DNA of 64,000 bases from a virus (lineage: Duplodnaviria > Caudoviricetes), in IMG/VR virus record IMGVR_UViG_3300038443_001692, positions 20,889 to 84,888 of that record; one strand, given 5' to 3'. Below are positions 1 through 64,000 of the stretch, in pieces. Within the stretch, counting starts at the first letter, position 1. Each line of letters begins with the position of its first letter. Under the pieces are notes generated by a model. That model was not told the origin of the DNA. It saw nothing but the letters and a program-made list of their open reading frames with translations, and did not search any database. Both the position numbers and the translations under genes were made by a program.

Positions 1-1503
1 GTGTTGACGCCGAAGGTTGCAAATAAGCAACAGACGCAGCCGAGCTATGTGCCGAACACGACCTTCGTGTCGGCGCCGCTGCTCAAGAGCGACAGCCGCG
101 CGGCAACCGCCGATATCAGCGCAGTGGCGCGCCAGGCCGCGTCGACGCCGGCGACGATCCGCGCGCTGGCGCGCCTGACGCCGGACCTGTCCGCCGCGGT
201 GAGTGCGTACCTGCGCGTGGGCATCCCGGAAAATTACAAGGTCGTCGCGCGCAACATCGACGGTACGTTCAACCGCGACGCCACCGCCCTGGCTGCTAAC
301 ATCCTGCGCCAGTTCGACCTGATGCCGGACTATGCGTCCGGCTTCTCCCAGGTGGCCAATATCCGCTCGCTGTCCGAAGCCTTGGGCAAGGAGCTCATCA
401 TCGAAGGCGCCGCCGCGATGGAGCTCGTGCTGGACAAGAATCGGATGCCGTACAAGTTCCAGCCGGTGTCGGCCTCGCAGATCATCTTCCGCGAGGACAA
501 GGACACCCAGCACATCTTCCCGCAGCAGCTGATCGCAGGTACCTACATCGACCTGGACCAGCCGACCTTCTTTTACACCTCGCTCGACCAGGACCTGCTG
601 ACCGCATACCCGATCAGCCCGCTGGAAGGCGCGGTGCAGCCGGTGCTGGCGTCGGCTGACTTCGTGTCCGACATGCGCCGCATCTGCAAGCGCCACGTGT
701 TCCCGCGCTACGACGTCGAGATCGACGAGCAGAAGCTGCGCGACCGCATGCCGCCGGAGACGCTGAACGACACGCAGAAGGCGAACGAGTTCCTGAATGC
801 GACGATCTCGTCGATCCAGAGCGTCATCAATACGATGAACCCGGAAGACGCGATCGTCCACTTCGACTTCTTCACCGTCCAGGCGGTGAAGATGGACAGT
901 TCGAACAGCGCGAACGAGTTCGAGACCGTCAAGAACATCTACGACGAGAAGGTGTCGACCGGCGCCAAGGTGATGCCGTCGATCCTGGGTCACGGCTCGG
1001 GCTCGCAAAACGTGGCGAGCACCGAGACCATGATCTTCATGCTCAGCGCCAACGGCATGGTGCGCCTCAAGCTGCAGGAGATCTTCTCCAAGGCGATGAC
1101 GCTGGCCGTCCGCCTGTTCGGCATGGACGTCACCGTCGAGTTCAAGTACGACTCGATCAACCTGCGTCCGGACAGCGAGCTCGAGTCGTTCCGCGCGATG
1201 AAGCAGGCCCGCATCCTCGAGCTGCTCAGCCTTGGGCTGATGACCGACGACGAAGCGTCGCTCGAGCTGACGGGCGAACTGACCCCGGTCGGGTTCAAGC
1301 CGCTGTCGGGCACCGGCTTCTTCACGCCGATCACGGGCCCGGGCGAGCGCGGCAATCCTGCCGCCGGCGGCGCCGGCGATGGCTCGTCGAGTGACCCGAC
1401 CAACCCGAACAAAAAAGCGTCGCCGCTGGGCAACAAGCAGGGCGCCGCGCAGCAGGGGCAGAAATCCGACGCGCCCAGCAAACCAAAAGGACCGCAAAAA
1501 TGA
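1..1503 (+). CDS. Probable portal protein (5' end may be cut by the window edge)
   Basis: 500-aa ORF with phage-typical codon usage, immediately upstream of the S49 head protease, scaffold and capsid genes; low-complexity G/P/Q/K C-tail. Assignment rests mainly on synteny. Confidence 0.72.
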   Translation: MLTPKVANKQQTQPSYVPNTTFVSAPLLKSDSRAATADISAVARQAASTPATIRALARLTPDLSAAVSAYLRVGIPENYKVVARNIDGTFNRDATALAANILRQFDLMPDYASGFSQVANIRSLSEALGKELIIEGAAAMELVLDKNRMPYKFQPVSASQIIFREDKDTQHIFPQQLIAGTYIDLDQPTFFYTSLDQDLLTAYPISPLEGAVQPVLASADFVSDMRRICKRHVFPRYDVEIDEQKLRDRMPPETLNDTQKANEFLNATISSIQSVINTMNPEDAIVHFDFFTVQAVKMDSSNSANEFETVKNIYDEKVSTGAKVMPSILGHGSGSQNVASTETMIFMLSANGMVRLKLQEIFSKAMTLAVRLFGMDVTVEFKYDSINLRPDSELESFRAMKQARILELLSLGLMTDDEASLELTGELTPVGFKPLSGTGFFTPITGPGERGNPAAGGAGDGSSSDPTNPNKKASPLGNKQGAAQQGQKSDAPSKPKGPQK

Positions 1504-2300
1504 GCCACATTCTCTGGGCCGGCTCCGAGGAGAGCTATGAGGTAGTGCTGCGCGCGCAGGCCAGCGTGCAGGCCATGGCCCGCCAGATCCTGGCCGGCGA
1601 GGCTGAGCAGCCCGACACGCCGAAGGCGTGGCAGAAGCAGGGCAACCTTGCGATCGTGCCCATCTCCGGCTCGCTCATCATGGGCAAGGCTGGTTGGATG
1701 GCTTTCTTCGGCTGCTCCGGCTACGAGGACATCGAGTCCGCGCTGACCGAGGCCGCGCTGGATCCGGACGTCAAGTCGATCCTGATGCTGGTGAAATCCG
1801 GCGGCGGCGCCGCGCAGGGCGCGCAGCCGCTGGCCGATTACATCAGCCAGGTCAAGAAGATCAAGCCGATCTCCTCGCACATCGCCACGACCGGCGCGTC
1901 CGCCGCGTACTGGGCCGCCAGCGCGGCGGACGGCATCACGATCGACCCGATGGCCATCGCCGGTTCGATCGGCGCCGTGATGATCCACACCTCGATCGCG
2001 CGCCAACTTGCCGACGCCGGCGTGGACAAGACCGTGATCCGCTCGGGCGAATTCAAGATGCTGGGCAATCCGTACGAGCCGCTATCGGACGCCGCCAAGG
2101 CTGAGATGCAGGCCCAGGTGAACGACGTCAACGCAATGTTCGAAGCCCATGTGGCAAAGATGCGCGGCGTTTCGACCGACGAGGTCAGCGCACGCATGGG
2201 CCAGGGCAAGACCTTCCTCGGCAAGCGCGCGGTGACCGCGGGCCTGGTCGATAAGGTGCAGACGCTCGATCAAGCTGTTGCCGCAGCGAAAAATCGTTGA
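1500..2300 (+). CDS. Head maturation protease, S49 (SppA/ClpP-like) family
   Basis: Motifs DPDVKSILMLVKSGGG, GASAAYWAASAAD (catalytic Ser), AGSIGAV and IRSGEFK; ATGA overlap with the portal stop. Confidence 0.9.
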   Translation: MSHILWAGSEESYEVVLRAQASVQAMARQILAGEAEQPDTPKAWQKQGNLAIVPISGSLIMGKAGWMAFFGCSGYEDIESALTEAALDPDVKSILMLVKSGGGAAQGAQPLADYISQVKKIKPISSHIATTGASAAYWAASAADGITIDPMAIAGSIGAVMIHTSIARQLADAGVDKTVIRSGEFKMLGNPYEPLSDAAKAEMQAQVNDVNAMFEAHVAKMRGVSTDEVSARMGQGKTFLGKRAVTAGLVDKVQTLDQAVAAAKNR

Positions 2301-2325
2301 CACAGCAAAAATCGTGCCCAATAAT
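2297..2325 (+). promoter_or_regulatory. Sigma70-like promoter TTGACA-N17-AATAAT for scaffold/capsid genes
   Basis: Perfect -35 overlapping the protease stop codon, 17-nt spacer, 5/6 match at -10. Confidence 0.7.
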
Positions 2326-2350
2326 TGCCACTGTTCAAAAGGATGCTCAA

Positions 2351-2986
2351 ATGAAACTCAATAAAGCCCAGCTTGCTGCCCTGGCCGCAGGCGCAACCGA
2401 AGCAGAAATCGCGGCACTCGCCACGGTGGCCGATCCGGCCGATGCAGCTGCTGGCGCTGGTACGACCGCAGCCGCCGGCACGACTGACGTCGCTGATGCG
2501 GGTACGACCACGACCGATACGACCACGGCCGGCACGACCGCGAGCGGCACCACCGAAGCCGCGGACACCACGACGGCTACGACCGCCATCGCCGCCGCTG
2601 TCGCCGCCGCCGCGCCGGCCGTCACCGATCAGACCGCAATCGTCGATCACCTGAAGGCTGAGCTGGTCGCCAAGGACACCGCACTGATCGCGGCCAAGGT
2701 GGAAGCCGAGACCTTCAAGGCTCAGGCAGCCGCCGTCGACGGCCTGGTCACCACCCTGCGCGCCGCGCTGGGCGAAAAGCTGGTGGCGCTGGGCGCCTCG
2801 GCTGACGTCGCCGCCGGCTACAGCGCCGCGAATATCGTTGCGGAGTACGCCCGCATCGACGCCGTTTTCAAGAAGCAGTTCCGTGTCGGTGGTGTCGCCG
2901 CCGTCGCGTCGCCGGAAGAAAAGGACGCCAAACCTGCCATCGACCCGATGCTGGCTGAGGCGCTGAAACACTCTCTCATCAAGTAA
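2351..2986 (+). CDS. Probable capsid scaffolding protein
   Basis: ATG at 2351; Ala/Thr low-complexity N-half, coiled-coil-like C-half; lies between protease and decoration/capsid genes. Confidence 0.6.
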   Translation: MKLNKAQLAALAAGATEAEIAALATVADPADAAAGAGTTAAAGTTDVADAGTTTTDTTTAGTTASGTTEAADTTTATTAIAAAVAAAAPAVTDQTAIVDHLKAELVAKDTALIAAKVEAETFKAQAAAVDGLVTTLRAALGEKLVALGASADVAAGYSAANIVAEYARIDAVFKKQFRVGGVAAVASPEEKDAKPAIDPMLAEALKHSLIK

Positions 2987-2998
2987 TAGGGGATCACC

Positions 2999-3550
2999 AT
3001 GTCCAAAGCACATTACATCGTACCGACGGGTGCTACCCCCGACGTCATGACCGTCCGCCTCGGCTCTGCCATCGCGGTCGGCGGCGTCCCGGGCACCGGC
3101 GGCTCCATGACGCCCGGCGTCGACGACGGCAAGCTGGTCAAGCTGGTCGGTGAATCGCAGTATGACGTGTGCGCCAATGGCGACATGATCGAAGGCTGCA
3201 TCACCTCGGTCGAGCAGGCCACCGCCGGCGGCTGGACCATCGGCGGCATCATCGAGGAAGAAGAGCTCTTCGTTACCGCGAACGGCCTGCAGGCCACGCC
3301 GGGCACCGGCAACCTTGCGGTCGGCGACTACGTCGTGGCTGGCGCCCAGGAAGCCAAGGGCACCAAGATGGTCAACACCTTCCCGCTCGTGGTCAAGTCG
3401 ACCGTCCAGCTGGGCACCACCCCGGCAGATCTGACCGCCGCCGGCGTCCAGTCGAAGCTGGCCCTTTTCGCCTGGCGCGTTGTGTCGCTGGGTACCGCAG
3501 GTACCGGCGCCCCCGGCACCACCATCGTCATTTCTCGCGTCGGGAGCTAA
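2999..3550 (+). CDS. Probable head decoration (cement) protein
   Basis: 183-aa Gly/Thr/Val-rich beta protein directly before the capsid gene, in the lambda gpD-like position. Confidence 0.6.
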   Translation: MSKAHYIVPTGATPDVMTVRLGSAIAVGGVPGTGGSMTPGVDDGKLVKLVGESQYDVCANGDMIEGCITSVEQATAGGWTIGGIIEEEELFVTANGLQATPGTGNLAVGDYVVAGAQEAKGTKMVNTFPLVVKSTVQLGTTPADLTAAGVQSKLALFAWRVVSLGTAGTGAPGTTIVISRVGS

Positions 3551-3556
3551 TCAATC

Positions 3557-4771
3557 ATGGCATTCATCATCGACTCCAAGGGTGGCCAGCACGAAGTCAA
3601 GCTGGACGCATCCATCTATATCGAGGCAAAGGACCAGAAGAAGTCGGTCCCGCAGCTGCTGAACTCGAAGTACAAGGACATCGACCCCTCCAAGGGCTCG
3701 GCGTTCGCCCAGCTGTGCGCTTCGGAAGGCATCATCACCGCGCCCAAGGAGAACCCCTTCGGCCTGCGCGCGCCGACCATCGCCGAGATCCTCGACGGTA
3801 CCAGCGGCTTCCAGTCGGCTGTGACCAACACCGAGCAGCGCGGTACGCCGTTCGGCACCCAGTCGCGCACCCTGTTCCCGGCCGCGCTGATCGCATATGT
3901 CGAAGCCCAGGTGGCCGTCGACCGCAAGTCCGACACCGTCATGTTCGAAGACATGGTGGCGCAGAAGTTGTCGATCGGCGGCGACGTGTTCGAACAGCCG
4001 ATCATCAACTACAACAACGGCAACGGTCCGCAGCAGGCCAAGCACCAGCGCATCGCGCAGATGGCTGATACGCCGACGATGCTGGCGATCACCACCAGCG
4101 ACAAGTTCCGTCGTCTGCCGACCTACGGTATGGGCATCGAGATGTCGGCCCAGGCCGCCAAGGCTTCGACCATCGACACCTTGGCCTTCACGGTCAAGCG
4201 CTACCTGGAAGTCGAGAAAGACCAGCGCATCTACAACTACCTGTCGAGCCTGTGGACCGGCGACAACGACATGGTGACGGGTTCCATCCCGGTCGTGACC
4301 GCTTCGACGCTGGACGCAGCTGCCACCGGCGGCGTGATGACGCACAAGGCCTGGATGAAGTTCCTGGCGCGCAACCGCAAGAAGCGTCGCATCACCCACA
4401 TCATCGGCGACATCGACGCCTACCTGGCGTACGAATCGCGTACCGGCCGTCCGGGCCTGTCGGCTTACGATCCGCGCCTGTCGACCATCGACGCGCAGGT
4501 CGCGCTGCAGAACTCGAACTTCGCCCAGGACGTGAAGTTCTTCCTGGTCGAGAAGGCTGTGGACGGCGGCCCGGTGCCGGCAAACACCATCTGGGCAGTC
4601 GACGCTTCGCAGGCGATCACGATGGTGACCAACACCGAAGCCGAATACACCGCGGTCGAAAGCTTCGTCTCGCGCCGCAGCGAGAAGATGGTCATGCACT
4701 GGTCGGCTGAAGTGTTCCGCTTCTTCGGCGATTCGGAGCTCAGCCCGTTCGACGCGCTGTACTTCGGCTAA
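3557..4771 (+). CDS. Major capsid protein (HK97 fold expected)
   Basis: 404 aa, very strong codon bias, head-module position, followed by a strong terminator. Confidence 0.8.
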   Translation: MAFIIDSKGGQHEVKLDASIYIEAKDQKKSVPQLLNSKYKDIDPSKGSAFAQLCASEGIITAPKENPFGLRAPTIAEILDGTSGFQSAVTNTEQRGTPFGTQSRTLFPAALIAYVEAQVAVDRKSDTVMFEDMVAQKLSIGGDVFEQPIINYNNGNGPQQAKHQRIAQMADTPTMLAITTSDKFRRLPTYGMGIEMSAQAAKASTIDTLAFTVKRYLEVEKDQRIYNYLSSLWTGDNDMVTGSIPVVTASTLDAAATGGVMTHKAWMKFLARNRKKRRITHIIGDIDAYLAYESRTGRPGLSAYDPRLSTIDAQVALQNSNFAQDVKFFLVEKAVDGGPVPANTIWAVDASQAITMVTNTEAEYTAVESFVSRRSEKMVMHWSAEVFRFFGDSELSPFDALYFG

Positions 4772-4786
4772 TCCAGCCGACCCCGT

Positions 4787-4812
4787 AAAACGGCCCTTCG
4801 GGGCCGTTTTTA
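4787..4812 (+). terminator. Rho-independent terminator after the capsid gene
   Basis: AAAACGGCCC-TTCG-GGGCCGTTTT-TA: 10-bp stem, UUCG loop, U tract. Confidence 0.9.
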
Positions 4813-4828
4813 TTGATAGCAAACCTCG

Positions 4829-4857
4829 TTGCCACCTGACAGTTTCCGTGGCACAAT
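4829..4857 (+). promoter_or_regulatory. Sigma70-like promoter TTGCCA-N17-CACAAT with extended -10 TG
   Basis: Immediately after the terminator; 6-bp inverted repeat TGCCAC/GTGGCA spans -35 to -10. Confidence 0.6.
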
Positions 4858-4885
4858 CCCTTGCACTCACCACTCAGGAGAATTT

Positions 4886-5194
4886 ATGAACATCGCAGAC
4901 AAGAACGGCACCTGGTTGCAGAACGAGGGCCAGTACGCCATGGTCGACCCGATCTCCGGCACTCGCTTCGAACCGGGCGAGCCGATCAAGGCGACCCACA
5001 CCCAGTGGGTCAAGGATCAGCCGACCATCAAGCGCTGCGGCGATCCGACGTCGGACCTGTCCGAGAAGGATGCGATCCGCCTGGCAGCTCAGAACGAGGC
5101 CGACGAGCGTGCACGCCAGGAAGCGCTGGCCGCGGCCGAAGCCGCCCAGGCCGCCGCGCGCGGCGAGCAACCTGCTGGCGAGGTGCAGGCATGA
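4886..5194 (+). CDS. Hypothetical protein (102 aa)
   Basis: CAGGAG RBS, ATG at 4886, ATGA overlap with the next gene. Confidence 0.7.
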   Translation: MNIADKNGTWLQNEGQYAMVDPISGTRFEPGEPIKATHTQWVKDQPTIKRCGDPTSDLSEKDAIRLAAQNEADERARQEALAAAEAAQAAARGEQPAGEVQA

Positions 5195-5433
5195 GCACCA
5201 CCATGCGCGCAAAGCTGCAAATCAACCGCATCGAGCAGTTCGCCACCTGCGAAACCTTGCACTTCAACGCGGTCTGCGCCAAGTCGTACCCGACGGACGG
5301 CAGCGACGAGGACAACACCTTCGCCAAATTCTCTCCCTCGGCGACCCTGCAGATCCAGATCACCAATCCGGCGCTGCTGGGTCAGTTCAAGGTCGGCGAG
5401 AAATACTACGTCGATTTCACGCCGGCCGAGTGA
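5191..5433 (+). CDS. Small conserved-looking phage protein (80 aa)
   Basis: RAKLQI...NTFAKFSPSATLQIQITNP...YYVDFTPAE pattern, recalled as a widespread phage hypothetical family. Confidence 0.72.
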   Translation: MSTTMRAKLQINRIEQFATCETLHFNAVCAKSYPTDGSDEDNTFAKFSPSATLQIQITNPALLGQFKVGEKYYVDFTPAE

Positions 5434-5450
5434 TCCAGGCCGCGCCACAG

Positions 5451-5480
5451 AAAGCCCGCCCACGAGGCGGGCTTTTCTTT
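5451..5480 (+). terminator. Rho-independent terminator
   Basis: AAAGCCCGCC-CACGA-GGCGGGCTTT-TCTTT. Confidence 0.85.
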
Positions 5481-5506
5481 GCCAGAAGCAATTTCTGTGC
5501 CACAAT
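5479..5506 (+). promoter_or_regulatory. Sigma70-like promoter TTGCCA-N16-CACAAT with extended -10 TG
   Basis: Same -35 and -10 hexamers as the 4829 promoter; directly after a terminator and before the AAGGAG RBS of 5528. Confidence 0.55.
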
Positions 5507-5527
5507 ATCTCCATCCAAGGAGAAACT

Positions 5528-6013
5528 ATGGCCAATCTCGTCACCACCGACAGCGTGCGCGCCGTGCTGGGCGTCTCTGCCCAGGAACTGCCCGACAGCG
5601 TCCTGACCAACTCGATCTATTCGGTGCGCCTGAGCGAGGATCTGCGCGATCTGAATTCGCAAATGGTCTCCGATTTCATCACGATCTCGGCGCTCGCCAG
5701 CCCGACGCCAGACCAGACGCGCTTCATCGACCTGCTGCAGACGTACGCTGCGTACAACGTGGCACGCCAGTGCCTGGTCTCCCTGCCGATGTTCGCGCCC
5801 CTCACGATCAAGGACGAGAAGGCCGAGCTCACGCGCAACGTCAACTCGTATGCGCAGCTCAAGACGGACGTGGGCGAGGTGCTGTCGATCATGCGCACGC
5901 GGTTGCTGACGGCGTACACGGCAGTGAATTCGTCCGCGCTGGCACCGACCGTGACCGACCGCGTGTTCGGCCTTGCAGTCGGCCTTGGTACCGATCCGGT
6001 CACGGGATCCTGA
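5528..6013 (+). CDS. Probable head-tail adaptor/connector
   Basis: Helical 161-aa protein with an N-terminal LVTTDSVRAVLGV motif typical of gp6/gp15-like adaptors; synteny. Confidence 0.6.
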   Translation: MANLVTTDSVRAVLGVSAQELPDSVLTNSIYSVRLSEDLRDLNSQMVSDFITISALASPTPDQTRFIDLLQTYAAYNVARQCLVSLPMFAPLTIKDEKAELTRNVNSYAQLKTDVGEVLSIMRTRLLTAYTAVNSSALAPTVTDRVFGLAVGLGTDPVTGS

Positions 6014-6015
6014 TC

Positions 6016-6855
6016 ATGGAATTTTCCGCCGTCGCCTCGTACTTCAACAACGATCCGGTGTACGACGCGTACACGGGCGCCTACCTGTTCAACTGCCATT
6101 CGAAGGCGAACACGGACCAGACGTCGGCCGGCGCCACAATTCGCCGGCGATCGATGACGACGACCGTCGATGTGACCGCGCCGGCGCGCGGCGTGATCAC
6201 GCTGCTGGGCGAACCCTGGCTTGTGGGTAACAGCACGGTTGACAGCTTCCAGGGTGTGGAGGTGCGGCGTGTCTGGGACATCAAGCGCGGCACCAGCGCG
6301 CTGGAAATGCTCACGCCGGCCCAGGCTTGCGCGGATGCCGAGGGCGTTGGGCTGTATGCCCAGAAGGAGCTGTACAAGGATTCCGGCAACCCGAAAGCGT
6401 ACAGCGACTGGGATCCGTTGTGGAGCATCTCCGTGGCGCGCGCGGAGGCTGATGGCGCGCGCGGCAAGTTCCTGCGCGAGGGCACCAAACTCTATCGGAT
6501 CCGCGGCACCTACGCCGAGATCAATGGCCTGGCCGTGCTGGAAGCCGACGAGCTCGACGCCGACGCGCGCCAGGACGCAACGTTCATCACGACCGGCCGG
6601 CTCGACCTGCAGACCGACAAACTGGAGGTGATCTCAAACACCTTGCCGGTGGTGCAGGCTGATTCGCTCAAGTTCTACCGTTATCGCGTCCAGGCCGAGG
6701 CCGACAACCAGCCGGGCGACCGCGTGGTGTTCGTTGCGGCCGCCAGCATCGCACCGGTCCCCAACAGCGAGCTGACGATGATGGGCATGCGCTGGCGCGT
6801 GCTGACCACGATCGTGGAGCAGGATGCGCGTGTCCTGCGCGTGAGGCCAGTGTGA
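6016..6855 (+). CDS. Probable head closure/neck protein
   Basis: Start at ATG 6016 (the upstream part of the 5479 ORF overlaps 5528-6013 and is not coding); beta-rich; synteny. Confidence 0.5.
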   Translation: MEFSAVASYFNNDPVYDAYTGAYLFNCHSKANTDQTSAGATIRRRSMTTTVDVTAPARGVITLLGEPWLVGNSTVDSFQGVEVRRVWDIKRGTSALEMLTPAQACADAEGVGLYAQKELYKDSGNPKAYSDWDPLWSISVARAEADGARGKFLREGTKLYRIRGTYAEINGLAVLEADELDADARQDATFITTGRLDLQTDKLEVISNTLPVVQADSLKFYRYRVQAEADNQPGDRVVFVAAASIAPVPNSELTMMGMRWRVLTTIVEQDARVLRVRPV

Positions 6856-7400
6856 TCGCGGTGCGCGCGGATACGATCCGCCTGAACCTGCAGAAGCTCA
6901 AGGCCGTGCGCAAGAAGATCGCTGATACGGCCGACGGGCGCTTTCGCCAAAAGCTGTACTACCTGTACGAGCGGCTGGTGATCGTGTCGCCGCAATACTC
7001 GGGCGATTTCACCAGCAACTGGAACATCGTCGTCGACGGCAACATGCCGGTCTACAAGCCGTGGCCCGGGAAGTTCGATCTGCCGATGCGCGCGCATACG
7101 CACGACAACGGCACGACAGCCTACGCCGCGCAGCCGCACCAGGCCGGCGATCCGGAGGCGGTCAATTCCGCGAAGGCGCGCGGCGCGGCGCAGCTCCGCG
7201 GCGTGACGATGAAGAGCCGTGTGCACTTCGTCAACGCGACCGAGCTGCGCGTCGACGAGACCGGCCACCTGATGGAGGGGCCGGACGGCGTCGAGCGCCT
7301 GCGGCCGGAGAACGTTATCCCGACCGGCACCAGCCTTGAGGTCTACGTCAAGACGCTGGCCCAGAACATCAAACCCAAACCACTGCCGGAGGCCGAATGA
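6852..7400 (+). CDS. Probable neck/tail completion protein (HK97 gp10-like position)
   Basis: GTG start overlapping the previous stop; SPQYSGDFTSNWNI resembles the P-x-x-T/S-G-x-x-x-x-x-W pattern of this family. Confidence 0.5.
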   Translation: MIAVRADTIRLNLQKLKAVRKKIADTADGRFRQKLYYLYERLVIVSPQYSGDFTSNWNIVVDGNMPVYKPWPGKFDLPMRAHTHDNGTTAYAAQPHQAGDPEAVNSAKARGAAQLRGVTMKSRVHFVNATELRVDETGHLMEGPDGVERLRPENVIPTGTSLEVYVKTLAQNIKPKPLPEAE

Positions 7401-7825
7401 GCGTCACCATGAACCAGAGCCAGGCGCGCGCCGCGATCATGGCCATCGTCGATCAGATCGTGATCGATCACACCGACTATCCGCTGGTGGTCGAAACCAC
7501 CAACCGTGCCGTGGTCAACCTTGCCACCCAGGCCGACCCGTTCCTGCAGATCAGCGTCCAGCACCTGCACGGCGAGCAGGCCGAACTTGGGTTCAATCCG
7601 AACATCCGGAACGACGGCCAGATCCTCATCTCCGCGGTGGTCAAGGAGGGCGCCGGTGTGGCCGATGCCGAGGCGCTGCTCGACTTCGTGCTGCCCTATT
7701 TCAGCACCCAGGCGTTCGGTGTGCTGCAGTGCGAGGCGGCAGCGCGCGTGCGCGGCCGGTCCCACCTTGGGCTGTGGTATCAGCCGGCGATCGTGCCCTT
7801 TTACTATTTCAGCCCGGCACGCTAA
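7397..7825 (+). CDS. Probable tail terminator protein
   Basis: 142 aa, last gene before the tail tube; alternating beta pattern (GQILISAVVKEGAG). Confidence 0.6.
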   Translation: MSVTMNQSQARAAIMAIVDQIVIDHTDYPLVVETTNRAVVNLATQADPFLQISVQHLHGEQAELGFNPNIRNDGQILISAVVKEGAGVADAEALLDFVLPYFSTQAFGVLQCEAAARVRGRSHLGLWYQPAIVPFYYFSPAR

Positions 7826-7840
7826 ATAAACGGCAAACAA

Positions 7841-7891
7841 TTTACACGTGGCAATACTTCTTTGTTAGACTCCGAGAAAATTTCCTCGGAG
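7841..7891 (+). promoter_or_regulatory. Candidate promoter (TTTACA...TG-t-TAGACT) plus hairpin CTCCGAG/CTCGGAG covering the tail-tube RBS
   Basis: AT-rich intergenic stretch; the hairpin's 3' arm contains the GGAG Shine-Dalgarno; the 19-nt spacer is non-optimal. Confidence 0.45.
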
Positions 7892-7898
7892 AATTGTC

Positions 7899-9140
7899 AT
7901 GCCCAACTTCGCAGCAGCCAATCGCGTTCAGCTGGCTTACGTGCCCGAATCCGTTTTCGGCACCATCCCGACCACCGGCAACCCGTATGCTCTGCGCACC
8001 ACGGGCGAATCCCTGGCGTTCAACCTGACCAAGGAGAACGACAAGGAGATCAATCCGACGGCCCAGCTGACCTCCTCGACCACGACCGGTGCCCAGGCCG
8101 ATGGCGACATCAAGGTGCACGTCCAGTACGCGGAATATGACCGCCTGCTGGCCGGCGTGATGCGCTCGAGCTGGAGCGCCTACGGCACCAACGGCGTCGG
8201 CACCACGTTCTCGGCTTCCGTCACGGCCGGTACGCTGGGCACGGTCGCTTCGGTGATCACCGCCGGCGCCGCGCCGACCGGTGCGAACGCATTCACGACC
8301 CTGAAGCCGGGCCAGTGGTTCCGCGTCAACATGCCGGGCGACCCCAACGACGGCAAGCTGGTGCGCAACTCGACCTCGGTTGCCGCTACCTCGACGACCA
8401 TCACACTGGACGTCAACACGCCGCTGGCTGCCTCGACCTCGGTCGCCGGTAGCTCGATCGCGACCTCGCGCCTGACCAACGGTGTCACGCTGCAGCCGTT
8501 CACGATCGAGAAGCAGATGCTGGACGTGGGCCAATACCACACCTTCCGCGGCATGAATGCGTCGAAATTCTCGACCACGTTCGCCTCGAAGTCGCTGACC
8601 GAAGCCACGTTCACTTTCCTTGGCAAGGACATGCTGGCCAACACGTCGACCCAGCTGACGGGCACCGTGGCCGCTTCGAACACGTACGACATCCAGAACG
8701 GCGTGCGCGGCCTGGGCCAGCTGTGGGAAGGCGGCGCGCCGCTGACCTCGACCTCGATCAAGTCGGTGTCGATGGACATCGACAGCGGCTTGCGCGCGCA
8801 GGACGCGGCCGGTACGCTGGGCCTGGTGGGCGTCGGCATTGGCACCTTCAAGGTGACCGGCAAGCTGACGGTCTACTTCGCGACCGGCGCGCTGTACGCC
8901 AAGTTCCTGGCCGACACGTACACCTCGTTCGTGATCGCGACCCAGGACACGGCCGGCAACGGCTACGTCATCACCGCGCCGAAGGTCATGCTGACCAGCG
9001 GTAAAGTGTTGGCCGGCGGCCAGGATACGGATATTATGGCCGAGTTCGATTACACGGCGTACGCGGACAAGACGAACGCTGTCGCTGCCCTGCAGCAGAC
9101 GCTGTTCATCGATCGCGTGGGTGCCGCAGTGGCGCCGTAA
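7899..9140 (+). CDS. Major tail tube protein
   Basis: N-terminal RVQLAYVPESVFGTIP and FTIEKQMLDVGQYHTFRGM tube motifs; followed by a terminator and the chaperone genes. Confidence 0.85.
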   Translation: MPNFAAANRVQLAYVPESVFGTIPTTGNPYALRTTGESLAFNLTKENDKEINPTAQLTSSTTTGAQADGDIKVHVQYAEYDRLLAGVMRSSWSAYGTNGVGTTFSASVTAGTLGTVASVITAGAAPTGANAFTTLKPGQWFRVNMPGDPNDGKLVRNSTSVAATSTTITLDVNTPLAASTSVAGSSIATSRLTNGVTLQPFTIEKQMLDVGQYHTFRGMNASKFSTTFASKSLTEATFTFLGKDMLANTSTQLTGTVAASNTYDIQNGVRGLGQLWEGGAPLTSTSIKSVSMDIDSGLRAQDAAGTLGLVGVGIGTFKVTGKLTVYFATGALYAKFLADTYTSFVIATQDTAGNGYVITAPKVMLTSGKVLAGGQDTDIMAEFDYTAYADKTNAVAALQQTLFIDRVGAAVAP

Positions 9141-9167
9141 CAGTTCTCAGGGGTGGGAAGTGGGTGT

Positions 9168-9198
9168 GGGCGCGGCTTCGGCCGCGCCCTTTTTATTT
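9168..9198 (+). terminator. Rho-independent terminator
   Basis: GGGCGCGGC-TTCG-GCCGCGCCC-TTTTTATTT. Confidence 0.9.
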
Positions 9199-9209
9199 CC
9201 TGCGGGATC

Positions 9210-9238
9210 TTGACAGGTGGCAAGTGTTTCTCCAAACT
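9210..9238 (+). promoter_or_regulatory. Sigma70-like promoter TTGACA-N17-CAAACT
   Basis: Perfect -35 right after the terminator; weak -10. Confidence 0.55.
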
Positions 9239-9270
9239 GACACCTCCCAAACCCACCAGGAAATTTGAAC

Positions 9271-9708
9271 ATGGATATCTTTGCACAGTACGCGACCGAC
9301 CCGAAAGCCGAGCTGGAGGGCCGTGAAGTTTCGTGGGGCGGTGGCATCACCTTCCTGATCGCGCGCGCCCACAACCCGAAATACACGCGCATGCTGGCAC
9401 AGCAGTTCGAAGCGCACAAACATACCCTCGAGCAGAAAGACAGCGACGAGCAGCTGGCCACGGCCGAAGACCGTTCGAACAAGATCATGGCTTACGTCAT
9501 GGCCCGTTCGATCCTGCTGGGCTGGACCGGTCCGGTCGAGTACCAGGGCCAACCGCTGCCGTACAGCGTCGCGAATGCCGAGAAGCTGCTGCTGATCAAG
9601 GACTTCCAGGTCGAGGTGACCAAGAAGGCGAACGACTTCCGCAACTTCCGCGTGAAGGCCGAGGAGGCGGACGAAAAAAACTCGCCGACTACCTCCGCTG
9701 GGACCTGA
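9271..9708 (+). CDS. Tail assembly chaperone (gpG-like)
   Basis: Lies between tail tube and tape measure; ends just after a slippery heptamer. Confidence 0.85.
   Translation: MDIFAQYATDPKAELEGREVSWGGGITFLIARAHNPKYTRMLAQQFEAHKHTLEQKDSDEQLATAEDRSNKIMAYVMARSILLGWTGPVEYQGQPLPYSVANAEKLLLIKDFQVEVTKKANDFRNFRVKAEEADEKNSPTTSAGT
9675..9681 (+). other. Programmed -1 frameshift site A AAA AAC
   Basis: X XXY YYZ heptamer correctly phased (GAA AAA AAC); GAGGAGG at 9661-9667 is a possible internal SD stimulator. Confidence 0.78.
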
Positions 9709-10016
9709 CCTGGGGCCCGCAGCTGGATTACCTGCTCCAGCTGCAGGAAGACCTGGGGCATCCGCCCCAGGCGCTGGCTGAGCGGCCGGTGCTGGATTAC
9801 CGCCAGTACCACTACTACACGGCATACCAGACTCTCTCTCGAAGCCGTAACGTGAGCATGGCAGGTCCGCTGCCCATACCGATGTCCGAGATCTTGTCGT
9901 ACTGCTTGATGTTCCAAATAGACAACCTGACAGAACGAGAGCGTATCCTCAGATTCGTGAACCGGCTTGACAGCACCTACCTTGAGCACGTGGCCGCTCA
10001 ACAGGCGAAAAAGTAG
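9675..10016 (+). CDS. Frameshift extension of the tail chaperone (gpGT-like C-terminal part)
   Basis: The -1 frame is open from the slippery site to 10016 (LADYLRWDLTWGPQ...); classic G/GT arrangement. Confidence 0.75.
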   Translation, partial: KKLADYLRWDLTWGPQLDYLLQLQEDLGHPPQALAERPVLDYRQYHYYTAYQTLSRSRNVSMAGPLPIPMSEILSYCLMFQIDNLTERERILRFVNRLDSTYLEHVAAQQAKK

Positions 10017-10031
10017 TACCTGGCAGAAAAC

Positions 10032-10079
10032 TTGCTTCATGGAAGCCCCCGTTAGATAATGGCAATCTAACGGGGGCTT
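10032..10079 (+). promoter_or_regulatory. Promoter TTGCTT-N17-GATAAT inside a 15-bp perfect hairpin covering the tape-measure RBS
   Basis: AAGCCCCCGTTAGAT (10043-10057) / ATCTAACGGGGGCTT (10065-10079); ATG at 10085. Confidence 0.6.
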
Positions 10080-10084
10080 TGCTT

Positions 10085-13000
10085 ATGAGCGACAATATTG
10101 ATATTCCAGTCACAGCCAGTGGCGATGACGACGTCAACAGGGTAACGTCGGCGGTCGATCGCCTGACGGCGGCCATGGAGCGGCTCGGCAGCAACTCGGC
10201 CCTCGACCGGCTGGCCGAGCAGATGCAGCTCATGCAGGCCACCATGGTGACTGGCTTCGCCAATCTGGCCGCGACGTCGGACAAGATGCTGCAGGCCCTG
10301 GCCGGGCGCCAGGTGGCGGCCATTGAGGCCGGCGCCGAGAAAGCAACAGCCGCGATCGAGGCGGCCGGCCTGCGCATGAAGGCGGCCGACGCACGCACGT
10401 GGGAACAGTTTGGGCGCGGCTCGGCAGCCAACGTCACAGCGGCGTTTTACCAACTTGCCAAGGATATTCCGGTTGAGGCTGTCGAGGCACGATTCGGCCA
10501 GATGGCCACGTCGATGGCACAAGGTCTCGACGGCCAGCTGGCCAAGCTGCGCCAGTTCCAGGAGAACGCCAAGTCCCTGTATCTGACCGACTACAAGCCG
10601 ATGGCCGGCGCGACGAAGGCCGACAACATCATCGACCTGGCGAAGGAAGAGGAACTCGCCGTGCGCTGGGAACGCATGCTGGAAGAGCAGCGCGATAAAG
10701 TGCTGGCCGGGGAAGCCCTCTTTGACGCGACGGTTGCGAAGATGGGCGCTGAGCGCGTCGCGCAGCGCGCGCTCGACCTGGCGCGCGAGGAGGAAATCGC
10801 GGTGCGCTGGGAGCGCATGCTGGAAGAGCAGCGTGACAAGGTATTGGCCGGAGAGGCGCTGTTTAACGCGACGGTCGCCAAGCTGGACGCTGAGCGGGTC
10901 GGGCAGCGCGCGCTGGACGCCGCACGCGAGGAAGAAATCGCCGCGCGCTGGGAAACCATGCTGCAGGCTCAGCGCGACAAGGAGCTGGAAGGCGAGGCCG
11001 TGTTCAACCGCGCTGTGGCCAAGCTGCAGGCTGATCGACTTGCCGCCGCCGAAGCGGCCGCCGAGCGCCAGCGCACCCTGAACACGAACTACCTGACAGC
11101 CAGCCCGGCCGCGCAGGTGCGTACGGCCACGCAAGCCCAGACTTATGCACAGCTGGGCGGCGACGCCGCGGCGCGCTACGGCAGCGCAGCGGCCGGCGCC
11201 GACGCGCTTGCCGCCGCCGAAGCACGTCTCGCCACCAGCTCGCGCGGTGCGGCCGCCGCGCAGCTGGAAATGGATGGCGTGCTGCGCCAGGTCGAAGGTG
11301 CTTTCCGCGGCGCCGCGCACGAAGCTGGCATTTACGGCCTGCACCATGGCCAGCTGATCGCACTGCTCGCCGGCGGCGCCGTCGCGGCCGGGCTGCACCA
11401 CATCGCTGAGACCGGGGCCGAGGTGGAATTCCAGCTGGCATCGCTCAACGCGCTGGCCGGCTCCATGACGAAAGTCGACCTGAACCAGTTCGTCGCTATC
11501 ACCTCCGGCACGATGACCAGCCTGACGGACGCGGCCGAAGGCGTGCATGCGCTGGCCCAGGCTGGCCTGGACCAGAAGGCTGCCTATGCCGCGCTGCCAG
11601 ACGTCATGCGGCTTGCGTCGCTGGGCGAGATGACGGTGGCGCAATCGGCCGAGATGGCCGTCGAGTCGATGCACGCCTTCGGCAAGAGCATCACGGACCT
11701 CGGCGCCATCGGCGACATCCTGGTCGCGGTCGGGTCGAAGGCGAACGTGTCTGTGCACACCCTTGCCGAGGACATGAAGAGCGCGGCCGTCACCGGCGCC
11801 ATGTTCAACCTGAACATGGAAGAGATCACGGCGACCGTCGGCGCGCTGGCTGAGCGCGGCCTGACGATCCAGCCGTTGTCGTCCGCGCTGATGAAGCTGT
11901 ACGAGCCGAGCGACAAGACCGCCAAGGCGATGCAGGCCCTGGGGCTGTCGACGAAGGATGCCTCTGGCAACCTGAAGACGTACACCGTTTTCATGGAAGA
12001 GCTGGCCGAGAAAGTCGCGCAGTTCAAGGTCCCGGCCGACATCTTCAAGCAGCTGGGCATGTCCTCGCGCGACAGCAAGGCAATTGAGGTCATGACGCAG
12101 GACTTCGAGGGATACAAGCACCTGCTGCACGAGGCACAGGATGCCCACGGCAAGATGTTCGATGCCATGACGGCCAAGGAAGACACCGTCGAGGGTACGT
12201 GGAAGCGCCTGGGCAGCACGGTCCAGGGTTCGCTCGTCACCGCGTTCGACAACGCCAGCCCGGCCCTCCAGCATCTCGAAGAAGAGCTGCTGCGCGTGAC
12301 CGGCGTGGGCAGCGACTTCCAGAAGAGCCTGTCGGCCATCGTCGCCGGCTTCGCGCGGCTCGCCGAGACCGTCGTCACCGGCATCGGTCCGCTGGCCGCG
12401 CTGGCCGGCGCCTACGTTGCCCTGCGCGTTATTTCCAGCGCCGCAACCTGGACCGCGGAATTCGCGGCAGCCCAGCGCCTGCAGGCGGAAGCCTCGCTCG
12501 CCGGCGCCGCCGCGCTGCGCACTGAGTCGACGCAGCTGGAACTGTTCGCTGCAGCCGAGAATGCGGCTGCTGCCGGCGGCGCTCGGCTTGCGCTGACGAC
12601 GACCGAGGTGGCCGCCGGCGCGCGCCTGCTGGCGTCTGCATTCGGCTGGATCAGCCTTGCGGTGGTGGGCGTGACGACAGCGATCGACCTGATGGGCGGC
12701 GCGATGACGGAGAACGAGCGCGAGCACCTGAAGCAGCAGAACACCTACGACACGACGAGCGATGCGATCACTCGGGAGATCGAGCGCCTGAAGGGTCTCG
12801 AGGACCAGTTGCGCAAGACCGGCGAGACCGGCACGGCCGCCGCGGCCGCTGTGATGCTCTCTTTCGCGCAGATGGAAGAAGGCAACGCCAAGGCGGATCT
12901 CGAGAAGGCCAAGCTGGCCGCGCCGAAGATCACGGCCACGACCGGAATGTCGATGGTCGGTGGCCTGGCCCCGACGGTCAGCGCGGATGTCACGGTGCGC

Positions 13001-16000
13001 CAGGCCGCGCTCGACAAAGCCCAGATCGCCTACGACACTGCGCACGCACGCACCGTCTCGGCTATGAACAAGCTGGCCGAGCTGGACACGCGCGAGGAAG
13101 AAGTCGCATCGCTGACGCAGGTGGCCAAGCTGAAGAAGGAAATTGAGAAGCTGCCGTCGCACGTTGAGCCGATTGCCAAGACTGATGCCGCGCGCGAGGC
13201 GGCTAAGGCTGCCAACGAAGGCCTTGCCGCCCTGCGCCAGCAGGAGGTGCTCGAATCGAACGTGATCGATCTGGCCAAGGTGTACGAGAAGGTCCAGAAG
13301 GACATCTCCGCGACCAAGCTGGATGCGACTAAGGCCGCCCTCGGCGACAAGGACGCTGCGCGCGCTGTGATCGAGCAGCTGCAGGAACAACTGCGCCTGG
13401 CGCAGATGCTGTCCAAGTCCCGCCTGGAGGATGCAAAGTCGGAGAACAAGCGTGGCGAACTGGGCGATCTGCAGCTGATCAACACGACGCTTGCCGAGAA
13501 CCTTGCTCTGCACCAGCGCGCTGTGGATATTGCGAAGCAGGAGCTGGCCGCGGCCGGCCCGCTCAAGCCGGGCCAGCAGGAGAAATACAACAGCCGCATC
13601 CAGACTGCCAAACAGCAGCTCGTCGACGATCAGGCGACGGCGGCGCGCGCGATCGCGGATCTCTTCGACAAGATGGATACGCAGGAGCTGCAGGCGCGCG
13701 CCAAGGCGCTGGAGAGCAAGGGTCGGCTGGAGGACGCCTACAACCTGACGTGGCAGGCCAAGAACGCCAACCTGATGGCCAATCTGGCGAGTGATATCGC
13801 GGATGCCGAGAACGCCCAGTACCGTGACCGTCTGGTGCGCTTCCAGCGCTTCATGGAAGACCAGCGTCGGCTGGGCGCGAACGACGCGCGCTTCAAGGAG
13901 GGCAAGGAGCAGTTTGGCAGCGCCGCATCCGCGCTCGACCTGCGGTTGAGCACCATCCAGCAGCAGACCTCCGGACCGGGTTCGAGCCTTGGTGACCAGC
14001 TGCAGGGGTTGGATGCACAGCGCTCGGCGTACGCCGAATTGATCCCGGCCATGCAGGCCGCGCAAGCGCGCGTCGCCGCTGCGTCGTCCAGCCTATTCGG
14101 CGGTGACGACAGCAAGCTGAAGGAGGCTCAGAACGAGCTGAAGGCGATTCAGGACCGCATGGCCGCGATGCGCAATATCGGCGTCTCTATGGCAGACGCC
14201 ATCGGCAAGGCCCTATCGGACGCATTCGGCCAGGGCGGCGCCGCGCTGGCAGGCATGATCAGCGCCACGATGGCGTACGACGCGCGCGTGCAGGCCATCA
14301 AGCAGAAGCAGGCCAGTGATGGCGATGGCGCCGCCGCGGCCCAGGCCATGGCATCGGCCCAGGTCAAGGCGTACGGCGACATGGCCGGCGCTGCGAAGGG
14401 CTTCTTCGACACCAATTCGAAGGGCTACAAGATCCTGCAGACGACCGAGCAGGCGTTCCGTGCGATCGAGCTGGCTGACGCGGCGGCTGTGATGGCCAAG
14501 AAGATCCTGTTCAAGAGCGCCGAGGTGTCGGCCGTGGTTGCCGGCGACGGCGCCAAGATGACGTCGGGCACGGCCGCGACGGCGGTGGACCTGGTCAATG
14601 CTGGCGCCTCGGCGACGGCTTGGGGCATCGCGGCAGTCGCGCGCGCCATCGAGTCGCTCCCATTCCCTGCGAACCTTGCGGCTGGCGCGGCAACGGCGGC
14701 CGCCCTGGTGGCGCTGGGCGTCAAGATGACGAGCGGCGGTGGCGGCCAGACCGAGGCCCAGAAACAGCAGCAAAATGCCACCGGTACGGTGCTGGGTGAT
14801 CCGGACGCGAAGAGCGAGTCGGTTTCGAAATCGCTCGACCTGGTCGAGAAGAACACCTACAACAACCTCGTCGTGGCGCAGGGCATGCTGTCGTCGCTGC
14901 GCTCGATCGAGTCGAACATCAAGGGCTTCGTCAGCCAGCTGTTCAAAGCCGGCGCTGTTGACGGCTCGGCGTTCTCCGCGTCGAATAGTGGTCTGTATGG
15001 TGCGCTGAAATCCGGCTCGGCGACTGGCGCCGGTTCGCTGCTGGGCGCGGGCGCCGGGTATGCGGCTGGCGCAGGCCTGTCGGCTTTCACCGCGCTGGCA
15101 TCCATCGGTGGTCCGATCGGTATGGTGATCGGTGCCCTGGCTGGCCGGTATTTTGGTAGCGCGCTGGCGTCGATCTTCGGCGGCAAGCAGACGATCGATG
15201 CTTCCGGCTTCACGATGAGCTCCTCGACCCTGGGCCAGGTGGCATCCGGCGGCGCCAACGCCATGTCGTACGCCGACATCACGACGTCGGGTGGCTGGTT
15301 CCGCGGCAACAGCCACGACACTAAGACGCAGTCGCTGGGCGCTGACGCCAACCTGCAGATCACGCGCGTGATCACGGGCATGGGTGACGCCATCACGGCG
15401 GCCGCCGGCTTGCTGGGCGAGAGTGGCGCCGACTTCAAGGACAAGCTGAACGGCTTCGTCATCGATATCGGCAAGATCGACCTGAAAGGCCTCTCCAGCG
15501 CGGACGCGCAGGCCAAGGTCGCAGCCGTGTTCTCCAAGCTGGGCGATCAGATGGCGCAGGCAGCATTCGGCGGCCTTGAGCAGTTCCAGCAGGCAGGTGA
15601 AGGCTACCTTGAGACGCTCACGCGCGTGGCCAACGACTATGCCACCATCGACACCGTGTTCAAGTCGTTCGGCACAACGTACGCCGAGGTGGGCACGGCT
15701 TCGATCGCCGCGCGCGAGGAATTGATCAACATGGCCGGCGGCCTGGACAAGTTCACGTCGCAGGCCAGCTGGTTCTTCCAGAACATGCTGACGAAGGCGC
15801 AGCAGACCGCGGCAACGAGCGCAGCGATCAACCCGACCCTTGCGAAATACGGTCTGTCGACGCAGGGTGCTGACGCCGTCCAGAAGTTCACTGACCTGAC
15901 CATCGCGATGGGTGCGATGGGCAGCGCCGGCGCGACCGCGTACACCGAGCTGATGAGCATCGCGCAGGCGTTCAAGTCGGTCACCGACGTGACCAAGAGC

Positions 16001-17299
16001 CTGCAGGACCAGATCGACGAACTGACCTTGTCGCAGGCCGAGAAGGATGCTGCCGCGCGTGCTCAGCTGGATCCCTCCAACCAGGGTCTGTACGATGAAC
16101 TGGTAAAGGCCAAGGCCGTGGCCCAGGCCAAGCAGGAGCTGCTCAGCGCGTACCAGAGCGAGAGCTCGGCGATCCAGAGCACGATCGACCGCCTGAAGTC
16201 GCTCAGCCAGTCGCTGCGCAACTTCGTGAACGGCCTACAGATCGGCAACATGTCGCCGCTGAATCCGGCCGACCAGTACGGCGCGGCGCGGTCGCAGTTC
16301 GAGGCCACCCTGGCCAAGGCCAAGTCTGGCGACATCGCGGCGCAGGGCAACCTGCAGACGGCTGCCCAGGCGTTCCTGACGGCGTCGAAGGCGGCCAATG
16401 CCTCCAACAGCACGTACCAGTCGGACTACCAGCGCGTTGTAGCCACCGTGACGTCGATGGCCGACAAGGCCGATAGCCAAGTCACGACGGCACAGACCAG
16501 CCTGGCTCTGCTGAACCAGCAAGTCTCGCAGCTGATCAAGATCGACACGAGCGTGACGACGGTGGTGGACGCCATCAACAACCTTGCGGTGGTCCTGTCG
16601 AACGGCAAGGACACGGGCACCAACACGGTGTCGCTGACCTCGCTGTACCAGAGCCTGTTGGGCCGCGCACCGGATCAGGCCGGCCTGGATTACTGGAACA
16701 AGCAGCTGCAAAGCGGTGTGTCGCTGTCGGACATCATCGCGGCGATGAAGAACTCGTCCGAGTACGTCAACCACTCGACCACGACGACCCCGACCACGGT
16801 CGTCACGCCCAGCACGAACACCGGCACGGCCCTCGGCAACGTCAACCCGACCAGCAACTCGTCGGCGATCTCGGCGCTGTACCAGAGCCTGCTGGGCCGC
16901 TCGCCCGACCAAGCCGGCCTGGACTACTGGGTCAAGCAGATGCAGAGTGGGACCACGCTGGCGTCGATCACGGCGGCCATCAAGAGCTCGTCCGAGTACC
17001 AGAGCCATGCCGGCACGGGCACGATGAGCTCTACCAGCGCCAGTGTCGCTCCGGCTGTTCCTGTGACGAAGGACACCTATGCCAGCTCGACGGCGCAGAC
17101 GGCCGCTATCGTCGCGCAGCTGACGACCCTGAACAAGCAGGTGACCGAACTGCGCACCGAGCAGCAAACCCAGGCTGACCACCAGACCAGCGCGACGATG
17201 ACGGCCGCAGCAAACAATTCGGCAAAAGTGGCAGATGCTGTTACAATTGCCAGCCAGAAAGCTTCCTGGTCGGCAAAATCTGCGGTCGCACTCCGATGA
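10085..17299 (+). CDS. Tail tape measure protein (2404 aa)
   Basis: Very long Ala-rich helical ORF after the G/GT chaperones; TP901-type core (QLASLNALAG...AEMAVESMHAFG...LAEDMKSAA) and Gly/Ala hydrophobic segments. Confidence 0.95.
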   Translation: MSDNIDIPVTASGDDDVNRVTSAVDRLTAAMERLGSNSALDRLAEQMQLMQATMVTGFANLAATSDKMLQALAGRQVAAIEAGAEKATAAIEAAGLRMKAADARTWEQFGRGSAANVTAAFYQLAKDIPVEAVEARFGQMATSMAQGLDGQLAKLRQFQENAKSLYLTDYKPMAGATKADNIIDLAKEEELAVRWERMLEEQRDKVLAGEALFDATVAKMGAERVAQRALDLAREEEIAVRWERMLEEQRDKVLAGEALFNATVAKLDAERVGQRALDAAREEEIAARWETMLQAQRDKELEGEAVFNRAVAKLQADRLAAAEAAAERQRTLNTNYLTASPAAQVRTATQAQTYAQLGGDAAARYGSAAAGADALAAAEARLATSSRGAAAAQLEMDGVLRQVEGAFRGAAHEAGIYGLHHGQLIALLAGGAVAAGLHHIAETGAEVEFQLASLNALAGSMTKVDLNQFVAITSGTMTSLTDAAEGVHALAQAGLDQKAAYAALPDVMRLASLGEMTVAQSAEMAVESMHAFGKSITDLGAIGDILVAVGSKANVSVHTLAEDMKSAAVTGAMFNLNMEEITATVGALAERGLTIQPLSSALMKLYEPSDKTAKAMQALGLSTKDASGNLKTYTVFMEELAEKVAQFKVPADIFKQLGMSSRDSKAIEVMTQDFEGYKHLLHEAQDAHGKMFDAMTAKEDTVEGTWKRLGSTVQGSLVTAFDNASPALQHLEEELLRVTGVGSDFQKSLSAIVAGFARLAETVVTGIGPLAALAGAYVALRVISSAATWTAEFAAAQRLQAEASLAGAAALRTESTQLELFAAAENAAAAGGARLALTTTEVAAGARLLASAFGWISLAVVGVTTAIDLMGGAMTENEREHLKQQNTYDTTSDAITREIERLKGLEDQLRKTGETGTAAAAAVMLSFAQMEEGNAKADLEKAKLAAPKITATTGMSMVGGLAPTVSADVTVRQAALDKAQIAYDTAHARTVSAMNKLAELDTREEEVASLTQVAKLKKEIEKLPSHVEPIAKTDAAREAAKAANEGLAALRQQEVLESNVIDLAKVYEKVQKDISATKLDATKAALGDKDAARAVIEQLQEQLRLAQMLSKSRLEDAKSENKRGELGDLQLINTTLAENLALHQRAVDIAKQELAAAGPLKPGQQEKYNSRIQTAKQQLVDDQATAARAIADLFDKMDTQELQARAKALESKGRLEDAYNLTWQAKNANLMANLASDIADAENAQYRDRLVRFQRFMEDQRRLGANDARFKEGKEQFGSAASALDLRLSTIQQQTSGPGSSLGDQLQGLDAQRSAYAELIPAMQAAQARVAAASSSLFGGDDSKLKEAQNELKAIQDRMAAMRNIGVSMADAIGKALSDAFGQGGAALAGMISATMAYDARVQAIKQKQASDGDGAAAAQAMASAQVKAYGDMAGAAKGFFDTNSKGYKILQTTEQAFRAIELADAAAVMAKKILFKSAEVSAVVAGDGAKMTSGTAATAVDLVNAGASATAWGIAAVARAIESLPFPANLAAGAATAAALVALGVKMTSGGGGQTEAQKQQQNATGTVLGDPDAKSESVSKSLDLVEKNTYNNLVVAQGMLSSLRSIESNIKGFVSQLFKAGAVDGSAFSASNSGLYGALKSGSATGAGSLLGAGAGYAAGAGLSAFTALASIGGPIGMVIGALAGRYFGSALASIFGGKQTIDASGFTMSSSTLGQVASGGANAMSYADITTSGGWFRGNSHDTKTQSLGADANLQITRVITGMGDAITAAAGLLGESGADFKDKLNGFVIDIGKIDLKGLSSADAQAKVAAVFSKLGDQMAQAAFGGLEQFQQAGEGYLETLTRVANDYATIDTVFKSFGTTYAEVGTASIAAREELINMAGGLDKFTSQASWFFQNMLTKAQQTAATSAAINPTLAKYGLSTQGADAVQKFTDLTIAMGAMGSAGATAYTELMSIAQAFKSVTDVTKSLQDQIDELTLSQAEKDAAARAQLDPSNQGLYDELVKAKAVAQAKQELLSAYQSESSAIQSTIDRLKSLSQSLRNFVNGLQIGNMSPLNPADQYGAARSQFEATLAKAKSGDIAAQGNLQTAAQAFLTASKAANASNSTYQSDYQRVVATVTSMADKADSQVTTAQTSLALLNQQVSQLIKIDTSVTTVVDAINNLAVVLSNGKDTGTNTVSLTSLYQSLLGRAPDQAGLDYWNKQLQSGVSLSDIIAAMKNSSEYVNHSTTTTPTTVVTPSTNTGTALGNVNPTSNSSAISALYQSLLGRSPDQAGLDYWVKQMQSGTTLASITAAIKSSSEYQSHAGTGTMSSTSASVAPAVPVTKDTYASSTAQTAAIVAQLTTLNKQVTELRTEQQTQADHQTSATMTAAANNSAKVADAVTIASQKASWSAKSAVALR
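10637..11040 (+). repeat. Three tandem 141-nt (47-aa) repeats in the tape measure
   Basis: Units start at 10637, 10778 and 10919: (L/A)A(K/R)EEE(L/I)A(V/A)RWE(R/T)ML...QRDK.L.GEA.F. Confidence 0.92.
16643..16999 (+). repeat. Two DUF4214-like repeats (234-nt period) near the tape-measure C-terminus
   Basis: LYQSLLGR(A/S)PDQAGLDYW.KQ.QSG..L..I.AA.K.SSEY at 16643 and 16877, separated by a Ser/Thr-rich linker. Confidence 0.85.
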
Positions 17300-18792
17300 C
17301 AAATGATCAATACATCGCCTGGCTTAACGATCCCACTGCCATCCGTGTGGTGCTGGTGGAGGCCGTCGCCAATGTGTCCGGCGTCGACACGACTTTCTAC
17401 CTGTCGACGCGCCCCTTCGTGAGCCAGGCGAGCGACACGCCGGCCAGTCAGCCGTATCGTGCCGTGCTGATCGAGGACGACCTGGAGACGACGGAAAGGC
17501 TGACGCTTGACGGCAACGCCACGATGAACGTTGGCGACGTCGGCATCGCCAATGACGACGGTGCGTTTGACGCATGGCTGACCTACGTCTGGACCAACCG
17601 GCCTATCAAGATCCTGATCGGCGATGTGCGCTGGGCGCGCAGCGATTTCCAGCCGGCGTTCACTGGCGTCACGGCTGACATCGGTAACAAGTCGCGCGAG
17701 ACGATTGGCTTGAAGGTGCGCGACAACCTGGAGCGCCTGAACGCGGCCATCACCGAGCACTTGTTGGGTGGTACGGGTGCCAACCAGGGGTCGATCGTGC
17801 CTGCCGTGTTCGGCGAGGTGGTCAACATGACGCCGCTCCTGATCGACTCGTCCACGCTGCAATACCAGGTGCACGACGGTCCGATCAACGGTCTGATCGA
17901 GGTTCGCGACAATGGCGTGCCGATCGCCAACGATACGATCGGCTGGGCCGCGGTGACGCGGGACCTTGTGCACGGCACGTTCCGCCTTGCCAGCCCGCCG
18001 GCCGGCACTATCACGGTCTCGCTGCAGGGCGAGGCCTATGGCGGCTACGTCAACACGGTGGCCAGCATCGTCAAGCGCATTGTGAAGAACTGGGGCTATG
18101 GCGGCAACCGATTCGTCGACAGCGAGATCGATCTTGCCAACTTCGTCGCGTTTGACCAGGCGCATCTGCAGGTCGTGGGTGTGGCGGTTACCGGCAGCAC
18201 CAATACGATCTCGGTGATCCAGCAGGTGACAGGCGCGATACAGGCGCAACTGACCACCTCGCGCGCCGGCTTGCTCCAGCTGCAGCAGATCGATTTCTCG
18301 AGCCTGTCGCCGACCTTCGACATCACGACGCAGCACATGGTCGAGCACACCCTGTTCCCCGCCTCCCGCGAGCTGGTGCAGGGCGCCGTATTGCTGTCGT
18401 TCTGCCAGAACCTGACGCAGCAGGCCGGCCTGCAGACCAGTCTGCCGGCTGAGGCCCTGTCCCTGATGGGCATGCCCTACCAGACCGTGCTGGCGCAGGA
18501 CGCCACGACCAAGTCGACATACAAGCTGACGATGGAGCCGACGCGCGAGGACACCTTCCTGGTGTCGCGCACCGACGCGACGAACGAAGCCCTGCGCCGA
18601 CTGAACATCCGCAAGGTGCCGCGCACGACGTATCAGTTCGATGGCTTTGCCGCGCTGTTCCAGCTGCAGCTGGGCCAGGCCGTGCGCCTATTCCACCCTC
18701 GATTCAATCTCGCCGTCGGCGTCACCGGCCTGGTCGTCTCGATGACGACGAAGTGGGCCGTCGGTCGCACCACCGTAGGAGTAATGGCTTAA
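17296..18792 (+). CDS. Tail tip/hub structural protein
   Basis: 498 aa, ATGA-coupled to the tape measure, precedes the central fibre. Confidence 0.7.
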   Translation: MTNDQYIAWLNDPTAIRVVLVEAVANVSGVDTTFYLSTRPFVSQASDTPASQPYRAVLIEDDLETTERLTLDGNATMNVGDVGIANDDGAFDAWLTYVWTNRPIKILIGDVRWARSDFQPAFTGVTADIGNKSRETIGLKVRDNLERLNAAITEHLLGGTGANQGSIVPAVFGEVVNMTPLLIDSSTLQYQVHDGPINGLIEVRDNGVPIANDTIGWAAVTRDLVHGTFRLASPPAGTITVSLQGEAYGGYVNTVASIVKRIVKNWGYGGNRFVDSEIDLANFVAFDQAHLQVVGVAVTGSTNTISVIQQVTGAIQAQLTTSRAGLLQLQQIDFSSLSPTFDITTQHMVEHTLFPASRELVQGAVLLSFCQNLTQQAGLQTSLPAEALSLMGMPYQTVLAQDATTKSTYKLTMEPTREDTFLVSRTDATNEALRRLNIRKVPRTTYQFDGFAALFQLQLGQAVRLFHPRFNLAVGVTGLVVSMTTKWAVGRTTVGVMA

Positions 18793-21641
18793 TGGTCGCG
18801 CCAGTCAACGAATTCGACAAAATCCTGCAGGCCGAGACCTCGCGCACGCTCGCCGCGCGCGGCGGCATCATCCTGTCCACGACAGCCAACACGGTGCTGG
18901 TCGACGGCACCGGCGCCGGCACGCCGTCGATCATCACGCTCAAGGCTACGCCGCTGGTAGTGGCTGGCAGCGTGACCTGGGCGACGTCGCCGACGGTGCC
19001 GCTGACGATCGATTCGACCGGCCTGATTGCGACCCTGCACTTCGCGGACATGGGCTCAAGCAGCATCGCCGTGACGGTGACGCTGGTATCGAACGGGCTC
19101 ACGTACACCGATTCGAAGACGGTCGGCCAGGTCCGCATCGGCAGCCTTGGGTATCAGGGCGCGCTGGACGCCACTCGCAATAACACCGCCCAGGGTCTGC
19201 TGTCAGCGCGCCCCGCCGGTGCTGACGGCGACTTTTATTTCGCGACCGACGCACTGACCCTGTACCAGAAGCTGAGTGGCACTTGGCAGGTGGCTGGCAA
19301 CAACTTCACGAACACGAACCAACTGACCGATGGTGCCAACCTGGGCGGCACCGCGGTGTGGACTGGCGTGTCAGGCACGGGCAAGCCGTCCGACAACGCG
19401 TCAGCGGACCTTGTGCTGACGGGTCGTGGTGTAACGGTGGTGGGTAACACGCTCACTCGTACCAACGCTGCGAGCGGTAACTGGGACGCTGACGCATATT
19501 CGCAAGACAGCTTCACAGGGGGTGCGTTTGCCAGCGCGACTGCGGTCGGCACCACTTCCCTGATGTTCGGCCTGAACAGCGATCCTGTGACGGATGCCAA
19601 CTACACTAGCCTGGATTACGCAATTTACCTGCGCGTAGATAACGCTGTCGAGGTGTATGAGAGCAACGCGGCGTCTGGCGCCTTGACGACCTATGTGGCC
19701 GGCGATGTGTTTGCCGTGGTCTACGATGGCTCGTCGGTCCGGTACCTGAAGAACGGGGCAGTGTTCTACACGTCGAATTCGGCGGCATCGAGGGTGCCCG
19801 GTCAACGCTTGTTTTTTGACAGCTCGTTCAACGCGACAGGGTCCTCCATCCGAAACGTGCGCTTCGGGCCGCTGACGTCTAACAACTGGGCGGACGTGGG
19901 CGGTACGGGCAAGCCTGCGGACAACGCCAGTGCCGACCTTGTGCTGATCGGGCGTGGCGTAGTCGTCACCGGCAACAGCGCCACCAAGGCGTCTGGTAAC
20001 CCGAACTGGGACTCTGACGCTTATTCGAAGGACAGCTTCACGGGCGGGGCCTATGCGTCGATTGCTGCGGCTGACACGACCAGCCGCGTGATGTTCGGCC
20101 TGAACAGCGATCCCGTTACGGATAGCAGCTATTCCAGCCTGGATTACGCGCTGTACTTCGACACCACCACAACACCGCTTGTGGTGAGTGTCTACGAAAG
20201 TGGCACCTTCAAGGCATCGTTCGGTGCGTGGGTTGCTGGAGACGTATATGCCATCCTGTACGACGGCTCCAGTGTCAAGTACCTCAAGAATGGCGCGGTG
20301 TTTTACACCTCGACATCCACAACGGCTGGTAACCCGAACCAGACGTTCTTTTTCGACAGCTCATTCTTTAATGTGGGGGCTGTGATGAAAAACATCCGCT
20401 TCGGCCCCCTGTCTTCGAACAACTGGACGAGTATTGGCGGCATCGGCAAGCCTGCGGACAACGCCAGTTCCGACCTTGTGCTGATAGGCCGCAACGTCAC
20501 AGTGACCGGCAACAGCGGAGTCAAAACCGGAGGCTCGAACGGTCTCTGGGACGCTGACCTGTACAGCAAGGACAGCTTCACCGGAGGTGCCTTCGCCTCG
20601 GCGTCACCAGCAGTGGCGACCGATTCTATGATGTTCGGGCTGAACAGCGATCCGGTAACCGATTCGAGCTATACCAGCATCGACTATGCGATCTACCTGG
20701 ACGGGGGAACCAGTTCAGCTCTCCGGGTCTATGAAGGTGGCAGTTTGGCGGGCACTTTCGGTACGTACGCGGCCGGGGATGTGCTCGCGGTCGTCTACGA
20801 CGGGTCCTCCGTCAAGTACCTGAAGAACGGCGCGGTGGTCTACACCTCGATCCTTGCCGCCTCGTTCCAACCCAATCAGGTCCTCTATTTCGACAGCTCG
20901 TTTGCCAACCTCAACGGGAAACTCAATAACATCCGCTTCGGCCCGCTGTCGTCTAACAACTGGCTGACGATTGGCGGCCGCCCGCAGGACGGCAACAACC
21001 TTGTGCTTAAGCCCACGTTCGAGGACGGGGCCATTGGTGACTGGGACGGCGGCCCTATCGTAACCGTGACCGGGCAGGCTTTTACGAAAGCACTGCAGGT
21101 CAGCGCCAGGGACAGCTACGCGAACAACAGCGGATTTCCTGTGAACGTGGGCGAGACACTGTATGCCGAGGCCTGGCTGGACGCGTCCACCGCAAACTAC
21201 ACTTTGAATTTCGGCCTCTATTTTGTCAAAGCCGACGGCACCTACGTCACCTGGATAGCTATGGTCGCGAGGAACGCCGGGTCAGGCTGGGCATTCGGCG
21301 CTGGCTCGTGCACGGTTCCGGCCAACGCTGTCAAGGCTTACCCTTGGGTACAAATAAGTGGCTCCAGCAGCCTCGGAACCGGTCGGGCAACCCTGCTACG
21401 AGTCAGCCGCTTTCAGTCCGGCGCGACCGTTGGCGCCACGTTGGGCTCGAACGTCAACGGCCAGATCACAGGCAGCAACGCCAGCAGCCTGATGAACATC
21501 CCGAACCTTGGGGTAATGTCCTCGTCTGGCACGTTCCGGACTGCATCATCTGGCGGCCGAGTGGAAATCGCCGATAACGTGATCAAGGTATATGACTCCA
21601 GCAACGGCTTGCGCGTAAAAATCGGAAACCTTTCGCTATGA
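18792..21641 (+). CDS. Central tail fibre / receptor-binding protein
   Basis: ATG at 18792; three internal beta-sandwich repeats, a carbohydrate-binding-like domain (NLVLKPTFEDG...W), and a C-terminal RVKIGNL typical of central fibre ends. Confidence 0.85.
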   Translation: MVAPVNEFDKILQAETSRTLAARGGIILSTTANTVLVDGTGAGTPSIITLKATPLVVAGSVTWATSPTVPLTIDSTGLIATLHFADMGSSSIAVTVTLVSNGLTYTDSKTVGQVRIGSLGYQGALDATRNNTAQGLLSARPAGADGDFYFATDALTLYQKLSGTWQVAGNNFTNTNQLTDGANLGGTAVWTGVSGTGKPSDNASADLVLTGRGVTVVGNTLTRTNAASGNWDADAYSQDSFTGGAFASATAVGTTSLMFGLNSDPVTDANYTSLDYAIYLRVDNAVEVYESNAASGALTTYVAGDVFAVVYDGSSVRYLKNGAVFYTSNSAASRVPGQRLFFDSSFNATGSSIRNVRFGPLTSNNWADVGGTGKPADNASADLVLIGRGVVVTGNSATKASGNPNWDSDAYSKDSFTGGAYASIAAADTTSRVMFGLNSDPVTDSSYSSLDYALYFDTTTTPLVVSVYESGTFKASFGAWVAGDVYAILYDGSSVKYLKNGAVFYTSTSTTAGNPNQTFFFDSSFFNVGAVMKNIRFGPLSSNNWTSIGGIGKPADNASSDLVLIGRNVTVTGNSGVKTGGSNGLWDADLYSKDSFTGGAFASASPAVATDSMMFGLNSDPVTDSSYTSIDYAIYLDGGTSSALRVYEGGSLAGTFGTYAAGDVLAVVYDGSSVKYLKNGAVVYTSILAASFQPNQVLYFDSSFANLNGKLNNIRFGPLSSNNWLTIGGRPQDGNNLVLKPTFEDGAIGDWDGGPIVTVTGQAFTKALQVSARDSYANNSGFPVNVGETLYAEAWLDASTANYTLNFGLYFVKADGTYVTWIAMVARNAGSGWAFGAGSCTVPANAVKAYPWVQISGSSSLGTGRATLLRVSRFQSGATVGATLGSNVNGQITGSNASSLMNIPNLGVMSSSGTFRTASSGGRVEIADNVIKVYDSSNGLRVKIGNLSL
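19380..20978 (+). repeat. Three tandem ~176-179-aa domain repeats in the fibre
   Basis: Units start at 19380, 19908 and 20445 (GKP.DNAS.DLVL.GR...DSFTGGA...MFGLNSDPV...YDGSSV.YLKNGAV...RFGPL.SNNW). Confidence 0.95.
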
Positions 21642-22753
21642 CATTCGGAACTGAAACCTACCGTGCAAATGGTAGCACCATTATGTCAGGTGCCAATAAG
21701 CCAGGTATTTTTATCGAGAACATGGTAATTGCATACAGCAGCGCTAGCGGGAGTAAGACATACAGTCAAATTCCTGCTGGGTCTATGTATATCCTGATCA
21801 TGAGTTCGGGAGGTCAGTTCTCGGTCACAATCAGTGATGACGGTGCAGGCCACGCCAAGCTAGTGTGGACGAAGGTATCGAGCACGAGCCCCTACCTGAA
21901 TTCAACCGCCGCCACCCAAGTGCTGGTATTCGCTAAAAAGCTGACGCAAAGCGAAACCTACGGTATTCTGCTGTATAACGACGATGGTGATCAGCTTACG
22001 GATTTTAATTATCCAGTTCCGCAATACATCACGACTCTGCAGCCGGCAGCCACCCCGGCTTTTAACTCCTACTGCAATGGAAATGACGTTGTTGCCCGGC
22101 ACGATCACACGGTCGTGCTCAATTCGGCCACCACCCGCAATCGATTCGTGGTAGTGAATCTGCCGGACTCCACTAGCGCAGACATCTGGTACTCCTGCAC
22201 GTCGTTTGTTCCGGCAGGATCAAGCAACGTCACCCTAACCCTGACCATCGTGCGCCCGAGAGGCACAGCCTACCAGGTGCCCACCCTGCATGTGTTTGCG
22301 CTGGATGGCCCGACCAGCGGAGGTGGTACATACGGAAACCAGTATTTCAAGTCCGACGGGTCGCTTGTGTACGACTCTTCTGCGGAGAATGTATCTATCT
22401 CCGCTATCCAGAATATCGACTATCCGCCATCGCTGGCGGTACAGACGTATCCCATGGTTCTGCCTTCGACTCCCGGATTGGCGGTCCCATATTACGAGCA
22501 AGATGACTGGGTGGATTATGCCGAGCCGGATATCAATGGAAACATTGGATATTTTTCGGTGAAGCGCGGCCTTATGCAGCGCAAGGGGTCGACCATCTAT
22601 ACTAAGCTGTACGAGATTCGCGAGGATCTGCGCAGCGGAGGCAATACGTTTAATTCTAAATCCGGCCTGAGCCCGAACTTCACGCTTGCCATTGATATCT
22701 CTCAGCAGAGCCCGAGCAGCGTAACCGGCACCCCACCCACCTCTTACCAATAA
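21638..22753 (+). CDS. Tail tip-associated protein, lower GC
   Basis: ATGA-coupled to the fibre; three YG/FG-x-x-x-(Y/F)-x-x-(D/N)G motifs; atypical codon usage. Confidence 0.7.
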   Translation: MTFGTETYRANGSTIMSGANKPGIFIENMVIAYSSASGSKTYSQIPAGSMYILIMSSGGQFSVTISDDGAGHAKLVWTKVSSTSPYLNSTAATQVLVFAKKLTQSETYGILLYNDDGDQLTDFNYPVPQYITTLQPAATPAFNSYCNGNDVVARHDHTVVLNSATTRNRFVVVNLPDSTSADIWYSCTSFVPAGSSNVTLTLTIVRPRGTAYQVPTLHVFALDGPTSGGGTYGNQYFKSDGSLVYDSSAENVSISAIQNIDYPPSLAVQTYPMVLPSTPGLAVPYYEQDDWVDYAEPDINGNIGYFSVKRGLMQRKGSTIYTKLYEIREDLRSGGNTFNSKSGLSPNFTLAIDISQQSPSSVTGTPPTSYQ

Positions 22754-22761
22754 GGATTATC

Positions 22762-23451
22762 ATGGCCCTGATCATGAATCACACTGCACCCAACGGTGCA
22801 ACAGGTAATTACTTCCGCATCAATCGGATTAACGGTATTTGCGCGCCAGGCGTATTTCCTCACTGGGAAATCTGGGTGGGGTTTTATGCCAGTGCGGATA
22901 TCCGAGCTGAAAATACAAACCCTCTCTGGCAATACACGATCGAGATTCCGTTTTCGGATCTGCAGGTCGACCCGCGATCCGGCCAAATGCCAGGGCTGTA
23001 TTCCGTGGTGAAGAATTATGCCCCATTCGCCGGCGAATCGACCCTGGACGCGGCCGAGGACTCGCCGGACATCACGCTGGACGCGGTCAAGGCCACCAAG
23101 ATCACCGAGATCAACAAGGCCCGGCTGACGGCGAACACGACCTCGTTCCCTTATCTCGGCAAGCAGATCGCATGCGATGCGCTCAGCCGCAGCGATATCG
23201 ACGGCGTCAACGGCTACGTGGCGCTCATGGGAGCCTTCCCGTCCAGCTGGGTCGGAAAGTGGAAGGCGGCGGACGACACCTACCTGACGATCGAGACGCT
23301 CGATGACTGGAAGGCGTTCTATAGCGCGATGGTCAATCAGGGGCAAAGTAACTTCGTGTACTCGCAATGGCTGAAGCAGCAGGTGGCGGCCGCCACCACC
23401 GCTGCAGACGTGGACGCAGTCTACTGGGGCCTCACCCCACCGGCCCCGTAG
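22762..23451 (+). CDS. Tail fibre assembly-like protein (DUF4376-like C-half)
   Basis: AAGGA RBS; KITEINKAR...IACDALSRSDI...WKAADD pattern recalled for DUF4376. Confidence 0.62.
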   Translation: MALIMNHTAPNGATGNYFRINRINGICAPGVFPHWEIWVGFYASADIRAENTNPLWQYTIEIPFSDLQVDPRSGQMPGLYSVVKNYAPFAGESTLDAAEDSPDITLDAVKATKITEINKARLTANTTSFPYLGKQIACDALSRSDIDGVNGYVALMGAFPSSWVGKWKAADDTYLTIETLDDWKAFYSAMVNQGQSNFVYSQWLKQQVAAATTAADVDAVYWGLTPPAP

Positions 23452-23499
23452 CCAAACAGGCTGCCTTGTGGTATTTTCGGTAGGAAATTTTTCCTGCCG
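23449..23499 (+). promoter_or_regulatory. Candidate promoter TAGCCA-N17-TATTTT (extended TG) followed by hairpin CGGTAGGAAA/TTTCCTGCCG
   Basis: Intergenic; resembles the TTGCCA promoters; the hairpin abuts the RBS of 23508. Confidence 0.45.
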
Positions 23500-23507
23500 G
23501 AACTACC

Positions 23508-24920
23508 ATGCCCAACCTCCGCGTCATCTCTGACAACGCAATTGATCGCGCCACTGTGACGTCACAGGACACGGCCGCGAACTTTTCCGTGGCCAGCCTG
23601 CAGACCCAGCGCAAGTCTGACAAATGGCGTGCGGTGCTGGGTACGGGTGCATCGCTGCGCGCCGCCTGGGCCGCGCCGGAAACCTTGCAGGCCGTGGCCC
23701 TCCCGTTCTGCAACCTGTCGCCGACGGCGACAATGCGCGTGCGCGTGACGAGTGAATCGCAGACGACAAACCTGATCACGTTTTCCCAGCAGTTGGACAA
23801 CCCGTCAGGCTGGTCGCAGACGGCCGTCTCTGTTGCTCCAGGCGTCACGGCGCCGGACAGCTATGCCGCGGCCGTGACACTGACGGAGAACACGGCCGCG
23901 TCGACGCACGAGATCCGCTCGTCATCCGTCAACTTCAGCGCTGGGACCACTTACACCGTCTCTGCTTTTTTGAAGGCTGGCACGCGCACCTTCGGCTATG
24001 TGGGATTGCCCAGCGTGGCTTTCGGATCCTCGACCTACGTCATCTTCGACCTCACTACCGGCACGGCGGTCTTGACGATCGGCACGCCGACCAACACCAC
24101 CATCGCGCCGGTGCCCGGCATGCCTGGATGGTATCGCTGTTCGGTGACCGGTACTGCCACCGCCACGGCCAGCGGCACCTGCTACCTTGGCATGAAGGCC
24201 ACTGCTACCGCAGGCTCGTACACAGGGGATGGCACCAGCACATTGATCGCCTGGGGCGCCCAGGTAGAGGCAGGCGCGCTGTCCAGCTACTACCCTACCG
24301 GAGGGTCTGCCGCCATCCGGCCGCTCGGCTATATCGACGGGTGGCAGAGCTACGCGTACGACAGCGGCTACGTGCTGGCCTGCCCGGCACCGGCTATTAC
24401 GCTGCGCGGCTTTACCGCGGCCCAGGCAGCCAGCGCCTGGGCATTTGGCGGCGGCGCCACCGCGCGCCACTGGATGCCGACCGCGCAGCAAGCTTACGGC
24501 CTGGCCATCGACATCGTCGACGCTAGCAATGCGGCCGGCTACATCGAGGCCGCCTTCCTCGTCGCCGGGGCGTACTGGGAGAGCGCCACCAACTTCGATT
24601 ACGGCGCCAGCGCGCAGCTGATCGACTCGACGAAGAATTCCCGCAGCGACGCTGGCGACCTGATCAGCGACGCCGGCACGGTAAGCAAGAAGGTCAGCAT
24701 TCCCCTATCCAAGCTATCCCCGACGGACCGCGCCGCCCTGTGGTCGATTCTGCGCAGTGGCGGCACCCGTTACCCAGTTTTCCTCAGCATGTTCCCCGGG
24801 AGCTCAGACCTTGCGCTCGAGCGCGACCATCAGGTCTACGGCAAGCTGGTGCAGCTGCCTGCCATGGCTCTCCCTTTCTACAACATCGCCTCGGCCACTG
24901 TCGAGGTCGAATCCATATGA
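23508..24920 (+). CDS. Virion structural protein (distal-tail-like) with an inserted carbohydrate-binding/spike domain
   Basis: N- and C-terminal parts resemble tail proteins (MPNLRVISDNAIDRA...; YIEAAFLVAGAYWES); central NLITFSQQLDN...W...AWGAQVEAG...SSYYPT module. Confidence 0.62.
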   Translation: MPNLRVISDNAIDRATVTSQDTAANFSVASLQTQRKSDKWRAVLGTGASLRAAWAAPETLQAVALPFCNLSPTATMRVRVTSESQTTNLITFSQQLDNPSGWSQTAVSVAPGVTAPDSYAAAVTLTENTAASTHEIRSSSVNFSAGTTYTVSAFLKAGTRTFGYVGLPSVAFGSSTYVIFDLTTGTAVLTIGTPTNTTIAPVPGMPGWYRCSVTGTATATASGTCYLGMKATATAGSYTGDGTSTLIAWGAQVEAGALSSYYPTGGSAAIRPLGYIDGWQSYAYDSGYVLACPAPAITLRGFTAAQAASAWAFGGGATARHWMPTAQQAYGLAIDIVDASNAAGYIEAAFLVAGAYWESATNFDYGASAQLIDSTKNSRSDAGDLISDAGTVSKKVSIPLSKLSPTDRAALWSILRSGGTRYPVFLSMFPGSSDLALERDHQVYGKLVQLPAMALPFYNIASATVEVESI

Positions 24921-24927
24921 GGAAGTC

Positions 24928-25461
24928 ATGGACTATACGCTTGCCCGCCCCCGGATCCAGACCGGCGATCTGATCGCCGTGCGCGACGTGCATGGCCTGC
25001 TGGGCCGTGCCACGACATTCTTCACGCGCTCGCCCTATACGCACACCGGCGTGGCCGTGTGGCTGGGCGACCGCCTTTTCATGGCCGACCTGAACTCCGG
25101 ACGCAACCACCTGACAGCCGTGTCCTGCCTTGAAAAATTCGACGTCTACGCGCCACCGCCCGGACTCGATCGCAAGTACATCGAGCAGGCGGTATTCGAC
25201 TGGCTTGCCGTGCCGATCTCGTACGGCTATGCCGCATTTATCTTGATCGGCCTGAAGGACGCCCTGAGCATCAAGCGCTTCATCCACTGGCGCCGGATCG
25301 TCGTGTGCTCAGGCGGTTCGATTCAGATTTACGAAATGGCCGCAGCCACCATGGCGCTGGACGACCGGCCGGCACCGCCGGAATGGGTCGAGCACGACCG
25401 CACCCTATCGCCCGGCGACCTGTGTGCAGAGATGCAAGTTAGATTTCCTGTGGGATATTAA
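24928..25461 (+). CDS. Permuted papain-like (YiiX/YebB, NlpC/P60 superfamily) peptidase/amidase
   Basis: QTGDLI, SPYTHTGV (His) preceding VVCSG (Cys), the permuted order; start at ATG 24928 after GAGGAAG. Confidence 0.75.
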   Translation: MDYTLARPRIQTGDLIAVRDVHGLLGRATTFFTRSPYTHTGVAVWLGDRLFMADLNSGRNHLTAVSCLEKFDVYAPPPGLDRKYIEQAVFDWLAVPISYGYAAFILIGLKDALSIKRFIHWRRIVVCSGGSIQIYEMAAATMALDDRPAPPEWVEHDRTLSPGDLCAEMQVRFPVGY

Positions 25462-25480
25462 TCACAGGCATGATTATTGC

Positions 25481-25509
25481 TGGACGGCATTGCCGTCAAT
25501 CTATAAAAT
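25481..25509 (+). promoter_or_regulatory. Candidate lysis-cassette promoter TGGACG-N17-TAAAAT with palindrome GACGGCA-T-TGCCGTC
   Basis: 15-bp palindrome at 25483-25497 overlaps the -35 and spacer. Confidence 0.5.
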
Positions 25510-25534
25510 TCCGGTAATCAACTTCGAGGTGAAC

Positions 25535-25627
25535 ATGTCCGCACTGGCTATTTTCCAGATTTGGGTCGCGATGGTGCAGGACTTCATCTCGAGCCTTTTC
25601 GACAACGACTACGAGGCACGTCAATGA
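25535..25627 (+). CDS. 30-aa peptide
   Basis: GAGGT RBS; ATGA overlap with the next gene; hydrophobic N-half. Confidence 0.5.
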   Translation: MSALAIFQIWVAMVQDFISSLFDNDYEARQ

Positions 25628-25881
25628 ACCTGGCATCTGCCAAGCACCACTGGGCAGCTGCCTGGGAAGCCATAGAACCTATCAAGCCTCATCTCGATGT
25701 GGCCGTGGTGGGTACTTTCGTAGCCAGCCTGCTCAGCATGCTGCCTACCGTAATGACTGCACTCACGACAATCACCACATTCGCCTGGTCCTGCATCCGG
25801 CTGTACGAGACCCAGGCGGTCCAGAACTGGTTGGCGCGGCGCCGCGCCAGAAAGGAAGCCAAGTCATGCTCCAACATCTGA
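25624..25881 (+). CDS. Holin/antiholin-like membrane protein
   Basis: Start at 25624; long hydrophobic stretch and very basic C-tail (RRRARKEAK); upstream of the endolysin. Confidence 0.6.
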   Translation: MNLASAKHHWAAAWEAIEPIKPHLDVAVVGTFVASLLSMLPTVMTALTTITTFAWSCIRLYETQAVQNWLARRRARKEAKSCSNI

Positions 25882-26126
25882 AGGCTGCCGCAGCGATCGA
25901 ATTGCGCAAGTTGCGCACCAAGGCCTGCGCCGTGCTGCTGATCGCACTGCCCTGGGCGTCTGACATCAAGGCCCTGGTGGCCACCAACCTGCCCGCGCTG
26001 CAGCCCTACCTGCCCGAGAACGTCTACAAGTTCATGGGCGCCGCCGTCGTCATCGCCGGCATGGTGCTGAGCCTCATCGCCACGCACCGCGCAGTGAAAG
26101 CTGCCAATGAATCCGATAACGCCTGA
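25866..26126 (+). CDS. Holin-like membrane protein (2 TM segments)
   Basis: Two hydrophobic segments; overlaps both neighbours in the lysis cassette. Confidence 0.6.
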   Translation: MLQHLKAAAAIELRKLRTKACAVLLIALPWASDIKALVATNLPALQPYLPENVYKFMGAAVVIAGMVLSLIATHRAVKAANESDNA

Positions 26127-26748
26127 CCAGCTGCGGCGCGTCGTCCGGACTATGGGTCCGGCTACTGCTATCGACGCCGCCAACGCGTTGAACAAATACC
26201 TGCCGAAGTTCGAGATCAACACGCGCGACCGCGCCGGCGCGTTCATCGCGCAGGCGCTGCACGAGTCGCTCGGGTTCACACGCATGACCGAGAACCTGAA
26301 CTACACCGCCGAAGCGCTGCTGAAGATCTGGCCGAAGCGCTTCACGCCCGACCAGGCGGCCATGTACGGCCGCAGCGACAGCCTGAAGAAGCCCGCCAAT
26401 CCGCAGATGATCGCCAACGTGGCGTACGCCAACCGTATGGGCAACGGCTCGATCGAGTCGGGCGACGGCTGGCGCTACCGCGGCCGTGGCCCAGGCCAGC
26501 TGACCGGCGCCAGCAACTACAAGCTGTGCGGCAAGGCGCTGGGCCTTGACCTGCTGACCTATCCAGACCAGGTCGCGCAGATCGAAACCGGCCTTGCAGC
26601 GTTCGCCTGGTTCTGGCGCAACAACGGCCTGAACGAGCTGGCCGACAACGTCGAGATCAACCGCATCAGCGGTCGTGTGAATGGCGGCGACCTTGGGTTG
26701 CAGGCCCGCTACGACCTGACGGTCGACGTCTTGAAGGCGCTGGCATGA
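26107..26748 (+). CDS. Endolysin, glycoside hydrolase family 19
   Basis: FIAQALHES...ENLNY and YRGRGPGQLTGASNY motifs. Confidence 0.95.
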   Translation: MNPITPDQLRRVVRTMGPATAIDAANALNKYLPKFEINTRDRAGAFIAQALHESLGFTRMTENLNYTAEALLKIWPKRFTPDQAAMYGRSDSLKKPANPQMIANVAYANRMGNGSIESGDGWRYRGRGPGQLTGASNYKLCGKALGLDLLTYPDQVAQIETGLAAFAWFWRNNGLNELADNVEINRISGRVNGGDLGLQARYDLTVDVLKALA

Positions 26749-26837
26749 GGCTCTCTACCTACTTTCTGATCGGCGCCGGCCTCGGCCTGGCTGCCGCCGG
26801 CGGCATCGCGACCGCTGTCCTGTGGAGGATGCCATGA
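26745..26837 (+). CDS. 30-aa hydrophobic peptide
   Basis: MRLSTYFLIGAGLGLAAAGGIATAVLWRMP; ATGA overlaps with both endolysin and Rz; missed by the ORF track. Confidence 0.45.
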   Translation: MRLSTYFLIGAGLGLAAAGGIATAVLWRMP

Positions 26838-27379
26838 GCTTTCTGACCGACATCATCGTTCCGGTCTGGGCGCGCTGGATCGCGATCCTGGCGCTGGCCG
26901 GCGCCAGCTACGCGGCCGGCTGCCTGCATGAGGCTCGGCATGAGTCGGCGGTACAGACCGCCAAGGTCGTCACCGTCGTCAAGCACGAGATGCAGACCGT
27001 GACCCAGGTGCAGACGGTCTACAAGGACCGTATCCAGAAGATTTACGTTCAGGAGAAAGAAATTGAAGCCGACATCCCACGTTTCATTCCACCTCATGTG
27101 GATGCTGAGTTTGCTGTTCCTGTTGGCTTCGTGCGCGTCGCCGCAGCCGGTTGGTCAGGCGATCCTGTTGGACCCGCCGGAGACGCTGACGCAGGACCCT
27201 CCGACCTACAGTTTTCCGAACTCGCCACCGCCGAAGTCCGCAACGCCGCAAGCTGCCGCGCCTGGCGCGAGCAAGCCTTAGGCTGGCGCGAGTTCTACGC
27301 CAAGCAGCAGGAGACCTTCAATGGACGACATGGGGATTGGTTCCGAGTGGATGCCAGGCCTGCAACTCTGGGTCCTTGA
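26834..27379 (+). CDS. Inner-membrane spanin (Rz-like)
   Basis: N-terminal TM segment then a periplasmic helical region; GGAGG RBS; follows the endolysin. Confidence 0.8.
   Translation: MSFLTDIIVPVWARWIAILALAGASYAAGCLHEARHESAVQTAKVVTVVKHEMQTVTQVQTVYKDRIQKIYVQEKEIEADIPRFIPPHVDAEFAVPVGFVRVAAAGWSGDPVGPAGDADAGPSDLQFSELATAEVRNAASCRAWREQALGWREFYAKQQETFNGRHGDWFRVDARPATLGP
27096..27281 (+). CDS. Outer-membrane spanin lipoprotein (Rz1-like), embedded in the +1 frame of Rz
   Basis: MWMLSLLFLLASC lipobox followed by a Pro-rich mature part. Confidence 0.75.
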   Translation: MWMLSLLFLLASCASPQPVGQAILLDPPETLTQDPPTYSFPNSPPPKSATPQAAAPGASKP

Positions 27380-27470
27380 GCCTCAGCTGCACGAGGATGG
27401 CACGCTCGAGATTGTGCAGATCCTTATCGGCACCGTGATCGACGGTCGCCTCCACTTTCCGGACGAATAG
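27321..27470 (+). CDS. Hypothetical 49-aa protein
   Basis: CAGGAG RBS; stop abuts the next ATG; not in the ORF track. Confidence 0.5.
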   Translation: MDDMGIGSEWMPGLQLWVLEPQLHEDGTLEIVQILIGTVIDGRLHFPDE

Positions 27471-28235
27471 ATGGACATCCTCGTCATCCCAGATTCCCAG
27501 GTCCGCCCTGGCGACGACCTTGAATTCCTGCGCTGCATCGGCCGCATGATCGTGGCCAAGAAGCCCGACGTCGTGATCCACATCGGTGACTTTGCCGACA
27601 TGCCGTCGCTCTCGTCCTACGACAAGGGCAAGAAGGCCTTCGAGGGTCGCCGCTACCGTGCCGACGTCGAGGCCGCGCACGCTGGCATGGAGGCCCTCCT
27701 TGGGCCTCTGCGCGACTATAACGTGCGGCGCCTGGCCAGCAAGCACGGCATCTATCGGCCGCAGATGGAGCTCCTGTACGGGAATCACGAGGCGCGCATC
27801 TCGCGCGCGATCAACGAGGACCCGATGCTGGAAGGCGCTATCGGACTCGAGGATTTGAAGTTTGCCGAGTACGGCTGGAACGTGCATCCGTTCCTCAAGG
27901 TGCTGGTAATCGAGGGTGTCGCGTTCTGCCACTATTTTCAAACTGGCGTGATGGGGCGGCCGGCGTCGACCGCCCAGGCGCAGCTGAACAAAAAACACAT
28001 GAGTTGCGTGGCCGGCCACCAGCAGGGCCGCCAGATTTTCACCGCGTTCCGTGCCGACGGCCGCCAGATCACGTCGATCATCGCCGGCAGCTGTTACGAG
28101 CACGAAGAGGACTATCTCGGCCCGCAGGGCAATCAGCACTGGCACGGTGTGGTTTGGCTGGGCAACGTCGAAGACGGCTGCTTCGACGAGCGATTCATCC
28201 CGCTCGACGAGATTAAAAAAGACTACGCCGCCTGA
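27471..28235 (+). CDS. Calcineurin-like metallophosphoesterase
   Basis: IPDSQV, HIGDFAD, GNHE, HY and AGH motifs. Confidence 0.85.
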   Translation: MDILVIPDSQVRPGDDLEFLRCIGRMIVAKKPDVVIHIGDFADMPSLSSYDKGKKAFEGRRYRADVEAAHAGMEALLGPLRDYNVRRLASKHGIYRPQMELLYGNHEARISRAINEDPMLEGAIGLEDLKFAEYGWNVHPFLKVLVIEGVAFCHYFQTGVMGRPASTAQAQLNKKHMSCVAGHQQGRQIFTAFRADGRQITSIIAGSCYEHEEDYLGPQGNQHWHGVVWLGNVEDGCFDERFIPLDEIKKDYAA

Positions 28236-28249
28236 GCGTTCAGGCGGCG
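28226..28249. terminator. Hairpin at the convergence of the late and replication operons (possible terminator)
   Basis: CGCCGCCTGA-GCGT-TCAGGCGGCG; U tract 5 nt away on the - strand only. Confidence 0.5.
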
Positions 28250-28272
28250 CCCATGTTCACGTTACGTGAACA

Positions 28273-28485
28273 CTACACGCCCACAGGCAACTTGCCCTGC
28301 TGCTCCAGCCATTCGCGCGCGCGAGCCTCGTGCACATAGCCGACGCCGCCAGACGGCGTCGAGTAGAACTCGCCGCGCGGCCATGTGCCGTCTGCCACCC
28401 GCTTGTGCACCGTGTTCTTGCGCTCGCCGTACTTCGCGCAGTACGCCTCTACTTCGATCCAGCCGTCGAATTCCCGGGCGGTCAT
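28273..28485 (-). CDS. Small excisionase/MerR-like HTH DNA-binding protein
   Basis: WIEVEAYCAKYGERKNTVHKRVADGTW...W pattern. Confidence 0.6.
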   Translation of the reverse strand: MTAREFDGWIEVEAYCAKYGERKNTVHKRVADGTWPRGEFYSTPSGGVGYVHEARAREWLEQQGKLPVGV

Positions 28486-28742
28486 GCCAGGACCTCCTTC
28501 GTCACGCCCATCGAGACGACCGGGTGTGAGCCACCGTCACCACCGAGGCGCACGCCCAGCTGGATGGCGCCGCCAGCATTGAGCGCTTCGAGCTCCTGGC
28601 CGCTGGGCTTCCAGTACGAGCAGGCCCAGGTGCCGTACTCGTCGCGAACGATAACGACCGGCAGCGACTCGCAGCTGCCGTCCTGCATGTCAGCCGGCGC
28701 GCCGAAATTGTGATTGGTTTTGGGATGTCGGACGATGTCCAT
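28482..28742 (-). CDS. Hypothetical protein (86 aa)
   Basis: Coupled ORF with AGGAGA RBS. Confidence 0.7.
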   Translation of the reverse strand: MDIVRHPKTNHNFGAPADMQDGSCESLPVVIVRDEYGTWACSYWKPSGQELEALNAGGAIQLGVRLGGDGGSHPVVSMGVTKEVLA

Positions 28743-28752
28743 ATGTGTCTCC

Positions 28753-30945
28753 TTAAACAGTGATGATGCGGTCAGCGACGGCGTCGACCAGCGGGTTGTG
28801 GCTGATCATGATGATCTGGCCGAAGTCCAGTTTCGACAAGAGGCCCAGCATGCGCGTCTCGCGCGCGTCGGAACACGCAGCGCCTGGCTCGTCCAGGTGG
28901 AGCATATTCGCGCCGGGAAGAAAGGTGCGTGTCAGCGTGATGCGCATGGCCAGGCCCAGCATGTCCTCGGCCGAGCCGGACAGGCCCGAGACCGGGAAGC
29001 CGTTGCATTTGAACATGCCGTCGGCGCGCGTGATCGTCGACGGCGTGTCGCGGATCTCGCTCAGGTGCTTACTCACGCCACCCAGCACGATGTTCCACAG
29101 CTTGTTCGTGATGACCGGCCGCGCCGCGCGCACCTTCTTGATCAGGAGGTTGTAGCGCTGCATGTCGGCCAGCTCGGCCTGCGCGGCTTCCAGCTGGGTC
29201 TTCGTCTGTTCCAACTGGCGCGCAGCTTGCGCGGCAAGGGCTTCCTTCGTCGCAAGGTCGCCCTGCAGGTGCTGCAGGGTGGTCTGCTGCAGCCGCAGCG
29301 CCTGTTCAGCGCTGAGAATGTCCGCACTGAGTCGCTGAGCCCGGTCCAGCGTCTCCAGCGCGTCCTTCAGCTGCAGGCTGTTGCGCTCGACGATGTCGGC
29401 ACCGCGGCGCGCCTTCAGGCGGTCGCGCTGGGCCTTCTTCTCGGTGCGCATAGCGGCGTCCGCCGTCGCGGCGCGCGCCTCGCGCTCCAGCTTCGCCAGC
29501 TCGCTGGCGACGGCTGGCCGTACGTCCGAGATGGCCGGGCCGGTCCACGTCCAGCGGCCCGGGACGACGCTGCGGTCGACCGCGATGAAGTCCGCGGCGC
29601 GCGCATACAGCTGCTCGACCTTGGCGTTGGCGGCGACGACATCCTGCAGATCCTTGAGGTACTGGGTCTGCTGGTCGAGCAGCAACTGCTCGGCCGCCAG
29701 CACCTTCGCCTTCAGTTCGATCTTGCGGGCGAGGTCGGCGAGGGCAGCCTTCGTGCGGTCGCGCTCTTCCGTGATCTGACGTTGCAGATCGCTGTTCGCG
29801 CGCACCACCTCCGGCACATCGGTCAGGTCCTTCTGGCACAGCGCGCAGGTCGTCTCCCGAATCAGCCGGCCCTCCAGCTGAGCTATCAGCACGTCGGAAC
29901 GCCGACGCTCGTCGGCCTCCTCACGGCGCAGCGCCTGCAGGGCCTGGTCGGCCTCCTTGCGGCCCGCCTCCGCGGCGGCGATGTTGAGCTGCGTGCGCCG
30001 GATGTCGGCCTCGAGCGCGGCCAGATCCTCGTCCCACAGCTCCTCGACGTTCGCACGCACCAGCTCGGCGTGCAGCGCGGCCGCGCGGCTGTAGAGCTTC
30101 TCTTCTTCGACGTCGGCGCGCGCCGCCGCAAGTTCACGCTCCGACGGTCCCAGCACGGCCGGCTGCGCCAACGCACGGTCGATCTCGTCGATCTCGAACG
30201 TGGACGTCTCGATCATGCGGTCCAGTTGCACCTTGCGCTGCTCGATCTGCTTCGCCTGCTCTACGTCCAGTTCGGCGCGCGAGGCGCGCAAGGTCGTCAG
30301 CTGCAGTTCGGCGCCCGCCACGACAACCTGAGCCTTGGCGACCTCAACGCGCAGCGGCGCAAGGTCTTCAGGCGGTGTGTCGACGATCTGCGCCTGCAGC
30401 GTCGCGATGCGGCCCTCGACGCCGGCCGTGTTGCCGGTCTGCCGCCGCGCAGCGATGGCGTCGGCCACGCGGTCGATCAGGTCGAAGTTGGCCAGATCCT
30501 CGATCATCTTGCCGGCCGCTGTCGGGCCTGCCTTGAGCGATTCGGCCAGCGACTTCTGGCTGGCGAACATCAGCCTGCCGGCCATGTCAGCCGACGTGCC
30601 GAACAGATCCTCGAAGAATTTCGTCACATCGCGCTGGCCAGTGACCAGCACCTTGCCGCCGGCACTGACCTCGGCGCCGGACTTGCCGCGATAGCCGCGG
30701 TACGTCACGCCCAGGTGCTCGATCTCGCACTCGACGCGCAGCTTGCTGACCGGGTGGTGATAGGTCACGACGTCTTCCAGCGACTCGCGCAGCGCGCCGA
30801 CGCCGAAGCAGAAATAGGTGAACGACTCAAAAATTGTAGTTTTGCCAACTTCGTTCTCCCCGCGGATCGCATTCAACCCTGTGCTGAAGTCGAACTCCCT
30901 GTCGAGGTGTTGCCTGAAAAATTGCAGCCGGAGCTTACGCAGCAT
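28753..30945 (-). CDS. sbcC: SbcC/Rad50-like SMC ATPase
   Basis: Walker A GENEVGKT, coiled coil with a CALC zinc hook, LSGS signature, LDEP Walker B; start at ATG 30945. Confidence 0.9.
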   Translation of the reverse strand: MLRKLRLQFFRQHLDREFDFSTGLNAIRGENEVGKTTIFESFTYFCFGVGALRESLEDVVTYHHPVSKLRVECEIEHLGVTYRGYRGKSGAEVSAGGKVLVTGQRDVTKFFEDLFGTSADMAGRLMFASQKSLAESLKAGPTAAGKMIEDLANFDLIDRVADAIAARRQTGNTAGVEGRIATLQAQIVDTPPEDLAPLRVEVAKAQVVVAGAELQLTTLRASRAELDVEQAKQIEQRKVQLDRMIETSTFEIDEIDRALAQPAVLGPSERELAAARADVEEEKLYSRAAALHAELVRANVEELWDEDLAALEADIRRTQLNIAAAEAGRKEADQALQALRREEADERRRSDVLIAQLEGRLIRETTCALCQKDLTDVPEVVRANSDLQRQITEERDRTKAALADLARKIELKAKVLAAEQLLLDQQTQYLKDLQDVVAANAKVEQLYARAADFIAVDRSVVPGRWTWTGPAISDVRPAVASELAKLEREARAATADAAMRTEKKAQRDRLKARRGADIVERNSLQLKDALETLDRAQRLSADILSAEQALRLQQTTLQHLQGDLATKEALAAQAARQLEQTKTQLEAAQAELADMQRYNLLIKKVRAARPVITNKLWNIVLGGVSKHLSEIRDTPSTITRADGMFKCNGFPVSGLSGSAEDMLGLAMRITLTRTFLPGANMLHLDEPGAACSDARETRMLGLLSKLDFGQIIMISHNPLVDAVADRIITV

Positions 30946-31966
30946 TTTCTTCTCCCATGATTTTGTCAACCTCGGCCGCGTCGTCGGGCCCAAGGTATTC
31001 GCGCAGCGCTTCCATCACGTTGAACGTGGTGACGTCCTCATGCGACAGCTGCAGCGCCTCGCCGTCGACGACGCCTTCGATCTTCACCGCGTTGGTGATG
31101 ACCAGCGCCGCGGCCTCGCGCCGGAAGCGGCCCAGCGCCGATACGACCTTGTCGGCTTCGGCGGCTGTGGCCGTGCCGGTGACGCGGATGAAGCGCCCGA
31201 TGTCTTTGAGATCGCGCCAGTCCTGCTCAGAGAACGTGTCCTCGGCATCCCAGGTCTGGTGGAACTTCAGGCCGTTGGGCGCCAACTCAAGGCGGTATTT
31301 CTGAGCCGGCCCGAGGCAGTCGCTGATGCTGGAGCTGATCTGGTTGCCGACGATCACCACCTTGCCGCCAAGCTCTGTGCGTGCCTGGTGCTCGTGGCCA
31401 AAGATGATGTACTCGACCGGCAGTTGCTCGGCCACCTCCTTCGACAGGTTCAGACTGTGATCCATCTCGACCGCAAACTGGTTGTCGTAGTTCATGTGAA
31501 CGAACAGTGCCCGGCACGGCGGCACCTTGGCGAGCTCAAGGTTTGCCAAATCCTGGTTGGGTACGTGCGGCAGAACGTAGGTGTCGTGCTGATCAAGATA
31601 GGTGCCTTCCGTAATATGCGCTACACGCTCCGGATACAGGCCGCACAGCAGCTGCGCGAAAAACTGGAAAGACGACAGGCGCGTGCTGTTGCGATCGACG
31701 TCATGGTTCCCGTTTGCGAGGAACAAATCGCCGACGCCGCGCTCGATCCACGCGCTGAACATGCGCACAGCTTCCAGCAGGTCCGCACGCGGGATGTCCG
31801 GGCCGTCGAACAGGTCGCCGTTGATCAGCAGATCGCCGTTGATCTGCTCGAGCATTTCGCGCGTGCCGTCGAGCAGGTACTGCCGCAGCTGGTACGCTGT
31901 AGCGGGGGTGGTGCCTGCACTTCGGACGGCGCCGAGATGTAGGTCATTAAGGACGTGAAGGGTCAT
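30935..31966 (-). CDS. sbcD: SbcD/Mre11-like nuclease
   Basis: NDLH, NGDLFD, GNHD and GHEH metallophosphoesterase motifs; adjacent to the SbcC-like gene. Confidence 0.85.
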   Translation of the reverse strand: MTLHVLNDLHLGAVRSAGTTPATAYQLRQYLLDGTREMLEQINGDLLINGDLFDGPDIPRADLLEAVRMFSAWIERGVGDLFLANGNHDVDRNSTRLSSFQFFAQLLCGLYPERVAHITEGTYLDQHDTYVLPHVPNQDLANLELAKVPPCRALFVHMNYDNQFAVEMDHSLNLSKEVAEQLPVEYIIFGHEHQARTELGGKVVIVGNQISSSISDCLGPAQKYRLELAPNGLKFHQTWDAEDTFSEQDWRDLKDIGRFIRVTGTATAAEADKVVSALGRFRREAAALVITNAVKIEGVVDGEALQLSHEDVTTFNVMEALREYLGPDDAAEVDKIMGEENAA

Positions 31967-32465
31967 AGTTATTATTCGGGAAGTTGAGACGAGCGAACTC
32001 GCCATGTAGTTGGATTGCCGCTGCATCATATGCTCGCGCTGCGGCCTCTTCGTCACTGTGGTAGCCGAGATGGTAGTTCTTTCGATTGGCCATAATCTTT
32101 GCGTGCCAGGCACTGCACACCTTGCTCCAGTACACACCCTTGAATCGAGAAGCGCCGACCCGGGAAGTGCTATTTTGGTGGTTCTGAAGGTCGGTCACGA
32201 CTCGCAATTCGCTGCGACGGTTGTCCAGGGTGTCACCAAGCCTGTGGTCCACCTCTTGCTCCGGCGCCGCCTGCATGATCAGACGATGCATCTTCACCTG
32301 CGTGGTCTGGATGCCCAGATGCCCGAACAGCAGCCTGAACTTTTTGCCTTTCGTGCTGGTGACAGCATAGCCGTTACACCAGCACCACTTCAGCTGCGTC
32401 AGCCATTCGTAGTCTTCATCATCCACCAGCGCGACGAATCCCTTCGTGAGGGGAATCTCCTTCAC
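31947..32465 (-). CDS. HNH homing endonuclease with C-terminal AP2 domain
   Basis: KMHRLIM...VDH..GDTLDNRRSELR (HNH); SRFKGVYW...W.AKI...YHLGY...AARAYDAAA...GEFARLNFP (AP2); GTG start after GGAGG. Confidence 0.9.
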   Translation of the reverse strand: MKEIPLTKGFVALVDDEDYEWLTQLKWCWCNGYAVTSTKGKKFRLLFGHLGIQTTQVKMHRLIMQAAPEQEVDHRLGDTLDNRRSELRVVTDLQNHQNSTSRVGASRFKGVYWSKVCSAWHAKIMANRKNYHLGYHSDEEAAARAYDAAAIQLHGEFARLNFPNNNYDPSRP

Positions 32466-32473
32466 AGTGCCTC

Positions 32474-32585
32474 CAAACAAAAGCCCTCCTGACCGTGCTC
32501 TCGACCCGAGGGTCGAGTTGGCGGACGTCGAGTAGACGCAGCACGGTCAGGAGGGCTTACTCAGGTTCGCCGCCAAGCGAACCTG
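32474..32585 (-). ncRNA. Candidate ~110-nt structured RNA (hairpin plus three-way junction, predicted pseudoknot, U tail)
   Basis: 19-bp perfect inverted repeat 32481-32499/32540-32558 enclosing two hairpins; 9-bp hairpin 32562-32585 whose loop is complementary to the junction; upstream promoter candidate. Confidence 0.6.
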
Positions 32586-32586
32586 C

Positions 32587-32616
32587 AGACTACAGCAGGA
32601 AATTACCTGCCGTCAA
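32587..32616 (-). promoter_or_regulatory. Promoter TTGACG-N18-TAGTCT upstream of the structured RNA
   Basis: The -35 overlaps the stop codon of the upstream nuclease gene; the spacer carries the palindrome GCAGG-TAATTT-CCTGC. Confidence 0.55.
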
Positions 32617-33065
32617 GGAAACAACAGCGCCATCACATCCTCGACCTTGGGGTAGGCTGGGAACATCGAGACGTCCCAGGATGCTGCTCGCTCGTAGAAG
32701 TGCGAAGCCGGCACCACCCGCCACTCGCGCACACCGCCACGGCCCTCGGTCAGGTGGCAGATGACGACCCAGCCAGGCGAGCCGGCCAGCGCCCACTTGC
32801 GCATGCGGGCCACCTTGTCGGCCGCGAAGTTCGCCGCCGGCAGCCGCCGGCTGGAGACGGTCGTGATCTTGACCTCCTTCACCTCGACCTTAAAGTTCGT
32901 GCCGCGGTGCGTCACCTCGAAGTCGGACGGCGCCGGCTGGGCCGAGCCCGCCCTGGCATCCGGGTACCGGAGAAACGCCAGCTGCGCATCAGCCTCGCTA
33001 CGTCGGGCAAGCCAGTCACGGACCTGCTTCTCGGCCCACTTGCCACGTTGTCCTACTGTTGCCAT
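32613..33065 (-). CDS. PD-(D/E)XK nuclease, probable Holliday junction resolvase
   Basis: GKWAE...PSDF...VEVKE motif; start at ATG 33065. Confidence 0.7.
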   Translation of the reverse strand: MATVGQRGKWAEKQVRDWLARRSEADAQLAFLRYPDARAGSAQPAPSDFEVTHRGTNFKVEVKEVKITTVSSRRLPAANFAADKVARMRKWALAGSPGWVVICHLTEGRGGVREWRVVPASHFYERAASWDVSMFPAYPKVEDVMALLFP

Positions 33066-33066
33066 G

Positions 33067-33240
33067 TCAGTCTCCTTCCCCGTCGAGCAGCTGGCACGCA
33101 TCCTGCAAGCTGTCCTCGATTGTCTCGAGGGTGATTCGCAGTTTGCTGCCCGGCTCGGCAGCCTCGATGAGCGGCTTGACCTTCTGCAGCGCGCGCTCGA
33201 TTTTTGTGACCGCTGCCTCGATCTTTCTGACGGCGCTCAT
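33067..33240 (-). CDS. Hypothetical 57-aa coiled-coil protein
   Basis: Start overlaps the thyA stop; this is the C-terminal part of track ORF 33067..33801. Confidence 0.6.
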   Translation of the reverse strand: MSAVRKIEAAVTKIERALQKVKPLIEAAEPGSKLRITLETIEDSLQDACQLLDGEGD

Positions 33241-34130
33241 ACGGCCATCGGCGCTTTGATCGCCGCGTGGGATTGGTAGTCGACCAGACGGATGCTGTCG
33301 GGCGTCAGCGCGCGCAGGAGCGACTCCAGCTCCATATCGACCGCGCGCTCTGGCGTGTCCAGCAGCAGCCTCGGCGCCGGCAGCACTTCGCGCGTCAGCT
33401 GCTCCTTCACCTGCTCGATGTGATTCTCGTAGATGTGGGCGTCGGCCAGGAACATCGTCAGCGTGCCGGCCGTGTAGCCGGTCCACGCCGCGAACAGCTC
33501 CAGCAGCAGCGCGTAGCTGGCGATGTTGAAGGGCACGCCGAGGAACATGTCGCAGCTGCGCTGGTACATCGTCATGTGCAGCACGCGGCCGTCGACGTGC
33601 GGCAGCAGCTGGAACAGGACGTGGCAGGGCGGCAGGGCGGCTCGCCCGAGCTTTACGTCGACCGCATTCCAGGCGTTGACGATGATGCGGCGGTTGGTCG
33701 GATCGTAACGCACCAGGTCGAGGGCCTGCGCCAACTGGTCGACCGTGGCGAAGGCCGCGGTATCGTCCAATTCGGTGATGCGCTCCATCTGCTGGCGCCA
33801 CTGCACGCCATAGATGCGCCCCAAGTCGTCCGGACCCTTGCGGTAGGGAGAATTCAGCCAGGCCGGCGTCTCGTTGGCGTTCTGGTCCCAGATAGTACAG
33901 CCCAGCGCGCGAAATTCCGACGCGTTCCGGCAGCCGCGCAGGAAGCCGATCAGCTCGCCCTTGACCTGGTTGAAGGCCAGCTTCTTCGTGGTGATGGCCG
34001 GGAAGCCGTCGCGCAGATCGAACTTGAGCATGGCGCCGGGCAGCGTCAGGGTGTCGATGCCGGTGCGGTTGGACTGGCGGATGCCGCGGACGAGGATCTC
34101 GCGCAGCAGGTTCAGGTAGTTGTCTTCCAT
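33237..34130 (-). CDS. thyA: Thymidylate synthase
   Basis: RTGIDT, LGRIYGVQWR, LPPCH, YQRSCDMFLGVPFNIASY and DAHIYENH motifs. Confidence 0.97.
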   Translation of the reverse strand: MEDNYLNLLREILVRGIRQSNRTGIDTLTLPGAMLKFDLRDGFPAITTKKLAFNQVKGELIGFLRGCRNASEFRALGCTIWDQNANETPAWLNSPYRKGPDDLGRIYGVQWRQQMERITELDDTAAFATVDQLAQALDLVRYDPTNRRIIVNAWNAVDVKLGRAALPPCHVLFQLLPHVDGRVLHMTMYQRSCDMFLGVPFNIASYALLLELFAAWTGYTAGTLTMFLADAHIYENHIEQVKEQLTREVLPAPRLLLDTPERAVDMELESLLRALTPDSIRLVDYQSHAAIKAPMAV

Positions 34131-34131
34131 G

Positions 34132-34341
34132 TCATTTGCTTTCAGATTTGAGGGTGAGAGTGAACGCGTAGCTCGGGTAGATCTGCCCAAGGCCGTGGAT
34201 CTGCTCGGCGCCGACAATCTCATGAGCGGTACGCCCGGTGTGGGTCAGGACGTAGGCACGCAGCGCCTCGTACACCTCAGCGGGCGAGAGCTCGATGCGG
34301 TCCAGTGGCACCGGCTGCGGCTTGCCTTCGATGATCTTCAT
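34132..34341 (-). CDS. Hypothetical protein (69 aa)
   Basis: GGAGG RBS, ATGA overlap with the ligase stop. Confidence 0.6.
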   Translation of the reverse strand: MKIIEGKPQPVPLDRIELSPAEVYEALRAYVLTHTGRTAHEIVGAEQIHGLGQIYPSYAFTLTLKSESK

Positions 34342-35318
34342 GCTGCCTCCACCGGCATGTCGTACTTCTCGCGGCGGCGCACGAAGCGGGCCTGGCGCGG
34401 CGCGTCCTTCACGCCGGTGTCGAGCGAGCAGTATTCGGCCGGCCAGCCGACGATCTGCGTCGGATCGTTGAACCATTCGACGCGCTGCGCGTGGGTCGAG
34501 CTGCCTGGGCCGAGGCGGATCGGCTGGCCAGTCGCCGTGTCGGTCGCGAGGAACGTGCCGATCATGCCCTTGCCGACGAGACCCGCCTTGGCCGTGCTGC
34601 GTTCAGTGCGGCCCAAGGCGTTGGTCGTCGCCTCGTTCTGGTTTTCCATCGCTTCCTCGAAGCCGGTGATGACGCAGTCCTTGACGGACGCCGGCTTGAA
34701 GCGCCAGAAGTCGTTTGCCTTGGGCGTCGCGCGGCCGTGCTTGTGCTTGGCCTTCGGGTCGCGGAAGACGGCGCCTTCGTAGCCCAGCAGGATCGATTCG
34801 TCGATGAAAGCCTGCGCCTGCCCGGCGTCGTTAATGACGACGTAGTCGAGGACGCGCACGTGCGGCAGCCCTTCGGCGCGACACAGCAGCTCCTTATACC
34901 GCTGCTCATAGACCATGCCAGTGTCTGCATGGTCCGGATGCAGCCAGTCGAACAGATTCCAGACGACGTTCGTCGGCAGCACCGTCTCGCCCTTCTTGAT
35001 CTTCGCGCGATTGGTGATGCCGGTCGTTAGCGAGCACAGTGTCTCGTTGCCCTCAGGCCGTAAGGTTGCGGGCAGCTCGCGGTTGGTCAGGTAGCCATCG
35101 ATCGTCAGCTCGCCATCGAACCAGGCGTATTCCGGGCCGCTGAACTTCTCGGCCAGCGCCGTGTTCTTCATGTCTTCCAGCGAGCGGCCGGTGAACTTGC
35201 CCTTGACATGGCAGCCGCGCACGCCGTCGATCTTACGGAAGCCCCAAACGGGGAAGCGCATGCCGGCGAAGTCCGGTTTGACGTCGATGGCGAGTTGGGG
35301 CAGGGTCTGGGTCGTCAT
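34338..35318 (-). CDS. ATP-dependent DNA ligase
   Basis: KIDG adenylation motif, FDGEL, EGAVFR, WRFKP, OB-fold tail. Confidence 0.9.
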   Translation of the reverse strand: MTTQTLPQLAIDVKPDFAGMRFPVWGFRKIDGVRGCHVKGKFTGRSLEDMKNTALAEKFSGPEYAWFDGELTIDGYLTNRELPATLRPEGNETLCSLTTGITNRAKIKKGETVLPTNVVWNLFDWLHPDHADTGMVYEQRYKELLCRAEGLPHVRVLDYVVINDAGQAQAFIDESILLGYEGAVFRDPKAKHKHGRATPKANDFWRFKPASVKDCVITGFEEAMENQNEATTNALGRTERSTAKAGLVGKGMIGTFLATDTATGQPIRLGPGSSTHAQRVEWFNDPTQIVGWPAEYCSLDTGVKDAPRQARFVRRREKYDMPVEAA

Positions 35319-35527
35319 TATTTTTCCTCCGTGATGATGGTGATGTCAGCGTTGAAGTGGGCGGGCAGGGCGCGATGCGAGGTCGGTGGCAGCTGCTCGT
35401 GGTTGTCGTCGATCAGCTTGACGTTCAGGCCGTGGCGGATCTTCAGGTCGCTGGCGATGTAATCGGCCAGCGTGGACTTGCCGTGGCCGGCCAGCCCGGA
35501 AATGGTGATCGTGATCTTACGGTCCAT
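35318..35527 (-). CDS. 69-aa protein with a Walker A motif
   Basis: ITISGLAGHGKST; AAAGG RBS; stop overlaps the ligase start. Confidence 0.6.
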   Translation of the reverse strand: MDRKITITISGLAGHGKSTLADYIASDLKIRHGLNVKLIDDNHEQLPPTSHRALPAHFNADITIITEEK

Positions 35528-35581
35528 GTTGTTGCCTTTCAGGGTTGTTGTGCCCGGCGCGCGGCCGGGCGGGTGGGGTTG

Positions 35582-38500
35582 TTATGCTGCTTCCCTCAGT
35601 TCGCCACGCTCGCGCATGGCCTTGTACATTTCCGCCAGCCCGGCGTCGATTGCCTCGCGAGTCGGGTACGGCCCGATCTCGGTCTGGCGGTAGAAGTTCG
35701 GGCCGAACGAGATGGTCGACACGACCTCCAGATCCATGTTGGCGTACGGCGCCGTCATGGCCGCGTGGCAGCGCGGCAGGAAGGCGTGCAGATCGCAGAT
35801 GCGCACCGACCAGACCACTTCATCGTGAATGGGCCCGTAGCAGACCGCGTCGAAGTCGTACGCCAAGTTGTCGCGCCACATACGGCCTTCCGCAAGTTTC
35901 GTCTGCTCGCCTGCGGCGCCCTGCACCTTGAAGTTCACGGCCTGGCGCTCGGCCTTGCTCTTCTCGAAGTTGGTGCCGTTCTGCAGCACGTCGCCCAGGT
36001 GACGCACGGCGCCCATCATGGTCCGCACGACACCCTTCTCCTTCACCTCGTCGCGGATCGCGGCCTTCCACTGCTCGGCAACCGGATACATCGCCGCACG
36101 AGCATCAAGGAACAGCTGGGCGCGCTCGACCGAGATCATGAGCGTGGCGGCCACCTTCTCGGCCATTGCGCCGTATTCGGCCGTGAAGTTCACCTTCTTG
36201 CCCAGGCCGCGGATCTCCTTGGCCACCTTCTTCATCTCAGCGTTCAGTGCACCTTCCAGCGCCTGCTCGTAGTCCTCGTAGGTCCAGTCGAGTTTGTTCT
36301 CCTCGCGGATGATGCCCAGCGCCGTGATGGTGTGTGGCGACTTGCGCTTCTCGCCCTGGAAGCAGGACAATGCGTTCGGGTCTTGCGACTGGAACGCGAT
36401 CAGCACCATCTCCTGCGAGTCGAAGTCCATGGAGACGATGACGGCGTCGGGCCGGTGCGGCACGATCACCTCGCGGAATTTGGCCTCCTGCCCGTCGATC
36501 TTCGCGTGCTTGGGCAGCTGCTGCTTGTTCGGCTTCGATTCGCTGGCGCGGCGCGTCACGGTCGCCGCCTGGTTGTGCTGCGAACGCACCTTGCCATCCT
36601 TCCAGTGCGGGTAGTACGGGTACTTCGAGTAAAACAGCGAGCGGCGCGTCGTGACCATGCCCATCAGCTTCAGGGCTTCCAGCACGGGCCTCTGCTCGTA
36701 CATGCAGTCCTGCAAGGCGTAGGCCACGGCCAGTGCGTCCGTCTTCGGCGTGCCCTCGCGGATGCCGGCCTTCTTCATCGTGTCAGTCGGCATGTTGCGC
36801 ACGCGGATCGGCAGGCCCATCACCTCGTACATCAGCTTCTGCATCTGCAGCGGCGAGCCCTTGTTGAACTGCGGCTCGCCCTTGAAATGGCGGCGGACGT
36901 AATCGGTGAATTCCTTCTCGACCTCGGCTGGGATGGTGCCGTCCGGCAGATCGTGCTTCTCACCGCGCACGGCCGCACTGGCCTGCACCAGCCGATCCAG
37001 CATGCGAGCGAACTGCAGATGCGGCGTTTCGGTCTCGATGAATTTGACGATCTTCGACGGCGTGCGCATCATCGTGTCCAGCGTTTCGCCAGTCACGATC
37101 GTGTACGCCTCCTTGATCTGCGCCGGCGTGATGTCGACCGTGTACTGGGGCGGCGACGTGCCGGCCCAGCCCTGCGCGATCAGGTACTCGCGCACCACGG
37201 CCCAGGCAGCGTCGAACGTGGCGTCATCCTCGCGCTCGAGCTCCTTGCAGCGCGCGATCGACACCTCGGTGCCGTCGATGAAGTTCTTCGCATGCTGGTA
37301 GGCCGCGTCGATCTCCACCTCCAGATAGACCTGCCACGAGTGCTCCAGCTGCAGGAACAGCTTGTAGTAGTTGTGCAGGGCGATCGTGCAGATCGTGTCG
37401 TCCGCGCCATACCCAAGCACGTAGGCCGCCGGCAGCTCGCGCATCTTGTAGCGGCGCGTCTGCGTGGCCACGACCGGCAGCCCATCCTCGCCCTCCACCA
37501 GCTCCGTCTTCGTGATCTCCATCGGCTGGACGCCGGCGGCGATCTCCTCGTCTGTCAGCGGCTCGAAGCGGCCCGTGCCGACCGTCCGGTACTGATACTC
37601 CTCGCGCACGAACCTGCCACCCTTGAACAGCTCGGACGGATGCGCCGTGATCACGCACGTCTCCTCGTACGTCTGCTGGCGGTAGCCCAAGGTGCCGTGC
37701 GAGCGCTGCTTCAGGCCAGTCGGGATGTTCTCGTCGACGTAGTTCGCTTCGAACTTCGTGTCGAGCACATTCGGCAAGAAACCGTGATAGCCGTTGTCCA
37801 GCTGGCGCGCGCCCCACTCGTTAAACAGGACCGCCAGCTCGAACGAGACGTTCTGGATGACCAGTGGGATCTCCTGTGGAATCGACGCGATGAACTGGCG
37901 CAGAGCCTCACTGGCGATGTTGTCCGTGTCGGCATGGTCGACCGAAAAGTAGAGCGTGTACTGGTTGTTCGGGCCGAACGTGAGCGCCAGGCCGGTGAGA
38001 GTCGAACCGAACACGTCTACGCCGTCCGGATCGCCCAGCGCAGCCAGCCACTCGTCGGACTCGTCCGGCGTCGAGGTTTCGATGTCGAGCGCGACCTCGC
38101 GCGAAGCACGAATGTGCGGCGCGGCCCACTCGCAAGCCGCCTTGAACGACTCGCGCGTGATGAGCCGCGTGCGGCCGTACCAGGGTTTCAGGCGCGGATC
38201 GTTGTCAGTGGGCGCCAGCTGGCGCACCATACCGGCCTCCCAGTGGATCGGCTGGCGCATCGTGTTGACCCACTCGGGGCGCACGCGAGCAAGGTCGAAG
38301 CAGCGGATCACCTGCGACGCATTGTCGAGGATCATCTGCAACAGCTTGTCGTCCGATCCGATGTACTCGGCCAGCGGCGCCAGATCGCTACGCAGCAGCA
38401 TGCCGTGGATCTCGGCCAGGCCGTCGTAGCCGTACTTGTCGCACAGCGCCTCGAACTTCTTCGGGCCGAAGCCCGGGCAGCCCTTGATGTTGTCCGAGCT

Positions 38501-39094
38501 GTCGCCGACCAGCGCCTTGTACGTGGTGACGAGGTGATAGTCGAACGTGCCGTACTTGTTGTGCTCGAACATCTCGTTGATCCACGTCGACACGCGCGCG
38601 CCGTGGGCATTCGGATGCAGGTTCAGCACCGTCAGGTCGTTGTCAAACGTGAAGACGATCAGGTCGTCCTCGGTATTGAAGGACAGCCAGGCGAGCGTGT
38701 CGTCGCCCTCGGCGAAGTCCTGCGTGAGGACCTGCGCACCCAGATCAAGGAAGGTCCGCCTGAGCATTTCGCGGCACTTCTCGAACTCGGCGTACGCCTC
38801 CGGCGGCCGGCTGCTCGCACCGCCGCCCTTATACTGGTTGTCGATCAGCAGGCGCTTGCTCTTGCTGTTCTGACCTTCGAACACGAGGATGACGTCGATC
38901 GGATTCAGCTTGTACGCCTTCATGCAGTCGAGCATGCGGCCGAGCGTATTGTCGTAGCCGTACTGCGCCGAATTGATATAAACAGTTTTCCCTTCATGCT
39001 CGACTTCGTAGCCGTTCTCTTTGTCCTTGGACCACGACATCATCGTCCACATGAAGGACGAGCAGTCAAAGGCGCCGCGACGATATTTTTTCAT
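35582..39094 (-). CDS. polA: Family A DNA polymerase with fused 5'-3' exonuclease and 3'-5' exonuclease domains
   Basis: EGDD, DNDL and GDSSDNIKGCPGFG (FEN-like); DIETS (ExoI); DFDSQE, KKVNFTAEYG and IHDE (pol motifs A, B, C). Confidence 0.95.
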   Translation of the reverse strand: MKKYRRGAFDCSSFMWTMMSWSKDKENGYEVEHEGKTVYINSAQYGYDNTLGRMLDCMKAYKLNPIDVILVFEGQNSKSKRLLIDNQYKGGGASSRPPEAYAEFEKCREMLRRTFLDLGAQVLTQDFAEGDDTLAWLSFNTEDDLIVFTFDNDLTVLNLHPNAHGARVSTWINEMFEHNKYGTFDYHLVTTYKALVGDSSDNIKGCPGFGPKKFEALCDKYGYDGLAEIHGMLLRSDLAPLAEYIGSDDKLLQMILDNASQVIRCFDLARVRPEWVNTMRQPIHWEAGMVRQLAPTDNDPRLKPWYGRTRLITRESFKAACEWAAPHIRASREVALDIETSTPDESDEWLAALGDPDGVDVFGSTLTGLALTFGPNNQYTLYFSVDHADTDNIASEALRQFIASIPQEIPLVIQNVSFELAVLFNEWGARQLDNGYHGFLPNVLDTKFEANYVDENIPTGLKQRSHGTLGYRQQTYEETCVITAHPSELFKGGRFVREEYQYRTVGTGRFEPLTDEEIAAGVQPMEITKTELVEGEDGLPVVATQTRRYKMRELPAAYVLGYGADDTICTIALHNYYKLFLQLEHSWQVYLEVEIDAAYQHAKNFIDGTEVSIARCKELEREDDATFDAAWAVVREYLIAQGWAGTSPPQYTVDITPAQIKEAYTIVTGETLDTMMRTPSKIVKFIETETPHLQFARMLDRLVQASAAVRGEKHDLPDGTIPAEVEKEFTDYVRRHFKGEPQFNKGSPLQMQKLMYEVMGLPIRVRNMPTDTMKKAGIREGTPKTDALAVAYALQDCMYEQRPVLEALKLMGMVTTRRSLFYSKYPYYPHWKDGKVRSQHNQAATVTRRASESKPNKQQLPKHAKIDGQEAKFREVIVPHRPDAVIVSMDFDSQEMVLIAFQSQDPNALSCFQGEKRKSPHTITALGIIREENKLDWTYEDYEQALEGALNAEMKKVAKEIRGLGKKVNFTAEYGAMAEKVAATLMISVERAQLFLDARAAMYPVAEQWKAAIRDEVKEKGVVRTMMGAVRHLGDVLQNGTNFEKSKAERQAVNFKVQGAAGEQTKLAEGRMWRDNLAYDFDAVCYGPIHDEVVWSVRICDLHAFLPRCHAAMTAPYANMDLEVVSTISFGPNFYRQTEIGPYPTREAIDAGLAEMYKAMRERGELREAA

Positions 39095-39336
39095 TAGGCC
39101 CTCCGTTGCAGTTTCTGACGCTTTTCAATCTCGGTCTGGCAAGCCGCGCACCGCACGCGCTTATAGGCGATGCGCACCGGCGCCAGCTCGTCGCCGCAGC
39201 CGACGCAATTCACGCCGTCGAAGTCCGGATGGTGCTCAGCCTTGAGATGTTCACGCACCTGCGCCAGGCCGAAGTCCGAGGTTTCCTGGCGCAGGTTTTC
39301 TGCCGTCTCAAGTTCGTCTGCCGTACGTTCGCTCAT
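39094..39336 (-). CDS. TraR/DksA-type C4 zinc-finger protein
   Basis: N-terminal DELETA acidic tip, CVGC...CAACQ. Confidence 0.8.
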   Translation of the reverse strand: MSERTADELETAENLRQETSDFGLAQVREHLKAEHHPDFDGVNCVGCGDELAPVRIAYKRVRCAACQTEIEKRQKLQRRA

Positions 39337-39860
39337 GCCATACCTCGCAGGACAGCACGGATCTGCTCAAGCGTGTCTGACAGGTCGCCGCTGTTGTCAA
39401 TAAGTGCGTCGATCGAGTCGATGCGCAGGCCTGCTTCCGAAACGTGCATTCGCTGCGCGCCGAGATCGGCCTGCCGCCCGCGGATAAACACCACCCTGCC
39501 GCCCAGCGCGCGGATCATCCTCGCCTCATTCTCGAAGCGGACGTCAGAAAGGACGACGCGCGCATTGTTATCGAAATTACTCAGCCTCAACCCCATGACC
39601 TTGACCCAGATGTCCGGATCCAACTTGCGACCCCACTCCGTACCGAGAGCCTGTGCAGCCATGCGCCAGCTGAAGTCGAAGCCAGGAATCGGCTGCTCCT
39701 TCGCATCGCGGTCGGCCGGCTCCGGCATGCCGGCGGCCGCCAGCATCGCCTTGAGCGGACCAGCGAACGACAGCTTGACAAAACCGTGCTCACGCACGAG
39801 GTAGTCGGCGACGGTATCCTTACCTGCACCGGCCTTGCCGGTCATTCCGATCAAAATCAT
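39333..39860 (-). CDS. Deoxynucleoside monophosphate kinase
   Basis: GKAGAGKDT, SFAGPLK, QALGTEWGR and DVRFENEA motifs. Confidence 0.88.
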   Translation of the reverse strand: MILIGMTGKAGAGKDTVADYLVREHGFVKLSFAGPLKAMLAAAGMPEPADRDAKEQPIPGFDFSWRMAAQALGTEWGRKLDPDIWVKVMGLRLSNFDNNARVVLSDVRFENEARMIRALGGRVVFIRGRQADLGAQRMHVSEAGLRIDSIDALIDNSGDLSDTLEQIRAVLRGMA

Positions 39861-40075
39861 TTCTTGACTCCCAATTTATTGAAAATTCTTCTGAAAATAT
39901 AGCTCCGCACCAGCGATACCGCGGTGAAGAACAGGGTGATGGCGACGCTGTCGGTCGGCGACGAGTGCAGATGCCATACGGGATTGACAAAGTAGTGCTG
40001 CAGTAGCGCGCTGATGAGAAATGCGGCGCCGGTAGAGACAACCACTTCGATCAGGGTATGACGGTGGCTTTGCAT
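39857..40075 (-). CDS. Small membrane protein (2 TM segments)
   Basis: Hydrophobic 72-aa ORF, S..RSY..RR.FN pattern. Confidence 0.65.
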   Translation of the reverse strand: MQSHRHTLIEVVVSTGAAFLISALLQHYFVNPVWHLHSSPTDSVAITLFFTAVSLVRSYIFRRIFNKLGVKK

Positions 40076-41121
40076 ACGCCCTCCTGTTGCAAGTTGGCCG
40101 GCAGCCGTTGGTACTCAGCTTCCAGCCACATACGGATCGACTCCAGTTTCGCCTGCGACAGCGAGAACGGGAACTGCGCGCTGGACCAGATCCGCTGCCT
40201 GAACTTCGAGACACTGATCACCTCGGGCACCAGCAGGTTTTGCCAAATCTGCAGCTTGCTCCGGTCCGAGATTGCCAGGTCGTCGACGATCCCCAGGCAA
40301 TCACGCAGCACCTGCTCGTTGCGCCGTAACTGCGACATGTCCATCGCCGTCAGGCGCATCTGCGTCACCAGTTCCGGGCAGTGTGAACCCAGGGTCAGGA
40401 GGCGCAGCGCCTGCAGGGCGTAGTCCAAGCCCTGGAACTCAGGGAAGCGCTTGCGGTGCACGTTCACCACGGAGCGCACCAGCGCAAGCTGGTCGAAGCG
40501 CAGCGTGCAGTCTGCCTCGCCACGGCTCATCTCCAGCATGTCCTGCACCATGCCAGCCACGCTCTCGCCCCAAGGCGAATCGCATGCCGGTCGACCGTTG
40601 CGCACGCCGATAATCGTCCGGTCTGGCAGCACCGCGTAGTAGTTGTCGTCATCGCTGACGACGTCCAGCACCGGCAGCGACTGCGCGGCAGCATGCGCGA
40701 CCTCGATCGAAAACATGGCGCCGGCGCTGGCTTCCAGGTGGCTGGGAAAGCCGATCGGCGTCGAGAACAGGAACGCACGCTGACCGACCTTGAGGCGCGG
40801 CATGCCCCAGGCGCAGTTGGCGTAGGCGCCGCGCCGCATGGCCGACGAAGGGCGATGCCACAAGTCGTCCAGCGTCTTCGACCAGAACCGGTGCAGCTGC
40901 GTCTCGTCCAGCGCCATTGGCACGTTCAGGTAGTCCTGCAGCGGGACACCACCCAGGGTGGCCTGGCATCTTAGTGGCGGGGCGACCCACGGCAGGTCTG
41001 GGATTTCGATTCGGCCTGGGTTGCGCTCCTCTTCCGAGAGCGCAGACGCGGCAAAAGCGGCCGAAACCGCTTTTGCCAGAGACCGGATCTGCGCCGCGGC
41101 GCTGATCAGGTGGGCCGCCAT
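40051..41121 (-). CDS. Hypothetical protein (356 aa)
   Basis: Fills the gap between the MazG-like gene and 40075; start at ATG 41121 just after the MazG stop. Confidence 0.6.
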   Translation of the reverse strand: MAAHLISAAAQIRSLAKAVSAAFAASALSEEERNPGRIEIPDLPWVAPPLRCQATLGGVPLQDYLNVPMALDETQLHRFWSKTLDDLWHRPSSAMRRGAYANCAWGMPRLKVGQRAFLFSTPIGFPSHLEASAGAMFSIEVAHAAAQSLPVLDVVSDDDNYYAVLPDRTIIGVRNGRPACDSPWGESVAGMVQDMLEMSRGEADCTLRFDQLALVRSVVNVHRKRFPEFQGLDYALQALRLLTLGSHCPELVTQMRLTAMDMSQLRRNEQVLRDCLGIVDDLAISDRSKLQIWQNLLVPEVISVSKFRQRIWSSAQFPFSLSQAKLESIRMWLEAEYQRLPANLQQEGVCKATVIP

Positions 41122-41122
41122 G

Positions 41123-41731
41123 TCAGCTGTTCCGCGCGTCTTCGCCACCCTTGTCGGCGCGCGCCTCGGCGGCCACGTCGCTGTACTTGTCCGGGTAGCG
41201 GGCTTGCAGCTTGGCGATGTTGTCGGCTGCGATCGTAAGCAGATTCAGGCCTGCTGCGTTACACAGATCGATCAGGTCGATCATGATTGCCTGCGCCGCC
41301 GGCACGATCGTACCGCGCAGGTCCTGCGCCGTGTAAAGCATGCCGGTGGCCGGGTCGAGCAACTCGACCGCGCCGCAGATCAGGCCGGTCTGGGTGGCCA
41401 GGCCGCGCGCGATAGCGCAGAGCGAATACGAACGAGAGCGCACGACATCAGCCATGCGAGCGAAGATGCCGGCATTGTAGACGTTGTCGATGATGGCGAT
41501 GTACCACAGCACGTCGCCGATCTCCTCGGCGATGTTCTGGCGCAGCGTGGTCTTGCCGTCCTTGTTCATGCTGTCGAGCGTCATGCCGTAGATGGCGATA
41601 CGCTTGATCGGTGTGGCGATCTCGCCGGTCTCGGTCTGGATACCGAGCGCGGCGTGCTCGAGGCGCAGGAAGTCGGTCGACAATTCTTTTTCGGTGCGGG
41701 CGGCGAGGGCGGGGTATTGGGCAAGGTTCAC
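41123..41731 (-). CDS. MazG-like NTP pyrophosphohydrolase
   Basis: GIQTETGE...EEIGDVLWY and NIAKLQARYP motifs. Confidence 0.8.
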   Translation of the reverse strand: MNLAQYPALAARTEKELSTDFLRLEHAALGIQTETGEIATPIKRIAIYGMTLDSMNKDGKTTLRQNIAEEIGDVLWYIAIIDNVYNAGIFARMADVVRSRSYSLCAIARGLATQTGLICGAVELLDPATGMLYTAQDLRGTIVPAAQAIMIDLIDLCNAAGLNLLTIAADNIAKLQARYPDKYSDVAAEARADKGGEDARNS

Positions 41732-41744
41732 GGTGATTCCTTTC

Positions 41745-42458
41745 TTATTTCATCGTTTTGAGGACTTTGTCGATCGAGCTTTTCAGATTCGCTTCGACCT
41801 CAGGCTGCTTCTTGAACCACTGCAGATAGTCCTTGGGCGTTTCCATCAGCAGCATGCCGCGGTACTTGCCGAACGGCCAGCGGTGGATCGTCGTCTCCTG
41901 TGTGGCGTGGAAATCGCGCAAGGTGCGGCGGCCGGCGCGCGCCATCACTTCCTTGAGCAGGCGGTGCGTCGTGGCCACGTCGGCCATCGCACGGTGCGCC
42001 TCGTTCTTCGGAAAGCCGAAATGCTCGCGCAAGGTGGTCAGCTTGTGGTTGGCCGCTTCCGGGATCAGGCGGCGCGCGTGGAACATCGTGCATACCGACG
42101 AGACGATGTTGCCGATCATGTGCAGGCGCTTGACGTCGAACGGCGCGTTGTGGGCGATCAGGACGATGTCACGCCCGTCGAAGGCGCCGTCCAGGTAGCC
42201 GGGCGTCTCGATGAACTCCTGCATCGTCGGCGCGGTAGCGACCATCTCTTCCGTGATGCCGTGCACTTCCATCGCACCGGCCTCGATCGGGCATTGCGGA
42301 TCGATCAGCGACTGGATCTCACGGATCGTCTCCAGCGTGTCGGGATCGATCTCGCGGAAGGCGACTTCGCAGGCCGGGCCGGTCAGGCCGGTGGTTTCGG
42401 TATCGGCGATGACCCACGCGATCTCGCGGACTTGTTCTTGTGGTTGTTGCATGTCCAA
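41745..42458 (-). CDS. DEDDh 3'-5' exonuclease (DnaQ/ExoX-like)
   Basis: DTETTG, AHNAPFD and HRAMADV motifs; C-terminal PFGKYRG...YLQW. Confidence 0.9.
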   Translation of the reverse strand: MDMQQPQEQVREIAWVIADTETTGLTGPACEVAFREIDPDTLETIREIQSLIDPQCPIEAGAMEVHGITEEMVATAPTMQEFIETPGYLDGAFDGRDIVLIAHNAPFDVKRLHMIGNIVSSVCTMFHARRLIPEAANHKLTTLREHFGFPKNEAHRAMADVATTHRLLKEVMARAGRRTLRDFHATQETTIHRWPFGKYRGMLLMETPKDYLQWFKKQPEVEANLKSSIDKVLKTMK

Positions 42459-42474
42459 GATGTTTCTCCTGTAG

Positions 42475-42502
42475 AAAAGGGACCGCCGAAGCGGTCCCTT
42501 TT
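42475..42502 (-). terminator. Rho-independent terminator after the putative SSB gene
   Basis: AAAAGGGACCGC-TTCG-GCGGTCCCTTTT on the - strand. Confidence 0.9.
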
Positions 42503-42521
42503 GGGTGGTGGTGGCTGACGA

Positions 42522-43319
42522 TTACGCGGCGGCTTCCGGCCAGCGGCTGAAGTTCGCCACAGTCCAGTCCTTGCCATTCTTCGACTGCGGTGCGCACTCG
42601 ATCTTCAGCAGTTGAGCCCCATCCGGCGAGATGAAGCCCTTGCCGATCTTGAATGCCTGATCGAGCGTGTAGCGATCGAACGAAGCCTTCGAGGTCGGCG
42701 CCAGGCTGATCTGCACCAGCGAGTCCTGCAGCTCCGGCAGAACCTTGCGGCCCTTATCGCCGATGTCGAACAGCGCGCCGGCAACCACCGTACGCTTCGA
42801 CATCTTGGCTTCATCGAAGCCGGCCTTCTTCAGCTTGGCCAGGTAGTCGTTGCAGTCTTCACCCTGCGTAGTCGTGTGGCCGTCGTCGGAGTAACGGACG
42901 TGTTCCTTGCCCTCGTCACCGTCGACGCCCGGGGAGATCACCCATTGATCCTGGTAGGACAGCAGTTCCATGCCGAGGGTATCGCCGATGACCTTGCCGG
43001 TCATCTGGTCGACGAAGTTGCCGTTGGTGACCTTCAGGCCGCGCAGCGTGTCGAACTGTACCGGGAACGCGTTCTTCAGCAGCTCCAGCGGATTGACCAT
43101 CGGCTTGCGTGCTGCCACTTGACCGCCCAGCGGCTTGGTCGTGGCGACCGCGGTGCTGGAGGAGGTGACAGTCTCTTCGGCCGGCTTGGTCTCGGCATGC
43201 GATGCTGCAGCCGCGGCCAGACGTTCCTGAGCCGAGGAGCGGATCGCCGCGCCCTGGTCAACTGCATCGTCATCCAGAGCTTCGAAGGCCGGGGTCTGTG
43301 CGTTTTTGTTCAGTGCCAT
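42522..43319 (-). CDS. Putative single-stranded DNA-binding protein
   Basis: Monocistronic unit with a strong promoter and terminator in the replication module; acidic disordered N-tail; QISLAPTS..F..Y and W...F pattern; pseudoknot leader. Function is inferred. Confidence 0.5.
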   Translation of the reverse strand: MALNKNAQTPAFEALDDDAVDQGAAIRSSAQERLAAAAASHAETKPAEETVTSSSTAVATTKPLGGQVAARKPMVNPLELLKNAFPVQFDTLRGLKVTNGNFVDQMTGKVIGDTLGMELLSYQDQWVISPGVDGDEGKEHVRYSDDGHTTTQGEDCNDYLAKLKKAGFDEAKMSKRTVVAGALFDIGDKGRKVLPELQDSLVQISLAPTSKASFDRYTLDQAFKIGKGFISPDGAQLLKIECAPQSKNGKDWTVANFSRWPEAAA

Positions 43320-43346
43320 TTTCGTTTCCTTTATCGCTATCGTTTT

Positions 43347-43379
43347 GCCGGGGCAGGAGCCCTCGCCCGGCTTGAGGGT
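43347..43379 (-). promoter_or_regulatory. Predicted H-type RNA pseudoknot at the 5' end of the putative SSB mRNA
   Basis: CCCUC-AA-GCCGGG-C-GAGGG-CUCCUGC-CCCGGC: S1 5 bp, S2 6 bp, followed by an A-rich RBS region. Confidence 0.55.
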
Positions 43380-43384
43380 GATTC

Positions 43385-43413
43385 AGTATGGCAAACTTGT
43401 TGGCGTGTGTCAA
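43385..43413 (-). promoter_or_regulatory. Strong sigma70 promoter TTGACA-N17-CATACT (extended TG)
   Basis: Perfect -35 directly after the primase-helicase stop; 17-nt spacer. Confidence 0.85.
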
Positions 43414-46353
43414 TTAACTCTTGAAAACATCGACACCCATCCGCGCAAGTTCGTCCGTGTCAAACGTGTAGACGCCCGGCACCTCCAGCACCGTGCCGGT
43501 GCCAAGCTTGACGAAGGCCGAGCAGTCCTTGATCGAGTGCGCGAAGCTCTCGAAGCCGCCAAACAAGGCCTCCAGGCCTGTCGATCGGCAGTGCATGCGG
43601 TAGCGGTGGTATGCCGGCCGCACCGCGATCTCGACACACTGGCGCCCACCCAGGATGGCGAACGCATACTCGTGACCCTTGCGGATTGCGTCGGGCCGAT
43701 CCGCCTCGATGTGGTGGCTCATGCTGACGATCTCGGACAGCACCTTGACGTATTCCGGCGTGGTCGCCGCGTGCAGGTCGTGCATGCGGGCAAAGACGCC
43801 TTCCTCCATCTCGGCCATGATCCCATCGAAGCGCGGTCCCACCGCTTCGTTGATCAAGTTGCGCAGTTGGCGGAAGCCGAAGCGCGCGACCGTATGGTTG
43901 AACACCGGCCGCTCCTTCGTGTTCTGCTTATCCTTGAGCTCGTCATCGGACAGGTGGCCCTTGAGATCCTCCTCGGTCAGCATGAAGCGGCGCTTCGTCT
44001 CCGCGTACATCTCGTCGAACTCGGCCACGAACTTCTCAGCTGTCGACCCCTCGACCACACTCATCGCCAGGTACTGCCCGAGAATGCCGAGCAGATGCCG
44101 GTTGCGCCAGAACGCCTGCCAGTGCGCATGGTTTTTCAGACCTGTGCTCTGCGGCGGCCGCGACAGCGTGACCAGCACGACGCGCTCCATGACGGCAGCT
44201 TCCTCCTCAGCTGCCTCGGCGATGAACACCATCGGCGCGGCCATCTGCGAGAACTGTAGCGAGCGGTAATCGTCGCTCTCGCGCGAGCCGCCGCCGCGCG
44301 CCTGGTCACGCTGGTTGTAGGCGTCGCGGAACAGCCCCTTGAGCGCATCGACGCGCGGCTTGAGCATCACGTGCGGCTTGTATTCGTCGAGGATCAGCGG
44401 GATCGATGACGACGCCATCAGGTGCTGCAGCAGCGCGAAGTTGGTCGAGCCAGGCGACAGCGGACGCGGCTCACTGCGCCAGTAGAACAGATTCGACAGG
44501 CCGATCTGCATCTCGGTCTTGCCCATGCCGGCCGGCCCGTTCACGTGCAGCAGCGGGAACTTGCCGTAGTTCTTCTGGAACAGCTGCTTCCAGAAGCAAG
44601 CCGTGTACCAGCCCAGCGCCTTGCCCAGCACTTCGGGCCGCTGGCACGCCAGCAAGTGACCCAGGGTCTCGGTCAGCAGCGCCTTGTTGCCGTCTTCCGC
44701 CAGCCAGTCCGACAGCGGCGGCGCGTTCGAGATGTCCGTCTTGAACATGCCGCGCGGATCCGGATAGCCGGCGAACTTGACCTTGAGCCCAAGGTCCGCG
44801 ATACGGGGTTCAAGTCGGACGCCGTGGCTGTCAGCCCACACCATGAACGGCTCGTGGAACGCCTTGTTCTCGTGGTTGGGGATGTTGACGATGTCCAGGC
44901 CCTCGCGGGTCACGACATAGCTGACGTTGCCTTTCTTTTTTGCCTGCTCCACAAAACGCATCATTACCGTCCTTACCTGGGCATCGGTGCCCTGAAAGGC
45001 GTGCCCGTATTTCGACACGAACCGGTTGAAAGGAACCAGCCCGCTGAACATGTCCACCTCGAGCGTGACATCGCCCACCTTCTTGCCGTTGACCAGCACG
45101 GTCGCGTCGTAGCCGATGATCTGGGCGTTCTCGCTGGACATCAGGATTGCTGCCGCATCGAACGACACCGCGCAGATGCGCTTCTTGCCGAACTCGCCGT
45201 CCATGTAGACGCCGTACTTCGACAACGTCACACCCCTGGCGACGTCGGAATACTCGTCCTGCAGCTGCTCCTCATCGTCAGTCTGCTTGGCCGCGCTCTC
45301 GATCTCTTCCTTGATCTCATCCATCGTGGCCGCGATACCGTCGAGATCGGGCGCCGCGTGGTTCAGCAGCGTCTTGACGGCGCCGATCGAAAACTCGTAG
45401 CAGGCATTGCCGTCCATATAGCGATGCATGCGCCGCAGTTCCTCAGCGCGCTTCGCCGGCGTGCCGTAGCGATTGCTGTCGCCCTGGTGCGTGTTGATCA
45501 AGCCCTCGCACTCGACAATAAACCGATCCTCGGACAGGCCGGCCGCCACCGCGGCAATCGCCAGCTGCGTGGCGATCTCCTGGAAACCCGCTGTCGGCTT
45601 GAGGCCCAGGCCCGCCATCATGTACTGGATGGACGGCGCCGACGCCTTTTCGCGCACCAGCGGATCCGGCTTGAAGCGTGCGCGCTTCTTGAGCAACTCT
45701 TCAACTTTCTGTGCGGCCTTGGAGAACTCGATCGACAGCTTGACGCAGAAGGCCGGTGCCTTGACTGGTACGCTCTCGCGTGGCTGCGACGTCACAGCGA
45801 TGTTGACCTGCGGCGTCATCTCGCGCATCTCGGTCACCGTGATCGGCACCTTGTAGCGGCCGTTCGAACGCTCGACGTTGGGCGTACGCCACATGCGGCC
45901 GCGCCCGGTCGAGTAGATCTTCAGGTCGAGCGTGTCGACCGCCAGCGCCAGCGCCATCTCGCGGTAGACCGACGGCAGGCCGACCGTACCGCCCTTGGGC
46001 ACCTTCTCCATGAAGACCGGCTGCGGCACTTCAACGTGAAAGCCGCGGCCGCCGGTGGCGAACAGCCGGCACATCTCAAGGTCGACACCCAGGTCGACCA
46101 GCTTGTCGAGGAACTCGTTGACCTTGATGATGACCAGCTCCGCATCCTCGGAGTCGAAGTCGAAATACAGCGGGCCGTCGTAGGCCAGCTTCAGCTTTTC
46201 CTCGTAGGAGAGATCGTCAACCAGCTTGGAGACGGACAGCACGGTCATGAAGACCGGGCGCACCTCGCTCAGGATCTGGTCTCGGTGAGACACCGGCACG
46301 GCCTGCCAGGATTCCTCACCACCCTTGATTTGGTAGTAGTAAAAAGCGCTCAT
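43414..46353 (-). CDS. Primase-helicase: N-terminal AEP primase fused to a P-loop helicase domain
   Basis: LYFDFD and TGGRGFH (AEP motifs I and II), RTPN; GPAGMGKT and ILDE in the C-half. Confidence 0.85.
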   Translation of the reverse strand: MSAFYYYQIKGGEESWQAVPVSHRDQILSEVRPVFMTVLSVSKLVDDLSYEEKLKLAYDGPLYFDFDSEDAELVIIKVNEFLDKLVDLGVDLEMCRLFATGGRGFHVEVPQPVFMEKVPKGGTVGLPSVYREMALALAVDTLDLKIYSTGRGRMWRTPNVERSNGRYKVPITVTEMREMTPQVNIAVTSQPRESVPVKAPAFCVKLSIEFSKAAQKVEELLKKRARFKPDPLVREKASAPSIQYMMAGLGLKPTAGFQEIATQLAIAAVAAGLSEDRFIVECEGLINTHQGDSNRYGTPAKRAEELRRMHRYMDGNACYEFSIGAVKTLLNHAAPDLDGIAATMDEIKEEIESAAKQTDDEEQLQDEYSDVARGVTLSKYGVYMDGEFGKKRICAVSFDAAAILMSSENAQIIGYDATVLVNGKKVGDVTLEVDMFSGLVPFNRFVSKYGHAFQGTDAQVRTVMMRFVEQAKKKGNVSYVVTREGLDIVNIPNHENKAFHEPFMVWADSHGVRLEPRIADLGLKVKFAGYPDPRGMFKTDISNAPPLSDWLAEDGNKALLTETLGHLLACQRPEVLGKALGWYTACFWKQLFQKNYGKFPLLHVNGPAGMGKTEMQIGLSNLFYWRSEPRPLSPGSTNFALLQHLMASSSIPLILDEYKPHVMLKPRVDALKGLFRDAYNQRDQARGGGSRESDDYRSLQFSQMAAPMVFIAEAAEEEAAVMERVVLVTLSRPPQSTGLKNHAHWQAFWRNRHLLGILGQYLAMSVVEGSTAEKFVAEFDEMYAETKRRFMLTEEDLKGHLSDDELKDKQNTKERPVFNHTVARFGFRQLRNLINEAVGPRFDGIMAEMEEGVFARMHDLHAATTPEYVKVLSEIVSMSHHIEADRPDAIRKGHEYAFAILGGRQCVEIAVRPAYHRYRMHCRSTGLEALFGGFESFAHSIKDCSAFVKLGTGTVLEVPGVYTFDTDELARMGVDVFKS

Positions 46354-46360
46354 CGCGGCC

Positions 46361-46843
46361 TCACACAGTAACGTCAGGCCACAGGTCGCGGAACTCCTTC
46401 AAGGTCGAGAGCCGAGGATGACCTGGCCGGTCATCCGTCACTCGAGTGCACATCGGCACCGTGAGTCGCCAGACGCTGTCAGGATCATCGGACGTCGGCC
46501 CGAAGCGAACATCGGCGAACGGCGGGATCCAGGCGAAAACGCCGGGAATGATCTCGCGGGGGTAGGTGCTTATCGTCACCTTGGTCGCGGAGGTATTGGA
46601 GACCATCGTCAGGGACAGGCCGACCGTGAACGACGCCGCCACATCCTCAGCACGGAAAGCGTCCAGAATTTGAGGGCGACCGTTCACCAGCTGCCAGGCG
46701 ATGAACACGCGACGCTCGCGCACAACCGTGAACCGCGCGGCGGGCATGGTAGGGCGCCATGCCGGGTTACCGGCCATGCGCTCGTTAAGCCAAAGTGCCG
46801 ACAGGTTCGCCTTGTCGACGCGCGAGAGAGGAGTCTTCTCCAT
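46361..46843 (-). CDS. Hypothetical protein (160 aa)
   Basis: AAAGG RBS; fills the gap before the primase. Confidence 0.65.
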   Translation of the reverse strand: MEKTPLSRVDKANLSALWLNERMAGNPAWRPTMPAARFTVVRERRVFIAWQLVNGRPQILDAFRAEDVAASFTVGLSLTMVSNTSATKVTISTYPREIIPGVFAWIPPFADVRFGPTSDDPDSVWRLTVPMCTRVTDDRPGHPRLSTLKEFRDLWPDVTV

Positions 46844-46887
46844 GTTGCCTTTCTTTCTATGCTGGTGGTGCTACGCTAGAGGTGGGA

Positions 46888-46918
46888 ATTCTACAGCTAT
46901 TTCCTACGGGAAAATCAA
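46888..46918 (-). promoter_or_regulatory. Candidate promoter TTGATT-N19-TAGAAT with TTCCCGTAGGAAAT in the spacer
   Basis: Good -10 in an AT-rich gap; spacer is long. Confidence 0.42.
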
Positions 46919-48349
46919 ATTTCTTATGCCAGCCTTCGATCCGGACGCCTGGTTGACCAGATCGTCATTATCAAAAAGGTTCTTCAGCAGCTGTTCTTGG
47001 ATCGTACCGCGTGCGACCAGCAACCTGATGTTCGGGTTGTAGCGCTGCCCCTTGCGGTCGATCCGACCTGCAGCCTGAATAAACGGGATTGTGGTCGTCG
47101 GAAGCTGGATGAAAGCGCACTCCCAGCACATGTACTGCGGGTTGAGGCCGGCACCTGCTGAACCAGGCTGTGCCGTCAGTTCGACCGTATTCGGATCTTC
47201 CATGAACTCCTTGATCGACTTCTTCGAATCGACCTCGGAGTACGCCATCACGCCGCGCTTGCCCAGAGGTGCAAGTCGGGCGTCCATGTGCTCGCCGATC
47301 AGGCGCGAGACACTGCGGTGCGTGGTCCAGAGGATCAGCTTGCTGGCCGGCCGCGTTTCCTTGCCGATCATAATCTCACCGCCTAGGTTGATCTCGTCAG
47401 CAATGCCGTCGACGAGGTCGAAGATGGCGCTACGCTTGTCGGGATCGCCGGCGAAGTAGCCGAAGTCGATCACGATCTGCTGCGCGGCGTGATACAGCCG
47501 CGTAGCCGTCGTGGCGTCGATCTTGCCGCCGTCCTCCAGTATCAGCAGCTGCTCTTCCATCAGGCGCTTGTACAGCGCCATGTGCTCTTTCGACAGGTCG
47601 TAGTAGATCGGGATGTAGTTCGCCTTCGGCAGCGCGGCGTGCACTTCTTCCTTCGTGCGCCGCACGCGCCGCATGTTCAGGTTCGTCTGCATCAGGTCGA
47701 GGTTGTGCCACTTCTTCGGCTGGTTGAAGATGTCGCGCTCTTCGACGTGGATGTTTTCGAACTGGGTGTAACTGGCATATACGTCCGGAGTATTCAGCTT
47801 CACATAACTGTAGGCGTCGCCCGGCTTGCTCATGATCGTGCCCGACATCATGATCAAGTCGCGGCCGCCGGCCGTGAACGTACGCACGTTCTTGAAGAGC
47901 TTGCCGCGCCCCTTCAGGGCCTGCACCTCGTCGACCACGGTCAGCACCTCGTGCCGAGCCAGGTCTTTCGTCAGGCGCGCGATGTCGTTATTGAAGATCT
48001 GGTACGACGTGACGATCCAGCGCACACTGGCGACCGGCATCTCGGCGCGCGACTTGGGCGAGCCGCTGTACGCGATGGCCAGGCCGGCGCCGGGGATACT
48101 GTTGAGCCATACGACCCACTGCGCGATCAGGATCGGCGGCACCAGCACGACGGTGATGTCGGGCTGGAGCATCAGCGAGATGCAGGTCGCGATGACCGTC
48201 TTGCCGTAGCCAACCGGCAAGTCGAGCAGGGCTCGGCGCCACATCGCCGCCTTGACGATGTCCTCTTTCTGGAGCTGTTCAAGTGTCATCGTGCCACCCA
48301 GCGGGTGCGGCAGCGGGTACTTCTCAATGACCTGTTCAAGGGTGAGCAT
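46904..48349 (-). CDS. SF2 (SNF2/DEAD-like) helicase
   Basis: LPVGYGKT, VVDEVQ, SGT, GAGLN and QAAGRIDRKGQ motifs; start at ATG 48349. Confidence 0.9.
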   Translation of the reverse strand: MLTLEQVIEKYPLPHPLGGTMTLEQLQKEDIVKAAMWRRALLDLPVGYGKTVIATCISLMLQPDITVVLVPPILIAQWVVWLNSIPGAGLAIAYSGSPKSRAEMPVASVRWIVTSYQIFNNDIARLTKDLARHEVLTVVDEVQALKGRGKLFKNVRTFTAGGRDLIMMSGTIMSKPGDAYSYVKLNTPDVYASYTQFENIHVEERDIFNQPKKWHNLDLMQTNLNMRRVRRTKEEVHAALPKANYIPIYYDLSKEHMALYKRLMEEQLLILEDGGKIDATTATRLYHAAQQIVIDFGYFAGDPDKRSAIFDLVDGIADEINLGGEIMIGKETRPASKLILWTTHRSVSRLIGEHMDARLAPLGKRGVMAYSEVDSKKSIKEFMEDPNTVELTAQPGSAGAGLNPQYMCWECAFIQLPTTTIPFIQAAGRIDRKGQRYNPNIRLLVARGTIQEQLLKNLFDNDDLVNQASGSKAGIRNLIFP

Positions 48350-48770
48350 GGTCGAGCCTCCTTGCCGCAAGGAGTTTGAGTAGCGGGTACGCGTGCTCGA
48401 CCGGGTCGAGCGCGACAGACGCGGACGGCAGCAGATCATGGAACTGCTGCAGCGACAGCAGGCCGGCCGCATCGGTAAGTGGCTCGCCGCGCAGCTTGGC
48501 CGCACGGTTTATCACCAGCAGCATGTACAGCGGATTCGCCAGCGCGTTGTATAGGGACGGCGGCCGGTCCATGTCCATCGCCAGCCAGAGCAAGTTGCAC
48601 AGGCCAGGCTGGGTGTACATGAGCGAGGCGAAGCCCTGCGACATACCGTCCGGCCGCGTCCACGTCCAGGTCTCGGGATTTCGCATCCAGTACGGATGCG
48701 AAATGCGCGCCTCCAGGGCGCGCACTTTCTCGAGGTCCCTGGCGATGTTGAAGTCAGGGATGAATGCCAT
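48336..48770 (-). CDS. Hypothetical protein (144 aa)
   Basis: GAGGT RBS; coupled ORF. Confidence 0.6.
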   Translation of the reverse strand: MAFIPDFNIARDLEKVRALEARISHPYWMRNPETWTWTRPDGMSQGFASLMYTQPGLCNLLWLAMDMDRPPSLYNALANPLYMLLVINRAAKLRGEPLTDAAGLLSLQQFHDLLPSASVALDPVEHAYPLLKLLAARRLDHAHP

Positions 48771-48773
48771 CGG

Positions 48774-48977
48774 TCACCTCGACATCTTGCGCTCAAGATC
48801 CAGATCGCGCGCCGGCACCGCGGCCCAGCCTATGAAGCGCTCGTTGCTGCCGACCTGTGGACCCTTCCACGGTCCAAGTTGCATCTTGCCGTCGGCTTCC
48901 AGCAGGATCAAACGGACGTTCAGCGGCGCCGGTTTAACATACTCGAACGGCAGGCTCGGGTTGACATGGTTCTTCAT
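48774..48977 (-). CDS. Hypothetical protein (67 aa)
   Basis: AAGGA RBS and ATGA overlap; C-terminal part of track ORF 48774..49427. Confidence 0.6.
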   Translation of the reverse strand: MKNHVNPSLPFEYVKPAPLNVRLILLEADGKMQLGPWKGPQVGSNERFIGWAAVPARDLDLERKMSR

Positions 48978-49312
48978 TCGCTTCCTTTCTGTGGTGGTGC
49001 GCCGATGGTCAGCGCGGCAACGCCGGCCGAGAACAGGACTTCCTGGCAGTTGCGGCAGGCGTACGTGTGATTTTCGACATAGGCATGCGCGCCGGCCGCC
49101 GACGGCCCGGCCAACAGCACGGCTACCTCTTCCGCGTGGCCGACCTGATGGCAGATCGTCTGGCACTTCTCGTAACCCTCGCCCTCGGCGCGCGGGCACG
49201 CCGGCTGCGGGCTCATGCACCAGTTCTCGCCGATGATGGCGTGGCCGCCGGGCGTGATCAAGGTGCAGCGTACGACGCGGCGGGCGCAGGGGCCCAGGAC
49301 GCCGGCGCTCAT
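48974..49312 (-). CDS. Minimal cytidine/dCMP deaminase-like zinc protein
   Basis: CARRVV.C, GHAE and ACRNC motifs (HxE...CxxC). Confidence 0.7.
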   Translation of the reverse strand: MSAGVLGPCARRVVRCTLITPGGHAIIGENWCMSPQPACPRAEGEGYEKCQTICHQVGHAEEVAVLLAGPSAAGAHAYVENHTYACRNCQEVLFSAGVAALTIGAPPQKGSE

Positions 49313-49500
49313 TGACGTGCCGCCCGCGGCGCCGTGCGCACGATCTCGTACATGTTAGCGCCCCATTCGCGCTCCGGGCCGACGTCGCACTCGGTCCAGT
49401 AGGCATACAGCGCCTGCTCGGCCACACGCAGCTTGGCGATGGCCACCTCGCGCAGCTCCTTCACCTTTGGATCTTCCGACAGCTGGAACATCTGCATCAT
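49309..49500 (-). CDS. Hypothetical protein (63 aa)
   Basis: GGAGG RBS; ATGA overlaps on both sides. Confidence 0.6.
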   Translation of the reverse strand: MMQMFQLSEDPKVKELREVAIAKLRVAEQALYAYWTECDVGPEREWGANMYEIVRTAPRAARQ

Positions 49501-50348
49501 GCCTCCTGCACCAGCGAATCGATCAGGACGCCCAGCTCGCGCGTCATCAGCGCGACGTCGCTGGCGAAGCGATCGACATCCTTCTCGGCGTCACGCCCTT
49601 CCTGCAGGATATCCAGCGGCTTGATGCGGCGGATACGCATGTTGTCGGTCATGACAAACGACAGGCGGCTAGCGAAAGTCATGGCGACCGAGTCGACGTG
49701 GGCGCCTGCCGCAAGGTGCGTCTGGACGTCTTGTGCGTCCAGGTTCGCGCGGTCGAACTTCACGCGCTTGCCCTTCTCGCCCGGGTACTGCAGTGCGACC
49801 GCGTCGTCGATCGAGAAGTCGATCGGCGCCTCGTCATTCAGCCACGTGGTGACCACCTTGGCGCGCGGCCAACGCACGTCCTGGAACTCGATCGTCGGGA
49901 ACAGCTTGATCATCGCCTTGATGATCTCGTCGCAGACGTTGTTCGACGCCGAGTCGATGACGATGCGGTGCTGATCCTGATCGATCCAGACCTGCGTCGT
50001 GCGACGGGTCGACAGCGCGCGCGGCAGCAGCTCGTCGAGCGAGCGCTCCTTGAGCTCCTTGCGCTGCTTCTTGCCCGGCGGAAAGCCCTGCGCCTTTTCC
50101 AGCGCCGCAGCTTTGTCCTCCACCAGCACGGCCACAGCCGAGCCCGGGATGTGCTTCTTCTCGATCGTGAAGCGCAGCAAGGTGTGCTTGCCCTGCCTGA
50201 AGGCGAGCTCGCCCTCGTGCACCGGCGAGAAGCCGACCGACTGCAGGTCGTGGGTGCCGACCGGAATGAAACGAGCAGCCTGCAGCTGCTCGATGGGGAA
50301 TTGTGCTTTGGGGGAGATCCCGTAGACGGTTGCGTTCTTGAGCCACAT
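49497..50348 (-). CDS. rdgC: Recombination-associated protein RdgC
   Basis: MWLKNATVY, SVGFSP, EKKHIPGSAV, KELKE...LLPRA and LSFVMTD motifs. Confidence 0.9.
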   Translation of the reverse strand: MWLKNATVYGISPKAQFPIEQLQAARFIPVGTHDLQSVGFSPVHEGELAFRQGKHTLLRFTIEKKHIPGSAVAVLVEDKAAALEKAQGFPPGKKQRKELKERSLDELLPRALSTRRTTQVWIDQDQHRIVIDSASNNVCDEIIKAMIKLFPTIEFQDVRWPRAKVVTTWLNDEAPIDFSIDDAVALQYPGEKGKRVKFDRANLDAQDVQTHLAAGAHVDSVAMTFASRLSFVMTDNMRIRRIKPLDILQEGRDAEKDVDRFASDVALMTRELGVLIDSLVQEA

Positions 50349-50380
50349 GGTTTTGATTTTCTATAGGGAAAGGGAATGTC

Positions 50381-50410
50381 AGGTTAAGGCAAACTTTGAT
50401 GCTCTGTCAA
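50381..50410 (-). promoter_or_regulatory. Leftward promoter TTGACA-N18-TAACCT
   Basis: Upstream of rdgC; shares AAGTTTGCC in the spacer with the 43413 promoter. Confidence 0.6.
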
Positions 50411-50456
50411 AATATTTTCTTGAATCAATACCTCCTCGGCAAGTTTCAGTTGTTTC

Positions 50457-50485
50457 TTTACTTCAGGCAAGAAGCATGCCAGAAT
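50457..50485 (+). promoter_or_regulatory. Rightward promoter TTTACT-N17-CAGAAT (extended TG) for the island
   Basis: Divergent from the rdgC promoter; 36 nt before ATG 50521. Confidence 0.5.
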
Positions 50486-50505
50486 TCTTGCATTCTGGCA
50501 TCTTC
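50471..50505. repeat. Inverted repeat ATGCCAGAAT/ATTCTGGCAT (extendable by GAAG/CTTC)
   Basis: 10-bp perfect arms at 50476-50485 and 50492-50501, overlapping the -10. Confidence 0.8.
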
Positions 50506-50520
50506 CCACAAGGCATCGAC

Positions 50521-50943
50521 ATGGCCTCCTCCTGCTACGACAGCTGCCTCGATCAGACGGTCCGAGGCAGCATCAATTTCGCGGCCGATACGTTCTACGT
50601 GATGCTGGTGGACGCCACCTACACGCCAAACCAGGGCACGCACATCTACCGGTCGAGCGTAACGGGTGAGGTGAGCGGCACCGGCTACACGGCCGGTGGC
50701 CAGGCTGTCGCGGCCACGATCGCCAAGGACACGACCAACCACAAGGTGACGATCACCTTGGCTGCGGCCACCTGGCCCTCCAGCACAATCACGGCCGCCA
50801 AGGCCGTCTACTACAAGCGGCGCGGTGGCGCGGCGAGCGCCGATGAGCTCGTTGCCGTCGACGACTTCGGCGGCAACGTGTCGACGACAAACAACACGTT
50901 CTCGCTCGCCGCGACGACGATCACCCTCCCTACCCCGGTATAA
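50521..50943 (+). CDS. Small virion-type beta protein (fibre base/adaptor candidate)
   Basis: Start at ATG 50521; DTFYVML...EVSGTGYTAGG...W.SSTITA...YY pattern recalled from genes next to phage fibres. Confidence 0.65.
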   Translation: MASSCYDSCLDQTVRGSINFAADTFYVMLVDATYTPNQGTHIYRSSVTGEVSGTGYTAGGQAVAATIAKDTTNHKVTITLAAATWPSSTITAAKAVYYKRRGGAASADELVAVDDFGGNVSTTNNTFSLAATTITLPTPV

Positions 50944-50946
50944 GCC

Positions 50947-52929
50947 ATGATCTTTATCGACTTTCTGAAATTCAGCGCAACGTGGTCAAGCACCGGCGTG
51001 CTCGCTGTGGGCGCGGCCGCAACAGGCTGCCGTGCAGTTGCGCAGGCCATCACGGATGGCGACATCAGCCTGACGAGCACAGGCCTTGTGCTGGTAGTTG
51101 ACGATGGTGTTGGCGGCCGCGAACTCGGCCTGTACAACGTCACCGACAGCACCCACCTGACCCGCACCCAGGTTCTGCGGAACGGCACCGGCGGCACGAG
51201 CCCTGTGGCGTTTGCCAATGGCGCAACCTTGACCGTCTACAGCGACGTCCCGGCATCGTTCCTGAACGGCGTAAGCCTGGGTCAACTGGGGGCGGCAGCA
51301 GCGCTGAGTGCGACGGACGTTATCCCGATCGGCCAATCGGGTACGGAAGTGCAGACCACGCTTGACGCGTTCTACACGTACGTCGCGAACCGCTTAACGG
51401 CAGAAGGCAAGATTGGCACGACCGTCGAAACCTTGACCATCACGGCGCTTGCCACCCAGGTGGCAGGCACCGCATTCTCGTTCTCCGGCACCTATGCGAA
51501 CGTCACGCCGACCGCACTGGATTACTCGATCAACGGCGGCAGCACTTGGAATGCCGCGACGGCAACCATCAGCGGTGGTACGTTCACCGTCACTGGCGTG
51601 ACGATCCCGAACGCGACAACCTCGCAAACTGTCATGGTGCGGGACCGTACGAACACGAGCGTTACGGCGACCTCGGCCTCGTTTATCGTCAACCCCAATA
51701 CCGTCCTGACCGTCAACACGCCGTCGGCCCAGACGGTGGGCACCGCCTTTACCCTCAGCGGTACCTATACAGGCACGGCGCCGGCTTCTCTCGACTACCA
51801 GAAGGAAGACGGAACATGGGTTCAGGCCAGCTCTCCGACGATCGGGAGCGGGGCGTACTCGTTCAGTGTCACACCTACGACGGCTACCGCCAGCCGAACG
51901 ATCAGCGTGCGTGACCATACCTACACCGGCATTAGTGCGACGTCCGGTTCGTATGCCGTGAACGCAGCCGCGGGATCTACCGTCACCGGGGTGACGGTCA
52001 CCGCTGCATCGTCGACCATCAGCGGAGGCGCAACCGACCAGATGTCCGCCACGGTGACCGGTACGAACTCGCCGTCGCAAGCTGTTACGTGGAGCATCGA
52101 CAGCGGGGGTGGATCCATCAACAGTTCGGGCCTCTACACGGCGCCCGCTGCCACCGGCTCTGCCCAAACGATCACCTTGCGCGCCACCAGCACGCAGGAC
52201 AATACGAAGTATGGAACGGTGACGATCACCGTTGCAGCAGCGGCGTCTCCTGGTCCGTCCCTGACCACCCTCAAGGCGTGGGCGACCGGGCAGACGACCG
52301 CCGTCGCTACCGTCACGACGGACACCAGCACCGGCACGATCTATTGGCTGTATTCGACCTCTGCCACCGCCACCGCCGCGCAGGTCAAGGCTGGCAGCAG
52401 TGCTGCCGTGACCTCGAGCGGATCGAAGACGCTGCAGGGCACCGGCCTGACGGCGGGCACGGCCTATTACGTCCACGTCCTGCACACGAACGGCGCCGGG
52501 ACGGACAGCGCCGTCCTCGACCTGGCAGCAGCGATCACGACTCAGCCGGCATCAGGGCAGCCGACCGTCACGGTGTACGGCACGGCCCTCAAGTCCTCGC
52601 TCACAGCATCCGACGCCTACGGCACGAGCGGCAGCAACAAGCTGTACACGGGCTCCAATACGGGCGGCAACATCTGGGTGTTCCACGGGTCCACGCCGAG
52701 CACGGCGTCGACCGGCTGGAGCCAAAGCAACACTGTCCCGCCCGCTGTCTCGTCCGACCGCAGCACGAACGGCATGTATCCGATGAGTATTGCTGCGGCC
52801 GAATCGGGCTCGACCAACAACACGTACCTGTACGCGCCGATCGGCTCTACGACGACGTGGTACTTCTGGATGGAGATTAACGGCATCTATACCGTTATGA
52901 ACTCGTCCGGCACGGTGGTGACGCTGTAA
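50947..52929 (+). CDS. Fibre/appendage protein with multiple Ig-like domains
   Basis: Fibre-anchor-like N-terminus; two repeats of AF(S/T)(F/L)SGTY...LDY...G.TW; Big_2-like (VTGVTVT...VTWS...GLYTAP) and FN3-like (LTAGTAYYVHV) domains. Confidence 0.75.
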   Translation: MIFIDFLKFSATWSSTGVLAVGAAATGCRAVAQAITDGDISLTSTGLVLVVDDGVGGRELGLYNVTDSTHLTRTQVLRNGTGGTSPVAFANGATLTVYSDVPASFLNGVSLGQLGAAAALSATDVIPIGQSGTEVQTTLDAFYTYVANRLTAEGKIGTTVETLTITALATQVAGTAFSFSGTYANVTPTALDYSINGGSTWNAATATISGGTFTVTGVTIPNATTSQTVMVRDRTNTSVTATSASFIVNPNTVLTVNTPSAQTVGTAFTLSGTYTGTAPASLDYQKEDGTWVQASSPTIGSGAYSFSVTPTTATASRTISVRDHTYTGISATSGSYAVNAAAGSTVTGVTVTAASSTISGGATDQMSATVTGTNSPSQAVTWSIDSGGGSINSSGLYTAPAATGSAQTITLRATSTQDNTKYGTVTITVAAAASPGPSLTTLKAWATGQTTAVATVTTDTSTGTIYWLYSTSATATAAQVKAGSSAAVTSSGSKTLQGTGLTAGTAYYVHVLHTNGAGTDSAVLDLAAAITTQPASGQPTVTVYGTALKSSLTASDAYGTSGSNKLYTGSNTGGNIWVFHGSTPSTASTGWSQSNTVPPAVSSDRSTNGMYPMSIAAAESGSTNNTYLYAPIGSTTTWYFWMEINGIYTVMNSSGTVVTL

Positions 52930-54425
52930 TGGGCGCCCGACTCACATCCGGAAAGCTCCGGTTGCGGAACGGCGCCCTGGCGCTGACCTCGGGTCCAGTC
53001 ACCCCTGGCGTGTTGTCCGCGCTGGCTGATTTCACCGACCAGCGGATCTTCCAGCGTGTCGGCACGAGCCGCGCGCTGACCGTCAATATGACGTACACGG
53101 GCAACGCGCCGACCGGCGTCGAGGCCCAAATCGTCGACTTCACCAGCGGCAGCACAATCGTCGACTGGACTGCGCTGACCAACTTGCAGGCCTCGAGCGG
53201 CAGTGCGACGGGACAGATCACCGTGCCGCAGGGCGGCTGGTACAAGCTGAAAATCCGCAGCGTCAGCGACCGCGCAACGGTCCTGACGGGAACCCTGAAA
53301 TTCGGCGTCGGCATGGTCATCTGCTTCTGCGGGCAGTCGAACATGTACTACTTCAACACAGACTATCTGAAGTTGCCGAACTGCGGCCCACGCTCTATTG
53401 AATGGATCGGCGGGGCCTATCGTCGCATCGGCCAGTACAACGATGCCTACGCGGCCAGTCTGCTGTACAACGTCGCCGGCGGCTACTCGACCTATAGCCG
53501 CGACAACGGCAACTTGCAAGGTGACGCCCTTGTGATCTTCGTCAATGCGATGGTGGCGGCCCTGAACATCCCGGTGCTGGCGATCCCCGTCATCAACTCT
53601 GGCATGAGCATCGATACCTGGATTCCGGCCAGTACGACCAAATGGACCGAACTCGCGACGGCGATTGCCGCAGTTGGCGGCGACGCTGAAATGTTCCTGT
53701 GGTATCAGGGCGAAAGCGACGCGGTCAACAAGACAAGCGCCTACATGAAGTCGGCGTGGGACACCTTGCGGCAGCAGTTCTACACCATGACCGGGCGCAC
53801 GTCTGCGAATTCCCAATTCGGGATCGTCTCGCTGGGGCCGGGGCAGTACAACAGCAGCACGCCAGGCCAGTTCGGCGCCATGCGCCAGTCTCAAATCGAA
53901 TACGGGACGTCCGGGCAACAGGGCGTGTTCTATCTGGGTGGAGCACACGATTCGGACCTGCGTGACGGTGCGGTCCACCTTGCTAATGCGGCACTGCTCC
54001 GGATGGGCAAGCGTTGGCCGGCGGCGGCGCTCAATCGTTACGGTATCGGTTCGGTTTCGACTGGACCTTACGTCACCGGGGCGACCCGCAGCGGATCGAC
54101 GGTAACACTCACGGTTGCGCACACTGGCGGGACAGCGCTTGTCGACGGCGCCGGCGGCGCGGGTTCGGCGCTGACCGGCTTCGAGTTCAAGGATTCGAGC
54201 GGCAACGTCCTGACGATCAACAGCACCGCGATCTTGAGCGCAACGTCGCTGCAGTTCACCGTGACCGGAACCCCCGCGACAGTATCGTACGCAATGATGA
54301 ACTACCCGCATCAGGCCAGCTACTCGCAGAGCGGGGCGTTCGTTATTGCGTCGGTGGTTTATGACGACGTCGGCCCTGGCTACCCGCTGCGGCCGTTCGC
54401 CGCGATCGCAATAACCGGAGGCTGA
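52929..54425 (+). CDS. SGNH-family acetylesterase (SASA/CE6-like) with flanking beta domains
   Basis: GQSNM (catalytic Ser), WYQGESDA and DGAVH motifs. Confidence 0.85.
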   Translation: MGARLTSGKLRLRNGALALTSGPVTPGVLSALADFTDQRIFQRVGTSRALTVNMTYTGNAPTGVEAQIVDFTSGSTIVDWTALTNLQASSGSATGQITVPQGGWYKLKIRSVSDRATVLTGTLKFGVGMVICFCGQSNMYYFNTDYLKLPNCGPRSIEWIGGAYRRIGQYNDAYAASLLYNVAGGYSTYSRDNGNLQGDALVIFVNAMVAALNIPVLAIPVINSGMSIDTWIPASTTKWTELATAIAAVGGDAEMFLWYQGESDAVNKTSAYMKSAWDTLRQQFYTMTGRTSANSQFGIVSLGPGQYNSSTPGQFGAMRQSQIEYGTSGQQGVFYLGGAHDSDLRDGAVHLANAALLRMGKRWPAAALNRYGIGSVSTGPYVTGATRSGSTVTLTVAHTGGTALVDGAGGAGSALTGFEFKDSSGNVLTINSTAILSATSLQFTVTGTPATVSYAMMNYPHQASYSQSGAFVIASVVYDDVGPGYPLRPFAAIAITGG

Positions 54426-54429
54426 CAGC

Positions 54430-55260
54430 ATGCTTGGATTTAACGCGCTGGGCCTGACCCCCGTCGGCATGAGCACCGCTGCCAGCAGCCAGTCGGCCGC
54501 TGGTAACGCGCCCGGCGCCGCGCTTACCGGCACCGGCACCATCAGCCCAGGCTCAGCCTCGGCGCAGTCGGCACCGAGCGGCACCATCACGGTGCCGACT
54601 TCGCGCACGGCCGTGTTTGGCAGTGGCTCCCGCGTCATCCCCTTCGGGACGGAAAGCACCGCACCGTCCGTCGGCCCAGGCCCGTACTGGAAGAATTCGC
54701 GCTGGACGGTCGACAAGGTCGCGGCCGACAAGCTCTTCTATGTGGGCGACATCTCGCGCGACCTGGCCGACAGTGGCACGACGGCAGCCAGCGTAACCGC
54801 TATCGCTGTCGGCGCGACCGTGCTGGTCGCGCCTGTCCTGCAGGGCAACCTGATCGTCATCAAGATCGGGCAGCTCGACACGTCGGTGAATGCCGTCAAC
54901 TACGTGACGCTGCGCGTCGTCTGCGCCGACGGCGAACAGTTCGACCGGACGATCTACTTCAACCCGGCAAGCGGCGGGACCTGGACGTTCGGCAAGGATC
55001 CGGACGATCAGCGCTTCTATGCAATCGACGTCTCGGCCGACCTCCGTTACAGCAGCAGCACGCTGTCGTCGGCGGCGACGCCGACCGTGGCCGGCGTGTC
55101 GTCGCTCATCCCGCCGACCATCCAGGGCAACCTTGCGATCGTCAAGGTTGGCGGGCTGGACGTGACGAACAACCCGACCAACTCCTGCCTGCTGCCGCTG
55201 ACGTTTGCCAGTGGCGAGCAGATTTTCCGAACCATCTACTTCACGAGGCAGGATAACTGA
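54430..55260 (+). CDS. Fibre adaptor-like protein with two tandem domains
   Basis: MLGFNALGLTP N-terminus; DKVAADKLFYVGDISRDL and KDPDDQRFYAIDVSADL repeats, each with QGNL.(I/V)(I/V)K(I/V)G.LD. Confidence 0.65.
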   Translation: MLGFNALGLTPVGMSTAASSQSAAGNAPGAALTGTGTISPGSASAQSAPSGTITVPTSRTAVFGSGSRVIPFGTESTAPSVGPGPYWKNSRWTVDKVAADKLFYVGDISRDLADSGTTAASVTAIAVGATVLVAPVLQGNLIVIKIGQLDTSVNAVNYVTLRVVCADGEQFDRTIYFNPASGGTWTFGKDPDDQRFYAIDVSADLRYSSSTLSSAATPTVAGVSSLIPPTIQGNLAIVKVGGLDVTNNPTNSCLLPLTFASGEQIFRTIYFTRQDN

Positions 55261-55403
55261 TGATCGACGCACAGAAGCTCGTCGAGGAGCACGAGCGCCA
55301 GCAGCGCGAGGCGGCCGAAGCCGCAGCGGCGGCTGCCGCGGCGGCGGAAGCCGCACGCCGGCCGCCACCGAAAGAGCCCGTCTACATCAAGGTGCGGCCG
55401 TAG
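55260..55403 (+). CDS. 47-aa Ala-rich peptide
   Basis: CAGGA RBS; start overlaps the previous stop; MIDAQKLVEEHERQQREAAE...; not in the ORF track. Confidence 0.5.
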   Translation: MIDAQKLVEEHERQQREAAEAAAAAAAAAEAARRPPPKEPVYIKVRP

Positions 55404-55581
55404 TGTGCAGTCTCGCGTGCACTTCCTTGAACACGCTGACGATCACGTGAATCAGCTGCTTGCCGGGCGACTTGACCCGGCAATCGATCACATCCGTGAT
55501 CGGATCCTGCAGCACCTTGCCCACGGCCTCATCCCATGAATCGGCCTCGACCAGGTGGGTGATGGTGACGGTATGCTTCAT
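55387..55581 (-). CDS. Hypothetical protein (64 aa)
   Basis: GGGAG RBS; last gene of the early array. Confidence 0.55.
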   Translation of the reverse strand: MKHTVTITHLVEADSWDEAVGKVLQDPITDVIDCRVKSPGKQLIHVIVSVFKEVHARLHTTAAP

Positions 55582-55583
55582 GG

Positions 55584-56261
55584 CTACTCCCTCGCGTTCG
55601 ATATGCGCGACACATGGGCGCGGCGCGCCCCGTGCGCTTCAAACGCGACGATAGCATGACGATCAGCATTTTGGCACAACTGACAGGTGGCGCAGGTCAT
55701 GTTCTCCATGTGTTGAGCCGGACACAGCGTCACCTTGCGCCCAGCCGGCGTCTCTTTTCCACGCCATCCCACCGGTACGACCACGACCAGCGGCAGGCGA
55801 TGTTTCGCAAGTCGGTCGGCGTCCTGTAGCGAATCCGCCGACAGATTGACCGTGAAGCCGGCCTTGACGGCCTGGCGCAGCGCCCGGACGTTCTCCTTCG
55901 TAGGTTGGTAGTGGGTATACGTGAAGCCGCGCCGGCCGCGGTTGGCGCGCGCCAGCTCGCGCAGCGCCTGCGCGTCGATGACGCCGTCGGCGCCCGGCAG
56001 GTCGCCGGCCTGGTTGTGGCGCCACAGCTGGCCCTTCGGCAGCCGGCGGATCTCGTCGACGAAGTCAGCCCAGGTCGTGCCGCGCTCACCGCGCGAGACG
56101 CGATCCCAGTGCAGCTTGAGCGGGAAATTTTCGGCGTAGCAGCCGTTGCCCTTGAACGCGCACGTCGGCGGGCAGGTGCTTCTCGATGAGGTGGTGACGG
56201 GGATGGGGCCGGTCTTGGCGTTGTTGGCGATGCGGGTGAGGTGGACGAGGTGGGTGGTCAT
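55584..56261 (-). CDS. Cys-rich enzyme-like protein (possible Fe-S/radical-SAM-related)
   Basis: TCPPTCAFKGNGCYA, WRHNQAGD, FTYTH, NLSADS, CPAQ...CATCQLC; start at ATG 56261. Confidence 0.7.
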   Translation of the reverse strand: MTTHLVHLTRIANNAKTGPIPVTTSSRSTCPPTCAFKGNGCYAENFPLKLHWDRVSRGERGTTWADFVDEIRRLPKGQLWRHNQAGDLPGADGVIDAQALRELARANRGRRGFTYTHYQPTKENVRALRQAVKAGFTVNLSADSLQDADRLAKHRLPLVVVVPVGWRGKETPAGRKVTLCPAQHMENMTCATCQLCQNADRHAIVAFEAHGARRAHVSRISNARE

Positions 56262-56500
56262 AGCGTGAACTGTTTCAGGTAGGCGGCCTGCCGCTGGATC
56301 ATGTCGTAGGCGCGCGGCGAGCAGATCAGGACGTCGCCGTCCGGGTCCACCATCTTGTAGATCATGGGTTCGACGCCGAAGAAGTCGCGCGACCAGCGAT
56401 CGAAGTCCGCATTCCACTCGGGTGGCATAAGCGCGCGGAAGCGCGCGCTCAGCTCGAATCTCGGCTTATCATCGACGTAGGGCGACGTGATGACCTTCAT
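56258..56500 (-). CDS. Hypothetical protein (80 aa)
   Basis: ATGA-coupled start at 56500. Confidence 0.55.
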   Translation of the reverse strand: MKVITSPYVDDKPRFELSARFRALMPPEWNADFDRWSRDFFGVEPMIYKMVDPDGDVLICSPRAYDMIQRQAAYLKQFTL

Positions 56501-56703
56501 GCCTTGAAATCGGAACACAGCTTCTCCTTCCAAATGATGTTGACGGCGCGCGGCGCGCCGGTGAACAGCGGCGTCGACTCGACGCCGCGCGCGTCGATCA
56601 TGGCCATCTGCAGCGCGACACCGGGCGTCGTGGCCCAGATGTCGCAGTAATAGGTGCCGTCGGTGAACGTGATTGTCACGCCCCAGAGGTGGTTGTCGTT
56701 CAT
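56497..56703 (-). CDS. Hypothetical protein (68 aa)
   Basis: GGGAG RBS, ATG at 56703. Confidence 0.55.
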   Translation of the reverse strand: MNDNHLWGVTITFTDGTYYCDIWATTPGVALQMAMIDARGVESTPLFTGAPRAVNIIWKEKLCSDFKA

Positions 56704-56704
56704 G

Positions 56705-57022
56705 TCAGGTCTCCCGTTCAATCGGCGCCGTCGCAAGGAGGTTGCGGATCGCCTCCCAGGCGTCGATCGCCTTCTGCGTCTTCGGCTTGTTGCCGCGCGG
56801 GCCGCTGATCGCCTTGAGCGCCAGCTGCAGCACGTCGACAACGTGCGACGGCAGCGGCTCGGCTTCCATCACGGCCTGGTAGTGCAGCAAGCGCGCCAGG
56901 TCACGGTCGTCGATCAGCGTCATGCCCTCGAAGTGGATGCGGCACAGGTCGCCCAGGCCACCGCCCTTCCAGTCTGTGTAGATGGCGGCGTGCTTGGTGG
57001 TGTGAGGTTTCTCGTGGCTCAT
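56705..57022 (-). CDS. Hypothetical protein (105 aa)
   Basis: ATG at 57022 directly after the HNH stop. Confidence 0.55.
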   Translation of the reverse strand: MSHEKPHTTKHAAIYTDWKGGGLGDLCRIHFEGMTLIDDRDLARLLHYQAVMEAEPLPSHVVDVLQLALKAISGPRGNKPKTQKAIDAWEAIRNLLATAPIERET

Positions 57023-57023
57023 G

Positions 57024-57623
57024 TCAGTCCCATGGTGGTAAGGTTTCGTCGGGCTGCGCCTCGGCAGCGTAGCCCGCGGCGCGCAGCCCGTCAGCAAAGA
57101 TCAGCGCCGGCAGCGTGCCTGGCGTGTGCAGGCGTTCCTGGCACGTCTCGCGGAAGCGGATCTTCTCCATCAGCGAGAGGTGACCGGCCTCGCGGTTGCA
57201 GACGCGGTGCGCCAGCGCCATGTTCGCGATGTGGTCGGCGCCGCCAGCCGTAAGCGGCACAAGGTGCTCGACCGACTCGTCCTCAACCGCCACCGGCAGA
57301 TGGCAGTAGAAGCAGGCATCGCCATCGCGCTTACGGAGCGCCAGGCAGGTCGGGCTCGACCTGGCGCGGCGCTGCTCCTTGGGCACAGCGCGCCACGGCG
57401 CGTTGTTGACGCTGGCAAGGTAAGCCTCGGCCGCCGGGCCCTGCCACGTCAGCTGGCCGTGCTTGTTCGTGTAGATGATGCCGACGCCTTTCTCGGTCCG
57501 GAAGCGCAGCAGCTCCCATTCGTTGGTGGGCGTGAGCAGCTCGGCGCCGCGCTCGACCAACCAGGCCTCGAACTTCGCACGTCGCGCTTCGTACTGCTTG
57601 CGGTTGAGGGTTGGGGTGGGCAT
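57024..57623 (-). CDS. HNH endonuclease with an N-terminal domain
   Basis: RDGDACFYC...SVEHLVP...GGADHIANMALAHRVCN motif. Confidence 0.85.
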   Translation of the reverse strand: MPTPTLNRKQYEARRAKFEAWLVERGAELLTPTNEWELLRFRTEKGVGIIYTNKHGQLTWQGPAAEAYLASVNNAPWRAVPKEQRRARSSPTCLALRKRDGDACFYCHLPVAVEDESVEHLVPLTAGGADHIANMALAHRVCNREAGHLSLMEKIRFRETCQERLHTPGTLPALIFADGLRAAGYAAEAQPDETLPPWD

Positions 57624-57946
57624 TATCTCTCCTTCAAGTATTGGGTCTTACGCAGCTGGAAGCGCTTCTGGTACAGGACATTACGAGCCCGTCGGATGTC
57701 CTGCATGATGGGGTCGAGCTCCTCGCAGCGCATCTCTAGGAGGCGTGCCTGCTCGCGCAGGCGCGTCACCTCGCGGCTCAGGCTCTCCTGGCGGATGCGG
57801 TAAATCGCAAGGTGGTCGCTCAGCTCGACGATCCTGGCGTCGACCTCTTCCAGCGTGCGAGGTGGTCTGGGCAGGTCGGCTGGCGGTTCGGGTGTCTCGA
57901 TGGAGGGCTGCTGCAGGAAAACAGGGATCTCGTAATGCTGGTTCAT
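57623..57946 (-). CDS. Hypothetical coiled-coil protein (107 aa)
   Basis: ATG at 57946; stop overlaps the next start. Confidence 0.55.
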   Translation of the reverse strand: MNQHYEIPVFLQQPSIETPEPPADLPRPPRTLEEVDARIVELSDHLAIYRIRQESLSREVTRLREQARLLEMRCEELDPIMQDIRRARNVLYQKRFQLRKTQYLKER

Positions 57947-57974
57947 GGCTACCCCGATGCCGGGTTGTGGGTGA

Positions 57975-58484
57975 TCATCTCTTCCTCCTCTTCGCCGGGT
58001 TGGCGTCGTAATCGTCGGGCCGCTTCGTGCCGCGCAGGCGCTTGTCGGTCTCGCGCACGGCGCGGATAAAATCGCGGTGCGGCAGCGCCTCCATGACGTC
58101 GGCATACGCGTCGATCAGCACCTCGATGGCGCGCACCTCAGGACCCACCAGGCGCGGCGGCACGCCGTGCGCGATGGCGTAGTCAGCGCTGTCCTTCAGG
58201 ACCTGCTGCGCGTCCTGCAGCAGGCCGGCTGTGTCCTGGACCATGCCCAGCTCGCCCATCACCTCGATGATGTTGGCGACCATCGCGCACACCTTCCAGT
58301 GATAGCGCGTCGGATCGTCGCCGGTGGCAAGGTATTCGAGGTGCGCTCGCGCGTCCCTCTCGCGCGCCTCGGCGAAGACCTTGGGCATCGGCTCGGTGGG
58401 CGAGGCGGTCAACTCGTCGAACAGGCCGAAGGCCACCTGGCCGGGCTTGGGTGGCGGCGGTGTGCCGCGACGTCGGGTGCTCAC
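57975..58484 (-). CDS. Hypothetical protein (169 aa)
   Basis: GGAGG RBS, GTG start, host-like codon usage. Confidence 0.65.
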   Translation of the reverse strand: MSTRRRGTPPPPKPGQVAFGLFDELTASPTEPMPKVFAEARERDARAHLEYLATGDDPTRYHWKVCAMVANIIEVMGELGMVQDTAGLLQDAQQVLKDSADYAIAHGVPPRLVGPEVRAIEVLIDAYADVMEALPHRDFIRAVRETDKRLRGTKRPDDYDANPAKRRKR

Positions 58485-58738
58485 GGAGCCTCCGGATCGA
58501 ACGTGCTGTCCAGGTAATAGCCGGCGCCTCGCAGCGCCTGCACGATCGACTGCGGCAGCTCGGTCATACCGTCGAAATCACGCAGCTCGATCTTGCCCGG
58601 CTGCTCCTCGCTCGGCCCGAACCACAAGCCGCCGCCCGTTCCGTCACGGTGCCGCTCGATGTAGCCGTAATTCGCGGCCGTGTCGATCTTGATGTCCCAC
58701 TTCTCGGTGGACAGGTCCTGATTGAAGTTATACGGCAT
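58481..58738 (-). CDS. Hypothetical protein (85 aa)
   Basis: AAGGAG RBS. Confidence 0.65.
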   Translation of the reverse strand: MPYNFNQDLSTEKWDIKIDTAANYGYIERHRDGTGGGLWFGPSEEQPGKIELRDFDGMTELPQSIVQALRGAGYYLDSTFDPEAP

Positions 58739-59291
58739 GGTTGGTCTCCTTCAGTGGGCGTACTTCAGCGCGCCGGGCGCGGGCATCGGTCATGCGGTAG
58801 CGGCAGCCGTCGGCGCCATAGATCAGCCATGCGCGGCCGGCCCGGCTGTCGACACGGTACTCACGGCCGCCGTACACCAACGTGTCGCCAACCTTGATCT
58901 TCGGCCGCGCGCGGCGCCGCTCGTGGTACGCCCGGCAGCGGGCGCGCCAGTCGATCGCATACTCGTACTCGGTCGGCGTGAGCAGGTCGAGGATGCGCTC
59001 CGGGCACTCAGCCTCGCAAGGTCCGCAGCTCTCGTCCATGTCCTTGTAGCCGAAGTTGTGTTCGGCGCGTGGGCAGAAGCCGAGCAGGAACACGGCGGCC
59101 CAGACGCGGCGCTCGCCGGTCTCCTTGTGCACCTGCTCGATGGCCGCGTAGAACGTCTTGAGGCGGACGATCGAGTAGTCGAGCACCTTGTACTCGTACG
59201 GCGAATCGGTCCAGCGCAGCGCGCCGGAATAGTTGATCAGGAAGTCGGCCACCTTCAGGCCTTTCGGTTTGTGCATCCAGAGCCAGCCCAT
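58728..59291 (-). CDS. Conserved phage protein (DUF6927-like)
   Basis: MGW...FYAA...FGYKDMDESCGP...CPERILDLL...WRARC pattern. Confidence 0.7.
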   Translation of the reverse strand: MGWLWMHKPKGLKVADFLINYSGALRWTDSPYEYKVLDYSIVRLKTFYAAIEQVHKETGERRVWAAVFLLGFCPRAEHNFGYKDMDESCGPCEAECPERILDLLTPTEYEYAIDWRARCRAYHERRRARPKIKVGDTLVYGGREYRVDSRAGRAWLIYGADGCRYRMTDARARRAEVRPLKETNHAV

Positions 59292-59292
59292 G

Positions 59293-59544
59293 TCATTTCT
59301 CCTTTTCTGCTTCAGCCAGCGCGCGGCGCAAGCCCTCGACGTCGTTGCAGGCCACCCAGCCCAGCGCGCCCATCACGCGCTTCACGCGGTCGTCGACCTC
59401 GTCGTTGGACTTCACGGTGCCGAAATTGAGAAACACGAACGCGTGGTTCGGGTTGGCCTTGAAGGTGGCACGCATATGCGGCCGCGGACCGGGATCCGTG
59501 CGCACCTCGATCTTATTGGTCATGACCAGATCACCGATCTTCAT
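59293..59544 (-). CDS. Hypothetical protein (83 aa)
   Basis: GGAGG RBS, ATGA overlap. Confidence 0.6.
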   Translation of the reverse strand: MKIGDLVMTNKIEVRTDPGPRPHMRATFKANPNHAFVFLNFGTVKSNDEVDDRVKRVMGALGWVACNDVEGLRRALAEAEKEK

Positions 59545-59789
59545 GCTGCCTCCTCGTTCAGGCGCTGCACATTGCCCTGCAGGTCGGCAGCATCCTCCTC
59601 GGTGATCCAGGTGACGTCGCCAGGGCAATTGACGTTGACAGCCATGCTGTCGATTTGATCGACCAGCAGGTCGTTGACCTTGTCGATCGGGTCCTCGCAG
59701 CCGAGAGCTGCTTCCAGCTCGTGCATGCGATCCCAGTAGGCTGCCTTGGCGTCGACGGCGGCGCGCAGGGCTTCGAGTACGGCGCTCAT
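59541..59789 (-). CDS. Hypothetical protein (82 aa)
   Basis: Coupled ORF in the early array. Confidence 0.6.
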   Translation of the reverse strand: MSAVLEALRAAVDAKAAYWDRMHELEAALGCEDPIDKVNDLLVDQIDSMAVNVNCPGDVTWITEEDAADLQGNVQRLNEEAA

Positions 59790-60100
59790 GCTGCCACCCC
59801 ATTCTCGATGGCCAGCAGCTGCTGCACCTTGCCCTCCAACTCCATCACTTCCCTCGTCGCCTTGGCGCGGATCTCAGCCGCCTGGGCGCGCAGCGCCAGC
59901 ACGGCGTTACCAACAATCTGGTCGGGCGGCAGCAGCTCAACATCGATCTCGGCAGTGCCGACGATGACGTGGCCAAATGTCGTCGGGTCGTAGTTGCAGT
60001 AGTGCAGGTGCGGGGTGATCTTCGAGACATCAGCAAGGTCCTGCAGCTTGACGAGCTTCAGGTCAAGGTCAGTCAGGTAGGCAAACAGTTGGACTTTCAT
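59786..60100 (-). CDS. Hypothetical protein (104 aa)
   Basis: AAGGAAG RBS; coupled. Confidence 0.6.
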   Translation of the reverse strand: MKVQLFAYLTDLDLKLVKLQDLADVSKITPHLHYCNYDPTTFGHVIVGTAEIDVELLPPDQIVGNAVLALRAQAAEIRAKATREVMELEGKVQQLLAIENGVAA

Positions 60101-60342
60101 TTTTCTTCCTTCACGTTGATGGTGGTATCGACCGTGCGCCGGCCGCTACGAAACTCGGCGTGGCCAGGCGGCACGCTGTCGTCGATAACGATCGGCAGGC
60201 CGTGCAGCGTCTTGCCGGTGTACGGCAGGTCGCGGTTCTGGCGCCGCTCCCGGCCGGAGCGGCGCTCGCCGATCAGCAGCCAGCCAAACCAGAACCAGAG
60301 CCAGGTCGGACCCTTGCGCCGGTCGGACCGGTGCTCGCTCAC
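60097..60342 (-). CDS. Hypothetical protein (81 aa), possible membrane segment
   Basis: GGAGGAG RBS; WLWFWFGWLL stretch flanked by Arg clusters. Confidence 0.55.
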   Translation of the reverse strand: MSEHRSDRRKGPTWLWFWFGWLLIGERRSGRERRQNRDLPYTGKTLHGLPIVIDDSVPPGHAEFRSGRRTVDTTINVKEEK

Positions 60343-60686
60343 AGCTCCTCCGACTTGATCGAGATCTCACTTCCGTCCAGCTCGAAATAGTCGAGCGACT
60401 CGAGCGTGATGCCGTACGAGCCATCCAGGTTCGGCCAGCCCTCGGGCGCGTCGGTGCGCCACATCTCCTCCGGACCAAGTTCGGTGATCGTGGTGTGGAA
60501 GAGCTGCAGCGCCAGCATCTTCAGCACAGCCCTCGTGATGTCGCCGCCGGCGCGCTGCAGGCGGTAGGCGGCGTCGCCCCAGAAGTTATTGATCTCGTGC
60601 AGCCGCTCGTCGGTGCAGACGTCGTGGTCGATCGTGACGACCGCATCGAACGACCAGTCGTAGGTGAGGGTGTAGCGTTTCTTCAT
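60339..60686 (-). CDS. DUF2528-like phage protein
   Basis: KRYTLTYDW...V.IDH...HEINNFW...EGWP..DGS.GI pattern. Confidence 0.68.
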   Translation of the reverse strand: MKKRYTLTYDWSFDAVVTIDHDVCTDERLHEINNFWGDAAYRLQRAGGDITRAVLKMLALQLFHTTITELGPEEMWRTDAPEGWPNLDGSYGITLESLDYFELDGSEISIKSEEL

Positions 60687-60967
60687 CAGTGGTCTCCTTC
60701 GTCAGGATTCACAGCGTCGCGGTAGTCCGCCTGTGTCATGCCGTACAGATTGTAGAATTCGTCGTCGTATTCGCGGCCAGTAAGGCCATCGAGTTCTGAA
60801 TCCCGATAAGTCGGTGCCGCGTGCGGTGGGTACTGGTACCCGCGGCGCGGCGGGCACGCTGGTGCATGCTTCGTCACCCAGCGCTCGCCGACTTTGTTGG
60901 TATCTCCAGCGCCCGGCGCCACGGACTGGCCGCACGCTGCACAGGTCGCTCCGAATTTGTTGATCAT
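60686..60967 (-). CDS. Hypothetical protein with an N-terminal CxxC
   Basis: MINKFGATCAACG...KH..C; ATG at 60967. Confidence 0.6.
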   Translation of the reverse strand: MINKFGATCAACGQSVAPGAGDTNKVGERWVTKHAPACPPRRGYQYPPHAAPTYRDSELDGLTGREYDDEFYNLYGMTQADYRDAVNPDEGDH

Positions 60968-60968
60968 G

Positions 60969-61208
60969 TCAATATCTCTCCACGTCGAAAGCGTGCAGCC
61001 CGCACAGGTCCAGCATGTCGCGCGGGCTGATAGCCGCGCGCTCCAGCAGCGCGCCGACGATGTCCTTGAGGACGTCAATGTCGGTGCACAGGCTGTCACC
61101 GCCGGACTGTTTGAGGACGGCGAAATCAACGACGTCGCGGCCACAGCTGACCTGCGCCATGTCCACGCCACCGTCAGCGTTCTCGTTGGTGATGTAGAAA
61201 TCATGCAT
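60969..61208 (-). CDS. Hypothetical protein (79 aa)
   Basis: GGAGGT RBS, ATG at 61208. Confidence 0.58.
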   Translation of the reverse strand: MHDFYITNENADGGVDMAQVSCGRDVVDFAVLKQSGGDSLCTDIDVLKDIVGALLERAAISPRDMLDLCGLHAFDVERY

Positions 61209-61461
61209 TGCGCACCTCCGACGCCTCGGCCGCCAGTCGCAACGCCTCCAGCTCGCGCTGGCGCTCACGTGAGATGCGCACGGCCGGCACCATCTCGATG
61301 TTGCCCATCGCCGGCGGCATCAGCGGACGAGCCTCGATCGTCAGGATCAGGCCCCAGTCTGGCGCGCCGGTGATCAGGGCCTGCAGCTCACGCTGCGCGG
61401 CGGCGATGCCGCGCTCGGTGAACGCGCGCTGGCGTTCGTACTCTACACGTTCAGGTGTCAT
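61201..61461 (-). CDS. Hypothetical protein (86 aa)
   Basis: Coupled ORF. Confidence 0.58.
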   Translation of the reverse strand: MTPERVEYERQRAFTERGIAAAQRELQALITGAPDWGLILTIEARPLMPPAMGNIEMVPAVRISRERQRELEALRLAAEASEVRNA

Positions 61462-61709
61462 CGTTCGTCTCCCAGATCTACTTCGTTCAACTCGAACACT
61501 TCAGCGCTGCTGTCGATGATGTCGCAACCAGGCAGATGGCCAGGGTCGAGCAGCATCACAAGGCAGGACTCGATGTCGATGGTGCCGTCATCGTTGAGGA
61601 ACTCGTCGCGCAACATTCCTTCAGCGTGTGGGTGTGCCATGGCAGCACGCAGCAACTCCTCCGGCTGCTCCACCGTCAGGCTCAAGGTGAAGTCCCAGTC
61701 TTGACTCAT
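61458..61709 (-). CDS. Hypothetical acidic protein (83 aa)
   Basis: AAGGAG RBS. Confidence 0.6.
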   Translation of the reverse strand: MSQDWDFTLSLTVEQPEELLRAAMAHPHAEGMLRDEFLNDDGTIDIESCLVMLLDPGHLPGCDIIDSSAEVFELNEVDLGDER

Positions 61710-61906
61710 TTCGTTTTCTCCTTGTCGCGTTTGGCCAGGTAGTCGGCCCGGGCCTTGGCCAGCGACAGGCCGTCCGCGGTGAGCGGATAGCTGCTGTCAC
61801 TGGTGGAATGGGTAGCGCCGCTGATGTAGACGGTGTGTGCGTTGCGCTTCACGTCGCGCAGCACCCAGTAGCGGCCGCTCTCGTGGAGGATGTCGGACTC
61901 TTTCAT
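61706..61906 (-). CDS. Hypothetical protein (66 aa)
   Basis: ATGA-coupled. Confidence 0.6.
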   Translation of the reverse strand: MKESDILHESGRYWVLRDVKRNAHTVYISGATHSTSDSSYPLTADGLSLAKARADYLAKRDKEKTK

Positions 61907-62145
61907 TCGCCCTGCTCCAGCAAGCGCGCCACAGCGCGGCCACGCTGATAGATGGTATCGAAGTCGACGCCGCAGGTCTCGTAGCTGCGCGGCCCGAGGT
62001 TCTCGAACCCGCGGCGCCAGTCTTCGCGGGCGCCGTAGGTGCAGAACGGGTTGAGGTCAATGCCGAATTCTCGGTGACGCTGGATGTCCTTGCGAGCGAC
62101 CTTCTCGGCCCAGGCGAGGACTTCTTCAGGGGTGTTGAATCTCAT
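61903..62145 (-). CDS. Hypothetical protein (80 aa)
   Basis: AAGGAG RBS; ATGA-coupled. Confidence 0.6.
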   Translation of the reverse strand: MRFNTPEEVLAWAEKVARKDIQRHREFGIDLNPFCTYGAREDWRRGFENLGPRSYETCGVDFDTIYQRGRAVARLLEQGE

Positions 62146-62429
62146 CGCATCTCCTTCGCTTTACGCTCTTCGCACTCCAGCCGCAGCTTGTGCAGGGTTT
62201 CGATACAGCCCATCGCGCCCGAGAACACGATGACCTCGTCCGGCTCGCCGTCTTCGTCGACGAGGCCGATATCGGCGTAGGCAATGACACCGCCGCCACC
62301 GTCCTCCTCCATCGAGAGCTTGACACTGTTCGCGGCGAACCAGGCTTCGTCGTCCGGGTCAATGTTCTGGATCATGATCTGGTCGCGGTGGCCATGCGGC
62401 CGGAGGTAGATGGTGCAGGGGTAGGTCAT
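62142..62429 (-). CDS. Hypothetical acidic protein (95 aa)
   Basis: CAGGAG RBS; ATGA-coupled. Confidence 0.6.
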   Translation of the reverse strand: MTYPCTIYLRPHGHRDQIMIQNIDPDDEAWFAANSVKLSMEEDGGGGVIAYADIGLVDEDGEPDEVIVFSGAMGCIETLHKLRLECEERKAKEMR

Positions 62430-62614
62430 CGGTTCTTCTCCTGGTTGATACGCCGCATCAGCGCCACGATGTCTTGCGAGCGTTTCTCAATGAAGCAGCC
62501 GCTGTGAGTAGTGAACAGTTGCGTGTAGTCGCTCGGCTTGCCGCCGTACTTCACGGCGCGCTCAGCCGCCGACGGCACCAGCACGATCGGCTTGCCGCAG
62601 ATGGTGCAGTTCAT
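62426..62614 (-). CDS. Small Cys/His zinc-ribbon-like protein (62 aa)
   Basis: MNCTICGK...HSGC; GGAGGT RBS. Confidence 0.6.
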   Translation of the reverse strand: MNCTICGKPIVLVPSAAERAVKYGGKPSDYTQLFTTHSGCFIEKRSQDIVALMRRINQEKNR

Positions 62615-62820
62615 GGCACCTCCTGTACGGCATCGGCCGGCACGTCGACGAAGTGATGTTGCCAGTCCCAGTCCCACATCCAGTCAGGGCGATTCGTGAG
62701 TACCCAACTGGCCCAGCCGCTTTTCTGGACGTAGTGCACCGGCGTGCCGGCCTTGATCGTGCCGCGCGTGTTGCAAGCCGGGCTGTAATGCTCAATGTCG
62801 CGGGTGGTGATGCCCTTCAT
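62611..62820 (-). CDS. Hypothetical Trp-rich protein (69 aa)
   Basis: GGAGGG RBS, ATG at 62820. Confidence 0.58.
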   Translation of the reverse strand: MKGITTRDIEHYSPACNTRGTIKAGTPVHYVQKSGWASWVLTNRPDWMWDWDWQHHFVDVPADAVQEVP

Positions 62821-63017
62821 GGCCGCACCCTCCCATCCGGCAGCTTCAGCGCTTCGATGCATTCGTGCAGGCGCTTCTTGGTGACGCGCAGCTCCTCGTC
62901 GTAATTGGTGTGCGCTTCGGCCAGGTCGCTGCCTTTCCAGCTGTGCGCGACCGAGGCGTTGACGAACTGCGTGATGCGCTTGCGCAGCTCGCGTGCTTCT
63001 TTCGTGGTGATGGTCAT
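62817..63017 (-). CDS. Hypothetical protein (66 aa)
   Basis: AAAGGA RBS, ATG at 63017. Confidence 0.58.
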   Translation of the reverse strand: MTITTKEARELRKRITQFVNASVAHSWKGSDLAEAHTNYDEELRVTKKRLHECIEALKLPDGRVRP

Positions 63018-63226
63018 GACGGTTTCCTTTCGTGGTTCTCGAAGGCCTCGCGGCCGTCGAAGCTGTTGTGGACCCAGAGGCCGTGCTCGTTCTGCACGAC
63101 GCCACACGAACAGCCCTCGTCCATATGGTCGTGCAGATCGCCGACCGGGATCAGGTGGGCGCCGTTCTCGCATGGCGCCAGCTGCCAGCCATGCAGGCCG
63201 GCAGCGCGGGCTTCGTCTTGGGTCAT
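63014..63226 (-). CDS. His/Cys-rich small protein (70 aa)
   Basis: HLIP..D...H....CSC...WVHNSFDGRE; AAGGAG RBS, ATG at 63226. Confidence 0.6.
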   Translation of the reverse strand: MTQDEARAAGLHGWQLAPCENGAHLIPVGDLHDHMDEGCSCGVVQNEHGLWVHNSFDGREAFENHERKPS

Positions 63227-63453
63227 GGCTTCTCCTTGCCGGTGCGGGACTCCCACCACGGGTCATATGCAAACGGGACGTCGTAGCAAGGTTTCTTCGT
63301 CACCTGGTTCGTGAAAAGCCTGGCATTGGCGGCGTGAAGCGGGTACCGCTTCAGGGCCTCACGGCTCGCCGACGTGCTCTCGAAATACAGATCCGATTCA
63401 TGGTTGCTGATGTAAACGCCCAGCGCTACCAGGTCCTGGTACAGGGTGCTCAT
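63223..63453 (-). CDS. Hypothetical protein (76 aa)
   Basis: GGAGG RBS; NHESDLY...PFAYDPWW. Confidence 0.62.
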   Translation of the reverse strand: MSTLYQDLVALGVYISNHESDLYFESTSASREALKRYPLHAANARLFTNQVTKKPCYDVPFAYDPWWESRTGKEKP

Positions 63454-63641
63454 GCCTCGTCCTCCAGAAGTTCACGCACGCGCGCCTCGATGGCGCGCTC
63501 GGCGTTGCGGATGGCCGAAACGGCCGCCAGGATATCGGGGTCTCCCAGCAGACTCGGCAGGCACTCGGTCAGCGGACTGACCATGCCGTGGTAACGCGAC
63601 TTGGCGTAACGCCAGTTGTCAAGGGTGTAAGGCGTGTTCAC
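63450..63641 (-). CDS. Hypothetical protein (63 aa)
   Basis: GGAG RBS, GTG start overlapping the previous stop. Confidence 0.58.
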   Translation of the reverse strand: MNTPYTLDNWRYAKSRYHGMVSPLTECLPSLLGDPDILAAVSAIRNAERAIEARVRELLEDEA

Positions 63642-63772
63642 AGGTAATCTCCTTCCGCAAGGTAGTCGCCCGCCCTGGGCGGCGCTGACTGCGGACTGAT
63701 GGTGGCGCCAACGCCGACGCCAAGCAGGAAGACGGCGAGGATGCCGGCGAGGTGTAATAGGAGGCCGGTCAT
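63638..63772 (-). CDS. 44-aa membrane peptide
   Basis: MTGLLLHLAGILAVFLLGVGVG...; AAGGAG RBS; not in the ORF track. Confidence 0.55.
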   Translation of the reverse strand: MTGLLLHLAGILAVFLLGVGVGATISPQSAPPRAGDYLAEGDYL

Positions 63773-63948
63773 GGGTTCTCCTTTCGGTTGTTCTGGTAGG
63801 CGATGCGCAGGGCTTCGGTCCAGGTGCAGTTCAGCTGCGCCTGGATGCGGCGCGCCTCGGCGATTTCATGCTGGGCGAGGTCGGCCAGGGCTCGCTTTTC
63901 GGCGTCGAGATCAGGCGCGCCGGCGGTGGCATGTGCGAGGCGGCTCAC
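63769..63948 (-). CDS. Hypothetical protein (59 aa)
   Basis: GAGGAGG RBS, GTG start at 63948. Confidence 0.55.
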   Translation of the reverse strand: MSRLAHATAGAPDLDAEKRALADLAQHEIAEARRIQAQLNCTWTEALRIAYQNNRKENP

Positions 63949-64000
63949 GGTTCCTCCTCGATCTGCGCTACCACCCAGTCCCAATAACCGCGCAGCGTGT

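Follow-up and report, generated by a model that had tools for sequence, protein, structure and literature searches.

Positions 32586 to 32475 on the minus strand of the window (the whole 64,000-nucleotide stretch of phage DNA that was analyzed) contain one member, approximately 105 nt long, of a large phage RNA family that is widespread among phages and uncatalogued in Rfam 15. Pattern scans and a covariance model yielded 70 further copies, for a total of 67 distinct sequences, across which all four helices and both long-range pairings (PK1 and PK2) covary; this is a real structured RNA, and the strength of its fold is far beyond chance. The RNA probably sets the expression level of DNA replication or nuclease genes. 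The best explanation, to which we give an even chance, is that of a leader-terminator whose pseudoknots would oppose formation of the full closing helix, thereby switching the expression of the genes downstream.

The initial annotation of this locus had listed, on the minus strand, a promoter, a 5' hairpin, a 19-bp stem, two enclosed hairpins with a junction, a run of U residues, and a GGAGG Shine-Dalgarno sequence, and every one of these elements was read where it had been claimed. The same is true of its location in front of HNH-sbcD-sbcC, the products encoded downstream being an HNH_3+AP2 endonuclease, an SbcD-like protein, and an SbcC-like protein. The fold consists of a 5' hairpin (P1), followed by a 19-bp closing helix (P2) that encloses hairpins P3 and P4 at a three-way junction, with the following layout in the window:

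32611 to 32616, minus strand: -35-like box, overlapping the stop codon (32615-32613) of the upstream 162-aa open reading frame
32593 to 32610, minus strand: promoter spacer of 18 nt, containing a 5-bp inverted repeat
32587 to 32592, minus strand: -10-like box, with 3/6 consensus matches in this copy, ending 5 nt before P1
32562 to 32585, minus strand: P1 hairpin, in which the family core pairs 32581-32577 with 32570-32566
32576 to 32571, minus strand: P1 loop of 6 nt, the 5' strand of PK1
32558 to 32562, minus strand: 5' strand of PK2, made up of the linker GAGU and the first base of P2
32540 to 32558, minus strand: 5' arm of P2 (19 nt), pairing with 32499-32481
32525 to 32539, minus strand: P3 hairpin, whose loop (32534-32530) is the 3' strand of PK2
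32518 to 32524, minus strand: junction J3/4, of which 32523-32518 is the 3' strand of PK1 and the exact complement of the P1 loop
32500 to 32517, minus strand: P4 hairpin, varying in sequence and length across the family
32481 to 32499, minus strand: 3' arm of P2, which together with the U-rich tract makes up an intrinsic-terminator-like end
32475 to 32480, minus strand: U-rich tract, directly 3' of P2
32463 to 32474, minus strand: signals of the HNH gene, i.e., Shine-Dalgarno sequence GGAGG (32474-32470) and GTG start codon (32465-32463)
31947 to 32465, minus strand: HNH_3+AP2 homing endonuclease gene (172 aa), from whose start all HNH homologues align
30935 to 31966, minus strand: SbcD-like nuclease gene, starting at 31966 and sharing its first 20 nt with the end of the HNH gene

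In the window copy, P2 is a perfect 19-bp helix, which was independently recovered as an inverted repeat with 100% complementarity. The minimum free energy of this copy was -89.6 kcal/mol, versus -54.5 ± 4.1 kcal/mol for 200 shuffled sequences (z = -8.66), none of which was as stable. Transcription is predicted to start at approximately 32582 to 32578. The same -35-like box was found in relatives L003 and L004, which do not carry the RNA, as well as in RNA carriers L061 and L065. The inverted repeat in the promoter spacer is a possible operator at the DNA level; other short inverted repeats are present at the equivalent spacer position in L061 and L065. A simple scanner, with rules demanding at least 4/6 box matches for a promoter and a hairpin loop of 3 to 8 nt for a terminator, called neither in the window copy; the terminator was missed because the "loop" of P2 is a branched domain of 40 nt. 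A scan for tRNA and tmRNA genes returned none, and a small open reading frame inside the element was rejected, its sequence not being conserved because the helices covary.

Across the 67 distinct sequences, 93.7% of the cells assigned to helices were paired, versus 73.8% in shuffles, and the covariation score of 0.515 (0.135 when shuffled) was reached by none of 500 shuffles, while slid partners scored at most 0.075. Covariation was seen for 4/5 pairs of P1 (96.4% of cells paired), 13/19 pairs of P2 (95.5%), 4/5 pairs of P3 (100%; closing pair G-U in 66 of the 67), and all seven pairs of P4, a hairpin that occurs in 50 distinct versions among the 67 copies. The length of P2 is constant at 19 to 20 bp throughout the family, and a position in the middle of this helix, unpaired in 42/67 copies, divides a variable inner half from a conserved outer half. 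Conserved unpaired nucleotides are almost absent, which is unusual for a metabolite-binding pocket.

Regarding the long-range pairings, a pseudoknot between the P1 loop and the junction had been predicted, together with the proposal to look for homologues and for covariation of this very pair. Both were found: the element belongs to a large family, of which the initial annotation was unaware, and PK1 shows compensatory changes at 4/6 positions, with 99.8% of cells paired. The P1 loop hexamer is identical in 45/67 copies, and the variants retain complementarity, the eight loop/junction versions all being complementary. A second pseudoknot, PK2, which was absent from the earlier description, joins the linker to the P3 loop. 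It pairs in all 67 copies, forming helices of 4 to 7 bp in approximately 25 complementary versions, with a mean length of 5.6 bp, versus 3.8 bp in mismatched-partner controls. Versions of PK2 differ among copies that have an identical P2 (groups of 13 and 9 copies, with four to five versions each).

Homologues of the RNA first surfaced in the contigs of close HNH homologues, with homologous copies lying upstream of HNH homologues of 84 to 54% identity. Motif-pattern scans then gave 24 additional loci, and a relaxed pattern matched at least 119 stretches; among the matches listed, the covariance model confirmed 52 of 76 new relaxed-pattern loci at 60 to 111 bits. Some motif bases were fixed in the search patterns, which partly accounts for their conservation; the covariation is unaffected. 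The carriers are uncultured phage contigs of 47 to 63% GC and a few Burkholderiales prophages, the prophage copy L102 being that of Paraburkholderia phenoliruptrix LMG 22037. Each of the four complete phage genomes searched contained one copy; a second covariance model match in the genome (G000:20679-20735) was weak, at 18.7 bits, and was taken as noise, and matches on the opposite strand (20 to 36 bits) occur because P2 is near-palindromic. Exact scans of IMG/VR for both arms of the window copy found none, a 16-mer scan gave four matches only, which were judged to be due to chance, an arm-gap-arm pattern had no match in metagenomes, and searches with the element against the first 58 loci (nhmmer and blastn) returned nothing. 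A BLAST search of the region and four family representatives against 50,697 cultured-phage records yielded no match, leaving the family with no known cultured phage model from these records.

Uncatalogued RNA families with covariation of this kind are rare and have repeatedly proved to be riboswitches, ribozymes, or polymerase-binding elements. The initial annotation recognized no known family here, pistol ribozymes included, and a check against the covariance models of Rfam 15 agreed, with no family at or above the gathering threshold for the window motif and 12 further motif loci. Permissive scans (E ≤ 10) returned only generic long-hairpin matches (microRNA precursors and the like), far below threshold, and the int-alpA RNA motif was not among the E ≤ 10 matches on the window copy and L088. 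With respect to HEARO and IscB omega-RNAs, no HEARO match was obtained, and the protein encoded downstream, with 172 aa and HNH_3 and AP2 domains only, is not of the IscB type. Repeats of type III (ToxIN-like) toxin-antitoxin systems are absent, the element being single and the downstream genes belonging to many unrelated families. Finally, a literature search found no description of the RNA, although it may stand unnamed in the catalogue of Fremin et al. 2023 (PMC10690425).

The flanks of the element are as regular as its fold. In 51 of 64 copies, a -10 box (at least 4/6 matches) ends 5 to 6 nt before P1, a position that, for a sigma-70-type box, would put the transcription start at P1; five copies have no recognizable -10 box. 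On the other side, at least five U residues occur within the first 8 nt after P2 in 63/67 copies, and the outer pairs of P2 are conserved and G+C rich, so that a G+C-rich stem is followed by a U-tract, as in an intrinsic terminator. Both the promoter and the terminator-like end that had been ascribed to the window copy are thus seen family-wide. A ribosome-binding site and start codon come directly after the U-tract across the family, and a co-oriented open reading frame starts 4 to 23 nt after P2 in 70 of 71 aligned copies, the remaining copy being at a contig end. Among 66 downstream genes, approximately 20 were of the HNH type, belonging to at least three unrelated families immediately downstream of the motif, approximately 10 were ParB-like, seven to nine were DUF1376/primosomal genes, and five encoded replication initiators, with helicase genes as a further kind. 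In many contigs, different first genes follow the promoter-to-start-codon block, the point of joining falling precisely at the ATG. A single lineage of three sequences (L033, L101, and L102) has kept the core without the U-tract, and there the outer part of the P2 3' arm can pair with the bases just before the start codon, an arrangement suggestive of another expression platform for this core.

These signals are what we would expect if the RNA were the 5' leader of the operon, with P2 and the U-tract serving as its intrinsic terminator; transcription start, end, and read-through are all predicted from sequence. PK1 and PK2 would each link one element at the outer end of the rod formed by P2 with another at the inner end, approximately 53 Å apart, from which we infer that a single molecule whose P2 is zipped throughout cannot also contain the pseudoknots. 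The double-pseudoknot form would fold cotranscriptionally, before the 3' arm of P2 is made, and its hold would decide whether the conserved outer half of P2 closes. Closure would cause termination, releasing a short RNA of approximately 105 nt, and an open outer P2 would allow the polymerase to continue into HNH-sbcD-sbcC. Candidates for a factor that stabilizes the pseudoknot form are RNA polymerase, a protein of the phage or its host, a second copy of the RNA, and a small ligand; the last is made slightly less likely by how few of the conserved bases are unpaired. By crude duplex energies, PK1 and PK2 together (-12.9 kcal/mol) compare with outer P2 (-13.5 kcal/mol) at a mean difference of 0.6 ± 2.3 kcal/mol. 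In the window copy, an equally crude estimate makes outer P2 the more stable (-16.2 versus -11.3 kcal/mol), so that this copy, on its own, would mostly terminate. The fixed length of P2 counts against a terminator role, as it is not needed by a terminator and would be expected of a structural ruler.

Structures abutting a terminator can suppress termination without sequence overlap (bioRxiv 10.64898/2026.06.17.733018). The leader-terminator that we favor resembles this "tug-of-war" architecture in that an adjoining structure could work against the terminator with no bases in common. With leader-terminator attenuators and transcriptional riboswitches in general, it has in common a promoter-proximal position and a hairpin and U-tract immediately upstream of the first gene's ribosome site; the one lineage without the U-tract may, in addition, represent a second 3' platform on the conserved core. 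Unlike those systems, however, this RNA has no known ligand, no obvious conserved pocket, and no Rfam riboswitch match, and its terminator helix is the closing helix of a conserved domain, with a fixed length of 19 to 20 bp.

Another likeness is to the rep leaders of IncI-alpha, IncB, and IncL/M plasmids (ColIb-P9 repZ; PMC4705826), in which the replication gene's leader contains a hairpin with the same loop hexamer. In the ColIb-P9 rep leader, base pairing between this loop hexamer and a remote complementary sequence creates an activating pseudoknot before the replication initiator gene (PMC4705826), and pairing of the G/C core of the hexamer with a distant complement, as a regulatory pseudoknot, is a feature that these plasmid leaders share with the RNA described here. 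In those plasmids, the partner adjoins the rep ribosome site, and control involves translation of a leader peptide and competition by an antisense RNA. Here, the partner lies in junction J3/4, approximately 65 nt upstream of the ribosome site, the leader also has a second pseudoknot and a terminator, and helices covary where the leader open reading frame would run. A CopA-like Rfam model scored 15 bits in one copy (L088), versus a gathering score of 60.

The plasmid parallel brings up a somewhat unlikely alternative, namely, that the short terminated RNA acts in trans, with PK1 and PK2 formed between molecules and expression depending on the RNA's own concentration, either as a closed, symmetric antiparallel dimer or through pairing of the short form with the nascent or read-through leader. 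Such an RNA would be the phage counterpart of plasmid copy control and incompatibility RNAs, with the PK2 sequence as its specificity label. In phages, the CI RNA of P4 and the C4 RNA of P1 and P7 are cases in which a short terminated or processed form acts on the read-through mRNA. In Gifsy-1, likewise, the short terminated form of IsrK has as its target in trans the read-through form of the same RNA (PMC4825925), a precedent in favor of this alternative. Like these systems, the family described here would combine a phage or prophage leader with a short RNA and a read-through mRNA, trans action being hypothetical here; unlike them, it shows no sequence or model similarity to any of the three, the C4 family giving no match. 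An antiparallel dimer would fit the outer-to-inner geometry of the pseudoknots on a rigid helix of 19 to 20 bp, which, by our reasoning, a monomer containing P2 does not. Nearly all conserved bases are paired, PK2 changes on an identical P2 background, as expected for a specificity determinant, and the element, with its strong predicted promoter and terminator, occurs once per genome; moreover, the P1 loop hexamer is the motif of the antisense-target loop in the ColIb-P9 rep leader (PMC4705826). However, covariation is blind to the difference between intramolecular and intermolecular pairing, the tight and invariant linkage to the downstream start codon favors at least a role in cis, and neither an antisense promoter nor a leader peptide was evident among the features read at the locus. 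Taken further, trans action could amount to an addressable, self-recognizing regulator, which we consider unlikely: through PK1 and PK2, terminated RNAs would bind either one another, in an antiparallel homodimer whose ruler is the fixed length of P2, or the leader as it is being made. Phage genome copy number would then set read-through into the replication and nuclease genes, and the fast-changing PK2 would mark specificity groups, preventing cross-regulation between coinfecting phages. If true, this would give phages, on the basis of a new fold, their own version of plasmid incompatibility RNAs.

It is improbable that the element is passive and involves no switching, whether as a very stable 5'-terminal structure shielding the mRNA against decay that depends on its 5' end or as a constitutive terminator or insulator limiting the expression of toxic nuclease and replication genes. 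The RNA would indeed begin at, or a few bases from, P1, a simple hairpin occupies this place, after the same promoter box, in relatives lacking the motif, and the compact, fully paired fold is reminiscent of nuclease-resistant RNAs, such as the xrRNAs of flaviviruses. A simple hairpin would suffice for these tasks, however, and the maintenance of both pseudoknots by dozens of compensatory changes, along with a P2 of constant length and a junction that hardly varies, points to a specific three-dimensional or intermolecular function.

The association with HNH genes is secondary, with approximately 30% of the copies located in front of HNH-type homing endonuclease genes, which represent several families. 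The suggestion that the RNA might be a partner of the HNH protein was not supported: most copies are followed by unrelated genes, and the RNA is missing from three related HNH-sbcD loci. The HNH protein of the window is a short form, lacking the second AP2 domain of its relatives of 231 to 237 aa. In relatives L003 and L004, the same two genes are separated by approximately 60 to 70 nt with a small hairpin only, relatives L005 and L006 have a different HNH gene at that position, and the covariance model detected no motif remnant in L003 to L007. RNA and HNH gene constitute a joint insertion in this phage that is absent from close relatives, leader and homing endonuclease gene having been acquired together, as a cassette of approximately 630 bp before sbcD. 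A group I intron, or a remnant of one, was rejected, with only approximately 145 nt of noncoding sequence upstream of the HNH gene, none downstream, and an intact sbcD. In T-even phages, simple leader hairpins sequester the ribosome site of the seg and mob genes and of I-TevI. Our locus is similar in that a selfish endonuclease gene has its own promoter and a structured 5' region that would limit expression; it differs in that the RNA is a conserved double-pseudoknot family found mostly before nonendonuclease genes.

A function at the DNA level (a homing endonuclease target, a recombination site at a module boundary, or part of an origin) would fit the presence of at least three unrelated HNH-type families immediately downstream, the exact joining of the promoter-to-start block to varied first genes, and the proximity to replication initiator genes. 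Still, we regard it as very improbable, together with its variant of an RNA partner or guide of the HNH protein: G-U pairs (one of them nearly invariant), a U-tract on one strand, and pseudoknot covariation fit RNA and not duplex DNA, approximately 70% of the copies have no adjacent HNH gene, several related HNH genes have no motif, and the HNH protein has an AP2 DNA-binding domain of its own. As had been remarked in the initial annotation, the topology is pistol-like without the catalytic features of pistol ribozymes: a P1 hairpin is followed by a strand enclosed by P2, with which its 6-nt loop forms a 6-bp pseudoknot, and then by a further hairpin, but P3 and the second pseudoknot are additional, P2 has 19 bp rather than a few pairs, and the pistol model does not match. 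Small ribozymes are common in phage DNA, and the GIR1 lariat-capping ribozyme, directly upstream of a homing endonuclease gene, offers a precedent, yet a new self-cleaving class with this topology and an extra hairpin, processing the operon mRNA before its first gene, is scarcely credible, given that no Rfam ribozyme model scores even at E ≤ 10, that the unpaired linker between P4 and the P2 3' arm, the cleavage dinucleotide site in pistol, is absent (the column is empty in 66/67 copies), and that very few conserved unpaired nucleotides are available for an active site.

With four helices and two pseudoknots supported by 67 distinct sequences and no catalogue entry, this is a well-supported new RNA family. 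It occupies a single conserved site at the start of DNA replication and recombination genes in diverse uncultured phages of proteobacterial type and probably controls a key step of the infection program. Homing endonuclease genes of several families settle behind, or travel with, what appears to be a ready-made promoter-leader unit. The pseudoknots would be sterically at odds with the enclosing terminator helix; if the RNA is a switch, it would represent regulation by topological, rather than sequence, competition, and if it is a dimer, it would be a small and tractable addition to the newly recognized RNA-only assemblies.

The sequence of the window agrees exactly with the initial annotation of the minus-strand element, a structured RNA of about 105 nt preceding an HNH endonuclease gene, and the 19-bp stem was recovered independently as inverted repeat I5. 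All of the following features were read from the sequence.

32616-32611, minus strand: -35-like box, overlapping the stop codon of a 162-aa ORF
32593-32610, minus strand: 18-nt promoter spacer between the -35-like and -10-like boxes
32592-32587, minus strand: -10-like box
32576-32571, minus strand: 6-nt loop of the P1 hairpin
32558-32540 with 32499-32481, minus strand: P2, a perfect 19-bp helix (I5)
32539-32525, minus strand: P3 hairpin, inside P2
32524-32518, minus strand: J3/4, a 7-nt junction, inside P2
32517-32500, minus strand: P4 hairpin, inside P2
32480-32475, minus strand: U-rich run
32474-32470, minus strand: GGAGG
32465, minus strand: GTG start

Folding of the 151-nt stretch gave -89.6 kcal/mol, versus -54.5 ± 4.1 kcal/mol in shuffled sequences (z = -8.66). 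The virus record that includes the window (84,888 bp, with direct terminal repeats) contains a single copy of the element; a weak covariance-model match just outside the window (G000:C1:20679-20735 of the whole-genome record, plus strand; 18.7 bits, E ~0.004) is probably noise. The promoter spacer (32593-32610, minus strand) carries a 5-bp inverted repeat with a 6-nt gap, a possible operator for a DNA-binding regulatory protein; contigs L061 and L065 have different 4-bp inverted repeats at the same position, and in L095 and L152 the -10 region is replaced by a 7-bp inverted repeat. Elsewhere in the window, immediately before the start of a 2406-aa ORF that is probably the tape measure, lies a likely terminator, a hairpin with 15 perfect base pairs and a 7-nt loop (10043-10079, plus strand) whose opening bases are those of P2.

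In keeping with the novelty proposed in the initial annotation, an Rfam 15 scan of the window and 12 other motif loci returned no family at threshold; in permissive scans, the sole matches were to generic hairpin models scoring far under threshold, with no noteworthy match to pistol, HEARO, C4, CopA, or int-alpA. A tRNA scan ruled out tRNA identity. No description of the element was found in the literature, and it may figure among the 8,495 IMG/VR candidates left unnamed by Fremin et al. 2023 (PMC10690425). As a general kind, phage leader/terminator RNAs are known already; the fold of this family is new among them.

No homologue of the element was found by DNA-level searches (BLAST against cultured-phage records; nhmmer and blastn against the retrieved loci), by exact-arm scans in IMG/VR, or by an arm-gap-arm pattern in metagenomes. 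Closer homologues were reached with the HNH protein as a protein-level query: the element lies directly 5' of the HNH gene, itself again followed by sbcD, in four lineages (L061 to L064, L065, L070, and L071, with HNH protein identities to the window copy of 84%, 61%, 59%, and 54%, respectively). These first HNH-linked copies had compensatory changes in every helix and three versions of the P1-loop/junction pairing. A search pattern built from invariant motifs of the first copies matched 15 loci in metagenomes and 9 in IMG/VR; most had low G+C, and the next gene at these loci was not an HNH gene. Sixteen distinct copies served to build the covariance model R1, which led to a divergent lineage (L032, L033, and L035) before another HNH-AP2 gene. 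With only the two P2 ends fixed, a relaxed pattern gave at least 119 stretches, and R1 confirmed 52 of the 76 new loci among the matches listed, at 60 to 111 bits. Prophage copies occur in two Paraburkholderia genomes, one of which is among the 2 of 151 sampled Burkholderiales genomes with a match, and three further complete phage genomes (~56 to 57 kb) have exactly one copy each.

In a model-guided alignment of 67 distinct sequences (A5), 93.7% of cells were paired, versus 73.8% in shuffles, and the covariation score was 0.515, versus 0.135 in shuffles (reached by 0 of 500) and at most 0.075 with partners slid by 1 to 3 columns. Double changes were found at 4 of 5 pairs in P1, 13 of 19 in P2, 4 of 5 in P3, and 7 of 7 in P4. 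The pseudoknot originally predicted between the P1 loop and J3/4 (PK1) was borne out: 99.8% of its cells are paired, 4 of 6 positions show double changes, and the pairing comes in eight complementary versions; since PK1 lies outside the model, the pairing was not fitted to it. A second pseudoknot, PK2, absent from the initial annotation, joins the linker just 5' of P2 to the P3 loop: the two are complementary in 67/67 sequences, as helices of 4 to 7 bp in ~25 versions, with an average of 5.6 bp versus 3.8 bp when linkers were combined with the loops of other types. The G-U pair at the base of P3 is near-invariant (66/67), as are the P2 pairs at its two ends (two innermost, seven outermost) and the length of P2, 19 or 20 bp; where the search patterns fixed bases, this invariance is partly by construction, the covarying positions having been free. 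The tenth P2 pair is unpaired in 42 of the 67 copies and paired in the window phage.

Preceding the element in the window, minus-strand genes encode DNA polymerase A, ligase, thymidylate synthase, and the 162-aa ORF of no known function (32613-33101; no match in Pfam or PHROG); after it come the HNH_3+AP2 endonuclease (31947-32465, minus strand; 172 aa) and SbcD-like and SbcC-like proteins, with sbcD starting at 31966 and overlapping the HNH gene end by 20 nt. Four related viral contigs share sbcD and the 162-aa ORF (76 to 83% identity; 42% in a fifth phage). In two of these, L003 and L004, only ~60 to 70 nt lie between the two genes, holding the same -35 box, a -10-like box, a small hairpin, and the sbcD ribosome site; L005 and L006 have there a different gene of 220 to 228 aa, matching PHROG HNH-endonuclease families. 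About 630 bp (RNA plus HNH gene) are missing from close relatives and, to judge from this comparison, are one insertion in the window phage. Among close relatives, the junction (31947-33101) exists in three states, namely, empty with the small hairpin, with the RNA and HNH-AP2, or with a PHROG-374-type HNH gene without the RNA, and is therefore a homing-endonuclease hot spot. The 172-aa HNH protein and its 84% relative lack the second, C-terminal AP2 domain present in homologues of 231 to 237 aa, and its final codons extend into the former sbcD ribosome-site region; it looks like a truncated form.

In 51 of 64 copies, 5 or 6 nt separate the end of a -10-like hexamer (≥4/6 matches, A2, T6) from the first P1 pair, any other offset occurring in at most 8 copies each; an extended TG was present in 22 copies and a -35 box with ≥4/6 matches in 35. 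From the fixed -10 offset, we infer that the RNA begins at P1. At least five U's occupy the eight bases after P2 in 63/67 copies, and a co-oriented ORF starts 4 to 23 nt after P2 in 70 of 71 aligned copies; in the remaining one, L163, the motif is at the contig end and the ORF is unreadable. Among 66 first downstream genes, 17 have Pfam HNH_3 (8 also NUMOD4, 7 AP2), and ~20 are HNH-type in all, a few detected only by PHROGs; the others include ParB-like (~10), DUF1376/primosomal (7 to 9), replication initiator (5), and SNF2-helicase/methylase (2) genes, an antirepressor, and small unknown proteins. At the loci inspected, the second and third genes encode helicase and primase-like proteins or SbcD and SbcC. 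These gene families thus place the native site at the head of a replication or recombination gene block; HNH genes are frequent later tenants between leader and first gene, or leader carriers, as in the window phage. The initial interpretation holds as far as a structured and novel RNA with its promoter, its pseudoknot, and its terminator is concerned, but not in its HNH-specific part: most first genes are not HNH-type, and three other, related HNH-sbcD loci (the P0003-bearing contig, L072, and L073/L074) lack the element. We consider an HNH-specific or DNA-level role highly unlikely.

The bases from U-tract to ATG are near-identical in L128, L141, L125, L121, L137, L135, L147, L105, L172, L104, L154, L160, and other contigs, and the proteins starting there are mutually unrelated; promoter, leader, and ribosome site seem to form a mosaic unit whose recombination point is exactly the start codon. 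In at least eight contigs (L141, L154, L156, L159, L169, L147, L105, and L172), the leader's first downstream gene encodes a member of a group of related small proteins (67 to 79 aa) with no family match. In L165, a tRNA gene (3868-3939, minus strand) lies ~110 nt upstream of the motif copy.

The 5' strand of PK2 runs directly into the outer end of P2, and its partner is the loop of P3, a 5- to 6-bp hairpin at the inner end, 19 bp (~53 Å) away along P2; PK1 likewise connects an outer-end with an inner-end element. In a monomer, therefore, the pseudoknots and a fully formed P2 should be mutually exclusive. We rank first, with an even chance of being right, a leader that acts as a switch, as the element is invariably fused to the next gene's ribosome site. 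Until the 3' arm of P2 is synthesized, P1, P3, PK2, PK1, and P4 would all be free to form, and the conserved outer half of P2, zipping against the U-tract to terminate, would have to break the earlier-formed pseudoknots; the common mid-helix mismatch would mark the border between inner and outer halves. Crude duplex energies average -12.9 kcal/mol for PK1 plus PK2 versus -13.5 kcal/mol for outer P2. In a lineage without the U-tract, bases immediately 5' of the start codon give the outer 3' arm of P2 another possible partner. Experiments have demonstrated antitermination by structures that do no more than adjoin the terminator (bioRxiv 10.64898/2026.06.17.733018).

Pairing between molecules, either as an antiparallel homodimer or of a short RNA with the nascent leader, is a possible though doubtful explanation. 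It would satisfy all four contacts at once and explain why P2 has a fixed length, why conserved unpaired bases are lacking, and why PK2 identity turns over rapidly between copies whose P2 is identical. The hexamer of the P1 loop is also that of the loop targeted by antisense RNA in the ColIb-P9 rep leader, where it takes part in an activating pseudoknot ahead of a replication gene (PMC4705826), and Gifsy-1 IsrK, a terminated leader able to act on its own read-through form (PMC4825925), is a precedent for action in trans. The switch and intermolecular readings are not mutually exclusive. A passive stabilizer or insulator is improbable, and a new ribozyme hardly likely at all.

The weak -10 box and perfect P2 of the window copy suggest low output and strong termination, which would suit a potentially toxic endonuclease.
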